Assembly: GCA_020137815.1 (NCBI GenBank)
Contig: CM035352.1
Span: 2,480,001-2,544,000 of the forward strand
DNA: 64,000 nt
Origin: Hormiphora californensis
Lineage: Eukaryota > Animalia > Ctenophora
Direction of reading: 5' to 3'
Within the stretch, counting starts at the first letter, position 1. Each line of letters begins with the position of its first letter. Under the pieces are notes generated by a model. The model was not told where the DNA came from. It saw nothing but the letters and a program-made list of their open reading frames with translations, and searched no databases. This document shows, in pieces, positions 1 to 64,000 of this stretch. The position numbers and the translations under genes were made by a program.

Positions 1-3000
1 CCATCCCTTTCCTGGCGGGTATTATCAATGTCAAGAATGATCTGCCCCAGCTGGTACACCTATTGGCCTGGCAGCCTGCCTCCCCCTTAGAGGCACTCAC
101 CTACTTTACCAAAGAATACGATGATGTGAGTTTGGATGGGGGACCCCTCCAGGATATAACGTTGTGGCGAACTTTCATTAGCCCCTTCTCATTTATACTG
201 ATTCATTGCCTATATGTGGTTCCTTCTAACACCTGACTACTCTAATTATCACCTTATTATCATCCCAGAACCCGATAAGTGGTATGTTTGCACTACAGTC
301 CATCAAGTCCCATCCCTGTGAGATGTGTCTCTTCCTAGTACCCCAGATTGTACAGGCTATCAGACACGATACGTTCGGATACGTCAAGCAAATCATACGG
401 TACGGTAGAGAGGGAGAGAGAGAGAGAAAGCGAGGGGAGAGAGAGAATGAGGGAGAGAGATACAGAGTGTGTTCGGTGTACTTTATTTTGGAAAGAAGAG
501 AGATAAGACTTAAGAGTATAATTCGAGTTTTTATAAAATAATCTCTCCCTTGCTCACAGGTGGATTGCAAGTATTTCTCCTATAGTTACCCACCAGCTCA
601 TTTGGAACATGAAGGCCAACATGTATCTTGACGAGGAGGCCACCTGCATAGTAAGTGTGGGATGGGGAGGAGATGGAACTTGTATAGTAAGTGTGGGGTG
701 GAACTTGCATCAGTATTATAGTAAGTGTGTGGTACTGCAGGGTGTAGCTTTTGTTAGGGGGAGTAGTGGGTAGTGGGGAAGTTACGTGGGGAATCCCAGG
801 CTGATGGACGGTTGTTCGAGCAGTCCAATCCCTAATTGTTCCCTCTCATCCTTTACTTACAGGATCCATTGATAGGAGAAACACTCGACTCCTTTATTAC
901 CGAGATATCGAACACCATGAGCGCAGAATACCGGGAGTTTTACAATCGGGAGTTCAACTTCTTCAACACTGTAACAGAGATCAGCTCCATCATAAAGCCG
1001 TTCCCAAAGGGACCTGAGCGGAGGGCAGAGTGTCTTCGTGCCCTGAAGCAGATAACTGTCAATAGGTAACTTTTTAGAGTAGTTGCGCTTTAGGAGAGAT
1101 GTACACACTTATAGAAAGTGGTTTAGATTTATTGAATCTAACTCACTATACTCCTCTAACATTTAGTCTTCCAGGTTCGGCACCTATTTGCCCTCGAACC
1201 CTGATGCAGTCATTGTTGGGATAGACTACACATCGGGTCGACCAATGCAGAGCGCAGCAAAGGCACCGTTCCTGGCTACCTTCAAAGTCAAGTCTTGTGA
1301 GGTATGTGTGAGGTATATCTAGATACTACGTACGTGTGAGGTATAAGACCGGTATTATATCATATCTAGGTGTTGTATGATCTGGCCGTTTCTCTCTAAC
1401 ATACAACCCTGGTTTTGTTAGATACATGACGTCAAACATACAATTGCAGGTGAGTGAGATGCAGAATTATGATATCTCCAAAGCGGATCTAAGTATTGGT
1501 GTGACCAGCAAGTCTTGCATCTTTAAGGAGGGAGATGATCTTCGTCAGGATATTCTTGCCCTCCAGATTATCGAGTTCTTTTCTCGGGTAGGTCCCATTA
1601 TTGGATAATAGAATACTGAAGAATAAATTGTTTATAGCCGATTGTTCATATAATTAGTTTTTATCCTTTTTCAAATCAAATCAAATTAATAATATGGAGA
1701 TGATTTGATCATTTCTCACGTAATCATTGATTCACGTGAGAAAGTAGTACGTTGTTATTGGTTTCTTGTTAATTAATCAGAGTTGTTTAAAAAATCTCTT
1801 CATAACATTCATCACTTTTCCCAGGCTTTCAAATCAGTTAGTTTGGATGTGTTCCTGAAGCCATATCGAGTGGTTGCCACCGCCCCGGGGTCTGGGGTTA
1901 TTGAGGTGGTACCAAACAGTAAAACAAGGGACGAACTGGGCAAGAAAACAGGTAAAATACGGAATTATTATGAGATGAATTTTGCAAGAAAACCAGTATT
2001 CGGCTAGTTGTTAGATACATACTATGGTTCCTTCCTCACTCCCCAATCTCTCTTTCTCCAGGGGAGACCCTCTACAACTATTTCATCGCTACGCACGGTG
2101 ACGAGGCAAGCGAGACATTCTGTGCTGCCAGAGAGAACTTTATAAAAAGTATGGCAGGGTACAGTATCGTCACCTGGCTTCTACAGATAAAGGATCGGCA
2201 CAACGCTAACATCATGATTGATGCTATCGGTTAGTTAATACAGGGAGGGGTCTATGATCAATCTAACTATTCATCTTTCAGTTCCAATTTATTACTCATT
2301 ACTCAACAAGTTCCAATGATATTGATTTAAAACTAAGCAGCTCTATCTAATACTCCCCAATATAATGACAATATGCCTCCCAGGGAACATCATTCACATT
2401 GACTTTGGATTCCTGTTTGAAAGTTCCCCTGGTGGAAATATGGGCTTTGAGCCAGATATCAAGCTAACTCCGGAAATGGTCGATATCATGGGTACGTGGG
2501 GGACATGTGTGTATTATGACGTTATAGGATTAGGGAATTACTCATGTGTTTGTGTTTGTCATATCGCCACTATCCACACATTTGCTGATAATAACATCAA
2601 CTCTTCTTCAGGAGGTAGCCCCGACTCAGCACCCTTCAAGCGGTTTGTGGACCTCGTGGTTAGGGGGTTCCTTGCAGTGCGTCCCTATTGCGAGTCCATA
2701 TGTACCCTGGTCTCCCTCATGATGGAGAGTAATCTACCTTGTTTCCGGGATGATGCCCTGAGGAAACTTAGAAACAGGTGGGTTCTAATGATTCTACTAG
2801 TATTCGGGGTTACTGGATCAAGCAATGTATTCCAATGCGTTGTCTGGATAACTATGGTAACTATGGTAACTATGGTAACTATGATATGTTTCTCCTTCTA
2901 GAAGCTTCTCTCTCCTCAACTATAATATCACTGCACTAGGTTCCAACCCAATGTTTCTGATCGAGATGCTGCTATCCACGCCAAGAAAATGATACACAAC

Positions 3001-3069
3001 TGTATGGGGAATATGAGGACCGCTGGATATGATCGTATTCAGGCCATGCAAAATAACATTGCTTACTGA
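1..3069 (+). CDS. PI4KA: Phosphatidylinositol 4-kinase III alpha, C-terminal multi-exon part (5' end lies outside the window)
   Basis: Spliced exons give [89 protein letters not shown] and [21 protein letters not shown]. The protein ends [13 protein letters not shown], stop TGA 3067-3069. Introns are GT-AG. Confidence 0.95.
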
Positions 3070-3447
3070 TGTATCTCTTTAAAGTTTGTTTAGTTTAGCT
3101 TTTGGACTAATATTGTCTTGTAGTTTTTGTTAGATCCTGTTTGAACAGTGTATAATTATAGTTGAAATGTGATATGATTTTGTGTTATTTTCTTGATTCT
3201 TTTTTCTGTTGAAGTTTTAGTTTATAATAGTCTCATTGCATGTAACTCTCTTTGCTTTACAAATTACCCCGTCAATCTCATAACCCTCACTTATTCTAGC
3301 AAGTCTCCCCACTGTGGTGTGTAAGATTTCAATCCTGCAGTCCAACTCGTGTGGAAGAGCTCTCTTTCTCACCGCTGAACACTGAGATAACGTGGAGTTG
3401 GTTGAAACGATTCAAGCGTGAGAGAACTGAAGAGATTCCGAAGCAGC

Positions 3448-6400
3448 ATGGTCCAGGTAATAACTTTGCAGGGGTTGTCATGACAACTGGAATTCTTACC
3501 AATAACTTTGCAGGTAACTGTGAGCAGTCTGGACGGCTGTCAAATCAAGCAAGATATGGACGTTATGAGTCTAGTAGCGGACCTACACCAGCTAATACTT
3601 CACAAATTGGAGAGTGACGCTGCTAGCCAAACCCTGGAAACAACACGCCTCATTCATGTCACTGGTTCGTACCTCAATAGCGTTAGTAGAGAGAGATAGG
3701 TTGATTGGTGTCTCCAACCCCCGACAAGCATACTCCTTCTTCAGTTTGGTTTCTAATCTTTCTTACCGAGTTGCTCTCACATACACAGTCTACCTACCGA
3801 TAGTAACACCCACCTCTCTCTCCAGGTCGTGCCCTCGATTCTGACAAGACGCTTCAGGAGGAGTTAATCAGGGACAAGGACGAGTTGATCCTGATAAAGC
3901 GGCGACTAAAGGAGCCCAGTGACAACAGCGAGAAGGACAGCACGGCCCCTGAGGTTCCTGAGGCAGTATTGGATGAAGTTATGGCATCTCTTCCCCCTGC
4001 TAACAATGCTGGCAAGACAGGTACTGTTCATATGTGAAGTTCACATGATGTTGTCATGTTGTCGAGGTGATCTTATTCGGGAGGGGGGCCGGCTGAAGTT
4101 TTTGAAGTTTGAAGTTTTCCACCCTACTTTTTGAGTTTTTGAAGTTTTTGAAGTTGACTTCAAAAACTTCAAAAACTTCAAAAACTCTAAACTACTTTTA
4201 TATGCTATCAGTGACTATTATTACACTTGTTTAGGTTAGTTTCATGCTTAATACATATTGTGGCAAAGTTATCCGTCCTTGTCTGCCCTTTTTCTACCAT
4301 AAATTAGGATATTTACAATGATTCCTAGCCATGAAATTCATGGCATAATTTGGTGTAAAAATTTTTAATTTTTTGTAAAAACAGATTTCATTTTCATTCT
4401 ATAACTCAAAAAATTGCCTAGAAAATGTAAAGAAAGTGTTTAAAAATTATCAAGTAAATTATCAAAAAAATTTTTGGGGCCACACCCTTTTTGCCATTTT
4501 CATAAAACGCAAATTTTTTATGAAGGGATAAGTGAAAAAAATATGGACACCAAAATCATCAGCGGCCTCGAGTTAGTGGGGGTACGTGCCAAAATGAAGT
4601 CTCCACCTCATCTAATTCGAGGGATAATGGGATATTTTCAAAATTTTGTGTGTGTGCATGACTTTTTTTCGGGCTAGACCGGTTTCAATGGTTTCTGAGT
4701 GTCTATAGGATTTTTTAAGGGGTGTATCTTGTCCAGAATATGCAAGTTTATATAAGAGTTATGAAGCAACATAGGGCCTATCTCCAACGGTTTAGGAGAA
4801 ATGAGTTTTTGAAGTTTTTGAAGTTTTTGAAGTTTTCCACCCTAAGTTTCTCTTTGAAGTTTTTGAAGTCGACTTCAAAAACTTCAAAAACTTCAGCCGG
4901 CCCCCCCCCCCTTATTCGCCAACTGAGTTCTAACTAAACTTAACTCTGTGTTACACACCAGGAGTTACGGAGAAGATAACTGATACAAATAATCTGAGTA
5001 CCATCCTGCTTCATCGCATTGTTGTTAGTCTTGTTGACTGCGCCGAGATGCTCCAATATGACAGGTAAGAGGAAGGTTCCCCCCCCCCCCTGATAAGAGG
5101 CTATTGTGCTCACTGCTCACCCTACTTTACCTAGATCCGTGACCTTACAAATATTCAGAAGACGATTGTTTAGCAACACACACATCAATACATCCTCCCT
5201 CCCTGCAGGTTACAGGCGGGTGAGTCATCTAATGAGATAATGTATAGTGAGGACGATGTCAAGCAGATTGTAGATCTGGGATTTACTGACGATCAGGCAA
5301 AACAGGCACTGGTTGCCAATAACTACCGTCTAGATTCAGCTATTGAGTGGCTGTTGGCTGGACAACATAACAATGCTAGCGCCTCCTCCACACGACGGGG
5401 CGAGGGAGCTACCACCCGACCTAGGAGAAGAAGAGGTAACGCGTCAATAACTTTGCGTCTTGTAAATCCATCTGACTTCAAGTATAATTCACCTCCCCAT
5501 TATAATTTATTTATATCTTTAGGTGTATTTAAGCCAGACAAGGAAGCAGTTAAGAACTTGGTTGAGATGGGGTTCCCTGAGGTGGAGGTAGTGGGGGCCC
5601 TGGAGCTAACCCGGAACAACCAACAAGAGGCATGCGCCATACTTCTCGGTTAGTTCACCCACTTTAGGTTAGCTGTAGAGGATGAGATCCTCTGCATGCA
5701 ACAACAGGGTCATCGCCTCGTGGGAACACCCTTTTTGTGTGTTTGTGTGACTTGTTTGCATCGGATCCACGTTGTGTGGCTCACACTGGAAAGTGTGAGG
5801 GTTCTGAAGATCCACACCTACGCAGTCTAGTGCAAACATGTGTGGCGACTTGGGAAATGGGAAGAAGGGTTGCGACTTGGAAAGAAGGGTTGGGAATTGT
5901 GTAGTCCGTTTGACGCCTGGCCTTAATAGTTTGCCGAGTCCTGCGACCTAGTCTCAACATTCATGGACGTGTGTCCCCACGCAATCTCTAATACACGTCT
6001 TGTTAATTGAAGTGGGATTGATTGTAATAAGAGAATACAATTCTTTCCAAATTACCCATTTGTTAGGGATCTGAGTTGATCTGATCATCTCTTCTTCCCC
6101 TTATTGACCCCTTACTCAACAACCTCCCCCTACATAATGGGGGGGGGTGTCTTGAACTATCCCTATATTAACATATCTCTACCCCTCCCCAGGTGATAGA
6201 CAAGAACCCTTTGTCTCCTCTGAGATGTACACACCCCTGCCCCGGGACCACGGTCTTTACAAGCTCGTCATGGAACGGAGTGAGATACAAAAAGCTCTCC
6301 TGACTCCCAAATTCCTGGATGCAATGCGAGATTTGGAGGATAAGATCTCCTCTGTAGGAGACTTTGGTGATGATCCAGATATTGGGCCGATCCTTTTCCA

Positions 6401-6470
6401 GATTAGTAAGGCGATACAAAAGTACAGCTCAACAAGAGCCGCTTTGAGTAGTAATGGGGAGGACGTGTAA
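3448..6470 (+). CDS. UBAC1: UBL-UBA-UBA-STI1-like protein (UBAC1/KPC2), multi-exon
   Basis: ATG 3448 gives MVQ|VTVSSLDG...RLIHVTG|RALDSDKTLQEELIRDKDELILIKRR (UBL). UBA1 is VKQIVDLGFTDDQAKQALVANNYRLDSAIEWLL and UBA2 is VKNLVEMGFPEVEVVGALELTRNNQQEACAILL. The C-terminus ...DDPDIGPILFQISKAIQ resembles the UBAC1 tail. Confidence 0.85.
4080..4910. mobile_element. Non-autonomous DNA transposon (MITE-like) in a UBAC1 intron
   Basis: Terminal inverted repeats GGGGGGCCGGCTGAAGTTTT ... AAAACTTCAGCCGGCCCCCC, with subterminal TTTTGAAG arrays. An 8-bp direct repeat CTTATTCG flanks it (4072-4079 and 4911-4918). Confidence 0.85.
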
Positions 6471-7098
6471 CAGCATGTGGACTTGTGTAACAGTGTAACA
6501 GGTTACCGGAGGGGGTAGTAGGGATTACTGAAAAGCACCAAATTCCCCGTCTAATCGGTTAGAGTGGGGAATTGGTTGTTTTTCAGTCTCAAAATATCCC
6601 CAATTCCGTAATTTTGAGCGTTAAACCTTAGATAAGGGCTAGACGAGTGGTCTGAGTGAGTGAGAGGTAGAGGTTGAGAGATGACAATAATTTGCCGTCA
6701 AATTTGTCCGTCAAATTTGTCCGTCAACTTTTGAGTGAGTTTAGTGAGGGATTGGACAATTAGATACAAGCTTTAGTAAAGATATAATGCTGGGCGTTGC
6801 GCTATGATAATGTAAATATTTGTGATAATTTTGTTTCGTTACCCCGTTAGAAAATCGTCCTCCTATTCTCCAACCCATTCTCCTAGTCCAACATTTCACG
6901 TGTCACGCCCTCTCCGACCCATCGGCCAAATTAAGAACACGTCATTCGGTTTGCAGGAAAATAAAATAGCAATATAAATACAGTTGTAAACGTATAATTT
7001 ACAGAAACGCTACGTTTAATAAAAATCAAGTAACACTTCTCATAAAACATAGTCCTTGTCCCATCAAGTCCCAAACATGGTTCATTCAGTCCAGATCT

Positions 7099-10085
7099 CT
7101 ACATGTAGGCGACATAGTAGGCGGAGGCGGCTAGACCCGCTGCAACAGCGGCTGTGACACCGATCTGTTGCAACTTCTCTCCTGACATGTTAGAGCCTCC
7201 TCCTCCTGTAGTCTTCTTCTTGCCAGCACCACCTGAACGGAGGGGGGGGGGGGGTAAATGCTAAGTTATGGAGCTAAGTTGCCCAGTCGATAATGCTGGT
7301 GTAATCCCAGTCTAACCCTGCAATGCTGGGCCTGCATGGTACTAGCTGGTGTGTGTCGCGCCGTTTGAACAAAACAAGTGTCTGCTTGGAAATCCTGATA
7401 TATCAGGATGTCCGAGCAAACAAGACGATGATGATAGTAAAACTCAGTGTTTCCCTGAAGTAAGTAACATAAAATAGGCTGATTCCAAATAACACACAGA
7501 CACACACACACAATAAATATATTAGTATCAAATCCATTGTCCAGTTTGAGTATCAAGATTTCATTCCCGACAGAGAGAGATAGAGAGAGAGAGGCCTTGT
7601 TGTCATGTATCAAGGTTTCATTCCCGACAGAGAGAGAGGGAGGCCTTGTTGTCATGTATCAAGGTTTCTTGTTGTTTGTAGATTCGGTGACAGACGAGTG
7701 AAACGGTAACACCTAATATCAGCTGCTGCAGCAGCTCGGAGAAATCATTTCAGTTGTTTGTCTCTTCTCTTCTCCCTCTCTATTCCTCATGTCCTCTGGT
7801 CAGTTTGTCCTTTCTCTCTATTCCTGTCCCCCGGTAAGATGGAACATGAGCGTGGCACACCCCACAATGACAGAGATTCCCGTGGCCTCCATCATGGATG
7901 GTACCTCTCCGAACAACATCAACTGGAACAGGAAGGCCCAGATAATACTGCTGCTCCTCAGGATGGTGATCAGGGACATGGGGAGTCGGGCACCCAGACC
8001 CATATCCATCAGGAGGGGCCTGGTGAAGAAGAGGAGAGATCCAGCGAGAATGTATGCTACGGCCTCCATGGTGGGGATCTGGACAAGTTTGTAACTGTTG
8101 GGTCCCTGGAGTCCGAGACACAAGACGACAGCCATCAGGGAGTTGTAGAATGTGAACTGGGAGAAATGTAGTCGCTGTCCACCTTCCATCATCATTTTCT
8201 TGTTAAGGATCATGGTCAGAGCCCTCATCACGTTCATGACAACAGCCAGCCCGATAGCAATGTACCGCTCAGCATCATACTCCTCAAAGTCGTTAATTCC
8301 AGATTCCCCGAAGATGAAGGCTGGTTGGGAGATAAGGAAGACCCCACAGACGGTAGTCAGGGTACACAACCACTGAGATGTGGTCATCTTGGTTCCCAGG
8401 ACGATCCTGTTTAGGATGGAGGTGGTGACTGGGGACATGCCCATGAGGGCAGCTGTCAGACCGAGGGGAAGTTTCCGGGCAACGTACATCTGGGCAAAGG
8501 TCTGGAAGACGGTCATACCAACTCGCATAAAGAGACTCTTCTTGTTCTCAATGTCACCCAGGGACAGACTCTTTCCCTTGATGGCCTTGGCGTAGATAGT
8601 GGCGAAGATAAGACAGAACATGGATCTCATGAACCGAACCTGGACAACTGGGGCGAGTTTAGCGGCTAGTTTCTGTGACGTCATAGCTCCACTCATACAG
8701 AAGGTTCCAGTCAACATGATGATCACTCCCAGTACTGTGACCTGTCCTTGCCTCTTCTTGCCTCCACCTCCCTTACCACCCTTTCCACCTTTTCCCTTTC
8801 CACCCTTGCCCTTTCCTCCCTTGGGTCCCTGGCCGTTCCTTGGTCCATCTCCGTTCTGGGCTTGTCTTTTCAGCTCGTCAATTTCGTCTACTTCACCACC
8901 AGCTCCTCCTCCGTTGACGTTCCTGCGTCGTAGCTCTCCACCGGCTTCTGAAAAGACAAGCGGGAGAGGGTTAGGGGCTGCTCCAGGATACAATTTGTTA
9001 GGTGAGATCATGTGTAATACATCTCACCTAACAAGACTAGTGAGGTTGGTATGGAGGAGAAATGGAAAGGAGCAACCCCACCCGTCTTCCCGCTTTAAAA
9101 AAAGGGGGGAAAGAGAAAGTATTTTTGAAATAATTTTATGGAAAGATCAATGTGTGCTTGAATTTTTACCTTGGCTGCCGCCTCGTCCTCCAGCTCCACC
9201 ACCTCGGCCGCCACCGCCTCGCCCAGCGCCCTCAGCTCCGCCTCGGCCACCGCCACCACCACCTCGACCGGCACCTTCGCCACCGCCTCGGCCACCGCCG
9301 CCACCACCTCGCCCGGCTCCCTCGCCGCCACCTCGGCCGCCGCCACCTCGTCCAGCGCCCTCAGCTCCGCCTCGGCCAGCACCACCGCCTCGTCCAGCGC
9401 CCTCGCCGCCTCCTCGGCCGCCGCCACCTCGTCCGGCTCCCTCACCGCCGCCTCGGCCGCCGCCACCTCGTCCAGCGCCTTCGCCGCCACCTCGGCCGGC
9501 GCCTTCGCCTCCACCTCGACCTCCTCGGCCTCCACCCCTCTTAGCTCCTCCCTCGTTGGTATTCTCATCACCTTCACCGGCCTTTCCTTTCTTTCCTCCT
9601 CGGCCTCCACCGCCACCGCCTCGCTTGCCTCGGGCAGCTGAAAATAGGTCGATTTAAAAAGATGATACTCCTTCATAAAACTTATTACAAGAAATGCTGC
9701 TCCTTCATAAAATTATTTACTACCGACAGACACTGCTGCACTTACCCTGCTGCTTCTGCTGTAGCTCAATGTAGGCATCTACGTCACCAAGGGTGGCAGT
9801 GATCTCATCGAAATCGTCATTAGTGTTGTTGGATGAGATGAAATCATCAAAAATAGCGACGTTCTTCTCAGGAGCGCTGGCTAGGGGAGCTGCAACTTCT
9901 GTAGAGGGGAGGGGAAGTTAGAATTCAGTAGTTCTAGTCAAACAGGAAATGGCTTATGGTACATGATTAGACTGCCAGAGAATTGGTCTAACAGTGACAG
10001 TGTTTAGAAGTGACAAGTTCAGGCCTAGAAAACAAAGTGTGTCAATGATTATAAATGCGTCAAAGAATCAAGACTTACCAGCCAT
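7099..10085 (-). CDS. RGG/Gly-rich protein, tail-anchored isoform: exons 10085-10079, 9898-9746, 9637-9170, 7232-7099
   Basis: All junctions are phase-1 GT-AG, and the internal exons are 153 and 468 nt (multiples of 3). Translation: MAEVAAPLASAPEKNVAIFDDF..., then (GRGGGEGAGRGGG)-type repeats, then ...QQIGVTAAVAAGLAASAYYVAYM*. Confidence 0.7.
7818..8947 (-). CDS. EamA/DMT-superfamily (SLC35G-like) transporter exon; likely alternative last exon of the RGG gene
   Basis: The ORF has about 10 hydrophobic segments and DMT motifs (VQVRFMRS, LPLGLTAALMGMSPVTTSIL, GVFLISQPAFIFG, FLFQLMLFGEVPS). The acceptor ttttcag before 8947 joins phase 1, in frame with the RGG exon (G|AA GCC GGT = EAGG). Confidence 0.85.
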
Positions 10086-10319
10086 AGTGTCAAAAGATTT
10101 GTGTGTCTGTGTGATTTACGGAACGACTATATTCTATCAGAGAAAGAGATCAACTATAAGAGTTGGATTGTAAGTGAGGATCCTTGATCGCTGGGCTTAT
10201 AATGTTTGTAGATATTGCGTAGGTGTGTGTCTTGTGCGTGGGTGCGTGTGCTGTTGATGCTTGTTTTACTTAACCAGCGACACCGTTATCAACTCTCAAT
10301 ATATCTTTCTCTCTCTCCC

Positions 10320-10420
<101 letters not shown>

Positions 10421-10976
10421 TCTGATCTCTCTTTCTCTTCCTCTCTATTACTCTTGGTGCACGGAAAACTGCGGCATGAGTTTGCGATGCAAGACTAGTG
10501 ATTCACACACGTGTGAGTCAAAGGTGAAAGGAGTGAGATTTGTTCCATTATTTCTTGAAAGAAAAAAAAGCTCGAGTTTTAATCAATATAAGAATTCAAA
10601 AGTAGAATAAAATTAACAAATAACTAACTAGATTTCATAGATTTCAAGAGGTATTTCCTCCTCAGTCCTCTGCTCTGCTCAAATATAGATTTCATGCATC
10701 AAATACAGATCAAGTAGGTTCCCAGTTCCCACAGTGTGATGATATTCATTAAAGCATATCAATAACTTGTTCGAGTCCTCTTCAAACTATATCGAATATC
10801 AGTTGGGTACATATTCTGTGTCCCGTATCTAGGTCCTAGAAGTAGATTCGGGACACAGGGTCTTTTTTACACCTCTGATAGACCTACAATTGTCTCTACT
10901 ACAAACTCTCAATGAACAATAAATATTTCATTTGCTACAAAACATCGTTCAGACATCGAATATAGTGTTCAAGTGT

Positions 10977-12538
10977 TCATCTGTAGCAAATAGTAACAGG
11001 ACGAGGGGACATTGGCGTGACGGGGTGGTAACCATAGTTACCAACTGCATTCGTCTTGATCTCTTCTGATCCAGATTGAAGTTCTCTCTGCTGTCTTTGT
11101 GTCATTCTGTCCCTCTGTCTCTTGTTCTTGAACCAGTTGGACACTTGGGTAATGGTCAATCCTGACTTGACAGAGATCTCCTTCTTCTCTGAAATTATAA
11201 AGAATGTTAATAGCTAAATTCCCACAGTAAAATTGAATCCTCCCCACAGTCCATCACCCGAAGGACCCCACTGAAACTGTAATTCCATTGCTCTCCCTCT
11301 ATCCTCCTTCTCTTTTTCTCCCTCTATCCCCCCTAAAATCTCTCCCCATTAGTACCTGATGGTGTAGGGTATTTGTTGCTCAGGTAGAACTCAATGAGAT
11401 GGAGCCTGGACCTGTCCTTGAAGCAGTAGCTGGTGTTATCTCCATCCCAGATAGTAGCAGGGAAGGGGAACTTCTTCCGCAGTCGATACCTGAATCAGGA
11501 AAACACAGGTTATTAATAAGAAATTAGCTATCTGCTGCCCTAAATAATAGCGAAATGAGTAACCAAATTCCGATACAACACTTCTAAGACCCAACACTTC
11601 TAACACCCCTTCCAATTTCAGTACCTGTCGACAGCGGTGAGAGCACGACCTCGGAGCTGTTCAGCGTTGTCATAGTGTGCTTGGAGCCACATCCCCTGGA
11701 GCTCCCCATGGTAACGGTGACTGAACATCCGACATTGTACCAGGTAGAAGAACTGGGGGATAGTGTGGGGGTTAGATCTAATGTTTGGAAGGGGATAGTG
11801 TGGGGGTTAGATCTAATGTTGATGGGAATCGGGGGCCGGGGAAGGGGGATATTCGAAACTCGGTGTTGGTCTAGATAATATAATGAGTTATTAAACATGG
11901 GGGTATTACAATTGAATTCAATTGAATATTGAGTAATCTATAGAGTATAGCTCTTGATTAGCTTGTAACTTACATGAGAAAACTGTCGGCTGTAGTAGGC
12001 GCAGAACACGTGCCCCACATAAATCTCCTTCTGGGTCCATCAGGCTGGGGGGAGCTAAATTCCATATCACCTCTGGTAACTTATCAAATTTCCGGTCCGC
12101 TATGAGTCCCCTAATCCTGGTACAAACATCCACAACAGGTTCCTTGTCCTCTTCAGCTGTAGTAGTTGTGGTGGTGGTGTCCACTGCGGTTGTAGGTTCT
12201 GCTTTGGTGGGGAACATAGGGAATGGGATGAGGGATGTGTCTTGGTAGAACTGTGGCGGACTGCTGTAGTATCCTCCTTCCTCTTTGATCGGTGTTGTGG
12301 CTGGCGGAGAGGAATCATAGTAAGGGAGGTCAGGGGACCGTAGTTGGGAGATGAAGAACTGCTGATGGCCGGGGTCTGGTGCTATGATATCATGGCTGAG
12401 TCTAGCCACTGTCCGTGGTGGCGGTGAAGGAGAGTCATGGTGGTACACCGTGGTGCTGTTGTTATACTGGGCAGGTTCATGGAGCTCGAACTTGGGAGAT
12501 ATCTGGATAGGGGCGTACTGGTGGAGTGTGGTACTCAT
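10977..12538 (-). CDS. SIX/sine oculis-class homeobox transcription factor: exons 12538-11974, 11752-11625, 11489-11356, 11188-10977; apparent 1-nt frameshift near 12005
   Basis: SIX domain ...[44 protein letters not shown], followed by homeodomain [55 protein letters not shown] (K50). Confidence 0.93.
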
Positions 12539-13480
12539 GACAACAGCTGGTAGGAACAAATGTGCTTGGGTACAAGTAGAAATGTGTGATAGCTGGATGG
12601 GAGCTCTGACTAATGTTGGCAATAAACGAATTTTCCCTTCTCTCACACCCTCCTCCCTGCTGGGGGAGCCTGTCACGTGGTTAGACCGGCGGGGTCACGT
12701 GACAAGATCGGGTACCCCTGTTGATCACTTTGGGAGAGAGAGAGTTAGAGGGAGTGAGAGAGAGAGAGAGAGTGAAAGAAAGAGAGAGAGAGAGTGAGAG
12801 AAAGATAAAGGGTGATAGAAAGAGAGAGTCAAAAAGAGAGAAATATAGATTTGGTTTGTAGTTGTTGCGTGAGTACTTTCCCACAACCCGCGGATGGTTG
12901 TTTTATGACGACGGACATTAAATGATTATTAAAGTTGGAGAACCAGTGGTGATATACAATAGTATAGAGATTAAACAACCATATTACCAAAACAACTTGA
13001 TAACACATGGTCTCACACACTACGTGAATAATCATCAGCAGCTCTCCGCGGTCCCAATAATTGGAGAGCCGGGGTGCAGGAACTGTCATGAATGCACCCA
13101 AACAGGGGGTAGACTATTTGTCCCTTTCTAGCACCCCTAAAAGTTCCCCCCTGATTCCAAATTATTGTTCCCATGATCCATGTTGTTTTTAGAATTGACA
13201 GCAGTTGGCACCATAAAGTCTTCTAATGCTGGCTCCCATCTGGTTATATCACTCCTGGCCAGAGAGAGACAAAACCCGGTCATCAAGATTGGTTTGGTTT
13301 GGTCAATATATGATTTATTCAGCAATACAGATGTGATCGTTAACGCCTTCCAATAGTGGCAAGTTTTAATTGGCAGCCAATTAAAAACCTAAACGCGTTT
13401 CGTCTGCAGTGGCTTCCTGATTGGGGAGTAGTAGCGATATCATTGTGATTTGGTTGGTGTGATGTGTCTAGTAATTCTAG

Positions 13481-17680
<4,200 letters not shown>

Positions 17681-18055
17681 TAACCAACAATCCCTCAATC
17701 AATGCAGATTGCACATCTCACTATTTTTCTCTCCCCTCTATCTCTTTCAATTGCAACTCTCTTGAGCATTGTAATAGGCGTGTGATCGGCGAGAGTTCTC
17801 TAGATTTGGATCAAGTGTGTATAGTGAGACATAGCCTTGATTGTTAACACATAAAATTGCGTGGGTTTAAGTTGAGAGAAAACTGAGAATATTAATACAC
17901 CATTATATGTGTGTAAGGGCGTGAGATTAATTCATGCATGAATGAAAATCTGTACATGTCGTGTGAGAATATAATACTAATATCTACATTGCGCCCTTTC
18001 AATTTGATACGTCATGTGTGTAAAATAGGGTACATAAGATATTCTCGTATCACGT

Positions 18056-21000
18056 TCAGTTATATAGTTGGCTAAAAGTTCTCTAATTGTTATTGTCCAC
18101 AGTTATAGCTCACCCGTATTTGTTCACCAAGTCATTAATATCACCCTTGTTTGGCGAGGCCCGGGTGGTACTACTGAGACCAGGACTGAAGGAGTTGTTA
18201 TGGAGTGAGGAGTTGGGTGTGTGTCGGGGTGTCCGGTGGGTGTCCATTTCCATGGTTACCAATAACTCGTTCTTGGACCTAACCGTTGTCTCCTAGGGTT
18301 TTCAGATACTGCTCCTTTTGGGCCAACAGCGCCTTCAGATTCTGCAGCTCCTCAAGGTTCTTCTGGTTACTGGCAGAGCTAAGCTCGCTCTTCTGCTTGG
18401 CCTTCAATCCAGCCAGTTCATCCTTCAACCTGCTCATTTCCTCTTGTAGGCCCTGGCAGTGTTTAGGCTGTCTTGTCCAAATCACCCACTAGTCCCTTGA
18501 GTTGATCTTTCAATGCCTCGGCTCTGAGTTTGCTCTCTATCCGGACATCAGGAGCCACCCTAGGCCACGACGAGCTGCAAGGCCCTGGGGGAGTCTATCT
18601 CCCTGCTAACAGCATCAAATGAGCCGTTAGAGACATCAGTTAGGTTAATCTCAACCACCCTATCCCCCGTTCGGAGCCGGTTAGTCCGCCCAGCTGAACC
18701 ACTAGAATCCACTGACTCTACATAAACCCCATGCTTGTCCTGCCCTCAGGTAGATGCCCCTGGGTAGCTGTTGGGTTATAGCAGGTAGGTCCACACTAAC
18801 TAGTTCCAGAGTCTCGCCAGGTTTCAGTACATTACACAGGTTGTACATACTGCTCCCCTTCTTGGCCTTCTCCACCTCTTTCTTTAGCTTCCTCACCTCA
18901 TCATCACGTCTTCTAGCCGCCTGGTGAGTCACCTCTAACTCCTTCTCCAGTTTAGTCAGTTCATCCTTTGCACTAGCCTCACTGTTCTTGTATGCCTCCA
19001 GTGCCTTCTCTTGTGCTAACAGAGCGTTCTCTAACCTACCCACCCTAGCTTTAACATCATCGTATTGCAGTTGGAGAGACTCCAGACTCTCATTTAGGTG
19101 TCTGTTGTCGTGTTCCAATCTCCCATTCTCTGCTATTTTCTGTTTTATCTCATCAGCAAGGTCCTCGTTCACTGCTTTAAGCCGCTCAACCTCCCGTTTG
19201 TTTACATCTAACTGAGCTTCAGCCTCAATTCTTGCTACCTGAGACACAGTTGATTGGATTTTAGGTAAAAACAGTACCATGAGTCGATTAATGTGTTGTT
19301 GAGTCTGGGGTATTAGGTGTCACGTGATCGGTCACGTGATATTTGGGTGATCAGGGAGCATGGGAATATTGAGGAATATTTGATTAGAGGGGCATGACAG
19401 AGAGGGACACATAGTGGCAATTATATATTCTCCTGGGAAGACCTAGGATGGAAACCAAAACATCACAGTGAATCACAAGATTACTAACAGAAGAGGGGAG
19501 GTGGGTTCCTATTTCTCTCTCATTCACTCACCTCTGCAGCCCTTAGGTCTGACTTCATGATGTCCAGATCTTCAGTACGTCTCATTAAGCTCCTTTACAC
19601 GGAGGACCAGGGTGCTCTCCAGACTGTTGACCGTCTGTTGCAGGGCATCGCACTAGAGGGAGAGGGAGGGTTGTAACAAATGGGGTGACAAATATAATTA
19701 ACTTAAGGCGAGTGGTATTCTCGAACGAAAAAATATATATAGCAGGCGTCATGACTATACAAAATGATTGTTCTCAATACCTGTTTAGCAAGAAGTGCCA
19801 ATCGTTCATTATCTGAATCAAAGAACTGAGCTGGGTTTATCTCTCCCTCAGTCTTCTCCACCTACCAGCACCTCGTTACGTTTATGAAGGAGCTCAGTTT
19901 GCAGTTTCCAGTTGGACTGACTGCCGTCGCTGTTACATTCAAGCTGTGTCATCTGATAGGGATGTTATTATGTGTTAAATTGATCATCATCTTTTTCGCC
20001 AACTTCTCGATTGGTAAATAGAACTGAAACCCCAATTAAATGATTATTTTAGCCTCTCCCCCCTCTATCTCTCTCGGTACATGTTCCTACCATATTCTTG
20101 TTCTGTTCTTCCAGATCCTTCACCATCTCATCCTTCTGTCGGAGGGCTGTCTCCAGAGCACTTATCCTATCACTATACAGCTTCTCCAGCTCCATGATCG
20201 TCCCAACAACTGCATCTGTCTTACCGTCCTGTAATTTTATTGAGGTTGGCAGCAAGTTCTCTCTGTGTGACAAGTGGAACAGTAGAAGGAACTTATATAT
20301 GTTAACCTGGTATCCAGGAAGGGGAAATGAGGAAAAATGTCGCATATTTCTAGAAGGTACTGTCAGGCCAATGCTCTGACAGCTACAGAGGAGTTTCAAA
20401 GAAAACAAAGTAACGTGCATGCAGAAGCGTCTATAGGAGATAAGTCTGGTCATCTCATGTTACACATATTTGATAAGCAAGTCAACTTCTCATCAACTTC
20501 ACCACAGAAAACTTAATTCTGGAACTTTGCAGTTTGCACTAAAAGTAAAACTACCCAAGTCCCAACATGAAAAAAAGGAAGCATGCTCTATAGTTGGTCA
20601 AGGAAGTGTCATAGCTCACCTGATTCTTGTTAATGAGTTCCTGATTGGACACCTTCAGTTTATTAATCTCTGCCTCAATCTGATTCTTCTGGGCATCCTG
20701 CTCAATACTCATTCTCAGTGCCTGTTCCTTGAGATCATGGTACGCCTTCTGCATTGAGGTCAACTGAAACAGAAGGGTGTTAAGTCCAGCATCCCACGGA
20801 CGTGGTGTGTTGGTGACCTGTTTGAAGGTCCATTTCTCAGGGTCACCCCCGGCAGGAGGCTGTTCCCAGATAGTGTCCAGATCTCTCATGATCAGAGTAC
20901 AAAAGTAAAACAAGACGTGTTGTGAATGCGCAATGTTATGGGCTATTCTAATTTCCGGGACTGGGTGCGAGAGGGGAGGCTAGGTTATTGGATTGACCCA

Positions 21001-21609
21001 TATGATAGCCCCAATATATTTGGTAATCTTCCATTTCCACCTACAATCCCAGTACTGGGGCCAGTACCGACCCTGGCCCATTATTAACTTCACTGTTATG
21101 CCCCAACTACAAACACGGTGACGTCATCAATCAGTTAAAAGACACATCAACTCAGCATGTCTTACCTCTGATTGCAGAACCTCAAGTTGCCTCAGCTTCG
21201 GTTTTGTCTCCTCTATCTCCGCGAGGAGGTTCCTGTATTGCCTCTTTAGGTCAGCCTGTTGCGGGGGTACTTTAACGACAATATCCACGTCAGGCTGGCG
21301 ACGTGATCCCCCACTCTGGGGAGATCGGGGTGTTCGTGGTGCAATGGACATGGGCAACAGAGAGGGGGGAGCTAGATAGTTACCAGCTCAGCAAACTAAA
21401 TCGAATGGAAATACCTGGTGAGGATCGGTTGCAGTACGAGACATGGCTCTCTCTCTCTCTCTCTAGTGTATGTAGTGTAACAAGGGAGGGAGAGAGGGGG
21501 GACAGAGAGAAAGGTGAATGAGAGTGTGGGGTTCTCCTAGGTGACGGGCCAACCTTGAGCTACCTGGGAGCCACCCCACCAAGGAGATGGGTCTCTCTCT
21601 CTTCATCTA

Positions 21610-21684
<75 letters not shown>

Positions 21685-24600
21685 ATCTCTCTCTCTCTCT
21701 CTCTCTCTCCCTCCTTTTTCCGGGACTGGATCATCTATAAATTGAGGTGAAGGTCTGGAGGGGAGAAACTATCTAATTACAAATGCTGTGAGTTACACCA
21801 TGGCCGTAGGGGGCGTTAGGGAGGAGTGTGTAAGGATGGGGTGGCATCTTCCCCAATTGAGAGAGAAGGACCTGGATGAACGCCAAGAATGGATGTGAAG
21901 TGAACCAGAGACAACTCAGTGAGAAAGCGAACGTAGGTTAACGGTTCACATTTGTTGAGTAAGGAGTAAGAAATGTCCTCCACCCCTTACTCAACAAGTT
22001 CAAATAGGATACTTACATGAACCATTTGTCTCGATATTGCCTTCCGATTCCTCATCTCCCTCCTCCTCTTCTGTACTCCCTGCTTCTTCAACAATTTTAG
22101 GCAGCTTTATCTCGTATGCTCCTTCATAAACATCACTATCATCATGAACCTCTCCGCGGTGCTTGTTGGTTATTCAGCCGTTTCAACCTCCTACACAGAG
22201 TCCGGTAACTACCACTCAGGGTCGTCAATCTCAGAAGTGTCCTCACTCTCAGATGTCTCTGAGTCGGAGGTTGTCAGTTCGTCATACGCTGCCCCATAAC
22301 TTGTATCAGGTCTGGGCTGTTGGAGAGGTCTGACAGTGTCTATTGAAACTTGCAGCTCCTGAGACTCAGTATCACAGTGTGTCCCATTCGGAAGATAATT
22401 GTTGTTATTTCTTCTGTTGCCGTCTCTTCCTCCCCGATGGTACTACCTCCCTCTGATGTTGCATTCTCACAAGCCAGGCACAGTGTGACGTCACATGCTT
22501 CTGACGTCACATGTGATGGTGATATCACAACCTCTGATTCCAAGTCTGATTGGTCCAGGTCAGTCGGGTCGTCGCCCAGTGTTGTTGTTGTCTGGCTATC
22601 CAGGTTGTCCGTTGGAGGAAGTGAACTACAGCTGGAGATACCATCAGGGGTTTCCGATACAACTGTGAAAGGCATTGTGTCATTCACAGACGTCTCTCCA
22701 GCTAGATAGTTTGGGGATGTGACCGGTGAAAGGGCACTGAGGGATGATGATTGTGAGCCTAGTTCAATATCTCTAGGGAGCACCATGCCTCCATCCTCGT
22801 GAAGTTCCTCGTTTCTAACGCGGGCCGGTGCTCCTTCATAAACATCTCCGTTACACGCTCCCTCACAAACATTTCCATTGGGTATTACTCCTTCATAAAC
22901 ATCATCATCGCCACTATCCCATTCTGGCTCCTCTGCAGGTGGTTCATTTCTGTTGCTCAGAATAATCACAGAGTTCACATCGGGAATAATGACTGGCTCC
23001 TCAATGGTAGGAATTGCCTCGTTGGGATCATCCTGTATCTCACACTCATGGTAATGTATGTACTCTGAGTCCGATTGGTCAGAGTGGTACGTCACCTCAA
23101 TCCCCACTGTACCCCTTTCCATGTTTGCAGGGTGTAGGTCGTGGGAAACTACTTCGATCTTTTCGGAGAGCGCCATGAAGAGCTCTTCAATTTCACTTTC
23201 TGAGATCTCAGACTCAGATTCTGCGGGGAATACGTCACTGTTTTCCTCGTCTTCTTTCCGGCAGAGATTTTCCGCTGCCTCAAACTCTTGGCAAGAATCT
23301 GATGCATGTTGTTGCTCACTGCAAGGGATTTCTTGTTGTGATGAACCCTCCTTATCAGAGAGATGAGTCTTGTCAACCCTGGATTTCCCAATCCCACTGT
23401 CCGATTCATATTCTTCGTGTTGGACACAAATCGTTTCATTTTGAACCGAACTACCCTCCTGTAGATTTTCCTTTCCTGCATCATCTCCTTTGGTCCCCTG
23501 CTCTCCTTCCCTCTCTTGTGCTACTTTAACCTGCTCTAAGTATACTGGGTTAGAGTACACTGAAGATCCACCGCTGCTGCACAAAGTACCCTCGTTACTA
23601 CACCGATCATAGTTTGAATCACTGAAGTTGTGTCTATCAGTATCTAGTGAGGTAGTGAAACTATCCCCGCAACAATCCAACATATCGCTGATCTCAAACC
23701 GGAGTCGGTCTACTGACTCTTTTAGTTGTGCGGTGGAGGCTGTGGAGGCCATTGTACTGAGAGATGGCTGGGATAGGGATGTTGTTGAAGAGACCTTCCG
23801 TTTTGAGGGTATCTTTTCCTGTTTGGGGACTTGATCCTGTTTTGAGGGGATCTGATCCTGTTTTGTAAGGGATGTAGAGACAGGAGAAGGGATAGAGCCG
23901 TCAATATCAGTCATTTCATTATCCTGGACAACATGATCTGAAGGTCGTGCTTCTGTCGATAGCTCCAGTTTCTGTTCCTCCAGTACCTCAGATATAACGG
24001 CTGACTCAGTGTTTAACGACTCCTCACTTCTCTGTCTTCTCTCCTCAGCTGATCTCCTCCTCCTGGTAGCTCTATCTCCGGAGAACGATTTGGACCGTTT
24101 TATAACAGCTGGCTCATGTTTGGACGATGTCGTTACTGAGAAGGATCTACTCAGTTCTGGGCGAGGTTCAGTCCCTGGTGATCCTCCTTGGGATGAGAGC
24201 TTCTCAAAAAACTCAATAGATCGCGAGATCAAACTTTGTTTTTGGGTTTTGGGACTACATTCTTCCTGGAGCCCTTTAGAGCTCTCTACAGAGCTGCTAG
24301 CGAGTGATAAACTCCTCTTGTCCTCAAAACTGTTAACCAGCGAAGAGTTTCCAAGATCAGATTCTCCACCGAATAAAGATCTCCTAGCTTGGACATTGTC
24401 AGGAAACGGAGAGCTACAAACACTCCCTGCATCAGAGACTTTCCGAACACTGGATCCCGCCTCACTGGGTGACATGCTTCCCAGAGGGTCTTTTAGAGCA
24501 CTTTTCATCCTCTCCGGACTGAAATACATCTCCTGGAGGAGATCTGACTTCTCCTCGAGGGCACAAAACAATGCTCGAGTTTCATCCAGTAGGGCCATTG

Positions 24601-27600
24601 ATTCGGAGGTTCTTGGTGCCTGGTGAGTGGAGCTGTCTTCAGAGTTAGATTTGGAGATACTACACCGTTCTTTGGAGTCGTCCCCTGATACAGGTCTGTC
24701 TTCCTTTCTGATGGTTTTGGTGACGTCATCACTTGGAAGAGTGTCCTCCCGCGGATTGACGTCATTACAAACAGAGAAGAAGTCTGAGATGGGACAGATT
24801 TCAGGTGTCTGGATCCTCACAAGATGATCTCCACCAGTTTCGGTATTCTGCACGTTACAATTAACTTCCTGGTCATAATCCATGCAACCTTGTCTAACAA
24901 ATGGTACTGGTTTAGATTCTTGAAACTCATCAAGCTTCGGTTTTTGAGACGAAGATTCTCGATCTGGGCGATTTGGAGACGAAGATTTTCGATGATCTCG
25001 GTCGAGTTTCCACCACCATTGATTGTAACAACACATCACCCTCCACACCACATTCCACAACTGGTACATGAGATTGATCCTCATCCAGATCTGTAACCTA
25101 CCATCATCTCTATCTCTCCCAGCTCTATCGTCCCCTCAGATTGTGCCATTTCTCCCAACATCGCTCTCTAGTTGGGTTAGGATTGTTCGGAGTGTCGCCT
25201 CTTCTTCTTCTTGATCTTCTTCCTCTCCTCCTGGTACCCACACTCCAGACTTCCTCGAAACTGTTGGTAGAATCTAAACTGTGAAACTGGTTGGAAGATT
25301 CCAGGCTGTGAGACTGATTGAGGGAGGAGTCTAGGGACGGTGTTTGTGATATCTAGATCCGGTACATCACTCTGCAGCACAACATGAGCCTCATTTTGTT
25401 GCTTCAACAGCGCCTGCTGTCTCACCTCCTCAACATACCGCTGATACTCCTCCTCACTTTCAAACTTACCCCGATCTATATCGAAGTTGTCCCAGCTCAT
25501 ATCCATTAGCTGACTCCTAGCAGTCAGTTTGGGGGTGTCTGATGGAGCAGTGGATGGGGTAGTGAGAGGGGGATCTTGAGAGACAGTACTGGCTGAACAC
25601 AGTCTCACTATCGGTATTTCTAATGTCACCGAATCTTCACTTTCCTCTGCTGAGGAAGATATTTCCTGATCCATGGGTCGGTAACTGTTACAATCACTGA
25701 CATTAACCCCACTATCTGAACACGGTGTCACATCGTCTATATCTCCTCCACCCTCACTGTCCGAGAAGGAGAGAGAGTGACCCAGAGTGGTGTTTCCAGA
25801 GTTGTTTAGGAGAAGGTGGTGTTTGGTGCGGGGTGATATTGTTTCAGAAGTAGCTGCAAAGGAGGCGTTAGCTGGAAGGGAGGGATGGGATGGTAGGTAG
25901 TCGGGTGGTGGTTGGTATTGTAGGTCTGCAAATAGTCGATCCTCTATGCTGCCCATAGATGAGGGTGGGCTATCTGCACCTGATAGAAGATGTGTCTGTT
26001 TATTTTATAAACTCTTTTCTCTATCTTTCATTCTACAAACTCCTTTCTATTGAAATACTCTCTCAATCATCACTTACCCATCCATTGGTTATGCATGGCC
26101 TCGAACCCCGATCTGATTCTCTGTTGACTAACATCCACCCTGCCTCCCTCAGATCCAAGATCGCCCTCTAATGTTGATATCAGAGACATGTTCACTGGAA
26201 TCTCGCTAAAGGACGGGTCCTGCATCATCACCATCGAATCGCTGAAGATAGAGGTATGTTAACTGTAAATAAGTCAATGAATAGCTTAATTTGTAGTTAG
26301 CTCCAACTAAGAAGATCAATTTAAAACACAGCTTCTGACAGCTCATGATGTATAGGATATTAGCTGTAGATCTGTAAACATGCACGAGCCTCTAATTCTA
26401 CCTCGATATATAATATCTCTGTACTAATTGCTTCTTACCGGTCTGATTCTGCCGATCTGAAGTCAGGGATCTCCCCACTAGCGATAGAGGAGGTTGAGGG
26501 TGCAAAGTTTAGTCGGGGTGTTTGGTGGGATGCGAAGCTGTCAAACGGAGTGATGCTTGTAAATGAGGCTGAAAATAGAGTTAGGTTGTTTTGTGGCATC
26601 ATGGTGGAGTTTTAGGTTTATTTTCATGACGTCATCAAAGCTGTACTTTACCGGAAGAGGGTTAAAATTTGATTATTTGAACTTACTGCTGGTGAATTCT
26701 GAGGGGTGTTTGTAGGAGAATTTGGAACTGGGATGCTTTAAACTCGTGTTATACATCTGAAACATGTGTTATTAGCAAAACCAATCTTACAGTGGGTGAA
26801 ATCTCCAAACTCAGAATAAGAGGGTCACATCATGCCCAGATCCATGTCCAAATATTTCCCATTGAAACTCATGAAAAACAGCATTTATCCTGAAAAATAC
26901 CTCTGGTGTACTGGGTGCCTTAGTAAGAACAAATCGGACATTCTCGAATGCCAGCCATCTTCTTTGTAACAGCACCGGACTTTCTGTACTTCTCAACAGT
27001 TTATCTGTGCGGGGGAGTATCATATATTGGTTACCATGGTAACATGGAGAATTGGTGTGAAGGGGTCGGTGTACTGACTAATTCCCCGATAATTTCATGG
27101 TTTCCATGGTGATTACCTTGCTGGTCTCGTCTCTCTATCAGGTGGTAGCGCTGACATGGATCCAAATGGTACTTGTTGACAAGTTCTGTTATGACACGAT
27201 TAGTAGTGGCGTCCTCTGAGACCTCCACTGCCCCACGACGCAGTGGGCAGGCACATCTCTGTAGCTCATCATCACCAAAAACCTGGAAAGTGTCATGGGG
27301 TAGACAATTAATTTGTCGTGATTGAAGCTACACTTGTTACAGCCAGGAAAAGACCTTACCAGCATGATAGCTCTGGGTTTCTGGCGGAGTTCAAATCGGT
27401 AACACTCTGTGGAACTCCAATCTTGATGCAGAAAGAGAGGTCTATCTGTGTCCATGAGGGGTCTGTCACTAACTGAGAGGAGAAGGAGGGATATTAGAAT
27501 TCAGAATAATGCTCCAAAATATGTGTTACTAATGTCATTAGTAATGACAAGCATAAATTATATGTTCAAATTACAAATACTGACCTGATGAATTGAAGAA

Positions 27601-29754
27601 CTTTGCACAGAGAAAGAAGTCCTGCTCACACCCCGGTAGACCTAGTTTGGTGTGTATGGTGGAGAGGAGCTCCTGGGCGGTGGTATCAGGGGAGATTAGG
27701 AACCCCTTATACCCCTCCACCCCTCCCTCTATCTGGTCTGCCCACACACGAATCAGGTTCTGCTCTTTTGCTCTGTGGACAGAGAGAGATATTAGTAGGG
27801 ACAAAACACAATAGATGTTGCATGCAGTAGAACGGAAGATATCAAGTTCAACTGGTAACTACCCAGTTTTTATTAGATCGGCGGACAGGTACCTACCTTG
27901 TCTGAGGGGCATCTGAAGAGGGAGAGTTGCAGGTTCTATCGCTGAGAGAGGAACGCCGGGAATTCGATGGACTACCTCTGATGGATCCCTGAGAGGTGTA
28001 AACAAGAGATCAATGTCATGGAGCGGTATTCAAATGTCGCGGTAAACATCTGATCCTACTAGGGGGGGGGGGGCACTTGGCGCATGTGATTGAATTATTT
28101 CTTACCTTGGCTCTCTTAATCATCTTCATGATACCGGTACCCTTCCCATTTGCCCCTGATGATCCCTTGTTCGTTGTACCCCTGAAAATAGTGTTTGTAA
28201 AGGAGCAATTGCTTGTTTTTATGAAGGAGTAGTACCGTTTGGTTTTATGAAGGAGCAATTGCTTGTTTTTATGAAGGAGCACTTCGTACAACAACGTACC
28301 CTGGTGATGGTGCTCGAGCTGACATAGTGCGTTTCAGTTTGGTAGGTTTGGTAGTTGTAGGGGGATGAGAAGGGGATGTTGGCCTCTTCTTGATGTGTAG
28401 AGGGTTAAATGAATAACCCGATTCCACCTGGGATGGATTAGTGGTGAAATTGTATTTTGGCTTGTTAGTTGAACAAAATCTATACACATAATCATTGATA
28501 ATGATAACCAAACATACGTATACAGAGAATCCAGTAAAAGCGTGAGGAGAATAAGCAAATTTGAGATATTACAAACATATGGTAATGGAAGGAACTCTCT
28601 TCCCCTTCTCGCTCTCGACGATGTTTAACAAAATGTACACAATATCATGATCACTCCATCATGTATAACATCAGGCAGCAATATTGCAGGGAATGTTACA
28701 TATGTGTGCTTTTTGGGGCAACAAACACACACTAAACTCAACTAGGACTCAAACTATTAGGAATCTATAAAACAGCATTCATGGATGTCATTTATAGTCA
28801 TGTCTTCAAAGTTGAACTGTGAACTTCAAGTCCCTACCTGTTCATAGTGAAGATAGGCTGGGGTGGACCGAGAGAGCATTGTGTAACAAAGTAATCTGAT
28901 CTGCACCAGCCCTAGAGTCCCTAGCTGTAGAGGCAGTTGCTACGATCACTCGCCCCCTTCCAGCAGCTTGAGAACGACAGTGCTTGAGAGGGCAGGCAAG
29001 AGAAAATGGGCTTTTTAGAAGCTTTGTGCGTGTGGCGGAATGCCATATAATGAGAAGGATCAATTTCTGTAAGGTTCATATCATCCCATCCCTTTCTCTC
29101 TCTCTGTATTTTACTTCCACCAAACTCCTCTCTCACTAACTCTCTCCATCTCTCTCTCTTCTCCTCTCTCACTACCTCTCTCTATCCCTTCTAGGTTGCC
29201 ATGGTAACGAATCTGACGCGAGGTGAAGTAACGAGACTGTAGAGTAAAATGAGGATGATAAAACATCGGTACGAGAGGGACTGAGGGAGAGGGTGAAGAG
29301 AAAGAGAGAGAGGGTCGACGGAAAAAGAGAGGGAAAGATATTACATAAAGAGACATGGATAAGACAAAATGCATACCTGGAACTCGATTTCAATTTTCTC
29401 TGGGTCTATGGAGGGGTTCACTGGAGCAAGAGAGGGCGAAGATAAATGGTTGGGAATACATGATGGAGAGGTCGGACGTACCGTACTTACATCTGAAGAA
29501 AGTGAGATGTTTCAAAAACACGAAATCATTGAATCGAAATACTGACATTCTGAATAAAGAGATCTGAGCAAGAATTAAATAGGGAAGAAAATCTAAAAAT
29601 CCTGAAATACTGACACAGATCATTATTAGGAGCGATTTTTTGATGCGAAGTGGGTGCAAGCAATCTAATTACCCACCTTTTAGACTGACCGCTTTAAACG
29701 CATAGTAGGGCATGCTCAGGGCAGAAATAGCCGGTAACAATGGCTTAGGTGTGT

Positions 29755-29844
<90 letters not shown>

Positions 29845-30185
29845 AATAGCATCTCATGTGTTTCCGAGAGTACCATTGTGTACTCAATCCACGACTTACC
29901 CAACTGCTGTCCAACTGTTAGGTTATCACTTCCCCCTCCTCCCCTGGCTATAGGTTTGATACAAGCAGTGGGGGCGGTAGTTCCAATGTTAACAGGTGAG
30001 GTTATGTCAAGGGAAGGATGGTGATCACGGGGGGTTGACGTCATTGGTCCCACTGATGACGTCATACCGAGGGCGGGCTGTGAACGAAGCGGAAGTAGTG
30101 TGCTGCATTGTCCTCCATGTTGCTGCTGCTGCACAGGGGACTGTGTAGCTGCTGAGAGGGGCCTTGCTGTGCTGTTACCTATCAT
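18056..30185 (-). CDS. Large multi-exon protein: Ser/Pro-rich N-terminus, two Ras-association (RA)-like domains, ~1300-aa acidic disordered exon, C-terminal coiled coil (could be two genes)
   Basis: Exons 30185-29900 and ~29491-29378 splice in frame to ~28428. RA1 is LIRVWADQIEGGVEGYKGFLISPDTTAQELL...DRPLFLHQDW..YRFELR. RA2 is VFGDD...VEVSEDATTNRVITELVNKYHLD...ESPVLLQRRW...RFVL. A giant exon spans ~25980-22016, coiled-coil exons span 21370-18290, and the stop is at 18056. Confidence 0.65.
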
Positions 30186-30546
30186 GGGAAGAGGGGGAGA
30201 TAGAATGAACGAGAAAAAGGTAGAATGAACAAAACTGCTGTTGCATACAGATTCTCCAGCCCCCTTATGGGATGAATTTAAAACTTCAGCTGCTCTGACT
30301 CACTATCATGGTCACTAATAGTCTAGCCTAAATACCGACTCAGGACTACTGAATCAGTAGTCAGTACTCACTGTAGTCACTAGTAGTGCAGGTTGATGGT
30401 TGTGTTGATCTTACTGATCCTCTATTCCGGGGAAGGGATCTTTTGGAGTTTTGGCGTTGTAATAGAAATGGAGGTGGAGCAGCAGTGGAGCAACTGTCCT
30501 GGATACAGTGGGATTTTAATTAGTAGCACCAACAATCTGATCTACC

Positions 30547-30620
30547 CTGTCAGAGCATTGGCCTGACCCATTCTCGTTTCTCTCAAGAGAGAACTGTGGT
30601 CAGAGCATTGGCCTGACAGG
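30547..30620. mobile_element. Tiny dispersed element CCTGTCAGAGCATTGGCCTGAC...CAGAGCATTGGCCTGACAGG
   Basis: A near-identical copy lies at ~63404-63485, a partial copy at ~60585-60640, and a single inverted unit at 20360-20383. Confidence 0.7.
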
Positions 30621-31443
30621 ATCTACCCGCCCCCCCCCCTGTTTGGCTGGATCGGTCATCTGACGATCACCTGAAATTCTTGGTTCTCGCCCAACCCAAG
30701 AACTAAAACAATCCTCGTCCTCAAGACCTATTACCTGACTTGCAAGTGGTATTATTCTACCATCATTAGAGGCAAAACTCTGATCAGACAGAGTGCAGGA
30801 GTTATCAAGGTCATCTCGAATAATCTGCCGCTTTTTCTGGCTCTTCTTCCGTCCCGGGAGTTGGGCTGGAATGTACCTCTCGCTAGTTAACTGAGGGACA
30901 GTTGGTGAGATAGTTGCAAATTAACGAACCTAGTTTTCTGTCCGTTGGGTCATTAATTAGTTCTAGGTCTCCATGAATTTGGCCCGATGTGATTGAATTA
31001 TTTACTAAGAGGGTCGTTTGAGGGTCAGGACAAATACTTCGAGGCATACCTTCTTTCCATTATGAGTCATTATCCACAGTTGGTAAGAGGGCAAGAGACA
31101 TCTGATATATCACAAACGGCACACACACAGAAAAAGAAGGAGATAAAAATACTGGAGGAGGTGGATTACAGGTGGCTGGCCGGTATTGGAAAGCGCCCCC
31201 TTGTTGTTACCATGGCAACCATAGTGGGAGGAGTTTAGTCACCCAACCTGGGACAACTCTGTAATAGTGGTGATTGAAGATTCGTTTTAGTATTTTAGTT
31301 TGTGACCTCAGATTTAGCTTTGTCACTATTCCCGTTGTTAGTGGAATTAGAAGTTTAGAACTGCTGCAGCTGTAATACATCTGCAGCGGCATGCGTTGAC
31401 GTATTTTGTCGGAAGTAAGAGAGGGGGGAGAGATAGAGAGAAA

Positions 31444-31554
<111 letters not shown>

Positions 31555-31811
31555 TTTGTGTGTGAGAGAGACTGCTACAGAGACAGATAGAGAGAGCCCC
31601 AACTCAAGTGAAGCGGCTGTCACGAACCCCGGTAGAGATGCCCGTTGTCATCAGTACATTCTCTGTGCTCTGATTGGTTGTTGACACATCACGTGACCAC
31701 CCCATACTGGATGGTGATTGGCTCCCTGCACAGTACCCCTCCAAAAGAATCGCGCTGAAAGATGCGAACTGTCATCGTGTTCTAAGCTCGGAGTAAGCGA
31801 CGGGTAATTGC

Positions 31812-31821
31812 CCATATATGG
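31812..31821 (+). promoter_or_regulatory. CArG box (SRF site) of the actin promoter, with an inverted CCAAT (~31868) and a TATA-like TATAA (~31898)
   Basis: CCATATATGG is a perfect CC(A/T)6GG about 170 bp upstream of the actin ATG. Confidence 0.8.
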
Positions 31822-31983
31822 TCACGGAGGGCCGTATCCCGGGGAAATGGCCTTGGCGAGGGCTCTGATTGGCTGTCAGTGTAAAGTGTGAAGAGGGTAT
31901 AAGGGCTGGAGTTTTGTAACCAACTAGCTCATACCCCAATTGCTAACTTTAACTGCTCCACACTCAACTAACTCTCTTGAATC

Positions 31984-33641
<1,658 letters not shown>

Positions 33642-33835
33642 ATGCCACAGAACTGTGTGTGTGAAATATGTGTGTGTGTGTGTGCTCCGTGTGAGAGATA
33701 TGTGATTCCATCCCCCTTGCTAGCAAGGAAACGGCCGAATTCTCAAGGAAGGAAAAGAAATGTATTTGTATTAATTTGTAGATTTACTAAATTTTGTACA
33801 AAGCTTTGCAAAACAGTTTGTTATACTTTTCTATC

Positions 33836-33969
33836 CTACCTAGCTCCATTGGATTTCGGAGCTTTACTTCAATTTGAAGTAAAGCTCCGAGTAAAGGTAT
33901 CTTTGCATATAATCTAAATCATATAATAGAAAAAACGTTAGTTACCCTGATACCAATGGAGCTAGGTAG
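33836..33969. repeat. Nested palindrome/MITE downstream of actin
   Basis: Outer arms CTACCTAGCTCCATTGG ... CCAATGGAGCTAGGTAG enclose the inner hairpin TCGGAGCTTTACTTCAA-T-TTGAAGTAAAGCTCCGA. Confidence 0.65.
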
Positions 33970-34703
33970 TGTTTTGAAACAGTCACGGTCTTTAGGGAAT
34001 CTGAGATACTGAGCTACCCCCTCCCCTCATCTTGGTCTTTTCTAATAGTAATAGTGTTTCATGCAAGCCATGATGGAAAATGATAGGGGAGACCCCAGTA
34101 ACTCAGTCTTACATACACGAGACCCAGTGGCACGTTTGTTGGTACTTAGTAACGAACACGGAAGCTTCGGATGCGAGAAGCATTGCCGTCCTGTGTACCG
34201 TGCAGGATCTTGAAGTGTCCCTGACGTGGTGGAGGGATTTTGGAAGAAGTTCAATGTTGTTGCTGTCCAAATTATTCCCACGCTTTGCGCGCATACCTCT
34301 ACATCTGAAACGTTTGGTTACCGCGCGTGCACAACCTGCGACAGTTGTTATTTATAAACTGCATCTAAAATAGTTCTGCAGTGGAGTGAGAGTGCTTAAC
34401 TGTTGTTGTGCCTGTTTTAGACATTGGATACAGTATACAAGTTACAAAGAGACGACAGAAGCAAGGTTAGGGCGTGTAAAAACTAAATTGTAAAACTAAA
34501 ACACTCGGATATTCTGCTGAGATAATGATTACACATTGCCTTAGATCGATCAATTGCAAAATCTCACGTATTCACAATTCAATAGACAAACAAATATCCG
34601 TCAAAATTTTAGTTACACCTTCATATTACAACTATTTACAAGAATACAGGTTATTTACAAATTAAACTCCCTAACTACCTAATATAAGTAAGTCTAAAAC
34701 TCT

Positions 34704-36654
34704 TCAGTCCCTCAACCCCATTTTTGTTACAATTTTCTGTGCGTTGCTCATCACGATCATGCTAGTTCCATTGGCCAAGAAGCTCCTTAACGTACCTGGC
34801 CCAATGCCCCTGTAAAGTCCAAAAAATCCTCTTTCACGAACCGTCAGCATTATCCTCTGAGCCAATGGTGTATCCCTGAAAAAACGTGCATAATACTTTG
34901 GAGCATGATTTGTTACACAACTTGGTGACATGGACCAATTACACAACAATGCATGATAGTGCCATGATTGTACCTTAATGATTAATACTGAATTTTAATG
35001 GGTCAACGGAGTGACATGACAAGCGTCAAGAGACTGATATGAAGGTTGTACGCCGTGTAGAAGCTGTTATGAACTAGATAATAAAGTGAATTGCACCTCT
35101 CTCACAGTCTCACAAATAGTGAGCATTGTCTACTCACTTTCCATAGTTTCCTTGGACCTGGCTCTTCATATTTTCCAACGGCCACACCATCCACCAGGCC
35201 ATAGTGGCGGCTGTTCCTGACAAGAGAAAGGGTCCCAGGACGGGGGAGGAGAAGAATTGGGGAATGTTACGTCGAAATGAGTCTATCAGAATGAAATAGA
35301 TTCCCATCAGTCCCACAGTTCTCAGCCATGTTACACTGAACCCCTGTGAGATATGTGTTATTAGGGCCATGGGAGAAAGAAAGAGAGGGTGGGGACAGAG
35401 CGAGTTTGTTAGCTGCTGTGATAAGCTTACATGTGAGTGCAATGGGATAATGGGATAATGGGATATTGGGACACATTCATCTCAGGAGTTCACGCAATTA
35501 TATAGTACATATTATAAAACGGTACCTTATACAGTCCTCGGATTTCGTAACTTTGACCTGTCTGTCGTCGGATCTGGGGAGAAGTTTATCAAAAACATGT
35601 CAGTCAAGTAGCTTCGCATGTATTAACTTTGCATCACAAGGTTGTTCTAATTACCTTTGCCAGTTCCAGAGGTGACTCAATAATGGCACGGGCCGTTGAA
35701 GCACATACCCCAGCTAACAACACTCTCCTGTTGAAATATGAAATTAATTGAAACCACCAACAATCAACATCACTTCCACAACACCTCCCATGATACTTCT
35801 AACTCATTACTCACGGTTGAAGTCCGAAGGTTCCAGGGATCTCAGTTTTCAATGTCTCATGTCTATCACAATACGTGTACGCGGCTTCAAACACTGCAAA
35901 CTGTGTTGATCGGAATATCCCTGAACCCCAGAGCGGTGGTACACAGCCCCTGGAGAGACAAAGGGTTGGTTTGAAGTTGTTACTTGTTATGTGGTTTGTA
36001 TACATGATAGCAGCTAATAAAACAACTACTAATAAGACGTTGAGTACCCCCGTCATGTGATATACTGGAAAGTGGGAGAGAATCAAGAGCAAGGAAGACA
36101 TCACGAATAAGGCGTGTACGTACCTATATAGCCCGATGAGTCCTTGTGTTCGGAGTGTTTTAGACAGCGTCCCTACCATCGTGGTCCTCTCAAAGCCACG
36201 TTGGGCCTGCATTTTAGTTTTGATGGTATCCAGCGGGTGTCCTACCATAACACTCGTGGTACCATATAGAACACCGACTGAGAAAAAATGAGGTATAGGT
36301 AAGTTATAACAACAGTGTAACACTTTGGAATCATTGATAATACTTGCTCGATGTGTAATTCGTGAAACTCTTGTTATATGTTATCATGTTCTAACCCTCC
36401 TTTACATTTGTAAGGGGCGCACGAAACACAGTCTAGCTAGGCAATGAAGCTCATCATACTGCATAGTCTAGTCTCCAAGCCCATTTGGGGACTGGGAACT
36501 GCGTGTGATTCACCAATAAACTTTCTATCACTTCCACACTAATTAGTAATTACCTAAGGTCTTTCTAAGTTTGATTTGCCTTGGATATTATTATACCTGT
36601 TAAACCAATGGCTCCCTCTTTCAACCATCCTGCTCGCGTTTCATTATGGGTCAT
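34704..36654 (-). CDS. Mitochondrial carrier (SLC25 family; carnitine/ornithine-carrier-like), multi-exon
   Basis: Starts MTHNETRAGWLKEGAIGLT|VGVLYG. Carrier signatures GHPLDTIKTKMQ, GLIGLYRG, WPLENMKSQVQ and GFFGLYRGIGPGTLRSFLANG. Confidence 0.9.
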
Positions 36655-37820
36655 TTTACTTTCGTTTCTTCATAGATAATGCTAGCAGCTAGGTAATGTC
36701 AAAAGTGAGAGTGGACAGAAAATAATTGGAGCATTTTTTTCTTTTTTCCAGTTTTTCTCCGCTCTCAAAAGACCAAATATTTTTTGTTACCGAAGTTGAT
36801 TTTTTTTAAATATGTCCGCCCAGTGTCCGCCTAGTGCCCACCCTCGATTTTTTATTTTTTATTTGGCACAATTTATCTGAGATATATCCGGTTCTTGGTT
36901 AGATAGGGGCTTAAAATTTGGAGGTTAAGAAGAACTCGATACATTCTTTTTGACCTACAAATTTGAAGTCTCTATCTTATCAGGGACTGAAGCTATGACC
37001 TGTTATGCAAAAAAGGGGGCAAAAAGTTTTAAAATCCGACTTTTTATGAGTCAAATTTTCTGGGCGCCGTTACGATCTGGGTGTTTGGAGGCCTGTTTAC
37101 AGGTGCGCGCTGCCAAAAAAGTTGATTCACTAAAATGGCTCTAACCGCCAAACCACTCAACCGTTTTGGCTGATTCAAAGTTTATCTGGTAGGGAATGTC
37201 AAGGCCTAACCCCAACCCAAACCCCAACCCTAACCCTAACCATACTTTAGCCCTAACCCTAAAAAACCGTTTGTCAGCACTCCCAAAACACCCAGATTTT
37301 AACGCTGGCCAAATTTTCTCTCTTATCTGTTTAAAAAAAGGTAAGGTCCTTAACGCGCGCGCAAAGCTCAGCCACGCGCAAAAAACGAAATAGAGACGCG
37401 CCGCGCTAAAGTGAGCCCTTAAAATAAAAAAATACAAAATCGGAAGCTCAAAACCCAGTGGGCCAGCGTTAAAATCTGGGTGTTTCGTGAGTGCTGACGG
37501 GCGCGATAAGGAACCATAATAAAGTTCAAGAGCCTCCAAGAGCGCACCCAATCCAAGAGAGACCAAAATCAAGAGCGCACCACAATCAAGAGAGACCAAA
37601 ATCAAGAGCACACCACAATCAAGAGAGACCAAAATCAAGAGCACACCACAATCAAGAGAGACCAAATCAAGAGCGCACTACAATCAAGAGAGGCCAAATT
37701 CAAGAGCGCACCACATCTGATATCTTCTGGACAGGGAGCTCTCTTGATTGTGGTGCGCTCTTGATTTGGTCTCTCTTGATTGTGGTGTGCTCTTGATTTG
37801 GTCTCTTTGGTCTCTTTGGT

Positions 37821-37854
37821 CTTTTCAACACTACTTTAAACAAATTAATTTGAG
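37821..37854 (+). other. Genomic copy of the ctenophore spliced leader exon at the 5' end of a retro-inserted transcript
   Basis: CTTTTCAACACTACTTTAAACAAATTAATTTGAG matches the Pleurobrachia SL as I recall it. It is followed by GC (no GT donor, so not an SL RNA gene), and an ATG lies 20 nt downstream. Confidence 0.8.
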
Positions 37855-37874
37855 GCGTGAGCCTCTAGGTAGTG

Positions 37875-38986
37875 ATGGGAACGAACGACAACGAGGGCGA
37901 TAACCCTACGAATGAACGATTGATAAAATCAGTGAATGACTATGTTTCGGAGATCATGAGATTGGAATACGCGGGAACCTCGGAAGAGATGAATGTTGAA
38001 CCTCAGCTGGTAACAGATAGCTACAACTTTTTCAAACATTTTCCTGAGTCAAAACTGACCCCTGATAGTGCTGGTACAGTTTATAAAGATATAAACACCT
38101 ATTTTAGACATTCTCTCAAGAACTTATCTAAAGAGGAAATAATTGACGCCACATGTAAAACGTTTTTGTCCAGTGAAACTTCTCAAATGTGCAATGCACA
38201 GCCTTGATGAGATTGTTAGTACGAGGAAACTCGAGGAGGAGTTACGAAAGTGCAAGGAAGAACTTGACCGCCACCGTGTCAATGTGATTGAGCTACAACA
38301 AACCGTTATTAACGCCCAAAAGGAGCAACTGAGTTCCGTAAAAACTTCAGTGCAGAAGGTGAAAGCCTACTCTACTGTACTGGCTCAAAACTGTGCCGCA
38401 GTCTCTCCGGTGGTGAGAAAGTCTTCTCAAGATCCTGCTTCCACACCATCGTCCGACAGGGAGAAAAACCTTGTTATTTTCGGTATACCAGAAACAACTG
38501 ACCGCCTGACTAGGAATAAAGTCCATTTTTTTTCAACTGTTCACCCAAAAACTGAAATTTAATAAAAATTAGAATTTCGGTGGCGCGCGCTATACGTTAA
38601 CATGTGATAAACGCGCAAAACAATTCCGCGCACGACTTTGGGGGGTGAACAGTTGAAAAAAAATGGAGTATAGTGTTGATGGTGTGTTTGCCGAGTTGAA
38701 CGAAAAACCAAAAGTTAACTCAATGAAACGTATCGGCGAGAGAAACGAGAAGGGCCCTCGGCCAATTTTGGTTTCTTTTGAAAGGCGAGCAACACTTTTG
38801 GCTCTGCTGAAAAAATCACGACAGCTCAAGAACTCGGAACATTTTTCAGCTGTTTACCTGTCACCTGATTTAACCCCGATTCAAATTAGAGAGCGAAAAA
38901 CTCTTATAAACACGATGAAAAAACTCCGCTTAGAAGACCCGAGTGGAAAGTACTATATTAAAAACAATATAATCCAAGTTGGATAA
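37875..38986 (+). pseudogene. LINE (CR1/L2-type) ORF1-like gene, intronless, disrupted by one frameshift (~38200) and a MITE
   Basis: A coiled coil is followed by REKNLVIFGIPE, KRIG...PRPILVSF and LKKSRQLK...VYLSPDLTPIQIRERK, which are typical ORF1 RRM/CTD motifs. Removing 38519-38670 plus one TA restores the frame (TRNSVDGVFAEL). Confidence 0.8.
38519..38670. mobile_element. 152-bp MITE with TA target-site duplication inside the ORF1-like gene
   Basis: TIRs TCCATTTTTTTTCAACTGTTCACCC / GGGTGAACAGTTGAAAAAAAATGGA, with TA at 38517-38518 and 38671-38672. Confidence 0.85.
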
Positions 38987-39198
38987 TATTTTTCTTATAC
39001 ACTGTTACTCTAGTTTAGTAAGCCCGCTTTAGGTAACTGCTGAAGCCTGTTGGCCTTTCAGCCTAAAAGCATACATATAATTTTATATGTATGTAAGTGT
39101 AAGAGCGGGTAGGGTCGTATATATTTTTAATCTATATTGACTCTGTTATAAATGTTGTAATTGATATTGATATTGATATTGGTGTGCTCTTCGCGGGC

Positions 39199-39517
39199 CA
39201 GGGCTGGCTCCAGCCCGATATTTCTGGGGGGGGGGGGGGGGTCCAGGGGGCGACGCCCCCGGAAATTTTTTAACTAAATCAAGCAAATTTTAGGGTTTTT
39301 AATCATTTGTGACGTCTACTTTCTAGATTTTTGAATGCCACAATGCTCTCTCTCTCTCTCTCAGTGATGTTCACTAGGTGATTTAAATTCGGTTGTGATC
39401 AGTCAAAAATTTTACTGAAAATTTTGTATTTTTGGGGTGGTTTCCCAATCCAAATGGTCTCAAGAATTTTTGGGGGGGGTGTGCACCCCCCCGCATCACC
39501 CCCCTGGAGCCAGCTTC
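39199..39517. mobile_element. MITE with GCTGGCTCCAG...CTGGAGCCAGC inverted ends
   Basis: Inverted termini and G/C-tract subterminal regions, flanked by similar CGCGG(G)CC sequences. Confidence 0.55.
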
Positions 39518-40227
39518 GCGCGGCCAGTGTAGGAGTGGCCGCGTCACCAAGGTGTGCTCTTGATTTTGGTCTCTCTTGATTGTGGTGTGCTCTTGATTTT
39601 GGTCTCTCTTGATTGTGGTGCGCTCTTGATTTTGGTCTCTCTTGGATGGGGTGCGCTCTTGGAGGCTCTTGAACTTTATTATGGTTCCTTATTATAATCT
39701 GGGTGCCTTGCGGCCTGTTTACAGGTGCACGCTACCAAAAGAGTACACTTAGACCGACTTTTTTGAAAAAAGTTTTTTTCAAACGGCTATAGCCACGCAA
39801 CCACATGTCCAATTTGAGTAAACTAAACGGTAACTGATAGAGAATCGATAGCCCTAACCGATAACCCCAAACCAAACCCTAACCAGACCCTAACGGATAG
39901 CCCTAACCCGTCACGCGCGCTAAAACAACGAATTGTTAGCAATGAAAGGCACCCAGATTTTAACGTTTTCCAAATTCCAGTGCTGACAAACGGTTTTTTA
40001 GGGTTAGGGCAAAAGTAGGGTTATGGTTAGGGTTGGGGTTTGAGTTGGGGTTAGGCCTTTCCTACCAGATAGACTTTGAATTAGCCAAAACGGTTGAGTG
40101 GTTTGGCGGTTGGAGCCATTTTACTTTTTAGTGAATCATTTTTTTGGCAGCGCGCACCTGTAAACAAGCCACCAAACACCCAGATCGTAACGGTGCCCCA
40201 AAACCCAGTCGTTTTTCTTTTTGTTTT

Positions 40228-40453
40228 TAAAGTCGGATTTTTTGAAACTGTCACCCCCCTGAGTTTTCAAATTTCTTTAAATGACCATAAGTCCGGTTCC
40301 TTGATGAGATAGAGACTTGAAATTTGGAGGTTATAAAGATCTTGCTAAGTTCTTCCGAACCTCCAAATTTCAAGTCTCTATCTTATCAGGAACCGGAGAT
40401 ATGACAAATTTGTTATTTCAGGGGGGTGACAGTTTCAAAAAATCCGACTTTAC
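40228..40453. mobile_element. Palindromic MITE (AAAGTCGGATTTTTTGAAACTGTCACCCCCC family)
   Basis: ~30-bp TIRs with an inverted interior. The same TIR family recurs at 63585-63803 with a different interior. Confidence 0.8.
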
Positions 40454-41436
40454 TTTGTTGAGAGGGATCCCTAAAAAAGTCCAGTATTTACACCAGTTAA
40501 GCCATTACGGTTTTAAGTTTTTCCCACGGTAGCGTGGGAAGAAAAATTTCGAAATCTGTGCTGTGATTGGCTTAAAATTTCCATCATCAGAAATTTCAGC
40601 CAATCACAGCGCACTGGTGTAAACGCTGTGTAAAAACTCTGAAAGTTTTCTATTCCCGCCCTCCTTATCGTGAAAACCACCACTTTAGGAAGTGTGTGTG
40701 TTCGTATAGCGTTGGATATCAATACGGACACCGAATTATTTACACTAGAAAGTGGTATATTAAATGCATATATTACAAAACAGAACAAATTGAGAAGCAA
40801 AATCAAACCTGAAATTCTCACACCCTGCACCGACTCCAAGAGTTCCAATATTACAATTTCCACAGATAAAGTTTTAACAATCACATTGCGTGTAGTGGGT
40901 GGCCTCCAAATATGTCAAAATATATTTAAATTATCATTTGGGGTCATTTAGACACTTTAATTACATGTAATTACCCTTTAATTACATTTGATCACATTTT
41001 GATTACATTTAATTACTTCCAATTACATTCCAATTACTTCAGGACCTCGAGAGCTTTCGAACACACCCTAGAACACCTTTCTACTCCTCTTAGTTCCTGA
41101 GATCTGCATACCCCTTATTTTGACTGTTTCTCGCGTCCTACCCCTTATACCATCGCTGCACCCCCTATAAGTCGCGGGACCCCGAGAGCTTTCAAAAATG
41201 TACACTTGCCTCTCCCGGGTTCGATCCTGGCCTAGTCCTAGTCGTCTAGTCCACCAAGCTACGATTGGCAGGAGCTCTCTTGAGAGAGACTCCAAAGTGA
41301 CACGATTGCATACACTAGAATACAATCTGATTGTTGTTACACTTGTTTTCATGGGTCCGACTATATTTTATTCGCACACTCTCTGCTCTAGAAAGTTATA
41401 CTATCACCTACCACCTTTTTAGAAAGTGATGAGATA

Positions 41437-41724
41437 ATGTCCGTGTTTCACAGTACCCAACCGATGCTATGTGATGAGGCCTGGTTCAACACTGTCTCTA
41501 TCTATGACGATGAAGCCTACATTGAGGCACTAGAGGCCCAGGCTCTAAACTGGAAGGTCCAATATGAAACGTGCGGTTCGGCGGTGCTACCCATTGGAAA
41601 ATCGTCAGAACACGAGGGATCCCAGGAGGATGAGGAAGTGATACAGGAGGAGATGGGTAGTGATTCAGAGTTTGATGACGCATCACCCGAACTAGTTCAA
41701 CAATCAATAGACATGACTTTCTGA
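41437..41724 (+). CDS. ANAPC15: Anaphase-promoting complex subunit 15-like
   Basis: 95 aa with the APC15 pattern: MS.F.S..P...E.WFN, a helical E/Q segment with W, LPIGK.SEH, then an acidic tail. Confidence 0.8.
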   Translation: MSVFHSTQPMLCDEAWFNTVSIYDDEAYIEALEAQALNWKVQYETCGSAVLPIGKSSEHEGSQEDEEVIQEEMGSDSEFDDASPELVQQSIDMTF

Positions 41725-41962
41725 ATAAACTTGTGACTCGATATTATATATTGTTGTTAATATGTTAACTTGTTGGTCAGTTACTCAATTGATAGCCATA
41801 ACAACAATTACTTGGTAACCCATAACCCCTCATAGGATCCTCAGTATCCCTAGGTACGGTGTAACACCCCCTCTCTTACTACTAACCCTCTATATTGTAT
41901 AGCATCTGTAACACCCCCTCTCTCACTGCTAACCCTTTATATTTTATAGCATCTGTAACAAA

Positions 41963-44900
41963 ATGAGTAACCAGTGTCTAAGACCCCCGTCAATTATGAA
42001 GTTAAAAAGGAAAAAGTTTGCCAAGAGAGAAGAAGCAGCTTCCCCTTATTTGAAAGAGACAACCAAACCTATTAACAAAAAACCGGTGGGTACTATTTGT
42101 TTCTCCATTTTCAAAATCTATGAATTTTATTTCACTCTTTGGATATCTAACGTTCAAATATGTTTCAGAGTTCTAGTACTAAATCGACAGTAAATCCGTT
42201 TAAGAGCAAATCACAGAATTTATTTGATCTTAAGACAAGATCAAAATCTGAAGCCGACCGAGGCCTTTATGACCAGCTTAGCAAGCCTTCATTCCAGAAA
42301 ACTGTGAGTAATCCTAACTCGAATGATTTGAAGTTGGTTAAACAAGTTACAAGATATAGTATTTTATACCTCTCTATTTTCAGAAAAGTCTAGATTTAGG
42401 ATACGTTCTTCCTACTGAAGTTTCAACAAAAAACCAGGTAAGAGAGGTCAGCGATGTAATTCAGTTCTATAACCAATAATGGTCTGGTAATAGTTCATTA
42501 TTACAACTGTTTCAGGATGCAGTGAAAGAGAGGGAGCGTTTAACAACACTCCCCCTCGATTGGTCATTGAAAACAGAATACAGGATCACCAGTAATAGTC
42601 CCTTTAAATGGTGTACTGGCATGAAGGCTGCAGACGAGGCTGATGTTACTAATACCTTCTCTTCCTCTCACCTCACTTCAGAGGTTTGTAACCGGCCTTT
42701 ATGTCCATTTCTTCTCGTTTTCTTGTGTTAGTTTTTAGAGTTAGATCCTACCTACCCCCTAATTAATCTTTCAATCCTGAATTGACCATGATATTTGTGT
42801 AATATAATATGATTCTTTTGTAGGAGAAACAAGCTAAGGTTAAATTACAGTGCAGTTTGTCTCATTGGATCTATCCTAACATACCCTGGCTCAAGGTCTT
42901 CCCCAGAGACATATCAAGCGCCAGGTAGGGGAAGAATGAGACAGAGACAGGGACAGGGACAGGGACAGGAACAGGGACAGAGACAGAGACAGAGACAGAG
43001 ACAGAGACTGAGACATAGAAAGAGACTGAGACTGAGACTGAGACTGAGACTGAGACTGAGACTGAGACTGAGACTGAGACTGAGACTGAGACTGAGACTG
43101 AGACTGAGACTGAGACTGAGACTGAGACTGAGACTGGAGACTGATCATTAGTTTGGCAAACTACTAATATCTTCACTCTCCCTCATAGTAAATCAGACCA
43201 AACAACACTCAAACAAGATGCTGTATCTGCACTTCTACGTGATTGGTAAGTTCGCTGAGCTTGAAATTCCTTACCACTTACCTGGTTTCGGTCCCGATCC
43301 AAAGTTGAATGTTTCTCCATGTCTGTAAGGCGCGATGCAGGGCCAGTTAGAAGACTCGCGCGCAGGAGAGTTTCGCGCTCAACAAGACCAAACACAACTT
43401 CAGCACCATTCCAGGATCCCATCCTCTCTGTCTCCTTTATTCCCGGACACTGCAGCACCGGGTATCGTTTGGACCACCAGTAGAGAGGGATCCACTGTAG
43501 GCTTACCTTAACCTTAATCTTTCAGGGAGAGTTCATTTGAGAGTCTCTTTGGGATGCTGAAGTTTGGGAAATGTCCCTATTTCTACCTCTGTTCAAAGAA
43601 CACTACAGTTCTCTTCAGGACCAGAGAGGGCGGAGAGGATGGGATAGTACATCGGCTACAGGCTTATGTTGTACCCACTACCCTTGGAGTGAGAAACGCA
43701 TTGAAGCAAGAAGGTGCAAAACTTACCAGCTACCCCCTCTTCCCCTCCCCGTTCCCTCCAATAGATCTCCCCTCATATTTCTGAACTAAAGCAAAACATC
43801 GTGTGCTTTGAAACATTTTATCCACTAAATCAAAAGTGCTAATTACTTCCCCTTTTTAGATATCGAGTACACTATGCCGCTTGCTGAGAAGAATTGCGAA
43901 ACTGACATTGCAGGTTAGTGGTGGTTAATCTTACTACTTACTAGAGAGTGTGTGTGTGTGTGTGTGTGTGGCTCTAGGTTATAGCGTACCAAACTCTGCC
44001 GCACGACAGAACGGTGTTGCAACCTGTCATAAAGTCTGTGGTCTGTATGAAAGATAATAGCTAAAATATCACGCTCAAATTTACACCAATCAAACAAATT
44101 TCTCTGCTATTCTAACTGTTTGTGGTCTGTATTGGGGCACTCTCACGCAAGCTTTTTGTCTTGTCAGCTTCAGAGTCAGGAACAAGGTATCGTTTTCCTT
44201 GGAGAGAGTCTTGAGTATGGTTTGGTTTGGAATCACGATCGGTGTGGGCTGTGGATACCGTGTTTTGAATCTGAGGTGTACCATTGCCCATAGTTACCAG
44301 AGCAGGTTGCACGTGCAAGATGGTTCATCATGGAAACAAGCCCACAATTCTGCACGTGCATCTGTTTACCCTTTACGTTATGCTTTCGTTTAACTCCAAA
44401 TTGTTACTTGCAACTTGCACGGCTGGGGCAGCTGCCCTGGCTATATGGTGGGCCTACCGACGAGAGGATAAGGATGAGCCCAAGGATGACCAAACAGAAA
44501 ACGAGGTACCCAAGGAGATTATTGAGGAGACTGCTTTGGGAGAAGAAACAGTGGAGGTCAAAGAAGAAGTGACCGTGAATGAAGATGGAGTCAACATGTC
44601 AGGATCAGAAGGAGAAGCTGATGAGGATGTTGACATGTCAAGATCCGAAGAAGGAGAGGATGTTGGAGGCATGTCCCGAGGTCAAAGCATGCTATCCCTC
44701 TCCACTTCTACCACCCTGTGTAATAGCAGAGACAGGATGATGGGATCCATGGGCCTCATTATTGAGGAAGAAGAAGAAGAAGACTCGGATGAATATGAGG
44801 AAGGTGAAATCCTGGTGATTTCAGATAGTGAGGACTCTGAAGAGGAAGGAGAGGTTTCGGAGGCAGAGAGTGAAGGAGAGGTGAAGATAGAGGAGAACTC

Positions 44901-45719
44901 AGTGAACCTGAATGATGAGATGGAGGTCGCGACACAGAATGTGGATAACGAAGAGCCCAGGACACTTTCAACTGGAAGATCCTTCCCTCCCCCACCGCCT
45001 AGACAGATGACCTACGCAGAGTTTCGATCGCTCGCGATTGAAGCTGAGTGGCAGGAGGCGCTGGCACATGCCATGCGTATACCTGATATGAGTGAATTTT
45101 AGAACTTGACTTTTTATTTGAGATTTTATTGTAAGACGTGTAATGTAAAACAACTGTATATATTTTCACTTTTCAGCGCCTTGTAATAAACACAGCTGTT
45201 TTAATTTTTCATAACGCATCATCGGGTCTATAATATCGCGTGTAATTGGTTGTGTAGTGGTTAGCTGCTCGTCTTGCATGCATAAGAAGGTCCCGGGTCC
45301 TAATCCCGGTCAGTTTCCCGATTAGTGTGTGACTACTTACTAGAGAGTTTAAATAAGGTTTATTATTTTAGATACTAGAGAGCCCAGGCAAAAGACCCAA
45401 AACTCCTCTCGCCCCCTACTGAATCCTCCCACCCCTATCGAATCCTCTCAATATCTATTGACTGCTCTCGTCCCATATTATTCAGCACCCTCCCTCCCCC
45501 GCCCCCGGGCTATGTTGACCAACTCACCCCATAATCCCCTTACAGCCAGTTGGAGTCCTACAACAACCCCCCCCCCCCGGTCTCTATGTCTCTCTCTCTC
45601 CCCCTCTACGTCTCCGTCTCTTTCCCTGTCCCCTCTCCAATGGATAGTCTCCATCTATCCCCTTCTCTCTTTATCCCTCTAACCCCATCATTCCCTCCCC
45701 CTCTCTCTCTCTCTCCCTA

Positions 45720-45753
<34 letters not shown>

Positions 45754-47945
45754 TATCTCTCTCCCTCTCTCTCTCTCTCTCCCTCTTTCTCTCTCTCTCT
45801 CCCCCTCATATCGGGCTGGTGAATATAATGGAAGCTGGAATCAGGTGATAAAGATCCGTAGAACTGGAGCTGTGTAGAGTTATTAAAGCTGGGATACGTT
45901 GGTAGAAAAGCTGTGGCATTCATCGGGGCCGCAGCAGTAGATGGCCAAGCACTACAAAACACGACAGGAACACGCAATAAAACACCCAACAACATGCACG
46001 TGCAGTATTAAACTCTTGCCCACCATCATGGCAACTCCCCAAACCCCACCAACTACCCCTAACAACACGTCAATTTTCCACGTGCAAGCCCTAAAACCCC
46101 CTCCAAATTTTGTCTTGCACTGTTCTCTGCTTTATAATATAGATTCTGTGTATCCTATGCAAATTGAATAGAATTGGGTTTATGTATTGGTATTATCACA
46201 GTTATTTTTTATTGGAAGAAGTTTCAAACGATCACGGAAACAATTCGCATTTTAAATCCTTATTATAAAGTACAAATGCGTGGCGTGATGAGGATGTCCT
46301 ATCATCACGTGCAAATAGAGGGGGTTGCCAAGGAAGTGCCCTGGGAGGGGTATTGGAGGTTGCACGTGCGGGTTGGTGCAGCGAGTGAGAGGGGTGCTCC
46401 TGGGTGAGGAAGAGTGTGGGGATTCGGGTCAACGGGTGCTCTACTTCAATGGGCTTTCTAGTATCAAATAATATCACACACCGTGCGTCTGAGGGCTTCA
46501 CGCAGGAATCCCGCACTTAAGAAGCCCCTCTTTATGTAGCTAAGTTTTACAGGTAAATAAGTTAAAAATATATCGTTGTTGCTGCTAGACTAGATTAACA
46601 GTTAGAGAGGAGGGAGCCACGGGGAGAGGGGTGTCCCGCAGCAGCGGCAGCGGTGAGCAATTGGAACATTCATGAAGTGAAAAGGTGAAGGTGATGGAAT
46701 AATTATAGAATATTGTCGATGTCAATATAACTGAAAAGGTAGCTCTTGAGCTCAGTCAGGAAGATTGGTAACGTGTCATTATAACAATTAATTAATGTTA
46801 ATTATTATCCAGATGCAGCAGCTGATGGTGAAGACGCAAAGGAGTTTCTGGATAGTATTGGCATTGATAGTTCTCGGTACAGCAAGCTCAATACTAACAG
46901 TGTAGAAAGACAACTGGCAGAAAAACAAAATTTAGGTAAGTCCAAGTCTGACTTATTGTGTTCCAGTATTCCCTGTCTGGCGGCGCCAGACCCTGTTTTG
47001 ATTTGACAGTTCGCTCAAATCGGGTGGGCGCCGTCAGAGAGGGTATACGTTGTTGAGAGTCTTTGGATCCTTGACTAACCCCCTCTATCCCTACAGATAC
47101 GGGTATCAGGTCGATGGTGAGGGTGAATGGGACACATGTTCAGGGTCTATTCAACTACCTCCTAAATGATCGATCTCTAACACCGACAGTAGGAGAGTTA
47201 GCAGGTGTACCCCCAACACTCCTCTCTCCCACCGTATTCTCTGGGGCGTGCATCCGTCGCTGCCAGGTGGGTACAACCATCAACAATTATGACGGGGAAG
47301 GGGAGATAAAAACATCATCAATCACCGGCGGGGGGGGGGGGGTATAGCTCACCAAGTGCTGTTAATTTTATGTCATCTTGGTTGCAGGTAAAATGTGGGA
47401 GTTCGTTGTCACGACAACCCGATGGAATGATGGCAGTAGTGTATTACCTGAACATTACCGGACCTCTCTTACCCTCTTCCCTCCAACAAATAAATACCCT
47501 CCTCTCAACTACACAGGTATTTTTTCAATACAGTCGGACCCCGATTTACCGGGCAAAACTCTTTCCCCTGAGCTGAGTATCCCGGTAAATCGGGGTCTAA
47601 CCGTACAACACAGTATAGACTCACCGGGATATCCCGGGGAAAATGATCTTGTTAAACCTAGAAACGTCACCCTTCATTCCCTACCCACACACGCTATATT
47701 ATCTCCAGGAGAGTTTCTCCGGTAAGCTGAGCGCTGTCCATGGTACCGGTGTATTCAATACCCCCACCACATCTGGTAATAGCGGTGGTAACACTATGGG
47801 TGACACTGCTGGTGATAAAGATGGTGACACTGCTGGCGAGATAGCAGAGACAGATGGTGACACTGCAGCGACAGGTGATAAGGTAGGTGATTATGTAACA
47901 CTGCACGAGGTGGAGTGGATGGATGGAGAATTCATGGTGAAATGA
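41963..47945 (+). CDS. DONSON: DONSON (downstream neighbor of SON / humpty dumpty) replisome factor, ~12 exons
   Basis: Motifs across GT-AG exons: [25 protein letters not shown]|[60 protein letters not shown] and [10 protein letters not shown]. Confidence 0.9.
42938..43140. repeat. Compound hexanucleotide microsatellite (GAGACA/GGGACA/GAGACT)n in a DONSON intron
   Basis: Directly visible tandem array. Confidence 0.95.
44380..45102 (+). CDS. Intronless acidic protein with an N-terminal signal-anchor, nested on the same strand in a DONSON intron
   Basis: [28 protein letters not shown], then an E/D-rich region, then a C-terminal [26 protein letters not shown] helix. AATAAA at ~45185. Confidence 0.6.
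   Translation: MLSFNSKLLLATCTAGAAALAIWWAYRREDKDEPKDDQTENEVPKEIIEETALGEETVEVKEEVTVNEDGVNMSGSEGEADEDVDMSRSEEGEDVGGMSRGQSMLSLSTSTTLCNSRDRMMGSMGLIIEEEEEEDSDEYEEGEILVISDSEDSEEEGEVSEAESEGEVKIEENSVNLNDEMEVATQNVDNEEPRTLSTGRSFPPPPPRQMTYAEFRSLAIEAEWQEALAHAMRIPDMSEF
45248..45318 (+). other. Degenerate tRNA-like sequence / SINE head
   Basis: A-box-like GTGTAGTGGTTAG and B-box-like GGGTCCTAATCCCGG at tRNA spacing. Confidence 0.4.
46035..46465. repeat. Dispersed repeat family shared with acetate kinase intron 4
   Basis: 46262-46465 matches 58238-58460 (direct), and 46035-46145 matches 57645-57750 (inverted). Confidence 0.75.
47529..47605. mobile_element. Mini Tc1/mariner-like MITE
   Basis: TA|CAGTCGGACCCCGATTTACCGGG ... 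CCCGGTAAATCGGGGTCTAACCG|TA. Confidence 0.7.
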
Positions 47946-48783
47946 TAGGACAATGATAACTTGCTGAGTTGGTAAGGAGTGACAACAAATGATAACACCA
48001 AGGTATTTCTCTTAGTGAGGTTAGGGGAGAGATATGTTAATAATAATGTAAACAGAGGTACGTTTAATTGCTGAACTGATTATTATGACGTGTTAATTAA
48101 ATAACAGATTTATTTCACCCGATATTTATGAAACGTTTTTAATTTTGGAAACCTATAACTAAAAGTTCATACTGTGCATTGCATAGTTTTCACAATTAGC
48201 GGCTTTTTGGTGGAAATGGTGGTTCTAACCACGCTCAAGGCACACAGCCAATGAGAATACCATATCCCGGATGAGTTGAATTGACCAGCCGTCCAGCCAC
48301 CATGCTGTAAAACTGCTTTCTCAACATTTGAGTATTCGAGCCAGGGGTTGCCACTTGTGTTGTACCTCCCACTTGCCCTGTTCGGCCCTGTCTCACCGCG
48401 ACCCGGGTAGAGTAAAACAAGGCTTGGGCTCCCAATCTTAAAAATTGGGTGTATCCGCCATCAAGTGTTTCACCATTAGCCACTTTGAACCCTAAACTAG
48501 CTCCCATAGGCCCCATAGAAATGAAAACTCATTGGTTTTAATTCCAAATGTTTAAACATACAAAATGTACACACGGCAGAGTTGTCTCTTGTCTCACTCG
48601 CAGATATTTTTCAAAGAAACACCTCTATATTTTACACACCAGCTACCACGGTTAATGCTACTCCTAATTAGTATCAACCGTGGCAAATTCTTGTAAAAGA
48701 ACAAGTAAAATACCTGATTTTCAATCTATATATCGGAGGGGCAACACAAGAAGAGTTAAGAGTTTTTCCTAGATCCCTTCCGC

Positions 48784-50554
48784 TCAGTTACCGAACATGG
48801 CTCTAAGGTTCTTCATTGGAATCGAAGGACCCACTACGTCACTGCTGGGGCCTCCTTTCTTCGCTTGGGTCACACTTCCATCCTCGAATTTGGTTTTGAT
48901 ACTGTCCACACTGTCTTTCAGTTCACCTTGATCACTTTCGAGTCGGTCCAACCTCCGCTTGATGTCTTCAACTTCCTCAGAAACATCAGACTTGTTATCG
49001 CTACCACCGTTCTCATCGACTCCGTTCTCCCCAGAATCTTCAGCGGCGACTTCTTCTTCAGCGGCTTCTTCGACGGCTTCTTCTTCAGCGGCTTCTTCGG
49101 TGGCTTCTTCGGCGGCTTCTTCTGCGACTTCTTCTGCGGCTTCTTCGGTGGCTTCTTCGGTGGCTTCTTCGGCGGCTTCTTCGGTGGCTTCTTCGGCGGC
49201 TTCTTCGGCGGCTTCTTCAGCGGCTTCTTCTGCAGCTTCTTCGGCGGCTTCTTCGGCGGCTTCTTCAGCAGCTTCTTCAGCAGCTTCTTCAGCGGCTTCT
49301 TCAGCGGCTTCTTCGGCAGCTTCTTCAGCGGCTTCATCGGCAGCTTCTTCAGCAGCTTCTTCTACAGTCTCCTCCTCGGCGGCAGGTGCTTCTTCAGTGA
49401 CCTCTCCTGCTTCCTCTTCTCCGGCAGCTTCCTCCTGAAATAAGAAGAAAGGGTTAGTATGATTAGTCGATTAGCAGCTAAATATACAGCTATCAGATTT
49501 AGTAACACCCGCCCAGACAGACTTGGTAGCAGCAACAATTAGTTGGTTCTCCCCCATCTCCATCCTCCTCCGAAGACAGGCTAATTGTTCGAGTGGTTTT
49601 GGCCATTAGTCTAGTGCAAACGTGACAAATACAGCCCAGGTCGGACGTAAGGAGCATTTTTAATGTACAAGCAAATAACAAAACGTATAATGATGCGTGT
49701 AAAAAGAGCTTTTCCGGGATCACCCACCCGCCCCTTTGTTCCCTAATCCCTCCAAAACTTACTGTAGCTTCAGCTGCCTCCTCTTCGACAGCAGCCTCCT
49801 CAGTAACTTCTCCAGATGATGCTGCCTCTTCTTCAGCAGGGGCGTCTTCTGACTCAGCGGCAGGGGCTGATTCTTCAGCTGGTGCGGCAGCTTCTGATTC
49901 TTCAGCTGGGGCGGCTTCTGATTCTTCCGCAGGGGCGGCTTCCTCGGCAGGGGCGGCTTCTGATTCTTCGGCAGGGGCGGCTTCTGATTCTTCGGCAGGG
50001 GCGGCTTCTGATTCCTCAGCTGGTGCGGCTTCTTCAGCTGGTGCGGCTTCTGATTCTTCAGCTGGTGCGGCTTCTGATTCTTCGGCAGGGGCGGCTTCTG
50101 ATTCTTCGGCAGGGGCGGCTTCCTCGGTAGGGGTGGCTTCTTCAGCAGGGGCAGATTCTTCAGCTGGTGCGGCTTCTGATTCTTCAGCGGGTGCGGCTTC
50201 TGATTCTTCGGCAGGGGTGGCTTCTGATTCTTCGGCTGGTGCGGCTTCTTCAGCTGGTGCGGCTTCTGATTCTTCAGCTGGTGCGGCTTCTGACTCAGCG
50301 GCAACCTCTCCTGATTCTTCGGCGGCTGGTTCCGATGACTCGGTAGCGGGTGCCTCAGTAGCGGCTGCCTCAGTGGCGACTTCCTCAGTGGTCCTCTGAA
50401 AGATAGGGGACTATTATAATCATTAATCATTGATTTAGTAAAACCAAAAGGTTAATGAAAGTTCCATTGTAAGACCCTAGATCTATAATGGTTCGTACCT
50501 GCGGGTGCAGGCGGCGGGGGTCTCCTCAACAGTTGGTTGTTGGTTGTCAGACAT
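48784..50554 (-). CDS. Highly acidic Glu/Ala/Pro/Ser repeat protein with a C-terminal coiled coil: exons 50554-50499, ~50395-49763, 49434-48784
   Basis: MSDNQQPTVEETPA..., then (EESEAAPA)n and (EEAA/EEAT)n, then VSEEVEDIKRRLDRLESDQGELKDSVDSIKTKFE...PMKNLRAMFGN*. The exon 2/3 junction is in frame. The exon 1/2 junction needs a 1-2 nt adjustment. Confidence 0.7.
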
Positions 50555-51090
50555 GATAGGCGAGTGAGATAGAGAGAACTAGGTTGGATAGGTTGGAGTG
50601 TTAGTTACTGGGATAGGAGGTGTGTTATAAGTTAGTAAAGGGTGAACAAGGAGGTGTGTTTGTTTGGAGAAGTAGGAGGTTTATTAGTTACTAGGTAGAA
50701 GGATGTGTTAGTTGCTAAAGATTTTGTTGGTTAGCACATAGGCGAAACCTGGGGCAAAAGTGAAGAAGTGATGTTAGTTAGTGCTGTGGGTAAAAGCTAT
50801 GGCATAAAATGAAAAGTTAGTTAGTGAAAATGCTAATAGCATGAAAAGTCTTTCATTTCACAAGACGCAAGGCGGAAGAGAGCAAGCCGCTCAAAGATTG
50901 GGTCATGTCGAATTGTGATGAGATTGGGAGAGAGCTCAAGATAAATGGGATGCTATTTTTAGAGGCGTAGTATTACTGGTCCTTAAATACTACGAGGTGG
51001 TTGATTGACGCACATTAACAGAGCAGCTCCCGTAATTGAACCGGATATGCAGACACAGAATGGGAAAGAGAGGAGAGAGTTAGAGAGAGA

Positions 51091-51124
<34 letters not shown>

Positions 51125-51134
51125 GGAGTGAGAG

Positions 51135-51175
<41 letters not shown>

Positions 51176-51498
51176 TCACAGAAAAACAGGGAATGTTCTT
51201 TCAGAAACAGATGGATTAAAGAAGGGTTTCGATTCGCTTCAAAAAATCTCGAGACATGAGCCGATGATGAACGAAATAAGTGGATTGCTAATTTATGCAC
51301 CGGTTTGCCATTCATTTTTTCTCCACTCCAAAGCTATTTTAATGGCTTTAATAAAAGAGCATTATGGTCTCTCTTTCCCTCTCTCATCTTGTCTCCAGGT
51401 AATTAAGAAGCGAAGAAGCTGGTTCTAATCCCACACAATCTTCGCGAGAATTAGCAGCTAACCGGTGTGAGAGACGGCTCTCTCCGTTTCTCTCCCTA

Positions 51499-51544
<46 letters not shown>

Positions 51545-51595
51545 TCTCCCTCTCTCTCTCTCCCTCTCTATCTCTCCCTCTCTATCTCTCTCTCC

Positions 51596-51668
<73 letters not shown>

Positions 51669-54030
51669 GTCTCTCTCTCTCTCTCTCTCTCTCTCTTCCT
51701 CTCTCTCTCTCTCTCTCTCCATCTCTCTCTCTCTCTCTCATGACTGAAAATGGATTGGGAACTTGTTTCCGTTTATGTTCACAGTTTAAAGAGACGGTCC
51801 AGGAATAGAGCTCTCTCTCCCCTGGTAAAGGGTTGCTAATTTTAGGATGGTGGAAAATATTGATCATGTGATCATCCATTGACCATGGCCTTCAGAGAGA
51901 GTGAGACAGAAAGAGAAAGACATGAATGGGAAGAGAGAAAGTGTATAAATTATGGACTTGGAGTGACTAATTCAAACTAATCACTAAGAGAAATAATGAG
52001 AAACAGAAATTACAGCATGGCCCAATCAAGGCGGGGTAGACGAAGGCAGTGATGACAAAATCAAGGCGGGAATGTGAACTGAGTTGAAGGTCGTCAAATC
52101 AGACACGCGGGGGGAGGACAGAAAAGATAGAGAAATGATAGAGAAAGATAGAGGACTGCAATGCTAAACGTAAAGGATCTCTCCCTCTCCTATGGAAACC
52201 TAAAAAATAAAACTACTCGGGGTGAAAGTTAGAACTCCTGGGTCAGATAAGAGGAATTACTGGTCTGACAGACGATAAAGATTTCTCCCTACTACTTTTT
52301 AGTCATCCGCTCTCCGAAGGGTGATCATTTGTTGTGTCACACCGTCTGACACACAAAATGTGTTTTAGCACATGATAAGAACACTGAATGAATAAAATAG
52401 AAATTGTGAAAGAAACTTAAATGTGAAGGAAACTCCTGAGGACCAGTAATTTTCTATAGGAGGGCCGAGAGTCGTAATGGAAAAGATTGCTTGAATTTTT
52501 AGCTCATTGTTTAAGATAACAGAGAGGGAGAGAGAATTAAAAAAAGGGACTGGGGGGGCGGGCACCCCTTTTAAATTCGCGAAAAAGGACCTAGAGAAGG
52601 ATAAGTGTAGTAACCGTTCGTATGGAATTGGGTAAAATTTATAGTACTGGGAAATAATGCCTGCTCCCTGCCCACTAACCAATATTTATTTCCCCTAGGA
52701 TGCTTTTAAGAGCCCATTAATCTTACTCTTTGATATGTAGCACTACGAATATTTGATTGAGGCAAGAAGGGGAGAAAAGGTGGGAGAGAAAAAGGATTAA
52801 AGCATAAATAAAGAGAAGGAGAGCGGCGATTTTTAGGGGCGTCTTCTTGCTACTCTCGCTCTATCTTTCCCTCTCGCTCTCTCTCCCTTCTCTCTTCCCC
52901 GGCCTCTCTCTCTCTCTCTCCTCCCCTCCTTCTTTTCCCTTTTCTTTTCCCCCCCTTTTCCCCTCTCCTTTTCCCCTCCCCCTTTAAAATTTTTTCCTTC
53001 TTCCCCCTCCATATTCTTTCAAATTGGCCTTTCCCTTTTGGGAAAGAAAGAAAATTAATTTTAACATAGTTCCAAGAAATTTGAAAAATAAAAAGTTTCA
53101 AAATTAACTATAAGCTTCGCAAGAGGGCCTGTTGACATGGTTTTCGGTTGAACTTTAAGTATTAAAGTGGGTAACAAGAATTGAAGAAAAGGTGATTGGA
53201 TCATTAGAAAATCCAACTGTTTAGAACACTAGGAATTTCTTCTTCGGAACATTGTACCTTGTAGTTTTTAATTTTAAAAAAACGCTTTCCCTGGACGCGA
53301 TTAAGAGAATGTTGTACTTAGTTAAATCCGGACTTTGCGGGTCTTAATCGCAACTAGCGCAAGGCTTTATTAGAAATTCAGGTGTAGATCGAGATGAAGT
53401 GTGCTCGAGAGTGTGTAGCAAATGTAAGGCACATTTAAATGGTGCACTCAGTGAAATGAGAAAGTGTGTCAGGGTTTGTGAATGCGAGAGAGATATTAGA
53501 TACAGCTCACCGCACAAGATACAGAGAGGGAGGGAGAGGGAGAGATGGTGAGGGAGTAGCCTCAAAAGACAAAAGGGGGGAGAGATTTAAACGTGCAGTT
53601 GAATAGTCAACTGTCTTGTGTTTACGCAATTATAAACCCAATCCCGAAGTAAAGATGAGAGAAAAAGAGAGAGGAAGAAGAGAGAAGAGAGAGATATATA
53701 GAAGGTTATGGGCCGAGATAGAGATGCTAGATCTACTAGCTACACAGAGATATAGAGAGTATAGTGAAAGATAGAGAGAGATAGAAGGAGCTAGAGCTCT
53801 CTCCTCTCTCTCTCTCTCTACTATCTCTCCTTCTCTCTTTCTCCTTCCCGTTCTCTCCTCCTTTCTCTCCTCCCCCTCCCCCATTTTTCTTCTTCAGTGT
53901 TTTATATGAAACGTACGATTTAAAAAAAAAAAAAAACGGTTCTGCTATCTGCTAATTTATTGAAAAAGTAGACTATCGATAAGCGGGGTATCATGCTGAA
54001 AGGAAATAAGGAATTCGTTCCAAATGTTCT

Positions 54031-54130
54031 NNNNNNNNNNNNNNNNNNNNNNNNNNNNNNNNNNNNNNNNNNNNNNNNNNNNNNNNNNNNNNNNNNNNNN
54101 NNNNNNNNNNNNNNNNNNNNNNNNNNNNNN
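54031..54130. other. Assembly gap (100 N)
   Basis: Run of N. Confidence 1.
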
Positions 54131-54564
54131 AAGATACTTGTAGAACTTTTTAGTTATAGTATTATTGTCGTTCATTACTTAACGTGTATTGCAAAACGCT
54201 GGTATTTGAAATTGGATTTGCTCAAAAAAGGTCAAACCATCGGTACATGCGTAACTACGCCCAAATAAATTTATAAATGATCCCCCTGTTGAGGTATGAA
54301 TATGGACATCTTTCTGTTAAAGTGACGCAATTTCAACACATCCGCCACACCCTAGCAAGATTATCCAGTCACTTAACCCCAGTCCCCCATCCCTCTCTCT
54401 GTCTCTGGGTCTCTCGCTCTCTTTCTGTCCCTCATCCCTCTCTCTCTCTCTGGCCCTGGCTCTCTTTCTGTCCCTCTTTATTCTCCCTGTCTCTACCCGA
54501 ATTTCGGTAACTCTCTCTCTCTAATACGAAAGTCTCTCTCTTGGATCAGCTCTTGCTCTCTCTC

Positions 54565-54645
<81 letters not shown>

Positions 54646-55055
54646 TCTCTGTGATTCCTCGAGCCTCTACCCATTCTTCCTCTCTATCTTTTAGGTATTT
54701 TGATGATGAAGGCCTATGACGCAATTATTGTCTGCCACAAATGATGATGTAATTATGATGTGACTATTACTAATATTTTACCCCCACTCTCATTGCACTC
54801 TAAAGGGCCCGTTCTCTTTGGATGAGTGCCAGATAAATCAGTTTCCTGGTCATGATGAACAGTTCATCAAACTCGCAACGGTCTATCTCTATTATGAACT
54901 GTATATCGCTCTTCATCTATCTTATTCTATAATTGAAATGGCGCTACAATCTTATTGGGCTGACTAAAAGAAGCAATACTAATAATATGATCACGGAATA
55001 AACATACGATGGAAAATCATTAGAGCAATCTTCTTTTTCTATCTCTCTCGCATCC

Positions 55056-55091
<36 letters not shown>

Positions 55092-55272
55092 AAAAGCGAA
55101 AAAAAATGTGGCAGTCAATAAACCAGCTTGTACAGAGAACAACAATACGTGGCACGCAAAGCTCGATAACATGTAGCGTAGCACCAAGATTACAGTGGTT
55201 AGACATTTACAGTTGGTAAAAAAAAGTTTCTAGATCGTCCTTTTTCTTTCTCTCTCTCTCTCTCTCTATCTA

Positions 55273-55323
<51 letters not shown>

Positions 55324-56771
55324 ATCCCCTGCTTCGATCAACAATGGCGCTCTTGAAATCACTGATCTTGTACTAGAAAGTTGTGTGTATGGGAAAGCAA
55401 GTTCTCAAGACCACATGATCATTGTGAGTGTAGTATTGTGTGTAATGGATAATTTGTCCATCATACTACCAATAAATAGAGAGGGGAGAGAGAGAGAGAG
55501 AGAGAGATAGAGAGATAAAGAGATAGAGAGAGAGATAGATCATAGATCTAGAACAATATATTTGGTCATTATCTTGTACTGGGCCATGCAGTTATTGTCC
55601 CAGTACAGGGGCTATTACCGGATATTAGATAGTCAGCATGTCTCATACTACAGGGCTACTACAGCTATGTCAGTCGACGGTTAAGATCTATGATATATAT
55701 TATCTATGATAAATATCTAGATACAGATATATTTATTATACGACTAGCTAAGTAAAGATCAATAGAAATCTTACACATGCGTGAACAATGACAATTTACA
55801 TACGACACGCCTTACAAATTTCAGTCAGACAAAGAGTTGAAGGGTACGGAGCAATCTCTTTATAACTTGGCATTGTACACTGTTCAACTACCAAGAGGGA
55901 GATATAGGGTTGGTAATGACATTACCCATACTTGTGCGAGCACCGAGCGCCCCAATTTTACAACGTAAATCAGATACCAAGAGATAAGGCAACGAAACGA
56001 ATGATTATGAAGAACTTACGGCTTTCGCTATATTGCAAGATAATATTGACTACAGCAAATAGGATATAACTATATCCTATTAGGTCAGCGGGTGACAGAT
56101 CTCAAAACGTTGTTTGAGGAGAATAACGGACGACCCCGCGGTGACGTGTCTGTTAAGATAGGAGGTCCACGGAGGAGATGATCTATAATATATGCAATAT
56201 ATGGTGTCATGTAACATCATGATTTAGTGATGATAGACAGCTCTCTTCTCGTGTAGAGACAATACGTGATCACTGCAGCTGCAGGGGTCTTGTCAAAGAT
56301 CGCCTCGTGATCTAATTTTGAACAGGTAATTGTATACCCATACAAGTTCTACATCTTGTAGAGGGTTTCTTGTTGGAGATTCTTGTTGGAGTAAATTATT
56401 CCATCTAGGGAGTTATTTCGTAACGCAAGAACACGTTCAGAATTCAGTTTTAGTAAAACAGAATCGATTAATCAAACTCCAATATAACAAGTTCATTGGA
56501 TAGTTAAAATAAGAATATATACCCCCATTAAATAAACCACAGCTGAAGCTGAAACTATATATCGTTTCACTAAACGACTTCTTCATTACAACTGTCAACA
56601 CTGGATAGAGTTCTTCCACCATATAGTGTTTAGCAACGCAACAACGCAGCAAGTTGCTACTAAATAGGAGCTGGATGCACACAGGAGTTGTGACTTCATC
56701 ATAGTTCATTCGAGACCCCATAATACTGGTAGGTTTCTTGTCATTAGATCGTAGCATCGAGTGTCTAGCAC

Positions 56772-61151
<4,380 letters not shown>

Positions 61152-62248
61152 TTGATATATCACTGCGATAACAGAGTGGATAAGAGAAGAGTTTGTGGGT
61201 GTCTTGGCAGCAAGTTTACAAAACTTGGAAAGTATAAAAAGGGGGATGCAAACTTGGAAAGTGCAAAAAGGGTGCTGAGAACGAGAACGTTGGCCTCTGA
61301 AGATCAACAGGAGGAACCAACACAGCAGCATGGCTGGGATTATACTGATTATTCACGCGGGATAGCTGCAGAGGAGTGAAGTATATTCAGTCGGAATATT
61401 TACAGAAGTGGCCGAGAGGAGTAATTCTACAAAGCCGAAGGGCAAGTTATAGGAAGTGCAAAGGGAATCAGGCCATGATATCTCTCAAAACAAAACACAT
61501 GGAAAGTTGCGGGGTCATACTTCTGTGTGTGTGTTTAGGTATAGCGGAAAGAAAAAGAGGGGAAAGCATTGTCCCGAGAACGCAATTCTGAATACTTAAA
61601 ATTATAATCCTTTTCATCACATGGACGGGTGATATGAATTCTAGCGTGAATTGGCAACACTCACTGGCAAGCACTTATCCGCAATGTTTAATATGCTCAG
61701 TCACGCTACAAGTGCTGTGTCAGTGTGGCTGTGACTGTATAAACAAACGAGTGGATATGTTCGACCAAAATAAACCGTGACAGAGATAGTTTTTCACAGA
61801 GGAGAGAGAACGAAGAAAAAGAGAACAGTCGGAAATTATGACGGCCACCGTGTAAAAGAGAGAGCGTGTGAAAGAGCAGCTAACACTTAATATTGAGCTT
61901 TTTATTAATGGCCGCTTAAAATTGTACTAGCAATAATTCAGTCTAGCGAACCATAATAAAGTGACAAGAATAATTTTATTACATCGAGGCAGAGAATACA
62001 CATGTAAAAAACAACAGAAGTTATGTCAATACATATTTCCCTTCAACTAAGTAAAGAAAATGTGCTTCCTTCAACTTGCAAAATAAAAAACCCCTCTTGG
62101 CTAATCTTTAATGAAACTCAATTCCAGGCGTGAGGAGTTATTGAATTAGGTTACCACTGGGTAACTGGTTTGTCTGCATAAAATGTGTGATGATAGGTGT
62201 AAACCTGTTTTTTATACTGGACTTGTATAATAGCTGGAAATATACTGA

Positions 62249-62805
62249 GAATGAATGAATGAATGAATGAATGAATGAATGAATGAATGAATGAATGAAT
62301 GAATGAATGAATGAATGAATGAATGAATGAATGAATGAATGAATGAATGAATGAATGAATGAATGAATGAATGAATGAATGAATGAATGAATGAATGAAT
62401 GAATGAATGAATGAATGAATGAATGAATGAATGAATGAATGAATGAATGAATGAATGAATGAATGAATGAATGAATGAATGAATGAATGAATGAATGAAT
62501 GAATGAATGAATGAATGAATGAATGAATGAATGAATGAATGAATGAATGAATGAATGAATGAATGAATGAATGAATGAATGAATGAATGAATGAATGAAT
62601 GAATGAATGAATGAATGAATGAATGAATGAATGAATGAATGAATGAATGAATGAATGAATGAATGAATGAATGAATGAATGAACGGATGGATGAACGAAT
62701 GGATGAACGGATGAATGAACGGATGAATAGGTGAATGAATGAACGGATGAATGAACGGATGAATGAACGGATGAATGAACGGATGAATAGGTGAATGAAT
62801 GAATA
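62249..62805. repeat. Long (GAAT)n microsatellite grading into GAACGGAT variants
   Basis: About 430 bp of perfect tetranucleotide array followed by a degenerate tail. Confidence 0.98.
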
Positions 62806-63584
62806 ATTAATTGTTCAATTAATGTCTTAACCTATTAATTTGAAAATGAGTCAATAAATAAATACCATATAATCCAATATATAATATGCTATTGGCTGAT
62901 TCTATTCAAATGAATGACCATGTGTATTCAAATGAATGACCATGTGTAAAGTTATATTGTTTGTGTAATCCTATCTCTGCTGTTGGAAGGTGGGTGTTTG
63001 TTTGCCCAGCACATAGCCGCATCTCCCACTGATTTACACTGCAGTTGCATGGCCTCATGTATTGTTACAGAGCTGTAAGAAAAAGGGGATTATTCTCCGC
63101 AAACCTTGAATTTTTCATACTTTCTTTTTATTATAAAAATCCAGAGCACGGACACAGTGTCAAGCTACTCAATTCAAACCTCCCCTTTGATAGATTCCAT
63201 TTTTTTCAGCCCCAGACATGGTTAGTTAGCTTGTTAAGAGACAATTGTGGGTCCCTGCACTCCTTATTGCAACATGGGTTAGCTGGTTTATGATTTAGAT
63301 GATTTGTTAGCAACGTAACTACCATGGTGCTACTGCTGCACCTCAGTATATTATATGTGCTTTTCGTGTGAATTACTAAAATGCATGGTTATAGCGAATA
63401 ACGCTGTCAGAGCATTGGCCTGACCCATTCTAGTTTCTCTCAAATTTGAGCGCGAGAACTGTGGTCAGAGCATTGGCCTGACAGGAATAACGCGGTATAA
63501 ATAGAAGAGGTATTATGACATACATTGTACTAATAGTAATATAATAGTAAGTTTTATCTGCATGCACATATATTTCAGTAATTT

Positions 63585-63803
63585 AAAATCGGATTTTTTG
63601 AAGTTGTCACCCCCTTTTCGTGCGCGGCGTCGTATTTGCGTGTGACAGCCCCCACTCACTTTACGGCATAAAACCGCATATCACCGGAAAGAGCATAATT
63701 TTGTGAGTCCGTAAAACTTTTGATCGACGAGCCAAAATACAGCCAAAACAAGTTTCCGACGCGCACCACCCAGGGGGTGACAACTTCAAAAAATCCGACT
63801 TTA
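63585..63803. mobile_element. MITE of the same TIR family as 40228-40453
   Basis: TCGGATTTTTTGAAGTTGTCACCCC ... GGGGTGACAACTTCAAAAAATCCGA. Confidence 0.75.
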
Positions 63804-64000
63804 CTAGTAGGCGCTAATTATCACAAATACGTATAAAACAGATTTCTTGATTCTTGGCTAACAGAACCGTTATCTCTTCATGACATATCTGTCATTCTTG
63901 AGCTCCTCAACCTTACATCATATTAACCTGTTAAAAACACTTGATAACATTTTTTCTGTCAACTTCCAGGGGTAGCTGTAATGTTATGTTTCGAAAAACA

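What the first reader, a model, noticed from the sequence alone, without database searches (positions are those of the whole stretch)
37821..39180. Spliced-leader-capped, ORF1-only retroelement
Seen: a 1.36-kb insertion splits a foldback arm, with TTGGT on both sides. It starts exactly with a 34-nt SL-like exon, then a 20-nt UTR, an intronless LINE ORF1-like gene (~320 aa once repaired), a hairpin-rich 3' UTR and an (ATTGAT)n tail. There is no RT or endonuclease. Known: CR1/L2 LINEs end in short tandem tails rather than polyA, ORF1-only non-autonomous elements exist (HAL1), and SL relics mark retroposed mRNAs in dinoflagellates. The SL identity is from my recollection of the Pleurobrachia leader. 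Inference: a non-autonomous retroposon whose RNA is SL-trans-spliced, which defines its 5' end and cap without an internal promoter, and which is copied full-length by a partner LINE RT. I know of no description of such a system in ctenophores.
Basis: partly seen in the sequence, partly recalled or inferred. Interest (0 to 1): 0.92.

Follow-up and report, generated by a model that had tools for sequence, protein, structure and literature searches.

The report
Spliced-leader-headed ORF1-only retroposon copy
This is a dead copy of a recently active, about 1.2-kb comb-jelly retroposon whose DNA copies start with the host's trans-spliced leader, and about 97% of the leader sequences in this genome turn out to be such retroelement heads rather than leader genes.

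Summary
Window 37821-37854 is the last 34 nt of the published Hormiphora californensis spliced leader (SL). It is followed by a 20-nt UTR, a broken ORF, a structured 3' UTR and an (ATTGAT)n tail.

- **State of this copy.** It is dead: a 2-nt loss shifts the frame and a 151-bp MITE interrupts the ORF.
- **Family.** It is multicopy, 78-100% identical, with 5'-truncated members. Ten of 11 full copies keep an open ORF of 314 or 319 aa, with dN/dS 0.13-0.25.
- **Protein.** The ORF has no Pfam hit, but its model (coiled coil plus RRM) matches human L1 ORF1p best.
- **Leader added to the RNA.** Near-identical copies carry SL-A or a second leader, SL-B, joined at different AG acceptors.
- **Leader genes versus relics.** Only 16 SL-A genes and 1 SL-B gene exist, against 591 and 174 exon copies. 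Eleven of 30 sampled SL-A loci are ORF1-only elements, and SL-headed full LINEs also exist.
- **Partner LINE.** The sister subfamily shares 175 nt of 3' end and the (TGTAT)n tail with an APE+RT LINE. The window's subfamily shares only a 3' hairpin and the first 16 nt of its 5' UTR with another LINE.

No RNA evidence for this family was obtained. Two earlier first-reader notes describe the same kind elsewhere in this genome.

The parts
37821..37854 (+). Spliced-leader relic: the 3' 34 nt of SL-A. This is the 5' end of the retroposon.
   Evidence: Identical to the published leader. It is followed by GCGTGAGCC, not by the SL-gene intron GTAAGCTGAG. Nine genomic copies share this exact junction.
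37855..37874 (+). 20-nt 5' UTR containing two internal AG acceptors that other copies used.
   Evidence: L003, L004 and L016 join the leader after GGTAG, and L017 after CTCTAG. The first 16 nt are identical to the 5' UTR start of the full LINE L076.
37875..38986 (+). L1-ORF1p-like gene (coiled coil plus RRM), broken in this copy.
   Evidence: Read in three pieces. Natural intact copies encode 319 aa. AlphaFold model pLDDT 80; the top 11 Foldseek hits are human L1 ORF1p. dN/dS is 0.13-0.25.
38175..38176 (+). Frameshift site: two bases present in the other copies are absent here.
   Evidence: All four runs laid on the window show a 2-nt insertion behind 38175. ORF pieces change frame between 38143 and 38207.
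38519..38669 (.). 151-bp MITE inserted in the ORF, flanked by a 3-bp ATA duplication (38516-38518 and 38670-38672).
   Evidence: Absent from the other copies. Terminal inverted repeat I22. More than 25 copies at 97-99% identity genome-wide. Contigs skip 38516-38669.
38987..39159 (+). Structured 3' UTR: a closing stem AGCCCGCTTT...AGAGCGGGT enclosing two hairpins, then a GGGTC...GACTC hairpin.
   Evidence: MFE -48.2 kcal/mol, z = -2.7. The stems are conserved in subfamily A copies and in LINEs L076 and L062.
39160..39180 (+). (ATTGAT)n microsatellite tail, the 3' end of the retroposon.
   Evidence: The same tail is present in all subfamily A copies and in a marine metagenome relative, L078.
37506..37820 (.). 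Host foldback: left arm, loop and the start of the right arm, made of 33-bp tandem units. This is the insertion target.
   Evidence: Repeat families D1-D3 and inverted pairs I1, I3 and I6.
39181..39692 (.). Rest of the interrupted right arm, itself split by a second MITE-like insert of about 360 bp (39192-39550) flanked by GGTGTGCTCTT.

Best explanation
The stretch is one dead copy of a non-autonomous, LINE-dependent retroposon family about 1.2 kb long.

**What the element encodes.** It encodes only an RNA-binding, L1-ORF1p-like protein made of a coiled coil and an RRM.

**Proposed life cycle (shown).**
1. Its transcript receives the host spliced leader, SL-A or SL-B, by trans-splicing at an AG acceptor just upstream of the ORF.
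2. DNA copies carry the leader exon at their 5' end, a LINE-type 3' stem-loop and a microsatellite tail at their 3' end.

**Proposed life cycle (inferred).**
3. The capped RNA is bound by its own protein.
4. It is reverse-transcribed at a nicked target by the APE+RT protein of a LINE that recognises the 3' stem-loop and tail.
5. The cDNA usually runs to the leader's 5' end.
6. The integrated leader ends in ...TTTGAG, so a read-through transcript of any new copy can be trans-spliced at the same place again. The element would then need no promoter of its own.

The same leader capping applies to full autonomous LINEs and to many sister ORF1-only families in this genome.
For: **Leader identity.** It matches the published leader.

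**Real leader genes look different and are few.**
- They read exon|GTAAGCTGAG, with an Sm site and a conserved upstream box.
- There are 16 SL-A genes and 1 SL-B gene.
- Against these stand 591 SL-A and 174 SL-B exon copies.
- Relic length is 35-44 nt, mode 41-43, and never runs into the gene's upstream sequence.

**Signs of retroposition.**
- The family is dispersed, 78-100% identical, with 5'-truncated members.
- One copy sits inside another repeat whose empty form is known (L016).

**The leader is re-added to the RNA.**
- Four copies 99.7-100% identical in body carry four different heads: SL-A 34 nt, SL-A 39 nt, SL-A at an acceptor 17 nt downstream, and SL-B at that same acceptor.
- A sister family shows GAG|CAGGAAG against GAG|GAAG.
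- A metagenome relative has SL-B at the usual acceptor.

**The protein is under constraint and is ORF1p-like.**
- Ten of 11 full copies are open, with dN/dS 0.13-0.25.
- The fold matches L1 ORF1p, E about 1e-6, ranking above generic RRMs.

**Partner LINEs.**
- Subfamily B's last 175 nt are 84% identical to LINE L067/L075/L077 and carry the same (TGTAT)n tail. That LINE has APE+RT and, in L075 and L077, an SL-B head.
- Subfamily A shares a 3' stem-loop at 79-81% and the first 16 nt of the 5' UTR with LINE L076, which has an SL-B head and open ORF1 and ORF2.
- L066 is a full LINE with an SL-A head.
Against: - No RNA reads of this family were seen. The runs laid on the window were DNA contigs, apart from one seawater run whose RNA status is a guess.
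- No LINE with an (ATTGAT)n tail or a 3' UTR more than 81% identical was found. The closest LINE has a (CATTTT)n tail.
- The LINEs that share the element's ends encode unrelated ORF1s of CCHC or PHD type. The element is therefore not a simple ORF2 deletion.
- Target duplications are short and irregular.
- Re-use of the integrated leader's AG as the acceptor is untested.
- No tandem leader relics exist. This neither supports nor excludes recycling.
Confidence: 0.85

Rival explanations
1. The element targets leader genes, as NeSL-1, SLACS and CZAR do. On this reading it inserts into SL RNA genes, so the leader at its 5' end is the interrupted target and not part of the RNA.
For: Such LINE clades exist (established knowledge; cited in PMC4640811 and PMC3636483). 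The leader abuts the element exactly.
Against: - Upstream flanks are unrelated to one another and lack the conserved SL-gene box (GGGATGGGAGG...CCATCAG).
- No SL intron follows the tail.
- Relics are 5'-ragged at the RNA start.
- The break is always exactly the exon end or an AG within the UTR.
- The window copy sits in a foldback repeat.
- The partner enzymes are APE-type, not restriction-like.
Confidence: 0.02
2. The leader was captured once and is inherited as ordinary element sequence, for example as an internal promoter or a translation element. It would not be added afresh by trans-splicing each cycle.
For: Nine copies share one junction. Internal 5' promoters at LINE heads are known, for example Pr77 of L1Tc (PMC1874656, listed).
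Against: - Copies with virtually identical bodies differ in leader type and junction position, always at AG.
- The same two leaders head dozens of unrelated families and full LINEs.
- Leader ends coincide with the SL RNA 5' end.
Confidence: 0.06
3. The copies are chimeric retrocopies made by reverse-transcriptase template switching from the element RNA onto SL RNA, like U6-L1 chimeras, without any trans-splicing.
For: LINE reverse transcriptases do switch templates onto small nuclear RNAs (established knowledge).
Against: - Switching would copy SL RNA from its 3' end, intron part included. Only the exon is ever present.
- Junctions on the element side are all directly after AG.
- The leader sits on 56% of the species' Iso-Seq reads, so trans-splicing is the simpler source.
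Confidence: 0.03
4. It is a host multigene family of RRM proteins dispersed by occasional retroposition, and not a transposable element that depends on a LINE.
For: Strong purifying selection and many open copies. No Pfam transposon domain.
Against: - At least 125 scored copies from 612 candidates, in many subfamilies.
- LINE-type 3' ends and tails shared with LINEs.
- 5' truncations.
- Best fold match is L1 ORF1p.
- Identical recent copies at unrelated sites.
Confidence: 0.04

Closest known systems
HAL1 (half-L1) of mammals and HeT-A of Drosophila telomeres: retroposons encoding only ORF1/Gag that rely on the reverse transcriptase of another LINE
   Same: It has a single ORF1-type gene under selection and no RT or endonuclease. 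It is multicopy and has a LINE-like 3' end. The ORF1-only condition in Drosophila telomeric elements is discussed in PMC13534243. HAL1 is from my own knowledge.
   Different: - The 5' end is made by spliced-leader trans-splicing rather than by an internal promoter.
- The tail is a microsatellite rather than poly(A).
- The ORF is not the ORF1 of the LINE whose ends it shares.
- Subfamilies have swapped 3' modules: (ATTGAT)n against (TGTAT)n.
Spliced-leader relics on retroposed genes of dinoflagellates
   Same: The DNA copies begin with the leader exon, which marks an mRNA intermediate (PMC5585692 and PMC12014239).
   Different: Here the tagged RNAs are retroelements, both ORF1-only elements and whole LINEs, in an animal. 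No stacked or tandem relics are present.
Trans-spliced transposon transcripts in Hydra
   Same: About 30% of Hydra transposon Iso-Seq reads carry the host leader (PMC12220107). Transposon RNAs using host trans-splicing therefore has a precedent.
   Different: The passages I read from that paper report RNA only. Here the leader is fixed in hundreds of DNA copies at the element boundary.
Stringent-type LINE/SINE pairs that share a 3' stem-loop and short tandem tail (eel UnaL2/UnaSINE1; CR1/L2-like LINEs)
   Same: A conserved 3' stem-loop plus a short tandem-repeat tail is shared between the non-autonomous element and an APE+RT LINE.
   Different: The dependent element is protein-coding and leader-capped. 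The clade of the partner LINEs was not determined here.
Ribozyme-defined 5' ends of R2 and L1Tc (HDV-like ribozymes)
   Same: It is a device that cuts the element RNA out of a longer co-transcript and so removes the need for its own promoter (PMC3185411 and PMC3383444).
   Different: The device here would be the host's trans-splicing machinery acting at an AG acceptor, not a self-cleaving RNA. It also supplies a cap.

Membership tests
LINE-dependent non-autonomous retroposon | Dispersed multicopy family with 5'-truncated members and a common 3' end | tested here: met
   There are 6 full or near-full subfamily A copies, about 8 subfamily B copies, and at least 8 5'-truncated copies ending in the same tail.
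LINE-dependent non-autonomous retroposon | No reverse transcriptase or endonuclease of its own | tested here: met
   It has one ORF of 319 aa. None of 125 ORF matches lies next to any of the 150 scored RT matches (the comparison was made by eye).
LINE-dependent non-autonomous retroposon | 3' end shared with an autonomous LINE in the same genome | tested here: inconclusive
   Met for sister subfamily B: 175 nt at 84% identity plus the same (TGTAT)n tail in L067, L075 and L077. For the window's subfamily A, only about 100 nt of stem-loop at 79-81% is shared with L076 and L062, and their tail differs.
LINE-dependent non-autonomous retroposon | Target-site duplications flanking copies | tested here: inconclusive
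   Duplications range from 3-4 bp (L016) to about 12-17 bp with an indel (L003). The window's TTGGT lies in repeat DNA.
LINE-dependent non-autonomous retroposon | Mobilisation by the partner's enzyme | not testable with these tools
   This needs an experiment.
L1-type (type II) ORF1 protein | Sequence membership in Pfam Transposase_22 | tested here: not met
   No hit for the protein or for 47 homologues. No PDB sequence hit with a profile.
L1-type (type II) ORF1 protein | Architecture of a long coiled coil, then an RRM, then a C-terminal domain | tested here: met
   The model has helix 86-173 and a beta-alpha-beta-beta-alpha-beta unit at 199-280, then a helix and a hairpin. The top 11 PDB matches are human L1 ORF1p, including 2yko at 1e-6 and 2w7a with TM 0.67 on the RRM. 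The C-terminal part is shorter than in L1.
Spliced-leader-tagged retrocopy | The leader exon ends exactly at the junction, and the body begins after an AG acceptor | tested here: met
   All junction variants fall after AG in the longer form.
Spliced-leader-tagged retrocopy | Stacked or tandem leader relics from repeated recycling (dinoflagellate hallmark) | tested here: not met
   Zero matches to a leader end followed by a leader start.
SL-gene-targeting LINE (NeSL, SLACS, CZAR) | Insertion inside an SL RNA gene, with the gene's promoter upstream and its intron downstream | tested here: not met
   Flanks are unrelated to the 16 true SL-A genes.
Hammerhead-bearing retroelement (Penelope-like or retrozyme) | A hammerhead ribozyme recognised by a covariance model | tested here: not met
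   No Rfam hammerhead match at E up to 1 in the element or in the short leader-headed families that carry CTGATGA...GAAAC.

The most novel reading that the evidence does not exclude
In this ctenophore, trans-splicing may be a general way for retroelements to propagate. On this reading, LINEs and a large ctenophore-wide class of ORF1-only retroposons carry no promoter. Each integrated copy would bring its own trans-splice acceptor, namely the leader's ...TTTGAG end. Any read-through transcript, for example from a host intron, would then be cut out, capped and made translatable and retrotransposable again. About 97% of the SL-A exon copies in the genome would be the footprint of this cycle, and the published count of 718 'leader loci' is of the same order. 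Many 'nested intronic genes' and 'shared first exons' in the published annotation would be its by-products.
Probability: 0.45. Interest if true: 0.85.

Novelty: new variant of a known kind. Interest (0 to 1): 0.78.

Why it matters
- **A new way for retroelements to get a 5' end.** How a LINE or SINE secures a 5' end and a promoter after each jump is a classic problem. Known answers are internal promoters and 5' ribozymes. Use of the host's spliced-leader machinery, recorded in hundreds of DNA copies, would be a third answer, found here in an early-branching animal lineage.
- **A correction to the genome paper.** The 718 'leader sequences' reported for H. californensis are mostly not leader genes. 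I find 16 SL-A genes and 1 SL-B gene; the rest are retroelement heads. This bears on how Iso-Seq first exons were mapped.
- **A ready marker.** The leader relic marks full-length retrocopies and can be used to date bursts of retroposition.
- **A new protein family.** A ctenophore-wide, Pfam-less family of ORF1p-like proteins is defined.

Tried and rejected
- **Pfam and PDB sequence searches.** Neither the protein nor a 47-member profile gave a transposon hit. An interferon-gamma match at E 0.003 was treated as noise.
- **Rfam.** A scan of the element and of short leader-headed families gave only spurious miRNA-type hits on long palindromes and no hammerhead.
- **Tandem leader relics.** None found.
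- **Subfamily A partner among the best 3' UTR matches.** L063, L064 and L065 are just 5'-truncated copies with no LINE upstream.
- **Link between the ORF and the partners' ORF1.** tblastn and BLASTP of the ORF against LINEs L061, L062, L066, L067, L068 and L076 found no relation.
- **RNA evidence.** The look-up of sequencing runs and read laying gave only contigs, mostly DNA.
- **Derelle et al. 2010** is not held in the library.
- **Whole-genome loci.** Later regions were taken with the fetch from genomes.
- **No mended sequence.** No repaired or joined version of the window's broken ORF was made or searched. All protein work used a natural intact copy by reference (L002) or library proteins.

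Full report
**Identity of the genome and the leader**

The assembly (110.69 Mb, 45 contigs) fits the published Hormiphora californensis genome. That paper gives the trans-spliced leader as GAGTTTCAAACTTTTCAACACTACTTTAAACAAATTAATTTGAG. It reports the leader on 56% of Iso-Seq reads and counts 718 'leader sequences' in the genome (PMC8527503). Window 37821-37854 equals the last 34 nt of that leader. It occurs once in the window, against 0 expected by chance.

**Anatomy of the window copy**

| Part | Coordinates |
|---|---|
| Leader relic | 37821-37854 |
| 5' UTR (20 nt) | 37855-37874 |
| ORF, from ATG to stop | 37875-38986 |
| 3' UTR (z = -2.7) | 38987-39159 |
| (ATTGAT)3.5 tail | 39160-39180 |

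- The ORF is read in three pieces, for two reasons.
  - Two bases present in every other copy are missing after 38175.
  - A 151-bp MITE sits at 38519-38669. It has 3-bp ATA duplications and more than 25 near-identical copies elsewhere.
- The element interrupts the right arm of a foldback made of 33-bp units.
- A second MITE-like insert lies just downstream, at 39192-39550.
- The proposed TTGGT duplication cannot be judged in this repeat context.

**The family**

A genome search found two subfamilies that share leader, UTR and ORF (about 83% nt identity) but differ in their 3' modules.

| Subfamily | 3' UTR | Tail |
|---|---|---|
| A (window type) | as above | (ATTGAT)n |
| B | different, about 200 nt | (TGTAT)n |

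- Three other subfamily A copies are 99.7-100% identical to the window copy, and they lack both lesions.
- Older copies at 78-89% identity and at least 8 5'-truncated copies also exist.
- One subfamily B copy (L016) lies inside another repeat whose uninterrupted form is known. This gives clean boundaries at the leader and at the tail.
- Ten of 11 full-length copies have open ORFs of 319 or 314 aa. Pairwise dN/dS is 0.13-0.25.

**The protein**

- Pfam and PDB sequence searches are blank, both for the protein and for a 47-member profile.
- An AlphaFold model built on that alignment has pLDDT 80. It shows an 88-residue helix, a disordered linker, an RRM-like unit and a short helix plus hairpin.
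- The eleven best Foldseek matches in the PDB are all human LINE-1 ORF1p. Generic RRMs rank below them.
- The family has 1158 relatives in the 50% library.
- Where taxa are known, the nearest Atlas clusters are ctenophoran.
- In this genome there are at least 125 scored copies from 612 candidates, nearly all open. None lies next to a scored RT match.

**Real leader genes against relics**

- True SL-A genes read exon|GTAAGCTGAG, followed by a stem-loop, an Sm-like CTTTTGG and a terminal stem-loop. A conserved box lies upstream.
- There are 16 of them: a tandem cluster on C13 and divergent pairs on C5, C9 and C11, among others.
- The 34-mer occurs 591 times.
- None of 30 sampled SL-A loci on chromosome 1 is a leader gene:
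  - 11 are ORF1-only elements of this protein family. They fall into several families about 1.2 kb long, with (ATT)n, (AAT)n, (GAT)n or (ATGTTT)n tails.
  - About 10 are followed by other ORFs of 360-490 aa, some with PHD or CCCH matches. One of these (L060/L066) was confirmed as a full LINE.
  - 7 are short non-coding families.
- Relic lengths are 35-44 nt, mode 41-43, and never extend into the gene's upstream sequence.
- A second leader, SL-B, has one gene with the same architecture and 174 dispersed exon copies.

**The leader is added to the RNA each round**

Among the four virtually identical subfamily A copies, the heads differ:

| Copy | Head |
|---|---|
| Window | SL-A, 34 nt, at the usual junction |
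| L002 | SL-A, 39 nt, at the usual junction |
| L003 | SL-A, 41 nt, joined 17 nt downstream, after GGTAG |
| L004 | SL-B, joined at that same downstream site |

- Subfamily B adds L016 (SL-B at the downstream site) and L017 (SL-A after CTCTAG).
- A sister family shows GAG|CAGGAAG against GAG|GAAG.
- Every variant junction follows an AG.
- Marine metagenome contigs carry the same element types, including SL-B at the usual junction.

These facts exclude three alternatives:
- targeting of leader genes;
- template switching onto SL RNA;
- simple inheritance of a leader captured once.

**Partner LINEs**

- *Subfamily B.* Its last 175 nt are 84% identical to the 3' end of a LINE that carries the same (TGTAT)n tail (L061, L067, L075, L077).
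  - That LINE encodes an APE+RT ORF2 of 940 aa.
  - Its ORF1 region has PHD and CCHC motifs.
  - L075 and L077 carry an SL-B head.
- *Subfamily A.* No LINE has the same tail. The nearest are L076 and L062.
  - They share the 3' closing stem and hairpins at 79-81% identity.
  - L076 also shares the first 16 nt after the leader.
  - L076 is a full copy: SL-B, a CCHC-type ORF1 of 525 aa, an APE+RT ORF2 of 990 aa and a (CATTTT)n tail.
- L066 is a full LINE with an SL-A head.

The element is therefore not an ORF2 deletion of its partner. It is a separate ORF1p-like lineage that has taken LINE ends.

**Mechanism: what is shown and what is inferred**

Shown:
- the RNA origin of the copies;
- trans-splicing at AG acceptors;
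- selection on the protein;
- shared LINE 3' ends;
- recent activity.

Inferred:
- reverse transcription by the partner's enzyme through the 3' stem-loop;
- binding of the RNA by the element's own protein;
- re-use of the integrated leader's ...TTTGAG as the acceptor in read-through transcripts. This would make the copies independent of a promoter.

No leaderless source copy was found, and no tandem relics exist.

**Limits**

- No RNA reads of this family were obtained. The laid runs were contigs, three of them evidently genomic. One seawater run of uncertain type covers part of the ORF at low depth.

**Prior knowledge**

- The library holds leader relics on dinoflagellate retrogenes.
- It holds trans-spliced transposon transcripts in Hydra, at the RNA level.
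- It holds ribozyme- or promoter-defined LINE heads.
- It holds ORF1-only telomeric elements.
- I found no description of leader-headed LINEs or ORF1-only retroposons in ctenophores.
- Two unchecked first-reader notes report the same kind of element elsewhere in this genome.

Noticed in passing
window 38519-38669: A 151-bp MITE with terminal inverted repeats (A[G/C]TCCATTTTTTTTCAACTGTTCACCC) and a 3-bp ATA duplication. It has more than 25 copies at 97-99% identity across the genome, so it was active recently.
   Followed up: partly
window 39192-39550: A second MITE-like insert of about 360 bp in the same foldback arm. It is flanked by GGTGTGCTCTT on both sides and has inverted ends (GGCCAGGGCTGGCTCCAG / CTGGAGCCAGC) and long G and C runs.
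   Followed up: no
window 37062-37806 and 39551-40198: A large foldback whose arms hold 33-bp tandem units and telomere-like (CCCTAA/CCCCAA) stretches at 37208-37262 and 40022-40055.
   Followed up: no
L069 (C13:3189300-3195700); L070-L072; L081 (C13:2741050-2741450): The true SL RNA genes. There are 16 SL-A copies, in a roughly 750-bp tandem cluster on C13 plus divergent pairs and single copies elsewhere, and one SL-B gene. Each reads exon|GTAAGCTGA with a stem-loop, an Sm-like CTTTTGG and a terminal stem-loop.
   Followed up: yes
L033, L034, L042, L045, L052, L055, L057: Short non-coding leader-headed families of about 130-190 nt. Their body starts with CTGATGA or CTGAAGA, then a hairpin, then GAAAC, which is hammerhead-like. 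Several form head-to-head palindromes that meet at the leader 5' ends. No Rfam hammerhead match.
   Followed up: partly
L032/L043/L056, L048, L050, L053/L060 (first 40 nt after the leader): A conserved 5' UTR hairpin motif, AAC-N-GCCC-(4-5 nt)-GGGCAG, is shared by several otherwise different leader-headed families. Its function is unknown.
   Followed up: no
L066 (C1:7438400-7444800); L076 (C2:1464300-1470900): Full-length autonomous LINEs with open ORF1 and an APE+RT ORF2 that begin with SL-A or SL-B. Leader capping is therefore not confined to non-autonomous elements.
   Followed up: yes
L017 (C9:1670991-1674701) and C1:3080689-3080905: Leader-headed elements lie head-to-tail. The tail of one is followed within 40-90 nt by the leader of the next, which suggests insertion into or beside existing tails.
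   Followed up: no
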